A stretch of DNA of 64,000 bases from Octopus vulgaris (taxonomy: Eukaryota): NCBI GenBank assembly GCA_951406725.2, contig OX597815.1:94488001-94552000 (forward strand). The letters run 5' to 3'. The first letter of the stretch is position 1. Each line of letters opens with the position of its first letter. Position numbers and translations under genes: made by a program. Positions 1 to 64,000 of the stretch are shown here, piece after piece. The notes under the pieces were generated by a model, which was not told the origin of the DNA, made no database searches, and saw nothing but the letters and a program-made list of their open reading frames with translations.

Positions 1-540
1 TTTCTCTACGACTACTTTGAGGTGATGCCAAGGACATGTTTTCAAATGGTTATTGTGAATCCATATCATTATTCAACAAGGCCAACACCATAACCATTGT
101 TGGTGTCTACAGGTTTCCTCAAGCACCTCTAAAGTGCTTTGAAGAATATCTCAACAAAATCAAATCCTTCCTTCACAAATACAACTTCGGAAACATACTG
201 GTTGTGGGTGATTTTAAACCTGCCTTATATAAACTGGCCCACAAATACTCTGAAGTTAGGCAACTGCACTAAGAATTACTCTTTAATCAAATGGATGAAT
301 TTTTCCTGACACAACTAGTGCTCGACCCAACAAGACAGAATAAAAAGACCTTGGATCTAATATTAACAAACCACTCTTACTCCATTCACAGCATTCTTTT
401 CCCCTTGGGCTTAATAAATCATCATGTGTTTATATTATTCTTTAACAACTACGAAACACAGAGCAATGTCGTTGAAAATATATTAACTGATGAGCCCGAT
501 CCTGTGAGACACGTATTTTACTCTCTTTTGCTCACATGAT
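1..540 (+). pseudogene. Degenerate APE endonuclease fragment of a non-LTR retrotransposon (CR1/L2/Jockey-like)
   Basis: ORF 36..272 has IVGVYRFP and VVGDF. ORF 291..539 has PTR..KTLDLILTN. These are APE/EEP motifs split by a frameshift or stop. Confidence 0.7.
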
Positions 541-906
541 GTAAAATTTTATTTGAGGTTGAATATATATTTTGAGTGAATGTAATATAATATCAAAATG
601 TTTATAATGTCATCATTTTCCTTTGAAATAAATCTACTTACTAAAGATTTCATAGTTAAATGGAGAATCTTAAAGAAAACTACAAACTAACATAGATCTT
701 AAATGGAAATTAAATATCAATAGCATTTTCAATGAAATTAGTTTTGAGGTAAAAATACTGTATAATGGTTGTAATGATATGTGTGCTGATGTAGAATTAT
801 TTGAATTTGATGGCAACTTTGAAGCTTTTCAGAAATTATTGTACATTTTGTATAAAAATACTTTTAATTTAATGATTAGATTCTTTAATAATTAAATAAC
901 CGTAAG

Positions 907-1185
907 ACTTCTTCTTCTTCTTCTTCTTCTTCTCCTCCTCCTCCTCCTCCTCCCTCCTTCTTCTTTCTTCTTCTTCTTCTTCTTCTTCTTCTTCTTCTCC
1001 TCCTCCTCCTCCTCCTCCTCCTTCTTCTTCTTCTTCTTCTTCTTCTTCTTCTTCTTCTCCTCCTCCTCCTCCTTCTTCTTCTTCTTCTTCTTCTTCTTCT
1101 TCTTCTTCTTCTTCTTCTTCTTCTTCTTCTTCTTCTTCTTCTATTTTGCTGTTTTTGTTGTTGTTTTTGTTGTTGCCTTTGTTGC
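907..1185. repeat. (CTT)n/(CCT)n compound microsatellite followed by (GTT)-rich repeat
   Basis: Read directly; the poly-E ORF 869..1201 is an artefact of it. Confidence 0.95.
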
Positions 1186-1509
1186 TGTTCGCTGTTGGCA
1201 TCTTCCGAAGTGTTTTTGATATCGTTCTTCGCTGCTGGATCCTAGCAAGTTTAATTTGCTTGAACGAATGATAATTTGGATTATATTCATGCAGTAACTA
1301 TTTAAACGTTGGTGAGTCTGCTTAGACTGGGTCGAGGCGAAAAAAGTATGCTGTTTACTCATCTTTTTTTCCTATCTTGTTTACATAGAAGCATAAATTA
1401 GCGGAAGAGAACGTCCAGCAAGACAAACATACTCAGGGTGAACAGGTTGCACCTGAATTTAAACATCCAAAGAAAGAATTTGCATGCACTTTGGAAAGGG
1501 AAAACATTC

Positions 1510-1725
1510 TTTTCTACTCTAGGCACAAGGCTCGGATTTTTTTGCGTGGAGGGGGCTAGTCGATTAGATCGAACCCATTGCGCAACTGGTACTTAACTTT
1601 TCAAACCCGAAGGGGTGAAAGGCAAAGTCGACTCGGCGGAATTTGAACTCAGAATCTAAAGACAAATGAAATACTGCCATGCATTTCGCCCGGCGTGCTA
1701 AAGTTTCTGCCAGCTCGCCGCCTTG
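1510..1725 (-). mobile_element. SINE-like interspersed repeat, family B (head GGCGGCGAGCTGGCAGAAAC...)
   Basis: Clearly homologous to 56640-56875 (GAAAGGCAAAGTCGAC...GGCGGAATT.GAACTCAGAA...CATTTCGCCCG.CGTGCTAA.GTTTCTGCCAGCTC). B-box-like GAGTTCAAAT on the minus strand. Confidence 0.75.
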
Positions 1726-3099
1726 GAAAGGGGAAAATATTGTCATATTTGTGGAGGATAGTAATGGTGTTACACATGAAAAAATAAATAACAAGTAAAA
1801 CGAGATGCACATTCTCTCTCTCTCTTCCACCCACAAAGTTTGTCAAATGAAAATAAGTCTGTATTTCTTAACGATAGATATATAAGTGGAGAACAATTTA
1901 CTTTTTTTCAAACAGGCGATCTTTGGATGATTACACGAAAGAAAAACTGCAGGACAGCATTATGTGATGAAAAGGGATGCTTTTTAATCCGAAGCTATCG
2001 TATAGGCATGCGAAGGAAAGAAGGTAAGTCACCTGCGCATCGCTACTGCTACACAGGTTGTCCGTATGTCCTCTAAAGCATAACTGGAGGTTCTCGGATT
2101 TAAATCGACCACGAGCAGGGGAAGGCATATGATGCTATATGTTTTAGCCTTAAAACTGAGGAGAAAACGAGAAGACAAAGTCAGTGCGATACACGCCGAC
2201 TCGTAGTTTCATAGTATTTGAGATGAAGAAAGATGAAAGTCACCGTAAAAAATATTGATAACGGTTTTGATCCTTGACTTGTAGTCATTAAAACACAACG
2301 TGGGCAAGTAGTCAATGCTGACATCGATTTTGCAGATGTGTCATCGGATGGGATTTTCGTGTATATACAAGTTCGAGTGACATCTTCCACAAGACTACAA
2401 AACGATTTTCGAACTGTAGCTTGTAACGGGAAATGAGCAAAAAGACTTTACAATTAGTCGTTCAGTGTATAAATCAGAGATGCTACACATGTGGTAGCAG
2501 CCCTTAAAAGTAAAAATAACAAAACAACAAACCAAGAACAAAAACCATCAACAGTGATAGATTACTGTTCCTGGGTTACCACCTGGAGCCCTTCCAGAAA
2601 CGATAAAATACATGAGCAAATTTTCGGTTTCATTGGGCATCTCACAATATTGGCAATATTGAATAGGTACTCAACAAATCTCTGTATCTATAAAAACATT
2701 TGATAAAACATTTGCTAAAAAGAAAAAGATGATAATTAAATAAATACACACGTATACAAGCAGAAACATTAAAACTCTGAGAAGCACAAAAGTAAGATAA
2801 CGCACCAGCAGCACCACCACTTACCCCAACACCACTAAAACATCAACAACAACAACAACTATAACAACTCATCGTATGCTTGTGTAATGTACAAATACGT
2901 GATAGAGATATGAATCAACTTCAGACGAAAGAAAAAGAAGTACTACACAAAAGTGGGTGCATCACTATTCAAGAAATTTATCCAAGACAGCGAAAGTAAG
3001 ACAAGTGATATAATTCTGGCCGGTATGTAGTGGGATGTATGCCCTTCCCAAGAAAGAATATGGTACATATATGCTTATACATAAATATATACATACATA

Positions 3100-3330
<231 letters not shown>

Positions 3331-3828
3331 ACATTTCATCTTATGGTTCTCGACCATGTTTTGCCTATGGACCTCTTTGGTTCCTATTTTTCTTTACTGG
3401 ACTCCCATAGCCATTCGATGTTTAAATAAAACCCTGTTATGTTTATATGATTCAATATTATTAGGAATTGCATAATAAAAATCTTTAAATATTTTTTGTA
3501 TTGTAGAAATATAACCAGTTTATTGCACATAAATTTTACCAACAAAACCTTATATGTTATCCCTAAGGGCCATATGGACCCGGGTTGAGACATACTGATT
3601 TAATCGATAATCATTAACTTCTTCGTAGAGATGTTTAGTTATTGAGGGATTATGACCCATTCGTTGAGCCCATCAACTACTTATTGCCATGAACCCTCAA
3701 TAACTAAATTTCCCAAGCAAGAAACTAATGATTATGGATTAAATGATTAATAATTCTCATACTTACCTTTGTTAATTTTCTTCAAAATGAATAGACATAA
3801 CTTCTTTGAAATTGTCACTCTGGAAGGG

Positions 3829-3915
<87 letters not shown>

Positions 3916-4123
3916 ACATATACGCACACACATATATGTTTATATGTATGTATGCATGTATGTATGTATATTCTTTATTTGTGAATTAATGCCATTGTTT
4001 TCATGTTAAGAAGAGTAGGAAAATATCCAAGTATCTTAACAATTTTTCAAGCCGATCACATGGAGAGAGGCGTTCACCTACATTTTGCGGTGTTGAGCAC
4101 TCATTCCATCGTTCTACATTTAC

Positions 4124-4164
<41 letters not shown>

Positions 4165-4165
<1 letters not shown>

Positions 4166-4350
4166 GGAAAGTTTACGAAAATAAATTAAAGACGAAGACA
4201 GGTGGTGTACAAAACAAACAGTTGTATTAGTATAGCGCTCAGGAATAGAAAAAGTATTTTACGTTTCGAGCCTACGCTATTCTACAGAAAGGTACACAGA
4301 AAAAACCAGGAGAGAAAAAATGTGTGTAGTGGCTAACGATCTATCATGGC
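4165..4350 (-). repeat. Interspersed repeat containing a minimal hammerhead-like motif (probably Penelope pLTR-derived); second copy at 8940-9115 (+)
   Basis: 4165-4350 is the reverse complement of 8940-9115 (shared GACGAAGACAGGTGGTGTA, ACGTTTCGAGCCTACGC, GTGTAGTGGCTA). Confidence 0.65.
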
Positions 4351-5089
4351 GTCTGAGACATACATATATAAATATATATATATGACATGATATATAGCTA
4401 TATGCATATATACATACATTTATGTACATACCTACATCTATATGTATACATACATGCAAAAATGGGTACAAGACATAAAAAAAACGTTGCCCACAATGAG
4501 AAACGAAAACATAAAAATAAAAACATGGAAACGAACTTTTTTTCAAACAACGAAAAAAAATACAACACAAGGAATATTCCCCTTCTTCAGTCGTCCCTGT
4601 TTCATCTACTCCGCGTTAAGAAGGTAAGGACAAGACGCGACTAGTCCTTACCTTGATATAAATATAGATATTCGCTTTAAGCGTTAAGGACTTAGCGAAA
4701 ACCTTTTTTTACAATAGTAGACTCTGACTTCCCACGTCACCGTAAATACCATTCAGTCTTCAACAGATCTACTCTGAAATTATCCTACTTCTTTCCGCCC
4801 AATATAAAATCGATTGTTACCTCATCTAATAAGCGTAAGCTTAATTCCTACTACATAAACAACGCCTATAGGCAGAGCAGTCAAAATATATATAATCATA
4901 ACATAGGTCACTGCAGCGATAACACTAACACGGACCATGATAGCATATACTACACCCGTAACCCTAGCACTGCAACCAGCATAAACCATGATACGAATAT
5001 CCTCGCTTCCGAGGAAGGTCGAAGTACGCCTAAAACGAATGTTAATACTAATAGCACTACTATTGCTATTGCTAATGCTGCTGCTGCTG

Positions 5090-5166
<77 letters not shown>

Positions 5167-5205
5167 GTACCTTAATGTTGAGTGAAAATGTCTAATACAA
5201 ATATA

Positions 5206-8200
5206 TCAAATAATGGTGTTAATGAGGCTGGAACCAAAAGTGAAAGCCTTTCGCCCGGCAGTTACCCTGTGGTTGAGAAGCGCAGGCCTGGTTGTACACA
5301 AAACCAGAGGCAGAGAAAAAGGCGAGATAAGTAGGTAAACCGAACAGTAATTGAATGCTGGATCAGGAGTGAACCCAGTAGAAGGGGATTCCGACAAAAC
5401 TGAAAGCAAGATGGAATGAGGACTCTTCTAAACAAGTGAGGAACGGTTAACCGACCTGGCAAGAGCAGTAAGAGCAAAAGGGTGGTTAACAGACATGCAA
5501 ATAGAAAACATAAAAAGGAAAGTAGAAAGTAGAAATAATACTTCACCAACAGATAACGTGCCCAGTGAAAGCAGAAAAATGAAAGGCTATAGTGAAGAAG
5601 TAGAGCAAAGTTAAATGTAAATGCATTCTCAGCAAATGAAGCAGAAGTAATAAGAAGATCTATACCAAAAGAATACGATGATGACTAACAAGACATAGCG
5701 AGGACACTGTACCGATATATTCGAGAAGACCAGAATCAAGTATCCTCCAACCTGAGGTACATTGATCGACGAAAGATCAAATTTGAAATCGTAAAGATAG
5801 ATTCAATTCTCGGGCTATTCCAGACGAGAAATATAACTGAAACTATTTGGGCTGCAGTTATGGTTGCTGCAGATAGAGTTGGATACAAAACAAAAGAACA
5901 AAGAGAATGTAAAGAACCATACTGACGTAGACGAATTTGTGAGAAACAAAGAAAGTTAAAAAAGACATTTACAACAAGTTGATAGATTGAGAAGCGGGGA
6001 ATTGCAGAACGAAAGCATAAGAATAAAACTTAAAAGAACGTATGGAATAAGAGATAAAGGTTATGATGTGACTTTGGAAGAATTGAAACAAAGAGTAGTA
6101 GCAATCAAAGCAAAACTGGAAAGATATGACAGCAGAAAAAGATAGTTCAGGCAAAACAGATTGTTTGAAGCAAATCAGAAGAAACTGTTTCAGGAACTAG
6201 ATGAGCAAATACACGTAACAATGATACCAGATGCAGAGGAAAGCAAGTGATCTGGAGAGGAATATGGGACCAACCTGTAGAACATAATGATGAAGTGGAG
6301 TCATTGCACGAAATCCAGGATAGATTAAGAAATATAGAAATTCAAGAAGACATAAAGATAACTACATAAATTATAAAAAAGTATTTAAGAACATTCCCAA
6401 ATTGAAAGATCCCAGGACCGGATAGGGTCTAAGGTTATTGGATGAAGAAGCTGAGAGGGATCCTTGAAAGGATAGCCCAACAGCTACATGAGTGTTCGCA
6501 GGAAGGTGCAGTACCCAGCTGGATAATAAAGGAGAAGATATTGCTACGTTTCAAGGATCCTGGAAATGGAAATGTTGCATCCAACTTTAGACCAATAACA
6601 TGCCTTCCGCTAACGTGGAAACTAATGCCAGGTGCTTTAGCCGGTGAACTCTGCAGATACTTGGGAAAAAGTGGGCTGCTACTCTTTGAACAGAAAGGGT
6701 GGCGAAAAGGAGCCGGGGAGCGATGGTTCAGCTCTTAATTAATAATCTAATTATCAGGAATTGCAAGAGAAAACTTACAAGCCTGAGCATGGCATAGCTT
6801 GACTATCGCAAAGCATACGATATGCTACCACAATCCTGGATAATAAGAATAATGGAAATGGATGGAGTAGCAGACAATATGAGAAACATATGGAATAGCA
6901 TGAAATGCTGGAGAACGGAATTGACAGCAGGGAAGCAAGTATTAAGAGAGGTGAAAATAAAGAGAGGAATCTTCCAGTGGGACAATGTGTCCCTACTGAT
7001 ATTTGTGGTGGGAATGACCCCCTTGAGTGAAATACTACAGAAAACAATGTTGGGATATGATTTGGGAAGAAGTAAGGGAAAACTAAACCACATGGACGAT
7101 CTGAAGCTCTTCACAAAATATGAGGCAGAACTGGACAGCTTAATCCAGTCTATGCGGATTTTCTCCAATGATATTCAGACGGAGTTTGTACTCTCAAAAT
7201 GTGCTAAGATGATGATGAGACGAGGAAAACTTGCCAGGACAGAAGGCATATGGATACCATGTGGTGAAATGATGTAAGTAATTTAACCTCAATCCAGCTA
7301 TAAATACTTGAAAATACTTGAGGCAGATGGAATCAAACACAATGACATGAAGGAAAAGACAAAATGAGAGCGCCTGCGGTGAATGAGAAAATATTGACTT
7401 CAAAGCTCAATGCTAGAAACATAATGTCGGCAATAAACTAGCGCAAAGTCGCTGTGGTTCAGTATGATACTAGAATCTAGGAGTGGACAGAGGAGGAGCT
7501 AAAGGAAATGAACAGGAAGTCAAGAAAGCTCCTAACGATGCATGGAGTACATCATCCACGAGCAGACATTGATCACGTATACATGAAGAGAGCAAATGGA
7601 GGAATGGGACTGATGAGTTTGGAAGACTGAGTACGTATCGAGAGCTTAATGAGATACATAGTCCAGAGTAAGGAAGCCTTGTTAGTGATAGTTAGGAAGG
7701 AGGGAATATTGAGAGCAGAAAAAAAGGGAAAGCAAAGGAAGAAGTACAAAAGGGACATGAAGAAGAATTACGCAACACGGGACTACACAATTAATTCCAT
7801 GTAGCCACAACAGAAATTGCTGGAAAAAATAGCTAGAAATAGCTGATGAAAGGAACCCTGAAAAAGAGACTGAGAGTTCTATACTGGCGGCGCAGGACCA
7901 AGATTTGGCTACGACCTGGAGGGTCAACCTTAGGAATGAGCAAGTGTCTCTGCTTTACCGCATCTGCAATAGAGTTGATGAAACCTTCACCCACATCACG
8001 AACGAATGCCCTAGACTTGCCCCAACACGACCAGTTACCGAAAGTGCTTCGTAGGAAACTGTCCGAAAAGTGGGGCTAGAGAGAGGCAAGACGTGGTATG
8101 AGCACAAACCGCTGAGACTGGCAGAGTCAGAAACTAGCAAAACCTATGGGATACCGGACCTACTGGTGGTTTACAAGGTGCACTATATATGCTATATAGT

Positions 8201-8553
8201 TCATGTTGCATGCCCCTTTAACCCACGAATAGTCAAGAGGGAAAGCGAAAAAGTAGATAGACACAACCCTCTTAAGTACAAAATAGCTCGGCTATGGAAA
8301 ATGAAGAAGATAGTGCCAATTATTGTTGGGTCCTTGGGAACAGTATCAGAAGACATCAAGAGAACTATAAAGGAAATAGAGCGCCCAGTAGAACTGTTAC
8401 AAAAGGTTTGTATATTTGGCAGGGCCAGAATAACCAGGAAAGTATTAGCTGAAAGAATGGATTGCATGGTGCCGTAGGCTGCAGGTAGTTAGCCCGCTGC
8501 ACATGCAAGACTCCAGTGGCTCCAATAAAACTTGTGATAAAGACAAAATAGTA

Positions 8554-8555
<2 letters not shown>
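5206..8555 (+). mobile_element. Degenerate non-LTR retrotransposon with RT, CCHC and restriction-like endonuclease (R4/Dong-like)
   Basis: Motifs in order across frames: PGPD (~6411), NFRPITCL and EQKG (ORF 6442), DYRKAYD (~6801), GIFQ.D and HMDDLKLF (ORF 6822), YKYL (~7299), GGMGL (~7598), RICNRVDETFTHITNEC (~7959), PD...VACPF and VPIIVGSLG (ORF 8070). Many stops and frameshifts. The 3' end runs into (TAA)n. Confidence 0.85.
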
Positions 8556-8602
<47 letters not shown>

Positions 8603-8655
8603 TAATAACAATAACAACAACAATAACAACAACGACAATAGTAATAATAATAATA
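8553..8655. repeat. (TAA)n/(CAA)n microsatellite at the 3' end of the R4-like element
   Basis: Read directly. Confidence 0.9.
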
Positions 8656-9118
8656 CAAGCCAATCACCTAATGCCACCCAAAACTTTAACTAGTCCTTAA
8701 ATAGTACAAAATCATCCCTTTCCACAACTAACCCTCGTAAGATAGATAGCTGCAGCTATCGGTCTAGGACGGAATACCTGTTGCAAGCCCATTGCACAAG
8801 GTTCAACGTGGTATATAAATGTATTGCCCGCAAGATATTGCACGCGCACCTTCGTTTTGGGATCACCACTACTTTATTAGCTCCTCTTCTTCCTAGCTCT
8901 CTTGTGTGACCCCTCTATCCTGCATTTGCCATTATAGATTGCTAGCCACTACACATTATTTATTTTCTCTTCTTTCTTACTGTGTTCCTTTGTGTGGAAG
9001 TGCGTAGGCTCGAAACGTTAAAGACTTCTTCACTTCCCGAGCGTTAAACTAATACATCTGTTTGTTGTCTACACCACCTGTCTTCGTTTTTTGTTTCTTT
9101 TTGTGAATTCTCCCCTAT

Positions 9119-9150
<32 letters not shown>

Positions 9151-9194
9151 GTATGTATGTATATATATATATTTTTTTACTCTTTTACTCTTAC

Positions 9195-9240
<46 letters not shown>

Positions 9241-9257
9241 CTATATATATATATATA

Positions 9258-9670
9258 GGCGCAGGAGTGGCTGTGTGGTAAGTAGCTTGCTTACCAACCA
9301 CATGGTCCCGGGTTCATTCTCACTGCATGGCACCTTGGGCAAGTGTTTTCTACTATAGGCACGGGCCGACCAAAGCCTTATGAGTGGATTTGGTAGACGG
9401 AAACTGAAAGAAGCCCGTCGTATATATCTGTATATATATATGTGTGTGTGTATGTATTTGTGTGTGTCGGTGTTTGTCCCCCCAACATCGCTTCACAACC
9501 GATGCTGGTGTGTTTACGTCTCCGTAACTTAGCGGTTCGGCAAAAAATACCGATATAATAAGTACTAAGCTTACAAAGAATAAGTCCAGGGGTCGATTTG
9601 CTCGACAAAAGGCGGTGCTCCAGCATGGCCGCAGTCAAATAACTGAAACAAAAAAAGAAAAGAAAAAATA
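9258..9670 (+). mobile_element. tRNA-derived SINE, family A, full length, with central (TA/TG)n and a CR1-like 3' tail
   Basis: Head GGCGCAGGAGTGGCTGTGTGG (A-box-like) ... GGTTCATTC (B-box-like). Many homologous copies in the window. A-rich tail. Confidence 0.85.
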
Positions 9671-10798
9671 CAAGAAAGCCTAATGATGAGAATTCTCTAA
9701 AACTTCTTTAGGGACACACGGTTTTCACAATGAATTCCAATTTAATCGGAATCTACACGATCTGAAGCATATTTGTGGAAAAGAAATATCTAATTTTCTC
9801 AAGGTTATGAAGAAACAAGTCTTTGTGGCACAATTGTGTAGATATGCCGAAATATATATATACATATATATATGTACAAGGATGGGTACTACGGATCTAC
9901 CTTTCTTAAGTAGTACCCAAGGATGTACTACTTTTAACCCCATAAAAATGTATGTGTGTGTATATATTTGTATGTCTGTATGCATTTATACATGTATATG
10001 TATAAGTTCTAGAAGATATTATAATAATGGAATAAAAGTCACTCATAATAAGTGATTTCCCAGAAATCTATTTCCTTAATTTTTATCTACTGTTTCTGAC
10101 ACACATATTTACGCAATTTTAATTTTAAAGTATTTAAAAATAATTATTTGGAAATTATAAAGAGAAACGAGTGGTAGTTTCGGACTGTCCACGAATGAAA
10201 AAAAACATATTGGGTGTGTTTGTGGGGATGGGAGGGGGGGCATGGTTAGATTAAAAAAAATTCTTTTTGCATAATAGTATCAATTCCATTATGCAGAAGA
10301 CAGAATCGAAAGAATTTTGTAAAAATTTGTAAAAATAAAATGTTATGAGGGGGTTTTAGCACGTGCTTATATCATAATTCCGCCATATATGTATACATAA
10401 GATACGTAAATCTCATGGTGTATCTACTTCCACGTCATTGGTCCTATCCCAGTTACTAAGATCTCATCTAGCTGAGTATACTGACCTGGAAAATGTCTCC
10501 CTCTTTGCTACTGTTCGCCTAGTTGCTTTCTACTCTTAAATGCAGTTGATCCCGCTTAGCCTTTGCTACTCCACTGCTTATTGACCGTAAAACATTCCCA
10601 ATCTGTATTCAATCAGCGACTCAGTGTTTGATTTTTTCTTGCCAACCGCTTGCTGTCCTTGTTTTATATATTTTACTGTTATTCCATTTAAATCGTTGAG
10701 ACTATCACACTTACCGGAACTCATAAAACTAAGTTTGTTTATAAAACTTTTGATCTGTTTATATAGGCGAACAGTAGCGTGATTTCATCCAAAAAGTT

Positions 10799-11047
10799 AT
10801 GGCATCGTCGATTAAGAAAAAATCCAGACGATACAATGTCGTGTATTTGCGGCTTGGATTCATCTCATCACCGTCAAATCATCTGTCACCAAAGTGTTTA
10901 GTTTGCAAGGTGTCTTTTTCTAACGAGGCGATGGAACCATCACGTTTGAAAAGGCACTTCGATTTGAAGCATCCCGATAAGAAAGATAAGGACTTAGAGT
11001 ACTTTACATCTCCGAAAAAGATTATTTGGACAAAACAACGCTTTTAA
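10799..11047 (+). pseudogene. N-terminal zinc-finger fragment of a hAT (Charlie/Buster, ZBED5-like) transposase
   Basis: RRYN..YLRLGF...PKCLVCK..FSNEAMEPSRLKRHF..KHP is the characteristic Buster/Charlie N-terminus. Truncated. Confidence 0.8.
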
Positions 11048-11517
11048 GTTCAGCTTCGTTCTGAACTTAGTACCCTAATTAATTTAGGGACTCTACTATA
11101 AAATATTTATAATCGAACTTGAAGTATTTGAAAACTGTGGAAGAAATTGTTTATATGCACTCTTTTTGTATTCTTTTAGCTGTTTCAGTTATTGACCTGT
11201 AGTCATGTTGGGCCACCAGTATCAATTGTTTAATTGATCATATCAGTGCCACTATTTATTTTAAAGTCTAGTATTTATCTTATCTCACCTTATTTGTTGA
11301 ATTAAGTTACTGCGCACAAACAAATTTCACCCACTAAATTTAACTCAGTAGGCATCAGTCGAATCGTAGCTATAGTAGAAGATATTTATCCAAGGCGTTA
11401 TTTAGTGAGATGCAACTCAGAGATATACGTAGCTGCGAAGCAAATTTTTATTAGCTATATAGCTATATAATATATAAATGTCTAAGATAGACACAAAGTC
11501 ACCAATTCTGAGTGAAG

Positions 11518-11600
11518 GTATAATCGAATATAACGATTATAGTCGGATATAACGACTATAGTCGAATATATCAGCAATAATCGAATATACCGACAATAGT
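11518..11600. repeat. Short minisatellite, ~19-bp unit (TATAGTCGAATATAACGA.), about 4 degenerate copies
   Basis: Recurring ATAGTCG(A/G)ATATA(A/T/C)C. Confidence 0.7.
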
Positions 11601-11847
11601 TGAGACCCCACCCCACCAAAAATAGCATAAAAAGTAAGTCGACTGTGGCGGATTTGAACTCTAGGTAGTAAACCAGAAATTAATTACCACAATGATTTAT
11701 GCAAATCCATTGCGTTTCTATCAATATTAGAGATCGATATTTTGATGCGTGTTTTCATGATACAAAATTCTTAAGATCACAAATTAGCAAATTTTGTTTC
11801 TTATCAGAATTTGTTTACGTAAACAAATTATAAACTCTCTCTCTTTC

Positions 11848-11893
<46 letters not shown>

Positions 11894-12499
11894 ACACACA
11901 CACAAGAGAGTAAAAATATAATTTCTTTCATGAAGTGATGAAAGGGCTGGAAATGGGGCAAATACACATTTAAATTCATAAACATAACTTTCACATTACT
12001 GTTTATTTCTTTCTCATTTAGCAAGAAATATATTTTCAATTAGGCCGGTACCCTGCAGTTTCCAATTATGTATTTCTAAGTTATAAAATAAAATCGCAAT
12101 GAGAGTGACTGCGTTCTTTACGCATCATTTGATCGATTAAATAAATGCCACTTAAGTACTGTGTTCAATTTTATTCACTGTGCTCGCCCCTTCAAACCTT
12201 TGTGAACTTTTGCCTGTTAGAAATCAATATTTTAATTAAATATGAATTATATTTGGTAACAAGCTTTCACCTCTTCAGTTTAATTTCCTGCTGTTGTTAA
12301 ATCTCTTAGCTGCCTGAATGTGATTTAATTAAATAAGTTTGCATGCCAAGGAGCACTCAATGAAAGGGCAATTACACAACTGTAAACTGTACTGCAAACT
12401 AAACAGAATTTATGGTTTCGATTCCCCATAAATCCGTGACAAATTATCAACATTTGTGAATTATGCATACACACACACACACACACACATGCACACACA

Positions 12500-12564
<65 letters not shown>

Positions 12565-12964
12565 TAATAACACCTATAAGGAAATGATTTTTCCATTCAC
12601 CAAAGTGAATGGAGCCTTGGTCAAGAGGAACTGATGTCGTCAGACGGTATCCAACGTTCATCGGGTGTCTTGACCCTGAACCGTAACCCCTTCCCGTTGG
12701 TGGGTCAGCAGAGGTGGCCAAGTCACTGCTCCTCATTTCCTCTTGGCTTCTAGCTTGATACAAAACAAACAAGAGGCTCTTTCAGCTGCCTTTCCAATTT
12801 TGCGTGCAGCCACCCTTCGCTCCTTACCTCTCATTCCAATTACCTGGCTTAAGAAAAAGAAAATAAGTCCTGGGAGCGATTTGTTCGACTAAAACCCTTC
12901 AAAGTGGTGCCCTAGCATTGCCTCTGTCAAACAAGTAAATATATAAATATGTATAAAATGAGGT

Positions 12965-14062
<1,098 letters not shown>

Positions 14063-14830
14063 TCATTCACTTGGTAGATATTGTGATATGTAAATTTTCA
14101 CCAGCAAACCTTGAACATTGTTACAAAAAACAAAACCACTTTCCTCTGAGAAGAACAGCAGCAAATCTCTTTCTCTATTGCGATAGTATGTGATTTTGGT
14201 TTCCGGATGCAATAAATTAGTCTCTACTAGTCTAGACACTAACAATTCTGCTGATTTATTTGGAAGATATAGCTCTCTAACGAAGTCATTGAGCCCCGGC
14301 TGATTAAAAATTTGTGCCACTGATGAGGCCTCTTCAAACTCACCGGCATCATGTCTGCTATTTGCAGGCGAAGAACAGTATTCATCTTCTTCAGGGAGCT
14401 CTTCTAGATTAATGAATGATGGGACTGGTGTTTCATCTGAGTGTATAATAGGTCGTTTTTCCGAGTCTAAGTCAGGATACATCCATTTGCTCCTATTACG
14501 TCCATTAATGCTAGATATGTTAACCAGACAAGAAACAATCTTCAATGTGATTCCTCTGTTCTCTCTATACCATAAGTATACCAAATTTCAGACATTTCCT
14601 CGTACCATTTGTCCACTGCCGAAGGTGTTCAATACAAGTTTCACAGACAATGTGTGGAGCCCATGTTTTATCTTGGACCCTTAGTTTTATTATCAAATAG
14701 CTTAAGTATGCCCTCTTCACAAAATCAAAAATAGATTATCTTTGTTCCCTGAATGTATATTCAAGTATTTGTCAAATATATTACAGACAATATTTAATTC
14801 TAAAATTTCCTTGTCGCTGGCCTATCCCAG
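14063..14830 (-). pseudogene. DNA transposase remnant, probably Chapaev3/CMC-like
   Basis: QDKTWAPHIVCETC (~14680-14635), then FNQPGLNDFVRELYLPNKSAELLVSRL..TNLLHPETKITYYRNRE (ORF 14063..14584). Superfamily assigned from memory of the motifs, not from a search. Confidence 0.6.
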
Positions 14831-15591
14831 ATTCATGTGTGGGCAGCTGTACATTATCTCAAATGGAAGAGCTGCTAGAAAGAAATGAAGAACATATTCT
14901 TATTCGAAGGATTGAATATACGTAAAATCGGGTCTAAAATCTGAGGCACCAAAATATGTTTTTCATTTGTTCCCCATTGTAATAGTAGTTAGCAGTTCCA
15001 TTGTTGAAGTATCAAGGAATAACCCTGGTAAATGATAATAGTAGTTATCGTAAAGGATAATAGTAGTTAAAAACAATTATCCTTTTACAAAAGATATCCT
15101 TAATTCTGCATTCATGGAGCTAACTATTATCATCTTTTACTTTGCATGATGCTTAACTACTAATATCCTTGATTAAAGATATTCTTTCATTCTCACTCTC
15201 CGGAAACGGTATAGTTAGCTTCCGTGGAAGGTTCAGATACTCTAGAAACGACTGTAGAAACAACTGCAGCTGTGTTCATTCTATGTTTTAGGTATAGTTG
15301 GGCTACAGTATATTATGATAGTAAGATGCAATTTTAGAAAGATTTGGATGCTATTTCTATCTTGTATTATCAAGTCGGAACGTCTTCATTCGCTTGATAT
15401 TATGGTTGAACATTCACTACCCAAAGACTCAAAAACAATGTATTATTAATAATTGTTTAATTATATGAAATTGTAGGTTGAGAGCGTGGCTGCAGCTATT
15501 TCTAGCTGTAGTATTTCTCAAACGATTCATTGGCAAATCTAAATACCACCAACAGTCTGTTGTACTTTGGCGCGCAACGTGATGAATTTTG

Positions 15592-15641
<50 letters not shown>

Positions 15642-15917
15642 ACACACACACATACACACACACACATGCACACACACATGCGCGGGCGCACATACGCACA
15701 TAAAACGAACCAGAATGTAACTAGAAAAGTGACACACTTTTTTTATTCAGCCACAAACAGTCGATGTTGTAAATCTTTGTACATAGAAATCATGAATATC
15801 TACTGTAGAAAAATAACACACAGAAAGACAGTTATAACGCATATTGTTTGTAACTACAGAACATAAGCTTTTCAGTTCTTCTTCGTACATTATTCCGGAT
15901 CATAACACTAATTCTAT

Positions 15918-16055
15918 GATGGAATTTATAAATATTTAATACATCGCTACGCGCGTTTCCACAAATAGCATGATTTTGACATCAGAGTTGGTATCCTTTG
16001 GATTTGTACAGTGAAAACAGGCTATGCAATGTATTAAATATTTATAAATTCCATC
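15918..16055. repeat. 30-bp inverted repeat with 78-bp spacer (mini fold-back or MITE)
   Basis: GATGGAATTTATAAATATTTAATACATCGC (15918-15947) versus GCAATGTATTAAATATTTATAAATTCCATC (16026-16055), one mismatch. Confidence 0.8.
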
Positions 16056-16261
16056 CTATAATTGTTGCTATTTTCATAGTCATCCTACATTGTATCAGCA
16101 TAACCATGATATAACCCCGAAAAACTGACATGTGAGGAAGTAAGGTAAAATAATAAAATAAAATAAAATAATAGAGAGAAACAGAAGGTATTCGTGTTAG
16201 GATAGCGGTAGAGCTTAGAGAAGATAATGAATCTATGTGGTATTATAATTGTAAAGATTGT

Positions 16262-16388
16262 GAAGTTCTAACGAGGTCATCGAGCCCAGGCTGATTAAAA
16301 ACTTGTGTCATTGATGAGGTCTCTTCAAACTCACCGGCATCATGACTACAATTTGCAGGTGAAGAAAAGGTTTCATCTTCGGGGAGCT
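16262..16388 (-). repeat. Second short copy of the transposase segment at ~14275-14400
   Basis: Shared GAGCCC.GGCTGATTAAAAA.TTGTG.CA.TGATGAGG.CTCTTCAAACTCACCGGCATCATG. Confidence 0.8.
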
Positions 16389-16650
16389 ATAAGTTTACAA
16401 TTTTATAATTGTAAACTTATAGAATTAATTACTATTACAATAGGGATTATTCTGGTGAAGGTAGAGATGAAGAGATAGAAATACAGGGTATATTGTCATA
16501 AGACATATTTGAATGCACCTACATTACAAATACTAATAGGTATATGGATTAAGAGTAACGGATAAATTCTTAAAAATAAGTACTTAAAAATAAATGCTTA
16601 GAAATATATGGAGTAACATCGCAAGGATGTTAGATTCCTAGCATTATGGT

Positions 16651-16794
16651 CTCTCTGATGAAGCTTTGGGGCTCAATTATTGTCCAAACCCTGTCCAATG
16701 TTTGTTCAACCTTTGTACAATCCCTGTATATTACTGCAATGATGTGGAAATCTTGGCAAATTAGACAGCCTCATAGTAGAAACCGCTGTTAGAG
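16651..16794 (+). ncRNA. Type I hammerhead-like fold with long stem II insert
   Basis: CTCT-CTGATGA-a-GCTTTGGGGCT...AGCCTCATAGT-a-GAAA-CCGCTG-TT-AGAG. Stem I is CTCT/AGAG; stem II pairs at 10 of 11 positions. Confidence 0.55.
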
Positions 16795-17165
16795 TTTAGT
16801 ATTTTTTCACTCATTTATTCTTATTCATTTATTTATTTTTATTTATCTGTATATTTACTTGTTTATTTGTTTATTTTATTTATTTTGATTACTTGTACAT
16901 ATGATTGTAATTAATTAATAAATACATCCAAATGAATGTTTACAGGCTGATGTTTGTTGATTGATTATCCTCTCCATTTTCTTATTTGCCTTATAAATTC
17001 TGGGTAAAATTCTTTTTTACCCTCATTCATACTTATTATTCAATTGAGATACTGCTCTCCAATAGCAAGCACTTGGATATAAATACATAGGTATACATCC
17101 ATTAGCATATTGGATATTTATTATCCTTTAGATGGTTGCTTAATCTCTAATTCATGTAGACATCC

Positions 17166-17247
<82 letters not shown>

Positions 17248-17420
17248 ATATGTATATGTATATATATATATTTATATATATATATGAGCAGCTGGGTGCA
17301 ATGTAAACCGTATAGGCAAAATTTATGGAAGCAATGGAGGCAAACCGTTGACAATTCCCATTAGGACGAAACTGTACAGTCCAGTGTTCTCGTAGCACAT
17401 CACAATTAGTGACGACTATT

Positions 17421-17478
<58 letters not shown>

Positions 17479-17736
17479 CATACATACATGCATACTTACA
17501 TACATACATACATATATGTATATAGGTATGTATGTATGTGTATATATATATATATAAAATTAAAATAATGAGGGCGATAAATTGAATATTGATTTAATTA
17601 GCATAAATTTAAAACCAGTAGCCTAGCATATAACCTCAATGTAATAATATCCCCAATGTAATCGGTAGAACTGTACCCACGTCGAATTTATGAGGACAAT
17701 CCATATATAGTTCTGTAAGTTATATTGAATTAGAAC

Positions 17737-17806
17737 GGTCGTACTGAAGAGTCCACGGACGGTGTTACGTACGTAAAATCGTTAATGGCGAAATCGCTCT
17801 ACGATT
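17737..17806 (+). ncRNA. Degenerate type I hammerhead-like fold
   Basis: GGTCGTA-CTGAAGA-GTCCA...TGGC-GAAA-TCGC-TC-TACGATT. Stem I is 7 bp with wobbles; stem III is mismatched. Confidence 0.5.
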
Positions 17807-17965
17807 AATTCTTTATTTTGTATAGTTTCATCTGTCTTACCCGCTTATGCTCTGGTGTTTGCTGAATTTTTCTAGAGAACATTATTTTCTTTGTGGTTAG
17901 ATCGTAGGTGATCTACTTCTAGCATATTGAATGTCCACTTAGTGGTCATCCCCACTTATAGCATA

Positions 17966-18050
<85 letters not shown>

Positions 18051-18069
18051 ATAATTATTTATTTTATTC

Positions 18070-18257
18070 CTTTTATTCTTCTACCTGTTTCAGTCATTTG
18101 ACTGCGGGCATACTGGAGCACCACCTTCAATGGATTTTTAGTCGCAGAAATCGAACCCAGTTTCAGGGACGTAAACAGACTAGTATCGGTTGTCAAGTGA
18201 TGGTAGTGGTGAGAGTGATAAACACAGACATAACTACACACGTAACTACACACATAA

Positions 18258-18313
<56 letters not shown>

Positions 18314-18495
18314 AGACATACATACATACATACATACATACAACGAGCTTCTTTTAGGTTCCACCTTCCAAATCCCCTTACAAAGCTTTGGTCAGCCAGA
18401 AGGTATGGTAGAAGAAACCTGCCACGCAGAGGGACTGAACCCGGAACCATGTGGTTGGGAATCAAGCTTCTTATCACACAACCTCGCCTGCGCAT
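18070..18495 (-). mobile_element. SINE family A copy
   Basis: Reverse-complement homology to 9258-9670. Confidence 0.8.
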
Positions 18496-18504
18496 ATATG
18501 TGTG

Positions 18505-18549
<45 letters not shown>

Positions 18550-18922
18550 ATCCTTTTACTCTTTTACTTGTTTAGGTCATTTGAAGTCTTGAAGGATTTT
18601 GGTCGAACAAATCATCCTCAGGACTTATTTTTTAAGCCTAGTACTTATCATATCGGTATGTTTTGCCGAACCGCTAATTTACAGAGATGTAAACACACCG
18701 GCATCGGTTGTCCAGCGGTGATAGGGAGACAAAGACAGACACAAAGACACACATAAATATATACATATATACATACATACATATATGGTGGGCTTCTTTC
18801 AATTTCCGTCTACCAAATCTACACACAAGGCTTTTGGTCGGCTCGTTGCTAGAGTAAAAGACACCAGTCCAAGGTGCAATGCAGGGAGACTGAACCAGGA
18901 ATCATGTGGCTGGGAAGCAAGT
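18550..18922 (-). mobile_element. SINE family A copy
   Basis: Reverse-complement homology to 9258-9670. Confidence 0.75.
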
Positions 18923-19044
18923 GTTCAAGACATGTACAAACTATGTTTCTTTTTAATTAAGTCTGTAGCAGAGTGTTTGTCTCCCGACTTGAGTTTCATG
19001 CAGTCGCGATCTTCAGGCGAAGCCAGTTATCCGATGCTTAATTA

Positions 19045-19418
19045 AAATGGGACTTAGATGACAGAATCAAAATGATTATGACGTGCATTAAAACGCTTCT
19101 GCTTTTCGTAATTGCGTTCCTAGTGATCGAACTGTATTCATTTTGGTCCGTCTCTGATGGAAATGTGTGTACAGTTAGCATTGCAGGTATGTATGTAAAT
19201 ATACATATATATATATCTTTCTAGAGAGAGAGAGAGGGGGGGAGAGAGAAAGAGAGGGGGAGAGAGAAAGAGAGAGAGATAGGGAGAGGCGAGGGAGAGG
19301 AAGAGAGAGAAAATGGAAGACAAATAGGAATTTGTATATTAGACCGTTTTTGCGTAAGGCAAGAATAATTTTAACGGCTGTCATAAGCATTTTGATTCTG
19401 TTAACTAAGTCCAATTTT
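19045..19418. mobile_element. Fold-back/MITE-like element with ~65-bp imperfect terminal inverted repeats
   Basis: AAAATGGGACTTAGATGACAGAATCAAAATGATTATGAC at the left versus GTCATAAGCATTTTGATTCTGTTAACTAAGTCCAATTTT at the right. Its interior is partly repeated at ~19785-20050. Confidence 0.65.
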
Positions 19419-19830
19419 AGCGTACTAACTAGATTTAAGTATCAGATATTTAGTTTATCAATACATCCTATCGAGATATTATGTTTTTAATTGTACTGTG
19501 ATTTCTCAATAAAATTTTAACACAGAGTATTTCTTGTTGCCCGAAGAAAATTTTTTTACACAAACACACACGCACACGCACACACACGCACTCACACACA
19601 CACACGCACACACATGCATCCACCCCCACATATATATATATCTGTCTGTGTGTGTATGCATGTGTGTGTGAATGCGTGTGTTTGTGTGTCTATGAGCATG
19701 TGTATGAGTGTGCATGCATCCTCTTTTAATAAAACGTCGTCAAAATCATAATGCACGAATCAATGTTGTTGAAATAACTTCTAGAACGTTAGCAATTATA
19801 GGGTATATGCTATACACACACATATGTATA

Positions 19831-19866
<36 letters not shown>

Positions 19867-19926
19867 TGTATACATATATGTATGTATTTATGTAGGTATG
19901 TATGTATGTAAATATATATATCTTTC

Positions 19927-20001
<75 letters not shown>

Positions 20002-20317
20002 GGAGTTGAAAGAGAGAGAAAATGGGAGACAAATATGAATTTGTATATTTATTATTGTAAATAACTAACTGCCCGAAGGGGCTTCTATTAAAAAAAACTT
20101 CCCCTGAATCCTATCGAAAACAAAAAACAAAACTTTTTATTTATCATTTTTATCACCTATCTCCCATTACAAATACATATACATGTGCGTATGTGTGTGT
20201 ATGCGTATATATATGCATGTATGTGTATGAATGAGTATTTGTGTGTTTGTGTATGCATGTCTGTGATTGTGTGTATGTGTACGCGTATCATACATATTTA
20301 ATACGAATATGTACATT

Positions 20318-20402
<85 letters not shown>

Positions 20403-20750
20403 GCATATACTGATATCTTGATGACCAACTTCCGTGTTAACCGCATTTCTAGTTGCCCAAGGCTGCGAAAGAAAAGAAAGATATATTTATGTAGAAAAAA
20501 CCCCCCAAAAAACAAAGATAAAACGTCCCTTCTAAATATGAGCAGAACTGCAAATTAGTTGAACTTAGAGGTTAAATATTTCTTATTCTCAGTCATTTAC
20601 CAATTCTAACGTTTCCTCTACCATTTCCTTTCCTTCTCCTTCCAACCGCTTTCTCTGATAAGCGTTTGCTATTCGGTCGATATTATGTGAGAGTCATAAA
20701 TTTTTCTCCTGAATTTTTATTTTCAGTCATTCTTCCATTTTTCTTTCTTT

Positions 20751-20781
<31 letters not shown>

Positions 20782-21343
20782 ATTCACTCATTCATTCATT
20801 CATTCATCTATTCATTCATTCTTTCATTCAATCATTCTATTTTTCTTTTTCTTCGTTTTCAATGTTAATCCTTCTTTCTTTCGTTCTTTTTCCTTGCATT
20901 TTATTTTCCTCCCTCCCTCCCTTCCTTCCTTCCTTCCTTCCTTCCTTCCTTCCTTCCTTCCTTCCTTCCTTCGTTTCTGTCTTTAACTTCTTTCTTTCAC
21001 ATTAATATTTTTAGTTTTCCCTTTTTTGTCATTCATTCATTCGGTCTTTCTTTTTTTTCTTTCTTTCTTTCCTCCTTCCTTTCTCCTCTTCATTCGTTCA
21101 ATCATTCCTTCGTTCGAACCATTCCTCAGTAATGACGACATTATTTAAGTATCCTTAATATTGAAAACAGTCTTAATCATCACCAATTTTCAATACATTG
21201 ATTACGAATATTTTCTGAGATTTTAAACACCAATTTTCTGTGTAACAAAATACAAAAACACAAAAAACCAAAACGAAGCAAAAACCCTTAAATCATTTCT
21301 CAGTGACAAAAAAATCAGATCCACCTCCTACTACTCTTCCTCT

Positions 21344-21525
21344 CATCATCATCATCATCATCATCTTCTTCTTCTTCTTCTTCTTCTTCTTCTTCTTCTT
21401 CTTCTTCTTCTTCTTCTTCTTCTTCTTCTTCTTCTTCTTCTTCTTCTTCTTCTTCTTCTTCTTCTTCTTCTTCTTCTTCTTCTTCTTCTTCTTCTTCTTC
21501 TTCTTCTTCTTCTTCTTCTTCTTCT
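21344..21525. repeat. (CAT)n-(CTT)n microsatellite
   Basis: Read directly. Confidence 0.95.
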
Positions 21526-21720
21526 GCTATTCCTTCTGCTTCCTCCGCCTGCTTGGTAGAATTTTCGCTATTTCTCACTGTCGACACCAATGTTTAAAGA
21601 TATATATATTCATTTTTCTTTATTTATTAGGGTTGATTTTCTGAATAATCAATATGCACACATACACAAACACAAACAGGCATATGAACACACACATACA
21701 CAAACACAAACAGGCATACG

Positions 21721-21757
<37 letters not shown>

Positions 21758-22104
21758 AAACACCAATACACACACTCGCGCATGCGCTCACACATAAAAT
21801 AAATGCTATAATTTTTTTCTTCATTTTGTGAAATATTTTCAAACAACAACAATAACAACAAACATATTTTGCTCCAAAACTTCATAATAAAACAGCGTAA
21901 AATTTTATGAATAAATGAATAAAAATAATTTAATTTCTAGACTAAAATATTCAGATAAATAAAAAGAATAGAAATACAAATAATATAAATTAATAAAATA
22001 AAAATTAAAAGAAAATCAGAAAATAAATTTATTTATTTTGTGAAAGGAAATGTAGGGGAAGGAAATGTAAAAGGATCGAAATAAAAAGAGAAATAGAAGT
22101 GAAC

Positions 22105-22166
<62 letters not shown>

Positions 22167-22811
22167 ACGAATAAGAGAGGACAGAGTGGGGACGAGTTGC
22201 TGAGGATGAAGTTGAAGAAGAAAGCATAAAAGCAAGAAGATAAATTCGGAGAGATAGAAGATTGGATGTAGTGAGGAAGATGGAGAGTCATGTACAAATA
22301 ACGACTATTTGGCTATGTATGTATTTATGTATGCATGTAAGTAGGTATATAAGTATCTATATATATGTACGTATTTATATGTGCATGTATTTCCATATAT
22401 GCATATGTACCCACGCATCTGCGTTTGTGTTTGTGCATTTCTATGTATATACATGTATGTTTGTAAATACACAGACATGTATGCAAAAATATGTATACGT
22501 TTGATACGTGTATGCGTAGTCTTTATGTATATTTGTGTGTACAGATGTGCGTGCGTGCGTGCGTGTGTGTGTGTGTGTGTGTGTGTGTATTTGTGCATGG
22601 GAAAGAGTGTCTCTGTGACTGTGTATGTGTATATGTGTGCACGTGAGAGTGTTCTCATTGGGTGGATGGGAGGACAATGGTAACGTATGTTAAGACGAAA
22701 ATAAAGAAAAAAATTAGTTCAGACGATTCTCGAAATTTTCTTATTCCTGCTTTTTCATATTTTCTCTTTTCCTCTCACTGACCCTCTCTCTACCCCTCTG
22801 CCTTTCTCTCG

Positions 22812-22881
<70 letters not shown>

Positions 22882-22967
22882 CTATATATATTCATTCACA
22901 CACCTACATATATGCATATGAATACGCGCATTACATTAATACATATTTTAATATATTATTGTAATAT

Positions 22968-23038
<71 letters not shown>

Positions 23039-23085
23039 CATATATATATATGTATGTATGTATGTAATATATATATATATGTATG

Positions 23086-23119
<34 letters not shown>

Positions 23120-24070
23120 AGTGTATAACTATATAACTATATCTATAGTTAATCTTCTCTTCTTCTCTGTGTATGTGTACACACTCACGCCAACACACAC
23201 ACACACACACACATACATACATACATATATACATACATACATACATACATGATGTTCATGCACCAATCCAAGGCAAGCAATACATACCTAAGATATAAAT
23301 ATTAAGCAAATAACAACTTTAAATTTAATATAAATCTTTTCATTTTGTGAGAGACAGTCTGAGAGGGAGGCACACACATGCTATACGTACCATACTTTAA
23401 TAATAAGGTTTTGATTTTTAAAATTGTATGCTTTGACTTACGTAGCAGGAAACGCCAGTGATATACATATACATACATACATATAAACGTACTTATATAT
23501 ACAGATAAATATGTGGAGGTGTGTTGCTCAGTGGTTAAGCAGTTGAGTTTACGATTATGAGATTGTGCGTTCGATTTCTGGGCTGGGTAACGTGTGTCTT
23601 GAATAAGCCACTTTCTTTTTTCTCGATTCACTCATTTCTTTGATATCCGCTGCGTGAAACGTGTGAGTACGGTTCACCAAAAGGTTTATATAGTCAGAAA
23701 AAAAAATCAAAAATTAAAAATCTAATCTTGTTGAGTGCGTCAATGTCGCATATCCCACCAGTTTGATAAATTGTGACTTGTGAAATGAATACTATATTGA
23801 ATAAGTGTAAGGGTCGATATGTTCAACAGAAACTAGTATGGTCGCAGCCCAATGAGTGAAGTGAGTGAAAGAATACACCAACGAAATAATCACACACATG
23901 TATACATATAAATGCAGTTATATACACACGCACAGAAAATTTATATGTCTGACAACACATACTCTTTCTCCTCTATTTTAAAGGGTGAGCATGAGTATAT
24001 AAGAGAGTGGAAGTAAGAAGTTGAAATATATATATATATGTCTGTATATGTATATATATATATATATATG

Positions 24071-24126
<56 letters not shown>

Positions 24127-24129
24127 TAT

Positions 24130-24253
24130 ATACCGTTAGGGCACAGAAAGTGTGCCTATAGCCAGCTGGAGACGATGCTCTCCTGGGGCTACACGCTACA
24201 GTAACACCCACCCTTAGTGGTTAGCCATATTGAAATGGCAAATATACCTCACA
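24130..24253 (+). repeat. 5' terminal direct repeat (124 bp)
   Basis: ATACCGTTAGGGCACAGAAAGTGTGCC...GGCAAATATACCTCACA; matches 29820-29943 with 2 substitutions (CACGCT/CAAGCT, TGAAAT/TGAGAT). Confidence 0.95.
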
Positions 24254-24626
24254 TTGTCGTGCAGTTACTGTTTATACCTCGTTCAGAGATTTATTATTGC
24301 TTGTATACACTTTTTCGAGATCAGTGACGAATAGTTACTGGAAAAAGGATATTATTATTTGCATTGGGAACTCCTTTCATCGAAAACCGGTGTTTTGTCA
24401 CTCGTCTAGGGACCCCTCTTTCATCTGCGTATTGAGAAGTTAGCTGCCTATTTTGTTGAGTGAGTTCGTTTTTTGTTCGTCGTTGTTTGTGTTTGCTCGT
24501 GAATTTGAACAGTTGTCCGTTGTGTGACAGTAATTTTCGCCCTACGGGGCTGAAAATTCTGTGTATAAACATTGTTATTACCTTCGGGGTAATTTTTTTG
24601 AAAAATTGGTTCTCATAATTTGAGAA

Positions 24627-26060
24627 ATGGAGTTCGACTTGGCGTCGAGGAGCGACTTTCCCGTGATGGGAAAAGGCGAACAGAAGGATATCGAGGTTAG
24701 AAAACAGTCTTTTTCGGCCGCAGTGGGCGGAACCGTAACGGAAGTGGAGTTCAAAATAGAACAGTTGTTCGAATACCGGAACTTGGTCAAAAAGGAAGGC
24801 AACGAAATAAAACTGGTACCGCCGCAAGCGATATTACAGGAAATAAAGGCCAAGACAGTCGTGTACAAGGTTTACAGTAACAAAGAGAAAAAAAATAATG
24901 GACGTGAAGAACGAAATAGTAGAGAAGTGCTTGTCCCCGGTGTGGAGCAAAATTCGCTACCTCGGTCGAGGTGCTCGCAGCGCTACCGTTGAAGCACATT
25001 TCGACTCGCCTGACGTGGCAAGAGAGATTTCATCAATGACCTTAAAAAATGAGGACATTATGTTACTACCTACCTATATGGGCAAAAGAACTGCGAAACT
25101 ATATGTGGAAGACATACCAAGAGGATATGATATAATGTGGGTAGCAGCGGCGGTTCTGCACGACGTAGAGCAGAAAGTCTAAATTCTGCAGATGAAAAGG
25201 AAAGAGGAGGTAAACTGGAAGGGACAAGCGCTCGAATTCCTCGTTCAAGCAGAAATTAATGTGCTAGAAAACTTACCCGATAGGTATTTATTGAGGATGG
25301 AATTTCAATGAGAGTGTTAGTGGAGGGGCGCAGACCTAGGTGTTTCAAATGTGGTGAAAAGGGTCACGTCCGCTCGAACTGCATAAAAAAAAAGAAAAAC
25401 AGCGAAGCCCCTCCTCAAAGTGCTTCAAACACAGAAAAAGAGAAGGCGGAAAAAGACCCCAAGACTGCGACAAGGAAGGGAATCGAAACGGAAGATAAAA
25501 ATGAACAAATGGAATTTACACAGGTGACACATAAAAGAAAAAAAGAAAATACCCTGGACTCCCCAAACAAAGAAAAAATCAGCAAACACCGCAGAGATAC
25601 ATACAAAACAAATTCCCCAGCCCTACCCCCACGGCACTGTATTCATTGGAACACAGTTCGCCAAGCCCCACCCCATAAAACAAGATCTGAAAAAATTGAT
25701 AAAAAAAAAAATGAAAAGATTGTAGCATTCGACGAGAGGAACGATAGAGTGTTTAAGTATTTTAAATTTTCAAAACTGAAATTATTCAGTAAGTCTGCAG
25801 ACACTAAGTCAACCACTCGTTTTGCAAAACTAAAGGAAGACGAGTGGAAGGAAAAAACACTCCAAGAACATTTAAAAAATAACCTTATCAGAGACGTAAC
25901 TAACGAAATACTGGAGGGCAAACTTACTATAACCCCGGCAACCACACCTACCCAGAGCGCGATGGCAACGCCCGTTAAGAGCCCTGCAGCTACGACCACA
26001 AGGGAGGAAGAAGGGGAAGCATGCAGATTTAAACTGTCATGCTCCCTGTCCCAACAGTAA
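24627..26060 (+). pseudogene. ORF1 (gag-like nucleic-acid-binding protein with zinc knuckle), disrupted
   Basis: ORFs 24627..24992, 24898..25182 and 25308..26060 can be joined by a frameshift in an A-run (~24890), a stop (25180) and a frameshift (~25290). EGRRPRCFKCGEKGHVRSNC is CX2CX4HX4C. Confidence 0.8.
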
Positions 26061-26089
26061 GTTTATTTATTTTTTTTCTCTCTCCGACA

Positions 26090-29000
26090 ATGGCAAAGCT
26101 GGGTTGTGTGAATGTGCGTGGAATGGGGTCGAAATGGAAAAAAAATTGTCTCCTGAACGACCTCACGACACACGGAGTGGACGTAGCTATTGTAACCGAG
26201 TCCAAGATGAACGGGGCCCAAGCGTTCTCGCCTCTTCTAAATGGTTTCGAGAAATTTATTTCTCCTAGCCGAGGAGGAGGAAGGGGCTTGGCAGTCCTTA
26301 TCAGGAAGAGCTTGGACTTGCAGGTAAGTACTGTCTTTCTGGACCCAGAAGGCAGGCTGGTCGTTCTGGATGTGACCCACGTAAGTAAACAGTCCTTCAG
26401 GTCGGTAGCTGTCTACGCTCCGAATGAGTGTAGGCAGTCGGGTTTTTTTCGGAATCTGGAGCACTTTTTAGTGACGTCGAAAACGGTAGTCTTAGTAGGG
26501 GACTTTAACACTGTCCTCGAAGCGCGGGTCGACAGTGTTGGCTCAACCAATAGGAAGGGGAACCCTAGCCTCAAGGGTCTTCTAGAGAGCTTTAATCTAG
26601 TAGACCGTTATCGACTGGATGAGCCGAGCGTTCCACAGTGGACGTGGAGTAACAACGACGGCTCACTCAGATCGTATATAGATAGGATATTCGTTAGAAA
26701 AAGAGATAAGGATACGTTTAGTTGTCCACAGTTTCACATTGTGCCTTACACGGATCACAAATTTGTGACTTGTAGGGTGCAATTAGATAAGTGCCATAGA
26801 CAGGGACCCGGGTACTGGAAGCTGAACAAGTCTATTTTGAATTGTGAAGGCTTCCGTATCCGGATTAAGGTGTTAGTACAGAGGGCATTATGTGGCACCA
26901 TCATTAACAATAGATGGTGGCACTCCCTCAAAAGAGCCATTCGTTCAGAGTCCATTAGATTTAGTAATCAGCTAAGGTTAGATAGGTCTAGGATAGAGGA
27001 CGATTTAGTTAAGAATCTAAACGAGGCAATGGAATCTGGCTCTGCATCCGGAGTGATGGCGGCAAGGACGGTATTGTACCGTCACCTTAACTCCAAACAC
27101 GAAGGTTGCAGAGTTAGAGCTAAGCTACGCGCAGGGAAACGAGAAGGTATTAACGTTGCCGGATGGGCCCGTCGAGTGGAGAGTCAGAGAGGTAACAAAG
27201 CTTCAATCAAGTCTTTAACTGACGAACAAGGACACAAGATCTATGGACAGGAGGAGATGCAAAAGTTTCTTCACTAGCATTTCGCCCGCAAGTTCGGGGT
27301 GGGTGGGTCGCTGGAGCGGGGGAATGCCTTAAAGGGCTTCCTAGCCGGCGGACCGCGGCTCTCGGGGCGTGAGGGGGAGTGCTGTGAAGGAGCGACCACT
27401 CCCGCGGAGATAGAGGGGGTACTGGCCGGATGCGCCGGGGAGAAGTCGCCGGGGTTGGATGGTCTGCCCTACGAGTTTTATCAAAGTATGCCAGACTTGT
27501 TCGGGGGAATACTGGCAGGCGTCTACGCGAACTGGCAGCAGAACGGGAGAATTCCCAGCTCTGTAAGCCGGGGAGTGGTGACGCTAATCCAGAAAGACCC
27601 GAGCAAGGGGAATAACATTAGTAATTACAGGCCCATAACTCTACTCAATGTAGAGTTAAAGATTTTGGCCAAGGTGTTGGCAAAAAGGTTGACGACTGTC
27701 GTGGAGAAACTTGTAGGGAAAGCACAGACATGTGCAATTCCAGGCAGGTCGATCCAGGACAATCTTCACCTTAGATAGGGTGGGTAAATTAACCGGCAAG
27801 AGCGGGGTAATGGTCCATTTAGACCAAAGTAAAGCGTTCGATAGGGTAGACCATAAGTACCTGGCGACGGTCCTCGAAGCGGCTGGACTGGGCCCTGAAT
27901 TTCGCGGGTGGATCTCCGCTATGTATAGCGGCATCAAGTCCAACGTCCAGATAAACGGTTACCTAACGGAACCGTTTTCGATCGAATGTTCAGTTCGTCA
28001 AGGGTGCCCCTTGTCACCACTTTTGTACGTGTTGGCTCTCGAGCCATTGCTGCGAAAATTGGAGAGGCTGGGAAGTAACCCGGATGAGATCGGAGGCGAG
28101 AGGACGGTTTCTGCTTATGCGGATGACGTCACCCTCATCGTGTCCAACGAGGCTCAGCTACCTTGTGTAGAAGATGCTATCAGAGGATACGAGGCGGTGG
28201 CAGGAGCAAAAGTTAACAAGGACAAGTCGATTGGCTTACGCCTCGGCACCTGGAGGAGCAAGTCGATATCGTCCAGTGCCGTGGGACACTGGACAGATGG
28301 GTCCTGTTAAGTTGCTAGGAGTTTGGTTTGGGCCAGACTCCCAAACGGAGAGGAATTGGAGTGAGGTGACGGACAAGGTGGAGGCCATAGTACGGACCTG
28401 GTCCGGAAGGTTTCTGTCCTTGAAAGGAAGGGCGGAGGTGGTACAGATGTTCATTGCATCTGTAATCACTCACCGCCTGACCGTTGTCCCTTGCCCCGAT
28501 TCATGGCTTAGCAAGATGGAGCGAATCCTTTTCCGCTTTTTGTGGAAGGGAGGAAAGCCACTTGTGAGGCGCTCCGTTTGCTGCCAGGAACCGTTAAAGG
28601 GTGGGTTAGGAATTCCTTGGTTGATGATGCGCAGACATGCGTTGAGGCTGAAGCATCTCTGGCACCACCTGGTGATAAGGTGTGGAGTCCGCTGGCAGGG
28701 GAATTTTTCCCGAGACCGGCTTCCTTAGTGAATATTAAACCCGGTTGCATCAAAAGACGGAATCTGACTTTATGGCAAAAGGAGTGCCGACAGCCACTCA
28801 CGCTGATCCACAAGGCGGGCAAGGCCGGCTGCTAAAATACCACCTCGGTATTTTATAGCAGGCTGGTAGAGGCAAAGAACGACGACGTCCTAGGAGGGGT
28901 TCTGGGGTTCGACAAAGACCAGCTTACCAACCTGTTTAAAAAGACTTTCAGGACGGGGTATTTGGATAATTTCCAAAAATCCCTGGCCTGGCAGTGTTAT

Positions 29001-29462
29001 AGGAATGCTTTACCTGTTCGCGAGAAGTTATCGCGGCACGGAATTTCAGTGCCACCGACATGTCCAAGATGCGGGTTGGACGATGAAACCGTCCAGCACG
29101 CTTTTGTACACTGTCGGCAGTTGTCAGACTTGATAAGTTACGCAGAACACGTGTTATCGCATCTGAGACGAGTACAGCTGTCGGCTGAGTCTATGATTAA
29201 GATGATACCGCCAACTGGACTCTCGAAGGAAGGTGAGGCATGTTTTCACTGCACGGTTGCAGTAGTAAAAGAATGCATGTGGCGTACAAGAATGGAAGGA
29301 GTCGCAATAGGATCCTTTGTCTCAGGCCCCGGCTTGCTCACTTACTTCAGATATCATCTGAAGAGCAAAATGGGGCTGGAAAAGAAGACCTTACCACGAG
29401 GTGTGTATGAAAAAAGATGGAAGGAAGTGGCGAAAAAGGTGGATGTCAGAAACCCAGTTTAA
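26090..29462 (+). pseudogene. ORF2: APE endonuclease, reverse transcriptase and C-terminal zinc finger, with a few stops and frameshifts
   Basis: APE: NVRG, TESK, VYAPN, GDFN, IDRIF, TDH, PGYWKLN. RT: KSPGLDGLPYEFY, NYRPITLLN, LDQSKAFDRV, VRQGCPLSPLLY, AYADDV. C-terminus: CPRCGLDDETVQHAFVHC. Lesions at ~27275, ~27775, ~28300, ~28670 and ~28833. Confidence 0.93.
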
Positions 29463-29701
29463 CTATGGATGGAGAAGAGGAAAGGAAAGCTGCGGGGCCT
29501 TATAGGTTGCCGGGGTTTAAAATATATCGGTAAGATTTCAATCTAATGTAATGTTATATTAGTCAATGCAAAGGACAATTTAAATACAGTTTTTTGTATA
29601 ATGAATAATCCATATATTTTGGAAATTTCTAAACGAACCACTTAACTGTTTTTTGTATGTATGTCCTGTATTGTTCTTCTATGTACTGATTTTATAATCA
29701 T

Positions 29702-29707
29702 AATAAA
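29702..29707 (+). promoter_or_regulatory. Candidate polyadenylation signal AATAAA of the L1/Tx1 element
   Basis: AATAAA after a U-rich 3' UTR, 240 nt after the ORF2 stop. No poly(A) tract follows. Confidence 0.5.
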
Positions 29708-29723
29708 GAATTAATCGAAAACC

Positions 29724-29785
29724 GGTGATTGTCGTACGCTGATGACGGGTCAAGACCCAGAAACTGCAGTCCGTGTGTATCACTT
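29724..29785 (+). ncRNA. Type I hammerhead ribozyme in the 3' region of the L1/Tx1 element; predicted cleavage after GUC (29771)
   Basis: Core CTGATGA 29739-29745. Stem II GGGT(CAAG)ACCC 29747-29758 with a C.A mismatch next to the core. GAAA 29760-29763. Palindromic minimal stem III CTGCAG. GTC 29769-29771. Stem I CGTACG/CGTGTG, extended by GGTGAT/ATCACT across an internal loop. Confidence 0.8.
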
Positions 29786-29819
29786 AGGTTGACGAGGGGA
29801 GGATGACCTCCCTTTGCAA

Positions 29820-29939
29820 ATACCGTTAGGGCACAGAAAGTGTGCCTATAGCCAGCTGGAGACGATGCTCTCCTGGGGCTACAAGCTACAGTAACACCCA
29901 CCCTTAGTGGTTAGCCATATTGAGATGGCAAATATACCT

Positions 29940-29943
<4 letters not shown>
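29820..29943 (+). repeat. 3' terminal direct repeat (124 bp)
   Basis: Copy of 24130-24253; ends in ...CCTCACA and merges into (CA)n. Confidence 0.95.
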
Positions 29944-30031
<88 letters not shown>

Positions 30032-32020
30032 TGATTGTGTGTCAGATTGTGGCGGAGAAAATGTGTGAATAAATGAAAGAGTGATGCTGTGGAGTGTTGA
30101 GTAGCAGTATTAGAATGTTAAATATGGTTTTCATGTGGTTAATATTTCCAACATTAATATTAAAACATACGTGGGAGCAACCAATATAGGTAATTCGTTC
30201 CCTTATTAACCTCATTTATTTAATTCCTTTGGTACTTGTACCCTGAACCTAACCATATTTAATTTTTGAAGACACTCCAATTTAAATTCCGAGCTACTGT
30301 AATTTACGTTGAGGGAATTTTTTTCCTTTTGAACGACATAAAATTAGAAACGAAAGAAAAGAAAATAGTAAATGTATGCGCAATTGAAGATAATCAATAT
30401 TGAATATAATTAGGAAAAGTCTCGAATAATTCCATAAGTTTTCATGTACACAGACGGTCCGATAATAATTACGTTTTCTTCTTAACGATGCTAGAATATA
30501 TAATAAATCAATAAGGAAACATTGAAATTTAGTGGAAAAATAGTTTTTTTTTTTTCTGATTTGGTAGAAGACCTAGATTTATTTAGATGAGAAAGTATGA
30601 CTGCGATTTTCTCTAGATCATTAAGTGAGTAGATGATATAAAACAGTTTTAAACAAGGGCTTTACTTCAAAGGGACTTAAATTTTGTGGAAGACCCTCGA
30701 CCCAACATAGGATAAAATTTTTGTTTTTGATTAATACAAAATGAATATAATAGAGCTAATTGACATATCCGTACAACTGGCATTTTTGCATTGAGACTTA
30801 TTTTAGAGATATCACATTGAATGTTACTTGGGAACATTGTGTTCCTGACTATTGAGGTCTATCGAACGATATTGATTTCTAACATTGTGCAAGTGTATCA
30901 GATATATGTTGCATATGAAATAGTGATATTTTATGAAGTCTCAACTATTTTTATAAACATTTGACACATACTTGTTGTAAAGCGTTGCAAACTGACAGCT
31001 GTACTATGGTGGACTAGCAGCTAAGGCTGCAGGTTCCGAACCAACCTCAACACTATAACAGGGGCCAATGAGAAAGTCTTTGTATTATCACTCAACTTGT
31101 TAGAAATAGCAGTCAAATCTCCTTGAAATCATACTTTTCTATCGTAAAAAAAGAAAAGAAAACATTAGAGAATGTAGTTATAGACATATTGTATCTGAAG
31201 TGAAAGATGGGATGCAAAGAAAGCAGCTCTATTCAAGCAGAGCTACCATTAAGGCAAAAAAATACACCACAGGCAGAATGACAGAAGGGCTTCACATTTT
31301 AGCGTACATTTTGTAACTGCCATGCCACAACTAAATGTATGATATGAACAAGAAAAGTACAACTGTGTCATGCTGAATTAATGTCAAGCAAGATTTAATC
31401 ATGTCTAGTGAAATTAAATAACTTTAAGCGCAAATTCAATTCTGAAATAAAAGAATTAAAACTCGGAACCTAGATAAACAATACACAATCCTTCTTGAAA
31501 ATTTAATCAGGAAACAACTTATAGCAACTCAGAGTTTTCACAAGAGTGTTACAGAAAGTGGTATTCATGTTGTTTAAGCTCATATCAGACCTGTCTGAAC
31601 AGAACATAGTGAACGATCGTACAGATTTGCAATATCATGAACTATATTGGCGCGCGTGTCCTTTTCAAACGATAGGGTAATAACTGCAAACCGCAGTTAT
31701 ATTGTGCTTCGTTACTGAGTAATAAGAACAATATAATTGCATTAGCATTGTGGTCTGGTTGAATCTTACTGTGCTACAGGTACTTAACCTATTGACAATG
31801 AGAAAATAAAAAGCAGCAAACGAGAAATAAGAATTCACGATTTAGAAAGGTGAAACTAAATGCTATATTTCTCCGGTGAAGTTTGTTCTAAAGACTTCTC
31901 AGTAGGGCCCCAAACTGAATTAAATTCTATATGAGTTGGATGTTAACAATAGAAATGCAATCATTAGAACATAACAGAACATTTCTAAAGCTCTTTCAAC
32001 AATATTTCCCTTTTTATCCG

Positions 32021-32052
<32 letters not shown>

Positions 32053-32339
32053 TGTATGTATGTATGTATGTATGTATGTATGTATGTATGTATGCATGTA
32101 TGTATGTATGTATGTATGTATGCATGTATGCATGCGTGTGTGCATGTATGTATGCATGTATGTATGCATGTATGTATGTATGCATATATGTGTGTATGTA
32201 TGTATACATGTATGTATATATCTATGTATGTGTGTGTGTATGCATGTATGCATGCATTTATGTATGTATGTATGTATGATTTTTTCTTTGAGTTCAAGCT
32301 GGTTACTAACAAAACATCAAGACCTCTTGAGTTAAGAGC

Positions 32340-32805
32340 GTTCATGGTGTTTGTAAACATGTAGTTGAGTTAGTGTGTTGTTTGAACTGTCGATATATAC
32401 ACCTAAGTGTGTGCATCTATTCACATAAGAATCTCACAGGGATAGTGTTTGTAATGTCTTACACATCTTCACTGTGCCACTTATAGATTGGATTTGGAGA
32501 ATCCGCACCAATTTCTTATGCCCTTTGTCCTTGAAACCAGGTATTTCTAGGTTCTTGTGCAAATTTGTTGATAAACAACCAAATGCACCTATGATAATAG
32601 TTACAAATGGGAATTCATAGTCAGAGACATTGATTCGGCATAAATGTTTTCTTTCTTCTTAACTCCCAATTGTACATTCACATCTGCTTGGCCGCCGACC
32701 TCTACAATAGTGCATGACTTTTGTTCCCTGCCCCATAGAAGAATATCAGATATGTTATGTTTGCACCGAATTGATGTTTATATTGGGGTGTTCCACCAGT
32801 ATTAC
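32340..32805 (-). pseudogene. Restriction-like endonuclease C-terminal fragment of an RLE non-LTR retrotransposon
   Basis: Minus-strand translation WWNTPI*TSIRCKHNISDILLWGREQKSCTIVEV...KKKENIY and TIIIGAFG resembles the PD..D/E..K(Y)..IIGALG RLE motif order. Flanked by (ATGT)n. Confidence 0.6.
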
Positions 32806-33547
32806 TCACTGTATGTATGTATGTATGTATGTATGTATGTATGTATGTATGCATGTATGTACGTATGTAAGTTCACTCTTATAATTTTTAATTTAATTTT
32901 GACCGGCCACCTCCTCACGTTTTAAAGAAAAAGAAATTGTCATCGTCTCTTGTGTAAATGTTCAATCGTGAATAGTAAGATTTTACAAATGTTGAAGGTT
33001 CCAGATAGCACATACATTTATAGCTTATGAATTAAGGAACTATGTTCTTTCTTCACAGATCCAAGTTCAGTTATACTTTGATACAGGTGGGTTGGTATAT
33101 AACCTATAGCTCCAACAATATCATTAGTTTAGAGCTACAGATAATAGATAATGATTTGCTCATTAATCGCATGATGACTACCAGTAACGCATGATAAGTA
33201 ATAGCAACAGATTTACTCAATACAATGCGACAAACGTCAATATTATTGTTGCTAGGTGGCAATTTCTTTTGCAAACACTCATATCATTCAATGTCGATGT
33301 TTTCTACATGGTACAATCCATACAGACTTAAATCAGTCTATGAAAACTTCAAACAGATTTACTGTACTGTCTGATAGACTGACCTAAAGTTTATATCTGC
33401 AAAGTTACATTGAACAAAAAAAAAATCACAAATCCCATGACTATCTCTTCTAGAAATAATTTTACAATATATCAAAGTTGCAAAATTATATTATGAAGAA
33501 TCGTTTTGAAAGAAAATTGATTAGATGAATAGATGGGGTACATGTTT

Positions 33548-33579
<32 letters not shown>

Positions 33580-33704
33580 TGTATGTATGTATGTATGTAT
33601 GTATGTATGTATGTATGTATGTATGTGTGTGTGTATATCTATATAAGTATATACGTATATATATATATATATATATATATACACGTATATATATATATAT
33701 ATAC

Positions 33705-33769
<65 letters not shown>

Positions 33770-34047
33770 TTATATAGATAATATATCTGTAAATATAATA
33801 TACATATGTACATACATAATGCATGCATACACACATACAAATATACATACGTATGAATTGGCATATATCTTTTAAGTTGCTCTTATGCGGATGCTTTAGT
33901 CTGAGATCGTGTGCTTAGACTAAAACAATTGCATCTTTTGTAGGTTTATTTTAACCATTCCTAATTAGACATTGTTGGATGAATAAACCAATATACGTGT
34001 GTACAATTTTAATGAATAAATTGATTGCTGCTATATATATATACATA

Positions 34048-34911
34048 CTAGCAGAATTGCCCGGCGTTGCTCGGGGCTGAATTGCTTGAAAGTACTGTTA
34101 ATGATTGCACTGAATTATGATGATTATTCAGACAAATATTGATATAAGTTTACGGTGGGAGATAATGACTTAACGATCAAACGTGTGCCATTGCATTGTT
34201 TTGGGGCAACCAAATTTCTGATGAGCATTATAGGGGCACCAACTTTAAGTTTGAGAATGTGTGGTGGTAGTCCGGGGTGCTCAAAGGAATTGAGTACCTC
34301 TATTGGATAGTTGATGAAGTCGTCTGGGTTAGGAGTTGTATCGATAGACTGATATACATAGACTTCCTCAGGAATGAGTTTTAGCATTTCATCATTAATA
34401 TGGTGAACAGTTTTATTCCTCGGGGCCAGTATAGCCTTTTGGCCAATCCAATCCATATTCTGATAATTAGCTTGTGAACACTGCATCTCTGAGATCAGCT
34501 GCGAACACTGCATCTCTGAGATCAGAAGGCGTCTTAACAATGGTACAAATGGAATCGATGGCAATATTACCATTTTCATCCCCTGGTATTTTGCCTTCGC
34601 CAAGTGCAAGGAGGGTGTGAGGAAATGCTGCTGATGTGATATTACGTCGCATATGAGCACGCATATTGGTGTGAAGTTTGAGAGTTACTTCCCTTTATTA
34701 AAAAAATATGCATTAAAATGGAAAAAATGATGGTAAATTATTTTTAAAATCGTAGACTCATCGTAGACGCGCGCTAATACCCAGAAGGGCTCGATATGAA
34801 TCACGACTAAAAGATACCCACTTTTGGTTAAACTGCATCGCCAAATGTGGGATTAGTTAGGAATGTAAATCGGAGTAGATAGACACACAACCTTTCTTTT
34901 ATATATAAAGA
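34048..34911 (-). mobile_element. Non-autonomous Helitron with PIF1-like helicase fragment
   Basis: 5' TC at 34911, 3' hairpin CCCGAGCAACGCCGGG plus CTAG ending at 34048, A|T target. ORF 34124..34660 has AILAPRN, GLPPHILKLKVGAPIMLIRNL and CNGTRL. Confidence 0.9.
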
Positions 34912-35436
34912 TTTTCGTCCTAAAAAACTTTGTATGGAGTGAATGGTTACCTCTATGGAAATATATACACACACATTATACATACATGTGTGTATAGATG
35001 AATATATAAATACATTTAAATATCTATATACATTTTTGGGCGATCTTTCTGCTTCTTAGAGATAAGTTTAGATCTTACTTTCATCCTAGAAAACTTTGTG
35101 CGGAGTGAATGGATACCTCTATGGAAATATATACACACACGTTATACATACATCTGTGTATAGATGAATATATAAATACATTTAAATATCTATATACACT
35201 TTTGGGCGATCTTTCTGCTACTTGGATATACTTTAGATCTTATATTCGTCCTAAATAACTTTGTATGGAGTGAATGGTTACCTCTATGGAAATATATACA
35301 CACACATTATACATATATCTGTGTATAGATGAATATATAAATACATTTAAATATCTATATACGGTTTTGGGCGATCTTCCTACTACTTAGAGATAACTTT
35401 AGATCTTATTTTCGTCCTAAAAAACTTTGTATGGAG
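34912..35436. repeat. Tandem repeat, ~165-166-bp unit, about 3.2 copies
   Basis: GGAGTGAATGG.TACCTCTATGGAAATATATACACACAC recurs with GAATGG at 34941, 35107 and 35272; a partial fourth unit starts at ~35409. Confidence 0.9.
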
Positions 35437-35439
35437 CAG

Positions 35440-35861
35440 AGTGTGTAAAATGTATTGAAATTTGAGTTAAAAGCAAGAAAATGAAGTTAGATTTGCAAGA
35501 ATGGAAGTAGTTTACGTACATGTTCGAAATGTGAAATGTTTTAGTTGTTTAATCAAATATTTGCGTAAAGTGTATAGAAACGTAAATTGAAAAAGAAAAT
35601 GAATTGAAATTTTTAAGAAAGGAATTAGTTTACATACATGTGTGAAATGGCAAATGTTTGTGCAGTTGTCCGAAATGGAACCAGGGTAAATGTGTGGAAC
35701 TGATGTATTATAATGAATAGTCCTTGAACTGAAAACCAGTGGTGTAGCATCTAAGACCATAGGGGATCCTCTAGCAAAAAGGGATGACCAGTCTGAATGG
35801 CTCATCCCTGTCACACACACACACTCACACACTCACACACACACACACGCGCACACACGGG

Positions 35862-35895
<34 letters not shown>

Positions 35896-36561
35896 CAAAC
35901 ACACACACACACGATAGCTTACAATTTTATTTATATATTTGCGTGTCTTTGTGTGTAAAGAGGAAGTGGGAGTAATAGGCAAAGTAAAGGCTTTGAAGTG
36001 AAAGAGTGAAATGGTAAAATATTGAGTTTTCTCGAATTTTTTCTTAAATGGGGGTGAAATTGAAAGAAATTTTGTATGCCATGACCGAATGGAAGTACTT
36101 GGAAAACTCTAATTGAAGAAATTGTGTGAGGAGTAAATCGTTATGTATTTATTTGTTTCTGTTTGCTGTGTATTTTTTTTTGAGTAGTGGTTTAAGGTAC
36201 ACTTGCAAAGAGAAAGTAGGAGAAATTATGGTGATAGCATGAGGGAAGCAGTTCATCCCTGTTATATAAATAGTTTCACTTTAATTGTCGCACACTTGCA
36301 AAGAGAAAGTAGCATAAAGTGTGGTGGTAATGGTATGAGTGAAGCAGTTAAAATGAAAGAGGAAAATCTAAAAATATAGAGTTTTCTCGAATTTTTGCTT
36401 AATCGGGGGTGAAACAGGAAAAACTGTACCTGCCACGACCCGATGTGTTCTACTCGTAAAAATGATAGGTAAATTCTAATTGAAGAAATTCTATATTGTA
36501 GATTTGTATAATAAACAAACGGTTTGGGAGGCAGATAAAATCTGCCTTTTATAATAAGAGA
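35440..36561 (-). mobile_element. Helitron-derived 5' segment with its own TC terminus
   Basis: Minus strand starts A|TCTCTTATTATAAAAGGCAGATTTTATCTGCC at 36561. Internal blocks (GAAAACCAGTGGTGTAGCAT.TAAGACCATAG.GGATCCTC; TTCATCCCTGTTATATAA) are shared with the Helitron at 51960-52080. Confidence 0.6.
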
Positions 36562-36571
36562 TACACACACA

Positions 36572-36619
<48 letters not shown>

Positions 36620-36630
36620 CACACACAAAC

Positions 36631-36666
<36 letters not shown>

Positions 36667-36679
36667 ATACATATATGTT

Positions 36680-36860
36680 CTTTTCTTTTATTTGTTTCAG
36701 TCATTTGACTGCAGCCATGCTGGAGCACCACCTTTAGTCGAACAAATAGACCGCAGGACTTGTTCTTTGTACGCCTAATACTTATGCTATCGGTCACTTT
36801 TGCCGAACCATTATGTTACGGGGACGTAGACACACCACCATCGGCTGTCAAGCACAAACA

Positions 36861-36904
<44 letters not shown>

Positions 36905-37080
36905 TACACACACATATATACGACGGGCTTCTTTCACATCCGTCTGCAAAATCTACTCACAAGATTTTGGTCGGCACGATGCTATAGTAGAAGACAATTG
37001 CCCAAGGTGCTACGCAGTGGGACTGAACCCAGAACCATGTGATTGGTAAGCAAGCTACTTACCACATAGCCACTCCTACC
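36680..37080 (-). mobile_element. SINE family A copy
   Basis: Homology to 9258-9670. Confidence 0.8.
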
Positions 37081-37081
37081 C

Positions 37082-37125
<44 letters not shown>

Positions 37126-37221
37126 ACATACATCATTCGGGAATTCATTACAACAATGTCTCCTTTTGAATGGTTAAAATATATCAACGTCGGGTTAAAC
37201 TCTTCTTCTATCTATCTATCA

Positions 37222-37301
<80 letters not shown>

Positions 37302-37414
37302 GTCTGTCTGTCTTTCTATATGTCTGTCTGTCTTCCTGTTTTTGCATATATGTCTGCATATATACGCATACCAGTGGCTAGCATGCATAATAGAGTTAAT
37401 AGACAACATATTTT

Positions 37415-37919
37415 TCATATAAAATTATTGCACATTTCTACGCACAAAAGAGGTGAACTTAACAGGACACCTTGCATGCCAAAAAAAAAAAAAACAGTCA
37501 AATCCCAAATCATGAATAAGAGTAATTTCGAAGGAAATGGGAACATTGTAGACACATAATAGAATTTTCATAATTTTGAATAATGTTGGTACATAAATTT
37601 TTATTTGCTGCCGACTACAACTGCGCTTGCTCGGTGGATTTGAAAAATTATAATGAATATAGATGGACATGTGTATCTACAATGTTCCACAAATATGCAT
37701 TAATTATAGCGCCTATGCTGATGAGGACACGGAGGTCAAATTATTTTATTTGTTCATTGATGTTGAAACTTAGGTACATATGTAACTATCGAAAATGCTT
37801 TTATCTTTCATCCCCTTCGAAATTACTCTTATTTGGACTTTGACTGCTTTTTTTAGCTTGCAAGGTGTCCTGTTAAGTTCACCTCTTTTGTGTATAGAAA
37901 TGTACACTAATTTTATATG

Positions 37920-37920
<1 letters not shown>
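37415..37920. mobile_element. Fold-back/MITE-like element with ~115-125-bp imperfect terminal inverted repeats
   Basis: TCATATAAAATTA.TG.ACATTTCTA..CACAAAAGAGGTGAACTTAACAGGACACCTTGCA...AATAAGAGTAATTTCGAAGG at 37415-37540 is the reverse complement of 37809-37920. Confidence 0.85.
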
Positions 37921-37986
<66 letters not shown>

Positions 37987-38113
37987 TATATATGTATATA
38001 TATATGTATATATATATGTATGCATATATATATATGTACATACATATATATAATTGCATTGATCTACGTACACACATAAACCTTTGTGCACGCACACACA
38101 CAAACACGCACAC

Positions 38114-38166
<53 letters not shown>

Positions 38167-38540
38167 CTCTCTCTCTCTCTTTCTCATGCACGCAACACAA
38201 AGATGTGCACCTGTTTTTATAACATTTCCTGAACACTCGGAGGTGAATACGGGGTTTTCTAACGGAGAACCAATCTTTCATTTCGTGTGAAAAGACACAC
38301 TATACTCTAAAATGCGCGTTATTGGATTGGAGGGTTACGGTGTTTGTATCGCAACGATGATATCATGGGTTTGATCTCGTTGGGTGACATCTCGGACAAG
38401 CGTCATGTTCTAAAACATCCAATCCACTTTCGCTTTGTGAATGATAATGTGTAGGCGGAAATTCTGGAGAAACCCACCGAATAGGGAGATGTACTTGCAT
38501 AGCGAGTGATTTGATCTGAGATCGTGTGCTGAAACGAAAA

Positions 38541-38795
38541 CAATTGCAACGTGGAAGGTGTTTATAAGCCATTTAAGAAACACACAAAACCGTTAGATTC
38601 ACTTCAACATTTAAATTTAATTTGTCAAAATATTTTCGCTTTGAGACCGCGACCTGTTCACTGACAAAGCTTCGTGCAGGTCGGGGTCTCAAAGCGACGA
38701 AAATATTTTGACAGATTAAATTTAAATGTTGAAGTGAATCTAACGGTTTTGTGTGTTTCTTAAATGACTTATTAACACCTTCCACGCTGCAATTG
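38541..38795. repeat. Near-perfect palindrome, ~116-bp arms with a 20-bp spacer, containing a variant hammerhead-like fold
   Basis: 38541-38656 versus 38677-38795, with a few substitutions and a 3-bp indel. Confidence 0.93.
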
Positions 38796-40401
38796 ACACC
38801 GAATAGGTTCTACGTGTATTTCAATGGCCAAACCATACCACATTATGTCACGTTGATTTCACCCGACAATTACACGGAATGTATGAGTTCGTATATACAG
38901 TCATTCATGCACTTGTTTAATGAAGTGGATGTAGTAGTCCAGTTGATCGAACGGCAGAAAATTCACGGTCGGAAATTCTGACTGAGATCCACAGCACCAG
39001 GCAAAATGCTTAGCGGCATTCCGTCCAACTTTTTACTTTTCATTCTTTCGGGGGTCGATAAAATAAGTAGCCAAATAGTAGTCTGCTAGTGGGGCCAATG
39101 TAATTGTTTAAATCCTTCCTTCCAAAATTCCAGGCCGCGTGCCTATAAGTAGAAAAGATTATTATTACTGTGTGTGTGTGTGTGTGTTTATGAAACTCTG
39201 TGCTAATGTTTCAATGGTATATAAGAAATAGTGGAGTAAAAATGTTTTTGAAAGCCAGGAGATTGAACAATGATTTTTGAAGAGTGAACAATGTCATGAG
39301 GATAAGCCTGGGAAGAATCAAATGTGTATGTGGAATAGGATTATGTGTGCATTTATGTGTGTATCTGTTAAGCATGGGAGATGAAATGTATATGCAGTGA
39401 GATATGTGTATACGTCTATGTGTGAGAAAAAAAGTGTTGGGAGTATGAGCAAAATTGCATGTGAAATGTATGCGTGTGTGTATGGTGTCATATTGTAGGC
39501 TGGAAGAGAAGCGTTAGTATTTCGAGTATAGTTGTAGAGAAGTTGTATAAAAAAAAGTTTATAAATAATGTGTGATTAATTTGGTAGAAAAGAAGTGGTA
39601 AAATATAATGTTTGTGGCTAAGTTGTGGTATATTTTAGAGAAGTTGGTTATCAATAACATCTGGTTTAGACGTGTTTAAGTCTAAGTCCAACTAACTCTT
39701 ATAACAAATCCGGAAAACAGGAGTACCATGGTGTTATGTCATTCCTAAAACAGTGACATATATGGGGCATAGAAGTATTGAGGCGGTAGAACAGAGACCA
39801 TAGTTATTCAGTGTTGTTACGTGATATTTCCTGCGGATAATTCGTAAAACGATTATGAAGCCAGCAACTACTTGTTCCTCTATACAGTGGATCATACAGT
39901 TACAAGTTAATATAGTAGATGATATTTGTAGGTTAGTACTGATATAGAAACACGAAACGAATGTGTGAAAGGTGGCGATATTAATGAAGGGACATGTTTG
40001 AAATGTGTTTCAACCTTACGCCAGCAATGTAAAAACCATTACCACGGAACTACCGCCAATTTCTCCCTATAATTTGACAAAATCCTGTTGCGAAACGAAC
40101 GAGACTAATTTTCTTAGAAGTATTGCTTCATTCAATTGAATATACTTACTGTGTATCTATGCATTGACTACTTTGCTTAAACTGTGTCATGTTGCTTCGT
40201 TTACGTTTGAAAGTGTAACACATAGCAACACGGACACATGCACGCGCCCACACACAAACACATACGCACACAAACATATATATAACCATGTAATTTTCAA
40301 TATATCCTTGCAAATTGACTATGATGTAACATCAGAGAAAAGTGTAGCTACTAAGTTAATGAGTTCAAACATATATCATTAAATAATAAAAAAACCCATT
40401 T

Positions 40402-40476
<75 letters not shown>

Positions 40477-40837
40477 CTGAGCAGGGAGAGAGTGTCAGGG
40501 ATAAAGAATGGAAGCAAGAAGGACGCGATAATGAGCATAGAAATAATAAAAGGAAAAAAGAGAAGAGAAAAGAAAACAAGAAGAAAGTAAAGAAAAAACA
40601 TGTCTACACACACATAATACGGGAGTTGTTTAGAGATAGTGACTTCTGAGCAAAACCACTTTTCAGTTCTTCCGAATAGAATTTCTGTTCAAAATTCTAG
40701 AACTATGTATCTCAATTATTGCTCTCCTTTATTAAACATTTTTACTTTACTTTACGTATTGAGTCCTCTCTCTCTAATTTCCAAAGTCAAACCTGCATAT
40801 ATATATATGCATTGTATCATGTATAATATATACTACA

Positions 40838-40962
<125 letters not shown>

Positions 40963-41244
40963 GTCATGATTTATATATATATATATATAAATGTGTGTGT
41001 GTGTGTGTGTATGCGTGTGTGTGTATGTGTGTGTGTGTGAAACATTATATATTTCATAATATACATGTAAGACACACACAGAGGCAAAAACAAAACGTTT
41101 TTGGTAGTGCATAGGATAGTATATTGCTAAGAAAAAGAAGGTTTGTTAGAAGTTAAGGAATTGTTCTTTAGATTATTCATATACAGGTACAAAAATCTTC
41201 AAATTTTCCAAGGAAATAAAATGGAAGGAAATGAAAAAAAAGTT

Positions 41245-41427
41245 AAATATTTACGTTATTACATTATTCACAATTGAGGAATATTTGACCTCACCTTGTT
41301 TGTTGTTAACACAACGTTTCGGCTGATATACCTTCGAGCCTTCATCAGGTGTCTTGGGGAAATTTCGAACCTGGGTTCTCATTCATAAGGTATTTTTCGA
41401 TGTTTATTATTATTATTATTATTATTA

Positions 41428-41472
<45 letters not shown>

Positions 41473-41593
41473 CATTATTATTGTTATTATTATTCTGGTT
41501 ACTGCCTGGAATCGAACTCGGAATATTGGGGTTAGTAGCTCGCTCTCTTAACCACTACGTCATATGCCCACGGGCATATGACGTAGTGGTTAA
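41245..41593 (-). mobile_element. Penelope pLTR-like unit: tRNA-like head, (AAT)n, hammerhead and tail
   Basis: Homologous to 12965-13360. Minus-strand head GGGCATATGACGTAGTGGTTAAG...GAGTTCGATTCC has A- and B-box-like motifs. Confidence 0.75.
41308..41353 (-). ncRNA. Minimal type I hammerhead ribozyme
   Basis: GACAC-CTGATGA-a-GGCT(CGAAGGTATATC)AGCC-GAAA-CGTT-GTGTT. Stem III is reduced to the palindrome AACGTT. Confidence 0.7.
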
Positions 41594-41786
41594 ATATAGA
41601 ATTATATTACGTTATTACAGTTAAGAATCTTTGGTCTAGCGCTGCAGAGTCAGAAGCAAAAATGGAGGCACAAACATTTTTATGATGTTTATGTGAACAC
41701 ACAGAAGAAACTCTAGAGCAGCAAGAGACTAACTCGACCCAAACAAATAAATAAAAGATAATATATATATAAACATGTGTGTGTGA

Positions 41787-41819
<33 letters not shown>

Positions 41820-42161
41820 TAGATAGGTAGACAGATCTGAAAATACGTAGGTAGTTTATGGATATGAACGTTTTATGAGACTAGATCAATATGTCTCAAA
41901 CAGATAGAATATTGGCAAACCGCAGTGAAAATTATTTCCTGCAGTTCATTGGTCGAACGTTTCCTGAAAGGATATACACTTATCTATTTTGTAGTCTATT
42001 TATTTATCAACTTTCACCGAAATTTCCCAAAACCAGGGACTACTTTCAGTCAATATCCATTATATTTTGTCGTCGGTTTTATTTTCATTTTTACACCCGC
42101 TCTTATCTGTCATATTTTTTATTATGATTTTGTCCGGTATTTTTTCACCTTGCTGCTGCTG

Positions 42162-42234
<73 letters not shown>

Positions 42235-42271
42235 CTCTACTACGATTATTGAAAATCTCAATATTTGTATC

Positions 42272-42326
<55 letters not shown>

Positions 42327-45069
42327 CGAGAAAGAGAAAGGTACAGAGAGAGGGTGAGAACATTTGTGCAAAATGGGCTTGGGTGATAGTGGTGTACATC
42401 CAGCTCGTTTCAAAGAGCAGAGGCCATTGAGTAGCAACAGAAAAGGCAAACTGAACTGACAGCGCGTCTCTTGCTAAAAATGATATGTAATGGTGAGTGA
42501 TTTCACTCTTATCGGTCCGCTGGCTTTCTTTTGGATGCAGCGTAAAATATTCGTATGCGTAATAGCAACACCGTCCAACAATTGGGAGAAGTATAACTCC
42601 TCTAAGTTTCGTATGTGTATGACACTACCGCTCATAGCCGGTGCATAGTACCTAGTACTGATTTTTATGTTATTGTTCGTGCAGAGAACTGAGGACGACA
42701 TTATCAAATGTGCCCTTTCATCATACTCTTGTTTGTGATTAGAGAGAAATTTGATTGCTATTTCTTTTTGTTCGGGTGACCATATAGAAGACCTCTCATT
42801 AGTTTGCTTTATTTTTTTTTTGTTTACTCAAGGTGAGTTCTGATGACGCAAACCTACGAACAAAGGCATTATGACATTTTGCACATCAGAGATTACACTA
42901 CATAAGTCACTTCCTTGTTTAAAAAGGTTAGGTGGCATTTGAGCGAAATTTAACCTCTATTTGTAGCAGGTCGAGTGACCAAGTGAATGCCTTATCGAAA
43001 TTTATGTGTTAACCGTTTGCATCCGCTAACAATTGAGAGATTGTCGAAGGAAACAAAATGTGATATTTAATTACATCTCTCTTACAATCTGAGTTCAAAT
43101 CCCGCCGGAGTCAAGTTGGCCCTTTACCTTTCCTGTCGATAAAATATAGACTAGACAAGTAATGGGAACGGCATACACTTTGCCTGTGTTAGAAACCAAT
43201 TATTATATTTATTATGAGTAACTCTTTGTTTCTGTTTTCAGCTTTATATTCCCAATGTTTTCATTTCCATATCATTATGTTTGATCATTTTCAGGCTAAC
43301 GTTGATAATAAATAGTCTTGAGCCTTTTCTATATATTCCAATTATATTCTATCTATCTTTTTCCTTCTTGTATCCGCTCTTTACTCTCTTCACCAGTCCA
43401 GTATGATTCTTCTCTTTGTCTATCCGATTGTACGTCTTACACATACATACGAGTGTTTTTGTGTGAGTGCTATTAATTATTGATCTATTCGATCAAGGTT
43501 ATTTGTGACTATAACAACTAACAAAGCGACAGCGCCTACATCTATATTAAATCTCACTCTTAGCAAATATATGGATACGCACATAGACATATACAGATTT
43601 AGTCCTTCGATCAAACACTTAATCTCTGCTACATTGTTTAATCTATAAAAGTGACCTTTTTCTGCAAGATTTTCTCGTTTTCGAGATTATCTGTTTTTAA
43701 GCCCTAGTTAGCCGAAGTATAAGCTTTTTCTTCATTGTCTCCTTGCCTTGTGAATCGAGTCTGTCCAATGAATATTCTAGAAGAAGTATGTCATACAATG
43801 TTACTTCTTTAATTCTGTAATCTAATCATATGTATATCTGCTACAAGTTATAATTATTGTAATATGTTTTTCGTTTCTGTCGATAGGTCAATTCCTTTAC
43901 ATGATATAGAATTGTTGTTAGATATAAAAGTTATTTTATATCTTCAGCTGTAGAATATATAACATATGCAAAGAAAGCACTCATGCTCCTAAAAATACGG
44001 AATGGCTGTAGCAGGAATGCTACTGGTTATTGGTCTATTCGATCAAAGTTATTTGTGACTACAATAACAAACGTTTACATGTATATTAAATTTCACTCTT
44101 AGCTAAATATCATACGTTAATGTGTTATTTCGTTGAATGCAATCATTAAGATTAAACTAATATCCATCTGAAGTATATTTGAAATAAATTATATTTCTAA
44201 CATGAAATTACATTTATGTTTATCTACGTTTTCTTAACTTCCTTGAATTAAATTTTTGTGGAAATGTATCGTATATTTGATTTATAATAATTCAATATTA
44301 TAAGAGTGCTGAGATGCAGGTAACTTCTTCCGACAACGCTTGTAAGAAATCCTTTTAGCCAAAGGACATTTTCGAGTAACTTGCATACATACAGGATGTA
44401 CGTAATACATACTGTATACGTAATATGTACAGGAAAACTTTGAACTAAATTACAGTATAACTTAATAACTCAAATTAACAATTAATTGAAATATAAAATT
44501 TCAATTTTGTCTCATAAACTATAGAAACAAACTAATTAGAATATATATAGTTCGGTTTAGGATTTTAATTTTGCTTATTTAACATTTGTCGGTTGTATTA
44601 GTAACGTTTTAAGCAAAACACTTAATGATATTGACAGTTATCAATGAGATTGTTAAGTGTTAATACCGTTTTAATTGGGAACACGTTAGGCATACAATGG
44701 TTGTTAAATGATTTTTATATTCTTTTCACAAAATTTACACGAAAAAAAATACTGAAAAAAGGAAATAGAATAATTTAATGCTAGAACTGCAAGGGATGAC
44801 ACGAATCAATAATTAGCTCTGATAATATCGCCTTAATTGCAGAACATGATGTCAGTTTAATACAGGTTGCACAAGTCTGACACTTGTTTTGCGTAATGAA
44901 ATAAACTTGTGCATGTAAATGAAATAAAATGAGGCATGTTAAAGACAGTATCTCAACCACATAAATGATTACGTGGGAGACAGAACAGCTAGTAAGTCGA
45001 AATATATATGTATCCACATTTTACTTCCTATGTACATACGTTCATACATTCATACACAGAGACAGACAG

Positions 45070-45139
<70 letters not shown>

Positions 45140-46653
45140 GTAAAGAAATTATCTATAGAAATTATGAAATATTATTCTGCTTATGTTATTTTGCTTTCTA
45201 TTTTGAAACTTTACTAAATAGTTGGCAAATCGACAGCAAATCGGCCAATTAGTATTGCATTTAGCGAATTGGCAGATTCGACAGAACGTAGGACAGAATA
45301 TCATGAGGTATTTCTTCTAGGTCTCTGCACTCTGAGTTGAAGTCCCACTAAAATAAACTTAACTTTCATCGTTTTAAGGACCGATAGATTCAAATATGAG
45401 TTCACAGTAGTATTCTGGTGGTGTATATAGTTAAACATTTTTTTTATCTGAGTTGTTGGGTTGTATGCTTCAACCACCGTCTATCACATAATCCGCGAAC
45501 CCTCTGTTAAAAGTATTCAGACCAGTGCCACACTATGCTTCTACGCTCGCTATTCTAAATAAAATATATAAAAAGAAATGGAAAAAATCATTAGAATATC
45601 TCATGTCTGACATACCTGAATATTTCTTCTATTTCACCACAAAACTATCCTCAGTTTTGAGGGTAACGTTCACTTTCCATCCTACTAATTTCAGAGGTCC
45701 TGATGAAGTTCTGCCTTTCTTATTCAGACTAAACTTTAAAAATAGCGTATATTTCAGGGTATCCATAGCTTTAGAAGAGATTCTCCTCAATTTTCCAACA
45801 GGCCATTATATCTTGCTATTTTGAAGTGGTGAACGAGAGGTTGAAAACTTAGATTAATTCAGATGTGTAGAAGCAAAGCACGGTCATATCTTTAATAACA
45901 TGATATAATGCATCCAAGCTCAAATTTTCCTGTGGTTAATTTAATTTCTTTCTATTTTTATGGGGTTGATAACCAAAACAATCTACTGTACTGTTCTTCT
46001 TCAAAAAACAATTCCTCACATTCATTCAACTGTCTATAAGTAACAATAAAATCATTTTTATTTCTATTTTTGCAGGTTTTACTTCCCGCCTGGTGCCAAA
46101 AACCTTGGATGAATAATCGCCAAAAGTTCTAGGTGAGCTTGGTAGTTCACTATTCTTTTTTCGTAAATGACACTAAGATCTCCTTTCAAATATAATATTT
46201 TAAATTCTAAATTGCAAACACAATCTTATCTCACCAGATCTATCTATTATCAATAACAACAACATTAAGACTCTTTTAGGTTACATAAAAGGACTTAACT
46301 CCAACAAAAATAAGTAAGAATAGAAACACTAGAAGATGGTATTGTGTTGAAGTATAACTTCAATAAGACCAGCTTAAAACAGGACTATGATGTTATTTTA
46401 ATCCAAATATTTTACTTTACTATACTACTTACCTATATAATGCTGAACTATATCAGACTGCTAATGTATACTGTGCCATGCTATGCTTCTACGCTACTCT
46501 TTAAAAAAAAAAGTAAAAATCATTAGAATATCTCATGTCTGACATACCTGAATATTTCCTCTATTTCCCACAAAACCATTCACTATGCATCTCCTTGTCA
46601 TGATCATCATGATCATCATGATCTTCAAGTCATCTCGATCATCAATCAGCAAT

Positions 46654-46696
<43 letters not shown>

Positions 46697-46958
46697 ACTA
46701 CTACTACTACTACTACTACTGCTGCCGATGCGGCTGCTGCTGCTGTTGCTGTTGCTAATACTGCTGCTGCTTGTACTGCTACTGCTGCTGGGACTTTTAC
46801 GGCTGCTACTGCCGCCGTCGCCGACACCACCACCACCACCACCACCACCACCACCACCACCACCACCACCACCTCCACCATGGTGACGACGAAGATAGTG
46901 ATTTCTTTCTTCTAAATTTATTTCCGTCTGTCAAGAAGAAATAGATAGATAAATAGGT

Positions 46959-47017
<59 letters not shown>

Positions 47018-47638
47018 CTTGAATGGGAGAACGAACGTCGCATATCAAACGCTATTAGCTGCGTCTATTAGCTGGTTTCAAAATGTTAACCGATAATATA
47101 ATCAATTCAGTTAAACTTCTAATGAGGTTTAGAATTACATGACCACCATATATTCTTATCATTGTGTATAAATTGATAATTTTGAGATAATGTAAAAAGA
47201 AAACAATAGCAATAAAATTTAACTTCTCTTAGCTTTAGAATAGTCTTGGGAATATGGAATAAACTGAAGAGAAAATAAACAGAGAAAATTTGGTTTGCAT
47301 AAAACATGTTACACCTGACTTCACATACATCCACGTGCACACAAATGCATTTATGAGCTCATATACGCACACATATTTAAACTAAAATTTTGTCGAGTGT
47401 CCAACGGTGGGTATGTGATTTTTCAGGTGAAAGATTGTAGATTGTCAAATAAACTTGCCACAAAAATCTCAGTTCAAATAAATATACGAATTAATTCGAC
47501 AACATGTACTGAAGAGATTTTTCTGTTTTCTTTTACGGGCTACAACTGTTTCATTTGCAAATATTCGGTCAGCTTCTCTTTGTTTTTCCTTCTAATTTTT
47601 TTTTGGTAATGCCTTTTTTGATGTTTTCCTTTAATTTT

Positions 47639-47746
47639 TTTTTACACTGACGAGAATGGTAATACATAGCTATTTTAATTATTATTATTATTATTTGTTT
47701 TTTCTTACATGTTTGTATTGTCATTTGAAACGGTCGTATGTGGAAA
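47639..47746 (+). ncRNA. Type I hammerhead-like fold with 12-bp stem II and large AT-rich loop
   Basis: TTTTTACA-CTGACGA-GAATGGTAATAC...GTATTGTCATTT-GAAA-CGGTCG-TA-TGTGGAAA; predicted cleavage after GUA (47738). Confidence 0.65.
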
Positions 47747-47880
47747 GTAAATTCTATTTTGAACTTTTAACATCTCTTCTCCATTTTTATAATTGTTAGT
47801 AGTGTTTTATTTAAGATTTTATCTTATACATGCTTATAACGAACATTTTACTTATATATATATATATATATATATATATA

Positions 47881-48946
47881 CTAGCAGTATAACCCGGCCT
47901 TGCCCGGGATTTAATTACGACTATTAAGCTAATCAAGTTCTTTATTTCAAACCAAACTAAGTAATATCGACGTCAAATTTGGGCAAAATCCGTTGAAATT
48001 GGTTATATTATATATATATATTATATATTATATATATATAATATAATATAATATAAATATATATGGGCAACAGACACGAACACACATGTACGTACGTACA
48101 TCTATTGCATGTTTTGTGCATGCATACATGTTCATAAACAGAAATGAATGGAAAAATGTTGTTAAATTTGTAGATTAACACTCGCACGATTTTCACAAAG
48201 AAAAATAATCGTTTTTTTTTTTGCGCGGAATCAACTACTCTGGCCTCCTAATATGCTACAAAACCCTTTTTATGGTCCGTGAAACGGAGTGGGTGTGGTT
48301 GAAGCCTCGGAAATTGTACCCATTTATATTGTGCAATTCACTGACAAATTGCTACTCACCTCTTTGTTTCTTTGTTGTTAAATAAATGGATTGTTAACAA
48401 AACACTTTTTTACTCGGCGTAAAATAAAAACAAAACTCTTTCGCAACCAAAGTAATGTGTGTGAGAGAGAGGGGGAGAGAAAGATGAACGATTTAAAATA
48501 AATAAATGATTTAAAATAAATATATTGTAATTGTTGTGTGAGAAAGTATATATACTATGATTATAAAATATAGTGTATTTCAAAAACATCCAGAATTTGA
48601 ACACTATATCTCGTGTTTAAGAAAAGACAAAACATTTTACATTTTATATTTTATGAACGTCGTCACTTACTCTCTGTCCCTCTCTCACTTTGTCTTTCCC
48701 GTGAAACTCTCTGCCTCTCTTCTTCCACTTTTCTTTATCTTGTTTTTTTTTGACGCCATCAAAAAGCTATGGCTGAAAATAGATTTTTACCGCTAAAAGT
48801 TATGGCTGAAAATAGATTTTTACCGCTATCCGCGGGTGCCTCGGGAAAAAATAAGTTGACAAAACCCAGATAGGATGTTGGCGAATGTCCTCCTAAAATT
48901 TGAGTGACATGCGTGCTAATTTGTGGATGTGTATAAACTACAATCA

Positions 48947-49003
<57 letters not shown>

Positions 49004-52000
49004 GGCACACACACACACCTTGCGTATATATATACATATATATATATATAAATATATATGTATTCCCAACCACATGGTTCTGGGTTCAGTACTATTGCGT
49101 GACACCTTGGGCAAGTGTCTTCTGCTATAGACTCGGGCCGACCAAAGACTTGTGAGTATATCTGGTTGACGTAAACCGTAAGAAGCCCGTCTTATATATG
49201 TATATATATAATTATAGTATATTCTGTTAAGAACATAGTAGAATACAGTATAAAGCTCGCTCGTGCATTTTCACATTCAAACTGTGCTTTCCAGTAGTAG
49301 TATTATATGTATTTCCAGGTTTGCGTTTGGGCATCTGTCGTGTGTGAATAGATAATTGAAAAAACTGGAGTCAACAAGAAGGGTACGGTTGGACATTTGT
49401 TTTTTAATCACTACTTCTGCCTAACTTCTGCAAGGAGAAGCTTTGTAATAAATGTTTTTCCTGTCCCTCCAGGAGCAACGAGGAAGAAGATTCGTCCCTC
49501 ACGTTGGCGTACACTGTTAATAATAGTTCTGTAGGCCTGCAGCTGGTCCGGAAGTAATTTAGGCTCATTTTTAACAATGTACTTTGAAAGCGCTTGAGTG
49601 TCGTAGGTTGTTTCATGAATGACAGCAGTGGGAAGGCTATTTGACCCTGACCTGAATGCTTGTGGCAGGCCATACGTCGACAATTCATTTCTACCCAGTT
49701 TAGCAATTCTGTCTTCAATGTGAATGAGTGTTTTGTTATAGATTTCATTGCTGATACTCTCCATGTCAGGATAGAGCAGTTGAGCTTGGCGCTGAAAGTC
49801 TTCAGCCAGGTTGTCTCTATATTTGAGCCATTGAGTGGCCGGATCACACAGTTCGCATGCCTGTAGTAATACTGCAAATAGTACCATGAGATTTTAGGTG
49901 ATTGTGATAAAGCAGCCTCTCCTAAAGTTGCATCCCATTGTGCACCATCTTCTAACAGACCTTGTCGATAGCAGGCTTCTCTGTATGTTGTGCAGGCATG
50001 TCCATGAACGGTTTTTAGGGCCTAGAAAGACGTTGGCCCTCTGACCTCATGCAGTAGTAGACGAAGGTAGAAACACTCTTGTTGAGTGGGATGCACTATG
50101 TATACTCGCCCAAGGCAAGTGTGAAACTTAATGCCAGGGTATCCATGAACATTTTAACCTGCTTTCCGTGGGGCCCATTTTTTCCCATTCCAAGTGTAGT
50201 ACGATGGAATCTGTGGATACAGCAAGGTTTGAGCGAATGGATCCACTTGACAAAGCTTGAAGAATGCAGTGAGTGTGCTATTCCTTGGTTCCTCTGCCAG
50301 CAGAGAAGCATTAGCATCGGTGAACTACACTCTTTAACCATTTTCCAGGTGCACTGCAAGCTGTTGAATGGTGGGGTGTCGTTGGTGAATTGGAAAGCCA
50401 AAGATGCGCCAGAAAACCTCGTTGCTACTTATGTACCGTCCCACCTTGATAATGCGTCACCTCATCCTGGCAGTATTCTTGTTGAAGTCCAAACATTGCA
50501 GCGTCAGAACCCTTGTTTACATATTTGCAAACGTACTTGATGGATTTAACGGAGTTGCAAAACTCAACGTTGATGTGAGCATTGAAAGTCTTTGACAGGA
50601 GTGGGCAGTATGGAACAATCCATATATTATCAATATCGTGCTGTCCGATAGTTGCTGTGAAACCTCCGTCTCCTGGTTTTCTGCGTCTGTATGATGGATA
50701 CCCATCAGCACCTGTCTGAGTTTCTTGTAGGAACCTCCTTGGAAATCCTTTTGAACATATGCTGTCCTTCAAGCATAGTGAGTTTATGTTGAATCCACGT
50801 CCACACGGACCATGTACCATGTTTGCTTTAACTATTTCGTATAGTTCTTTGTCTAAAGCTGGATCAGGAAGCTCTGCAGAGATTATGTTGTCGATGTCAT
50901 TGGAATTGATCTTCGCTGAGAGGCAAAGCAAGATATGAGCATGTGGAAGGCTCCTTTTTTGCCACTCGATTGTGTACATGTCACATTGTATGGGCCTAAA
51001 GACTTGCCCTTTTTGTATGAGCTCCATGAGAGAGATTAACTTCAGATGGAAAACTCGGGCGTTGAGATTCCGGTTCGAATGTAAGGCAGGTTTGAAAGTG
51101 TTCCCAACAGTTATTAGTTGTAGTGATAGAGTGTTTATGCCGAATATGTACGTATGCATGTATATATATGTATGTATGCCTGTATATATGAACAAAATCC
51201 ACTGAGAAGGCTTTTGTTGGTCTGAGGCTACCGCAGAAGACACATGCCAAGTCACCACACAATGGGACTGAACCCAGGACCATGTGTTTGGAACGTAGTT
51301 TGTTACCACACAGCCACACCTGCCCCAATGTATGTGTGTGTGTATGTGCGTATGTGTGTATGGGTAGATATATTATGCATGTATATCTGTGTATATATAT
51401 GTGTACATATTACATGTACATCTATATATATGCATCTACACATAAAATACAAAATACAAAGTTATATCTTGATATCGCTAGTGATAACAATACTCAAAAT
51501 ATATAATAGACTGGAATTGTAGGCCCGTCTCTTGCAATTTCGATCAATTGGATCTTGTCCTCCCTCTTGTATAGAAGTGTACGGCTGCAGCGAAGTTCAT
51601 TTTTGGACTTTCTTCTATCGAAGGCATTTTAACAAAAATTCTTCCGTAAAGACGGTGAAAATATTGTCAATTCCCCCAAACAGGGACACAATTCAATTTT
51701 TAAACAATAACCAAAACCCCTTCTCCGAAAGGGGGAGGGTTACGGTTTACAATTATTTAACAAATGCAACACAACAACGTTTCCCTGACGAGGAACCAAC
51801 ACACGTGATTACAATAGTCAAACAGTAATAATAATAACAACAAACCTTTTTAATTTATGTGAAGCCACTTATTCAAGTTCAAGTCATTGATGCAATTTTA
51901 TACGAATTGCTAATACACACACACATAATAAGGGTGAAAAATTGAATATTAATTTGATTAATATGAATTGAAAACCAGTGGTGTAGCATATAAGACCATA

Positions 52001-52339
52001 GCGGATCCTCTCTTCTAGTAAAATGGATGACCATTGTTAATGGTTCATCCCTGTTATATAATACTTTCACTTTAATAGTGAAAGTGTCTGCATTACAAAA
52101 GATAAAATGTTTTTGTTTCACTTTTAACACGTAATACTGAAATAGTGGAGAAGATATGATATTACTGTGGGGTCGCCGTAGGGAAAAAGTTAAGACCTTT
52201 TTGCCGATGACACTCCCCGGACCTTAAGTAAGGCATGTGTCAAATTTGAATGAAATTGGTTGTGTAGTTCTCAAGTTTTAGGGAAAAACACAGACAGACA
52301 GACAGACAGACACAATTCTCAGTTTTATATATAGAGAGA
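47881..52339 (-). mobile_element. Helitron, internally deleted, with Rep and helicase remnants and nested SINEs
   Basis: 5' TC at 52339; 3' hairpin CCCGGGCAAGGCCGGG plus CTAG at 47881. Rep motifs IEWQKRSLPHAHILL and KYVCKYVNKG (ORF 50425..51309). Helicase Walker A APGGTGKTF (ORF 49411..49887). SINE A pieces at ~49065-49195 and ~51190-51330. Confidence 0.9.
49400..51135 (-). pseudogene. Helitron RepHel protein remnant
   Basis: HUH and Y2 motifs; GRVYIVHP..ECFYLRLLLHEVRGPTSF (~50110-50030); GGTGKT. Frameshifted. Confidence 0.88.
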
Positions 52340-54087
52340 TAATTATTTAACGTTCACTTTCCTTGCATGGGTTGGCATGGGTTGAGCAGGCAGGAGAGTT
52401 ACACCAAGTTCCAGTCTGACTTCGTTTAGTTTCTACACCTTGGTTTCACCTCAACTCCAACCATTTTACAGAGTGTGTACATTCATACACACATACCTAT
52501 ATGTAGTTATGGCAAATGAAAGACAGAAGATGGAATATATGAGAATTTATCATTAATCACGACAATTGGTTCAACACATTTAGCATACATCCCTCATGGG
52601 TGGGACACTCAGCAACTGCTTCAGGAGCATCCGGCAGTGCAGATGTGTCTCATTGGGTGATAAATAGACACAACTCTTTAAAATAACTGTTCCGCAATGT
52701 AACTTCTCATTTTCTAGGAAAAAAAAGCAGCCAGACGGAGGAAATATCTTCATTTACATAGAAGATCAAAAATAAAATCACAGATGGAAAAAAGAGAAAC
52801 GAACACGCAACACAGCAAGAAAATTATGAAAAGTAACCGTCTTATTACCCAATATATGTAGTTATGTGTATGTGTGTTATGTATATATATATATTTCTGT
52901 GAGTACGTATGCATGCATCTAAACATGCATGTTTGGGCAAATGAGTTGTATGAGTGTGCATTTGTACTATTTACTTTACTGTGGATGACATTTTATGTTA
53001 AAACACTTCTAACACGGATGGTCATTTGGTCAGTTGGTCAAGATGGTCAGTCTAGTAACAAATACTTAGAATTACCGTTTACATGAGATATTATTTTTCA
53101 TTCATTCGTGTTAACGTTTATTATCAAGAGATTATTTCTTATTTATGTTACCATTATTACACTTGTTACCTTATTAGCAAGTTAGTACAGCAATGCTTTA
53201 TACGGGAAGCTTTGATTAGAAACAGAATATTTGAATGGTCTACACACTATCGGAAAATAACACCTGAGACAAATCATCCGCCAGTTATTTTAAATGATAA
53301 CACATCTGACAAAAAACGAAAGAAATTATAACCAATGATGAAAGAACGTTAATCTTCATTTGTTAAAATTCAAATAACTAAAGCTAAATTGATGGGCGAG
53401 ATGTAAACCTTAGCAGTATGATGCGGTTTGAGTTTCGATGTGTTAGGGTGTAAGTTATATGTTGTCTCGACTTCCTATTGAAGTTACATAGTATATTCGC
53501 ATTGTTATTTAAATTAAAGAGGATGCTTGTATGGGTATCATCAAGTTTTTTAAAAATCTAATAGGTTAAAATTAGATGGCCAGGCGAGTGTATTAACTTA
53601 GTTATTGTAGGCCAAAGTGTATCCAAGCGTAGCCTTTCGAATTCGTGCAGGTGTCAAACGTAGCTTTACATGCACTAATCTCTAGTTATTTATAGGAAGC
53701 AGGATCGTCAAGTTTTGCATAATATCCACATCAGAGTATCTAAAATTATGTCTTATTTGCCAATTTGCCTCATTGTATTGTCACATTTTTCCGGTTCACA
53801 GGATATTTTAATATCCTTTTCGATATTACTGAAAAGTGTCTGAAACTAGAAACCATTTTCAACTTATAATTAATACTGGTTCTAGCTCTCCCTATGTAGT
53901 ACTCCAAATTGGCTTTTTATTTACAATTTAATTAAGGCAAGCATAGAATAAGGAAACGGCATGAACAACAATAACAATAAAGTCAAGAAAACAAACGTCG
54001 TCATCATCATCAACAACAGCAATAGTAGCAAGACAACAAAAACAACAACAATGAAAGCAGCAGCAACAAAGAGATCAATAAAAAAGA

Positions 54088-54133
<46 letters not shown>

Positions 54134-55627
54134 ATCGGTTCACCAGACAGCAGAAGCTCAAAATTAGATCCGTTGTTTGGTAATGTAATACAAACCTAGA
54201 TTGACTTCGTTGTAAAAAAAACAATACGGAATTCAATCTTAGGCTCCGGCATTGTTTCCTAGGTCACATCTAATCATATTTTTATAGGAAGAAAAAAACA
54301 AATAAAAGCTGTCCTTTATAGAAGTATAAACAGAAGAGGTGATGACTCTACTACAGAGAATTTGAAGGATGTGTGAGAGTCAATATGGCATGTTACAAGA
54401 GAAGGCAATATAGGTGTGTAGTAGCACACTGCCTCACCGAGAAAAAAATCAATATAAATATCCGCACATACATTCTTCTCCGAGGAACATGGACACCCAC
54501 TTTCATATCTAGGGAACACGTGTTGGGCGACACTAAGTAATGTGCCACCTGATATAAAATACTGGGGGATCATTAATATGACAACAACCCTACTCTTATT
54601 TAAATTAGAGATACAGGGCTGCTCACTTCAGAAAACTTTCATCATCATCATCATCATCACCATCATCATTACAATCACCATCATCACCAACATCATACTA
54701 TCATTATCATTAGCATAGTTTTTCTGTAGTCTCAATTGTGTTGCTTACTTTCACTCTTCAGTCGAATACAACTTTGTGGGCCTCGGTTACGTGCAGATCT
54801 TGTATTGATTTTGAGGTTACCAGTTGTATTAATATTACTCGATGTAATAAGCAAGCAGTATCTATTAGTATAATTTTCTATAAATTATGTATAAGTCATG
54901 GAGCTTGTTTATATATATGTCTGCATATGAAATAATTCCAAGATAACTATTATTATAAGGACTGATTCTGTTTTCAATCTACACATTTTAGGTATTTCTA
55001 TTTTTTTGATTTTCATATCTGAATATTTCTCCATTTCTTTCAGTGATACATAATCAGAAATTGGGAATAATATTTCAGTAAAGGTGTACTTCATTTTCTG
55101 ACGCGCCTTGCTAACAATGGTTCTTCGAATAACTTTGATGTAGGTGTGTATATTGAAGGATTACTTATTTTGTCCATGTCTGAAACATTTTCTGGAGTAT
55201 GTTTTTATCATTTCTTTTCTGTCGGCAGAGACAACTTTTCGTACATGTTTATTCAGAGGAAGTTAATTTTGTCATCTCTCGCGGAACGATAAAATAGAGT
55301 GCTAATCAAGTAATAGTGTCGATTTGGCCTACAACCCTCACTTACCATCAAATTATAAAGTTGTTGGCACCGTGCCTATGTTAGAAATAACTCTTGCTGC
55401 TGTTGCTGTTGTTGTTGTTGTTGTTTGCACACCAGACATAGTGCTTAGCGGCATTGGGGTAGATACAATCGATTAGACCACACCTATTGTTATTTCAGGC
55501 ACAAGGCCTGAAGTTCTGGGTAAGAATATGTCTGAAAGAATGACAAAGCGATAATACTTTACGATATTCCAATCCCAGCACACAGGTTTCGATATACAGT
55601 TTGTTTTGTTTCGAAGAATCAGAGACT

Positions 55628-55816
55628 CTTTTACTTGCTTCAGTCATTTGACTGTGGCCTTCTGGAGCACCGCCTTTAGTCGAGCAAATCGACCCCGGGA
55701 CTTATTTATTCTTTGTATGCCTAGTACTTATTCGACGGGGACATAAACACACCAGCATCGGTTGTCAAACGATGTTGGGGGCACAAACACAGGCACACAA
55801 ACGTATACACGCACAC

Positions 55817-55886
<70 letters not shown>

Positions 55887-56012
55887 TACGACGGGCTTCT
55901 TTCTGTTTCCGCCTACCAAATCCACTCACAAGGCTTTGGTCGGCTCGAGGCTATAGTAGAAGACACTTACCCAAGGTGCAACGCTGTGGGACTGAGTCCG
56001 GAACCATGTGGT
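55628..56012 (-). mobile_element. SINE family A copy
   Basis: Homology to 9258-9670. Confidence 0.8.
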
Positions 56013-56639
56013 TCGTGTGTGATATCATGATTAATTTTCCATTTCTTTGAGGTGAAAAAAGAAATTTTTGAGAACTTATTTTGTTGGCATTCATTAAAAA
56101 TGGCTACTAGACATGGAGATTCTAACTCCGCTATCCTTCATATGATGTACATAGTTCTGAGGTCCTATATTCTGATCAAATCTATTTCTCGGTATTTACA
56201 TTTGGTACAATTTCTCCATTTGTCCTTGATGAATTTCGTCGTCTGTTGGAAATGATACTTCGATTAGAATACACTTCATTTCCTGTCTACTTCGGCAACA
56301 ATATCCTGTCGATAATTGTTTATCCATGTATCTGCGTGGGATACCATATTCCAGCTATATTGTAGTACATAGTTAAAGCCTATACGACATAAATCCAAAT
56401 CTGGCGCGATCGAGTTAACATTTTCTTTTTCGGGTTTTGTAAAATTAGTACCGGTCAATTTGAGAGTTAATTAAATCGACTGTGTACCCACAATAAGACG
56501 TCTATCCATTAGACTTATAAGAAATAACAATAAACTTTAGTGTAATGTCCTGGATAGTGCATTAGGTAATGTATTATCAAGAATAAAATAAGTCGATGTA
56601 TTTGGTTACAATACCATATATTTTGAGTTCAAATCCTAT

Positions 56640-56875
56640 ATCTATTTCTTTACTACCCACAAGGGGCTAAACACAGAGGCGACAAACAAGGATAGACAAA
56701 CGGATTAAGTCGATTATATCGACCCCAGTGTGTAACTGGTACTCATTTAATCGACCCCGAAAGGATGAAAGGCAAAGTCGACCTCGGCGGAATTCGAACT
56801 CAGAACGTAACGGCAGACGAAATACCGCTAAACATTTCGCCCGTCGTGCTAACGTTTCTGCCAGCTCACCGCTGA
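56640..56875 (-). mobile_element. SINE-like family B copy
   Basis: Homology to 1510-1725. Confidence 0.75.
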
Positions 56876-58188
56876 GTTCAAATCCCATATCGGACAGCTT
56901 TCACTTTTATCTTGGCAAATTCGATTACATAATATCTGGATAAGCATTTGCATCTCTTTAATCTGTTATACGCTCTTCTAACAAAAGAATCGGTAGAATA
57001 CCGAAAGAATATCCTAGTGATATTTTATTGCATTACTTTAAGTTCTTAATTAATAAGCACGCATAGTTTGACTTTCATCCTTTTCAGGGCCGATATAAAC
57101 ATTTCAGGCTGAAGTTCTTGTGTCGGCTTAATCGACTACTAGTGAGAAAGAATGATGTTCCACAGATGTTAGAAATAATAGTAATTTTTTTATCAGAGAA
57201 TATCTTCTCTCCATCTTAACACCAAAGACATTGTGTGTAAGGAAGATTTGTAAATCAGTAAAATGAAATCTTGTATTTGAGTAATAATTAATGAAGTGAA
57301 CAAGATTTATCAAAAGTGTCCACTTCACTAATAGTATTTCATTGTTTTAGTTTAAGGAACATAAGTGCTGTACACAAAATATTAAGAGTACATCTTGACC
57401 TCTAGAAGTAACCATTTGGATAAGGGTAGCTAGGAGCTTCCTACAATATATTTCAGATTTAACATGATTTATTTTAGACTAAGAAATCAATGGCATTAAA
57501 AGCGAAATGGAAAACCATAACATTCTAACGTTAATGGAGCAGAAATTTAAATATGGCAATGATGTGATGGACTTTATGTCATCTAGAAAAGCGGAAACTC
57601 TTTGAAATTACTGTTCAGAATTTTCTAAAGCATCAAAAAGGCGAGGTATTTCTTATTCTGTAAACCATTCAATCAATGAAAAACCATAAATATAAGGTTA
57701 TTTTTATGCAGGTTTATATATATAATTTTCTCTTCTGCTTTCATAATACACACAGGTATGTGCATATTTTTCCATACATCTACCGAATATTCATATAGAT
57801 TTTGTTAGCAGCTGAAAGATTTTTTCAAAATTAACAGTATATCTTTTTTTTTATATTTTCGTCTCATATAATTGGCCAGAATTATGTATGTATGTATGTA
57901 TGTATGTATGTATGTATGTATGTATGTATGTATGTATGTATGTATGTATGTATTATGTATGTATGTATGTTTGTTTGTATGTATGTATGCACGTATGTAT
58001 ATATGTATGTATGTATATACATACACATATGTGGGTATATATTTAATAATAATAATAATAATAATAATAATGATCAATATATATGTATACATACATATAT
58101 ATATGCATACATACATATATATATATGCACACACACACAAACATATATATATACATACGCACACATACATATATACATACATACACAT

Positions 58189-58238
<50 letters not shown>

Positions 58239-58286
58239 AATATTTTTGCACACTCACGTACAAATATAGCCCTCTTACCCTCTCTC

Positions 58287-58335
<49 letters not shown>

Positions 58336-58826
58336 GTGTGTGTGTGTGCGTGTGCGTATGTGTGTGCTTATGTATATGTCAGAGTGTCGTATAGTATGTC
58401 TTGTAATATAAATTCCTGCGCAATGCATCGTGAGTTCAAATCCTGTCCAAATCATCTTTGTCTTTCAACCTTTAGGAGGAGATAATTAAAGTATCAGTCA
58501 AGGGCAGTAGATTATCAGAATTACAAGAGCCCCATGAAAAGCACATTGTAGGAACCGTTCTAGCTGCTTGTATTCTATTTTCAAATTCTCTACTTATATC
58601 TACCGTAATATTAAGGATATTGTCTATGTTATGTATGGTGGCATCGATTTCAATGCAATATATTAGCCTGACCGCATACAACTAATGTGGCATTACTTTC
58701 TAACTGCCCAATGCAGGAATTTCATCGATAAATACACGTACATATACGTGTCCATATGGATATATAGATGAAAACATTCTGATGCACACGCAGCACACAT
58801 ACATACGCTACGCACACACAAACACA

Positions 58827-58872
<46 letters not shown>

Positions 58873-59089
58873 CACACCTACACACCCACAAACACACACC
58901 CACATACTCACGCGCGCGCACTCATATTTAAATATATTTCCGAAAAAATTCTTGTTACAGTCACAATATTGCAAAAAAGGATTTCAAATCAATATTTATT
59001 GACTATATAAAAAGTGGTTTTGAAAGTTTCTTTTTATATAACTGGTAAATTTTAATTTAAGATCTTTTATTTAGTATGTATATGTATAT

Positions 59090-60567
59090 CGTGCAAACGA
59101 GCCCTTGCAAAACAGCTACAGCTTCTTTTTCAGAGCTTCCTTGCAAGTGGTAAGTTCCCAGTCAAATTGAAAGAGGGGGTAATATGCCCTATCCATAAGG
59201 GAGGTAGCAGAGCAGATGCTAAAAATTATAGGCCTATCTCTCTGACCTCACACATCAGCAAAGTCATGGAACGAATAGTCCGCAAGAAACTAATCATGTT
59301 CCTTGAAGAAAATGACTTGTTGTCTGACACCCAGCATGGATTTCGACCAGGTAGAAGCTGCCTAACACAGCTCCTGCAACACTATGACTGGGTGTTAAAA
59401 CAGCTACTAAATGGCTCAAATGTGGATGTAATATATCTCGACTTTGCAAAAGCCTTTGATAAAGTCGGCCATGGTATGATCTGTCACAAGCTGCGTGGTC
59501 TCGGCATAGGCGGAAAATTCGAGAGTGGCTGCACAACTTCCTAAAAGACAGAAGACAGGCAGTTGTGAGCAATGGAGCCACCTCCAAGGAAACACAAATA
59601 ACAAGCGGTGTTCCACAGGGTACTGTCTTGGGGCCACTGCTGTTCATAGTGGCCCTTTCAGACATGCCTTCAGTTGCTACGATGGCCACCCTTGCTAGCT
59701 ATGCAGATGACACAAAAGTCTCCCACACAATACAAAACCCTGAAAATATTGCGCATCTGCAACAGGAGTTGGATAAAATATACAGGTGGGCGGAGGACAA
59801 CAACATGCAGTTTAATGCAGGTAAGTTCCAGGTCCTGCGCTACCGGTACACAAAGGTAAACGACGTGAAGACTGGATACACTGGCCCAGGAAGAATTGCA
59901 ATCCCTGAGTCAAAATCAGTGCGTGACCTAGGCATTGACATGAGCAATGATGCATCTTTCCAAGTGCATATTACTAATCTGGTGATAAAATGCAGACGGC
60001 TAGCTGGATGGATACTCCGAACTTTCAGAACGAGAGAGAAGGAGACACAATGCAAAATATCAGCTACTGGGAAAGACTGAAAGTATTAAACCTCTTCTCC
60101 CTAGAGCGGAGGCGGGAGAGATATGCGGTGGTATACAACTGGAAAATCCTGGAGGGTCTTGTCCCAAACTTTGGCATTCAAAGTTACCCCAACCGCAGAA
60201 CGGGGCGCCACTGCATGGTACAAAAGATTCCAACATCACCATCAAAATACAGGACCAGATACTGCAACAGCTTGGGTTTCAGAGGACCACAGCTCTTTAA
60301 CATCCCCCCTAAATGCCTAAGAGACTTACATGGTGTGGATGTGGGTTTCTTTAAAACTAAACTGGATCTCTTCTTGTCGGGAGTCCCAGATGAACCTACC
60401 TCACGACAGGAGACGCAGATGCGGGCAGCAGCATCGAATTCCCTTGTTGATCAAGTGCCACGTATCAGAGGTGGATTCACATATTAGTGTAGCTCATTCA
60501 GCGGTGGTGCCCCAGCATGGCCGCGGCCTTCGGGCTAAAACATTTTTAAGGATTTAAGGATTTAAGG

Positions 60568-60570
<3 letters not shown>
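59090..60570 (+). mobile_element. 5'-truncated CR1-type LINE (RT and 3' end) with frameshift and internal deletion
   Basis: NYRPISLTSHISKVMERIV, QHGFRPGRSCLTQLL, YLDFAKAFDKV, SGVPQGTVLGPLLF, YADDTK, LERRRER. Ends in about three copies of an 8-bp ATTTAAGG tail. Confidence 0.9.
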
Positions 60571-60598
<28 letters not shown>

Positions 60599-60608
60599 TA
60601 TATGTAAA

Positions 60609-60903
60609 CTAGCAGTATCGCCCGGCGTTGCTCGGGTTTGTAAGGGAAATAACTATATAAGCATTTATAGAGAGTTACTTCCCTTATATAAACCGAGCGA
60701 AAATGCTTTAAAAATGCGGAAAAATTATGGTAATTTTTTTTTTCAAATCGTAGACTCATCGTAGACGCGCGCTAATACCCAGAAGGGCTCGATATGAATC
60801 ACGACTATAAGATACCCGCTTTTGGTTAAACTGCACCGCAAAATGTGTAGTTAGGAATCTAAATCGTAGGAGACAGACACAACTTCACTTTTATATATAA
60901 AGA
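60609..60903 (-). mobile_element. Short non-autonomous Helitron (295 bp)
   Basis: Same 5' TC end and 3' hairpin plus CTAG as 34048-34911, without the helicase fragment. Confidence 0.88.
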
Positions 60904-60984
60904 TATATATATATACACAAATAAATAAATAGATAAATAAATAAATATATATATATATTCTTTCTTTCTTTCTTTCTTTTCTTT

Positions 60985-61377
60985 CTTTTACTTGTTTCAG
61001 TCATTTGACTGCGGCCATGCTGGAGCACTGCCTTTTAGTCGAGCAAATCGACCCCGGGACTTATTCTTTGTAAGCCCAGTACTTATTCTATCGGTCTCTT
61101 TTTGCCGAACCGCTAAGTTACGGGGACGTAAACACACCAGCATTGGTTGTCAAGCAATGCTAGGGGGACAAACACAGACACACAAACACACACACATATA
61201 TATATACATATATACGACAGGCTTCTTTCAGTTTCTGTCTACCAAATCCACTCACAAGGCATTGGTCGGCCCGGGGCTATAGCAGAAGACACTAGCCCAA
61301 GATGCCACGCAGTGGGACTGAACCCGCAACCATGTGGTTGGTAAGGAAGCTACTTACCACACAGCCACTCCTGCGCC
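60985..61377 (-). mobile_element. SINE family A copy, full length
   Basis: High similarity to 9258-9670. Confidence 0.88.
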
Positions 61378-61385
61378 TATATATA

Positions 61386-62184
61386 TTGGGTTGGCAACTA
61401 AGTTCCAGACGTTTTCATAAATTTTGGAATTTATTGCGGTTTTAAATGTGGGAATCTATTGTTTTCGAGAATTCTATTTTTGAATCATTTTGGAATCTAT
61501 TTAGTATTTTTTCTAGTTAATTTCTTTACCGAATCGTTACTGGCGACAAAAATGGTGCCTGTACATCAATAATGAAGCAGCGTAAGGAATGGCTTAGCTC
61601 CGGTAAACAAGCGACACCGCTCGTGAAAGAAGATCTTCATCCGCTTAAAACGATGTTGTGCGTAAGGTGGGACTGAGAAAGGATTATCCATTACGAAGTG
61701 TTAGAATGGAACCAAACGGTCAACGCGGAACTCTGTGTTCAACAGATGGAACGACTCAACACGACTATTCAAGAGAAAAGACCTAATCGTCAGCATGGAG
61801 TTCTACTGCTGCACGACTACGCCCGCCCTCATATTGCCAATATGACCAAGGAAGCCATTCAAACGCATGGCTGGAAAGTGCTGCCACACCCGCCGTACTC
61901 TCTTGATATGGCACCAACGGATTTCTACCCTTTTCGATCTCTTTCAAATGCTATGCGCGGAGTTTCGTTCAATACTGATGTAGAATTGAGAGCTTGGTTG
62001 AATCAATTTATCGAGACGAAATCGGGTGATTTTTACCAACGAATTATTGAAAATCTTGTTGAACGTTTGGAAGTAGTTGTAAACAACAAAGGCGATTACA
62101 TTATTGATTAATTAGTTGTTATTTATTTTATTAAACCTTCTAAAAAATTTAAATTAAAAAACGGCGGGAACTTAGTTGCCAACC

Positions 62185-62187
<3 letters not shown>
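61386..62187 (+). mobile_element. Mariner transposon, internally deleted, with TIRs and TA flanks
   Basis: TIR TTGGGTTGGCAACTAAGTTCC / GGAACTTAGTTGCCAACCCAC flanked by TA. Transposase motifs IVTGD (~61533), LLHDYARPH and HPPYSLDMAPTDF (ORF 61698..62111). Confidence 0.92.
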
Positions 62188-62238
<51 letters not shown>

Positions 62239-63504
62239 TCCTTATGCAGAGTCTGACCACTTCTTGTACCTATATCTTAGATCTATCATGGTGTCTGATG
62301 TGGGGTTTTTATGTCTAGAGCCTCAAAAAAAAAAAAAAAACATGGTACAAGACTTCTTATGAAGGTGAAGTCTTTCAAGACTCAAAACTTTTCATACATT
62401 CCTTGTATATGTCTATATCTATATATATGTATACTCTTTATGCAGAGTTTGACCACTTCTTGTACCTACATCTCAGATCCATCATGGCGTCTGATGTGGC
62501 TTTTAAAACCAGATAATGTATTGAAAAGACACCCACATAGATTGCATATCCGATTTGGACCACTAAGAACACGTGCGATTAAATTCTGATCTGTGTGGAT
62601 CTTAAAATGCCTTTTGAGGTGTCCTTTAGATTTGCAAACCCTATGGCATAATCACATTTGTGTGTGTATAACTATATTTTTTAAAGACTATAGAATCCAT
62701 ATTGTAAGCACAGAGACCAGTGTTCAAGAAAATGAAGTAAACAATTAAAAATCAGTAATTAAGTAAAAGAAAAATGATATATAACTATAAATAAAAGTTA
62801 TTTGACAATAATTATGGATTTTTTGTGCATTCTGTTGCTTTTTTTTTCTCTCAACAACAGCTGGAAAACGAGTCTGTTTGACGAATTTAGTGCCGTTTAT
62901 ACTCATATAGTTACAACAATCAACCGCTGAATCTGTGACAGGAGCCACAACTTTGCCCATGTACATTTTCAAATTTAGTTTTAGGGACTCTGTACATCGA
63001 TTTTGAACATCGCTCCGACAGAACGCTTATCAATAACAAATTAGCAATAAAGCATTGTTAAGAAAATGCGACCGTTTGCATGCCATTCAACGACTATATC
63101 TGCGAAGGTGACGAAGCTTTACTAATGCCTGCATACCACTGATTTTGCAATGAGATAGGACTTCATATTGGGTATCATTTACTGCAACTTGATCTTATGT
63201 TGGGGGAAGTTTCAATAAAAGCAATGTTCACTCATTCAAGATAGGTATACGAAATGTTTAAAGATAAGAAACAGATTGTGTGTAGACAGCAGCCGACGGG
63301 TAAGTGAAAGAAAAGATTTGGGATTGACAGGAGAAAAGAAATGAAAATAAAAATCGAGATACGAGAATATTTATGAGGTATAGGTAAATATTCATGCTAG
63401 AAAAATTCGATAACTAGTAACTTGTAAATTTCAAATTTTAACATTGATTTTATTCTAAGCAAATTTAGTGTAACAAGGAATTCTATATAAGTGTATATTC
63501 TTTA

Positions 63505-63712
63505 TTCTTTTATTTGTTTCAGTCATTTGACTGCAGCTATGCTGAAACACCACTTTAAAGGGTGTTTGTCGAAGAAATCGACTCTATGACATTCATTGTA
63601 AGCCTAGTACTTATTATATCGGTTCATTATGCCAAACCGCTAATATTATGGGGAAATAAACACACACTAGCATCGGTTGTCAAGCGATGACGGGAGAACA
63701 CAGACTCAGATA
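63505..63712 (-). mobile_element. SINE family A, 3' half
   Basis: Homology to the 3' half of 9258-9670. Confidence 0.75.
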
Positions 63713-63728
63713 TATATATATATATATA

Positions 63729-64000
63729 CTAGCAGTATCGCCCGGCGTTGCTCAGGTTTGTAAGGGAAATAACTATAAAGCATTTTTAGAGAGTTATAGC
63801 CCAAAAATAGCAAAAAAATGGAAATAAAATGATGGTAAATTTTTTTTGAGAGTTAAAAAAGGTGGAGTTGCGTCCCCTAGACGGTCCGTGGTTTGGGTTT
63901 CTGATTCTCGACCCCATGTCGAATTTATCGATTTTTTTCAGAACTGGGGGAACTTTTCAAAATTTTCGCTGCGTTAGTTTTGAATTATGACATTGGGCTA
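63729..64000 (-). mobile_element. Helitron 3' end (element continues beyond the window)
   Basis: CTAGCAGTATCGCCCGGCGTTGCTC.GGTTTGTAAGGGAAATAACTAT, as at 60609. Confidence 0.85.

Follow-up and report, generated by a model that had tools for sequence, protein, structure and literature searches.

What owns the hammerhead ribozyme at positions 29724-29785 of this stretch of Octopus vulgaris DNA, and how is it related to the LINE that ends just upstream of it? We analyzed the whole stretch of 64,000 nucleotides (the window; contig OX597815.1). The junction anatomy leaves us highly confident of the answer: the hammerhead is the ribozyme of an approximately 355-nt non-coding retrozyme-type repeat, and the upstream LINE is a site-specific insertion into that repeat. 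The first-pass annotation had assigned the ribozyme to an unnamed element; such an owner exists, but it is the retrozyme-like repeat and not the adjacent LINE. As a whole, the best explanation combines a retrozyme ribozyme, a LINE insertion, dimer cleavage and an snRNA-type start site, and we consider the combination quite likely to hold. The features concerned, all on the plus strand, are the following.

24130..24392, upstream part of the host retrozyme-like repeat, a 5'-truncated partial tandem that starts in (TA)n; it joins the hammerhead part in LINE-free copies
24130..24253, copy 1 of a 124-nt direct repeat, 98% identical to 29820-29943; redundancy of the host repeat, which spans about 1.35 units
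24320..24326, ATCAGTG, located 59 nt upstream of the target ATCG; a candidate proximal sequence element of the snRNA type (putative function)
24379..24392, 5' target-site duplication of 14 bp, with the predicted transcription start at its first A
24393..29713, LINE of the L1 group (Tx1-type by behavior), full-length but broken, about 5.3 kb, without a poly(A) tail
24627..26060, ORF1, frameshifted, with a CCHC zinc knuckle (PF00098)
26090..29462, ORF2, with APE endonuclease (PF03372), reverse transcriptase (PF00078) and zf-RVT (PF13966); one stop and frameshifts
29702..29707, the sequence AATAAA at the LINE 3' end, conserved in copies
29714..29727, 3' target-site duplication, which overlaps the beginning of hammerhead stem I by its last 4 nt
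29714..29943, remainder of the host repeat downstream of the LINE, with the hammerhead and a hairpin-rich region, up to a (CA)n/(TA)n tract
29724..29785, type I hammerhead with C·A at 10.1/11.1 and a palindromic stem III; predicted cut after 29771
29820..29943, copy 2 of the 124-nt direct repeat, paired with 24130-24253

Elsewhere in the window, the frames at 34124-34684 and 49404-51372 resemble what we take to be Helitron helicase fragments, and the pieces at 6798-8477, 59056-60487, 61677-62111 and 4696-4900 look like fragments of other RT elements, a mariner-type transposase and a piece of Penelope.

The hammerhead and its host repeat

The type I core (C3 U4 G5 A6 N7 G8 A9, G12 A13 A14 A15, U16 H17) and its three helices are all present at 29724-29785, with CUGAUGA at 29739-45, GAAA at 29760-63 and GUC at 29769-71. 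Stem II has three G-C pairs (GGG/CCC, 29747-49/29756-58) and a hexaloop UCAAGA; at its base, position 10.1/11.1, the Watson-Crick pair is replaced by C29746 facing A29759. Stem III is the self-complementary ACUGCAGU at 29763-70. Stem I consists of a proximal helix CGUACG/CGUGUG (six pairs including two G·U), a 3x1 internal loop with UGU at 29730-32 opposite U29778, just as the first-pass annotation had described it, and a distal helix GGUGAU/AUCACU. A relaxed type I descriptor matched this site only in the 64 kb, both strands included, and nothing in 30 dinucleotide shuffles, so that the intact core noticed earlier is real. The Rfam scan that had been proposed as a check gave no hammerhead in the window at the gathering score and none at E<=10. 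Among 10 loci scanned with Rfam, one sister copy of the G-C type (L039) matched Hammerhead_HH9 with 35.8 bits (E 1.3e-5, cut-off 52), and another sister copy, scanned alone, had no match. Left to fold freely, the window hammerhead takes a structure different from the active fold (z=+0.45).

The motif had been placed among minimal metazoan hammerheads, but its architecture is that of the canonical metazoan type I, given in the excerpted text of PMC4209133 as helix I of 6 bp, helix II of 4 bp and a short palindromic helix III, with dimer-assisted cleavage. A minimal Penelope hammerhead would have a helix II of 7-8 bp, a helix I of 4-5 bp, no or minimal helix III and an extra base before helix II; the geometry found here is not of this kind, and we rejected that assignment.

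The repeat was characterized with a genome search using 29700-29945, which gave 3685 first-look candidates, of which the best 40 were scored and 30 fetched. Among these 30 best-scoring loci, 21 are free of the LINE, eight have a LINE 3' end at the target and one has other sequence. In the LINE-free copies (21/30), the sequence of 24254-24392 continues directly into the hammerhead. The unit is non-coding, 354-355 nt long, with a GC content of 0.39-0.45, and two natural tandems (L003 and L023) have hammerheads 354 nt apart. Direct tandems with two hammerheads account for only two of the 30 first loci, those hammerheads are partly decayed, and the window has a single one; the cleavage in tandem transcripts that had been suggested thus does not fit this particular copy. 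Individual copies form partial tandems whose ends lie at (TA)n or (CA)n, at either of two preferred points some 50 nt from each other; nine of the 30 loci have an inverted partner. The repeat shows the traits of Penelope-type insertion (partial tandems, inverted 5' partner, microsatellite targets and tail extension) as well as those of a non-LTR retrozyme unit (non-coding, 150-450 nt, multicopy, with a type I hammerhead and a GC content below 50%). For the region that follows the ribozyme (29786-29930), the folding z-score is -3.18. The junction of an empty site (about 24370 to 29714) is present in contigs of two other organism labels, and one contig across the LINE 5' junction fell one base short of our bridging rule. 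The 124-nt repeats were also considered as a long target duplication or as a LINE LTR, and both options were rejected, since they are the unit redundancy of the host repeat.

A LINE lineage at one site of the repeat and at U2 genes

The LINE has the organization of the L1 group, with an ORF1 and an ORF2 that contains APE, RT and zf-RVT, and the solved endonucleases nearest to its own are those of L1. Protein searches returned unnamed relatives together with Argonauta and Acanthosepion proteins and no named Tx1 reference, and the label Tx1-type comes from the insertion behavior. This was studied with LINE end queries devoid of target sequence (3' ends, 40 scored of 515 candidates and 30 fetched; 5' end, 40 scored of 189 and 30 fetched); the sampled ends, being chosen by score, represent the youngest copies. 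All 30 of the 3' ends and all 30 of the 5' ends lie at the target, which is the Tx1 trait of sequence-specific insertion with a fixed duplication. Behind the 3' ends, 27 enter the repeat family of the window, two enter a stacked LINE behind the same duplication and one enters a sister hammerhead repeat, approximately 60% identical, at the homologous spot. The duplication is 14 bp long, sometimes 16-17, and it overlaps stem I by 4 nt, so that the ribozyme remains whole.

In the 18 LINEs for which both ends were paired, the two duplications mostly share host-specific variants (L070/L047, L076/L034, L083/L039, L088/L051). The exceptions are L065/L060, whose flanks belong to different subfamilies, and two more pairs that differ by 1-2 nt. 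The LINE copy in L060 is shortened at its 3' end at a microhomology with the target and this, together with the missing poly(A) tail, suggests priming by RNA-target pairing. In the mechanism that we propose, the LINE endonuclease would cut an ATCG-N5-YGG site in the repeat, so that the LINE would land 14 nt behind the transcription start, and reverse transcription would be primed by pairing of target-derived RNA with the target DNA. Several loci (L140, L161, L162, L054, L057, L071) have head-to-tail stacks of LINEs, from up to three related families, with the same duplication in front of them.

A second target came to light in a sister family of LINEs (83% alike; 40 scored of 289 candidates, 30 fetched). 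Nineteen of its 30 3' ends enter the repeat, three enter stacked LINEs behind a repeat-type duplication, five lie at the +1 of U2 genes and three go elsewhere; of the latter, one is stacked with an unclear spacer, one is joined to a Penelope fragment and one is off-target (L158/L171, with a 15-bp duplication). Rfam places full U2 genes, from model position 1, directly after the LINE. At both the U2 start and the repeat the site has ATCG, with YGG at positions 10-12. Four full-length 5' junctions were seen in U2 arrays, and each of them shows the same order: first the U2 promoter, then the 14-bp duplication of U2 sequence, next a retrozyme-type leader of 14 nt, and finally the LINE. These leader-bearing LINEs occur under two unlike U2 promoter types, and the four copies probably descend from one capture event. 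The simplest reading of the leader is that the donor LINE sat in a retrozyme that was transcribed from the A of ATCG. In the spacer of one U2 tandem array there are short retrozyme-like pieces (L167:1224-1285 and 2949-3012), and L170 (minus strand, 2500-7150) contains an inverted retrozyme piece, a 5'-truncated sister LINE and then ATCG fused with the 3' half of an ORF of Penelope, a joint that is possibly a template switch.

Upstream of the target there is a hexamer that also stands upstream of snRNA genes. This hexamer, ATCAGT, which we first saw by eye and then tested on U1 and U5, occurs at -57 to -61 relative to +1 upstream of U2 (22 of 24 distinct regions, those without it being the two LINE ends), U1 (19 of 19) and U5 (12 of 15). 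It lies at -57 to -62 of the target in 43 of 52 repeat upstream regions, most of the misses being truncated, with a background of about 0.001 per six positions. Resemblance to U1, U2 and U5 extends to the hexamer and its distance; when a 25-column matrix of snRNA promoters was applied, the window site came only 488th of 127,952, the flanks of the hexamer adding nothing. Since ATCAGT stands at the same distance upstream of the target as of the U1, U2 and U5 genes, we regard the insertion point of the LINE as a probable start site of the snRNA type. The repeat would then carry an snRNA-type promoter, with transcription starting 58 nt before the cut, at the A of ATCG, and the LINE, 14 nt behind that start, would be transcribed from the host promoter; from the promoter and leader sequences we lean slightly towards these steps. 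The snRNA genes themselves (L202-L234) have in common ATCAGT at about -58 and, 10-25 nt downstream of the genes, a box of the CAGA/TAGA type; two or three promoter types, unlike one another, exist for U1 and likewise for U2.

Two other accounts of the LINE have to be weighed against these junctions. The hammerhead begins 10 nt past the LINE end and stands behind 27 of the 30 3' ends, and the 124-nt repeats lie on both sides of the whole unit, which could mean that the LINE possesses the hammerhead as a 3' processing ribozyme of its own, with the repeats as the terminal repeats of one composite element. We regard this as highly improbable, as the host-matched duplications largely refute it: the LINE 3' ends are 97-100% alike but the hammerhead regions behind them only 71-100%, matching the host subfamily upstream. 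Moreover, 5'-truncated LINEs have the same duplication, LINE-free copies are the majority of the top matches, and sister LINEs in U2 genes have no hammerhead. The other account concerns the choice of site, which could come purely from the sequence preference of the endonuclease, with U2 as a by-product of ATCG-N5-YGG, the hexamer coincidental or irrelevant and the LINE using a promoter in its own 5' UTR. The ATCG and YGG common to both targets, the off-target copy with its 15-bp duplication and a promoter matrix that lends no support beyond six bases all speak for it, as does the lack of any complete LINE end at the 20 U1 and 15 U5 loci searched. It does not explain why the captured leader starts exactly at the A of ATCG, with no homology to the U2 join, or why the hexamer lies at the snRNA distance in two repeat families that are only about 60% alike, and we find it somewhat doubtful in this pure form. 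The absence of LINE ends from those U1 and U5 loci does indicate that tethering to the promoter is not needed for targeting; hence, the endonuclease probably reads ATCG-N5-YGG, and the promoter would be a benefit rather than a guide.

Returning to a LINE that inserts at a probable snRNA-type start site, we put forward a broader proposal only tentatively, since it could well fail: octopod retrozymes might be units driven by snRNA promoters, and an L1/Tx1 lineage specialized on the start site might switch between retrozyme and U2 through the same +1 context, using the host promoter and, as an optional 3'-end maker, the hammerhead 58 nt downstream. The AATAAA at 29702 could end LINE transcripts before the hammerhead, and the LINE copies in U2 spread without the ribozyme. 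If the proposal is true, there would be three levels of parasitism (Penelope, retrozyme and LINE), and LINE insertions would map retrozyme promoters.

The ribozyme family: covariation, cleavage and spread

An alignment of the family was built from 90 loci, which gave 74 hits and 66 distinct rows; four truncated or chimeric rows were dropped and 62 aligned. The core is intact in 50 of the 62. Across these rows 91.8% of the cells are paired, against 21-41% in slid controls, and 10 of the 25 hammerhead pairs have changes on both sides, figures that come from related rows with non-independent cells and thus few independent events; with this, the covariation check suggested by the first-pass annotation came out in its favor. 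The 3-8 pair is CG in 45 rows, UA in 11 and UG in five. Position 10.1/11.1 is C·A in 45 of the 62 rows (a share inflated by the first 30 loci, selected by likeness to the window), G-C in 13, G·U in two and U-A in two, which makes C·A a subfamily trait. The choice left open earlier between a decay mutation and a family trait is therefore settled for the trait, and decay of the window copy was discarded as the origin of the mispair. A decay-like change does exist in this copy at another place: U29776, where 40 of the 45 C·A rows have C, is a private change that lowers the computed pairing of the proximal stem I from about 0.98 to 0.3. Being solitary and weakened in stem I, the window copy probably cleaves poorly. 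Sister copies have a UAC/U bulge and a CAAAUA loop, presumably as in the Schistosoma ribozyme.

Of the 62 rows, 49 have a perfectly palindromic stem III, spelled in five ways; in three it is self-complementary with G·U, and in 10 it is broken. Its two central bases, unpairable within one hairpin, change on both sides in four rows, in keeping with the earlier idea that the palindrome is suited to dimer cleavage. In folding calculations the pairing probability of stem III in the monomer is 0.0, and the active dimer fold has -40.9 kcal/mol versus -24.0 kcal/mol for two active monomers, i.e., approximately 17 kcal/mol better. When two natural tandems were folded freely, the dimer stem III formed in only one. 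Cleavage as a dimer is supported by the covariation, through which the C3-G8 pair, stem II and the palindrome of stem III are maintained. Considering this covariation and the known retrozymes, the family ribozyme probably cleaves as a double hammerhead, which, held by the self-complementary stem III, would cut tandem transcripts into unit-length RNAs and circles.

As for spread, we assume that Penelope elements would mobilise the repeat. A search for the partner by its GIY-YIG domain (best 150 of 6136 candidates scored; 12 longer stretches and the L170-joined family also compared) found no Penelope element with a pseudo-LTR or terminal repeat homologous to the repeat in 72 (42 + 30) Penelope-containing loci. 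A young Penelope family (L121-L125, L127; 16 of 148 GIY-YIG matches) has an intact 781-aa RT-GIY-YIG frame and an overlapping upstream frame of up to 479 aa, and each of its two terminal repeats contains a minimal hammerhead, UUGAUAA. The retrozymes close to L128, L242 and L247 seem to have inserted independently in (TA)n. Other families of hammerhead repeats (L035, L006:1020-1130, L242, L247), 60-70% like that of the window, have other stem III palindromes, and their stem II begins with either U·U or C·A.

The C·A pair and the unpartnered repeat each invite a different reading of this spread. In the excerpted text of PMC3088659, pair 10.1/11.1 is called the most conserved after 15.1/16.1 and a mispair there is a criterion for rejection, only U·U being named as tolerated. 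This conservation, and core lesions in eight of the 45 C·A rows, would suit a catalytically crippled hammerhead that spread without any need to cleave. Yet within the C·A rows the next pair is split almost evenly between G-C and A-U, N7 and loop II are where common variation is found, with the consensus of the core maintained, and C·A or U·U is also found at the stem II base of other octopod hammerhead repeats (L006, L035, L242); a crippled subfamily therefore seems unlikely to us. The LINE could be thought of as the autonomous partner, given its tight physical association with the retrozyme, the 72 Penelope-containing loci without a matching terminal repeat and the mention of LINEs as possible partners in the available text of PMC7229834. 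However, repeat and LINE have no common 3' end, new repeat copies do not lie at the target of the LINE, and the microsatellite ends, the two preferred ends about 50 nt apart and the inverted partners (9/30) are hallmarks of Penelope in the sections consulted of PMC8557442, all of which makes a mobilising LINE very unlikely. The reading that we keep is a repeat of presumed Penelope-type mobility with a probably functional family ribozyme, in which the hammerhead alone is an ordinary metazoan retrozyme ribozyme with an unusual closing pair. It provides a natural example of C·A at a site that is generally regarded as obligatory, and motifs of this sort are discarded by standard searches.

Comparison with known systems

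We found no description in the literature of a LINE targeting a hammerhead repeat or the +1 of U2, although Repbase, which lay outside the search, may already contain the family. There is nothing on such targeting in the available parts of PMC10886601, PMC6155905 and PMC7761336, and the accessible text of the animal retrozyme papers does not state which promoter drives these elements. The LINE marks one nucleotide of the repeat, the same lineage marks the +1 of U2, and the same hexamer lies upstream of both, which makes the promoter question directly testable. A ribozyme repeat is added to the known targets of LINEs, with natural target switching between a mobile RNA and an essential snRNA gene.

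The closest relatives of the repeat are the metazoan non-LTR retrozymes, as portrayed in the excerpts available of Cervera and de la Peña 2020 (PMC7229834) and Li et al. (bioRxiv 10.64898/2026.07.22.740005). They are alike in the non-coding unit of about 355 nt (those of mussel have 350-390 bp), a GC content of 39-45%, the type I hammerhead, the presence of monomers and short tandems and the Penelope elements in the same genome. The octopus repeat, known here from DNA alone, differs from those described there in the C·A at 10.1/11.1 of the window's subfamily, the candidate snRNA-type promoter and the role of dedicated LINE target; the words "promoter", "snRNA", "Tx1" and "cephalopod" do not occur in the accessible text of the bioRxiv paper. 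With the canonical type I ribozymes of PMC4209133, as far as its excerpted text goes, the family shares the 6-bp helix I, the four positions of helix II, a helix III of 1-2 bp with a palindromic loop and a U3-A8 covariation, found here in sister subfamilies. It differs in having C·A for G10.1-C11.1, and the letters of the loop and bulge have changed too (UGU/U, UCAA(U/G)A).

Target-specific LINEs of the Tx1 clade, such as Tx1L into Tx1D, Tx1-Mar into Mariner-N4 and Keno into U2 (parts of PMC4494074 and PMC4640811), are likewise APE-type elements that use one site of a multicopy sequence, mobile elements and U2 included, and stack in tandem behind the duplication; "Sat" (satellite) and "U5" are among the targets in Fig. 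3 of PMC4494074. In the present case, the target is a hammerhead retrozyme, the U2 site is the +1 and one lineage uses both targets. The U2 site of Keno lies inside the gene. Newt satellite 2 is a hammerhead repeat reportedly provided with an snRNA-type promoter, and we know of no LINE that targets its start site. It comes from a distant phylum and is similar to the octopus repeat in its length (about 330-350 nt) and in dimer-assisted cleavage (excerpts of PMC6155905). The arrangement of the octopus LINE can also be set beside that of R2 and R1. These elements are co-transcribed from a host gene, with a host promoter and target-derived leader and trailer RNA, and R2 carries its own 5' HDV-like ribozyme, whereas here the ribozyme belongs to the host repeat and lies 3' of the LINE. 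Tx1 elements that target mobile elements or U2 being already known, the relation among LINE, retrozyme and U2 is a new form of known site-specific retrotransposition.
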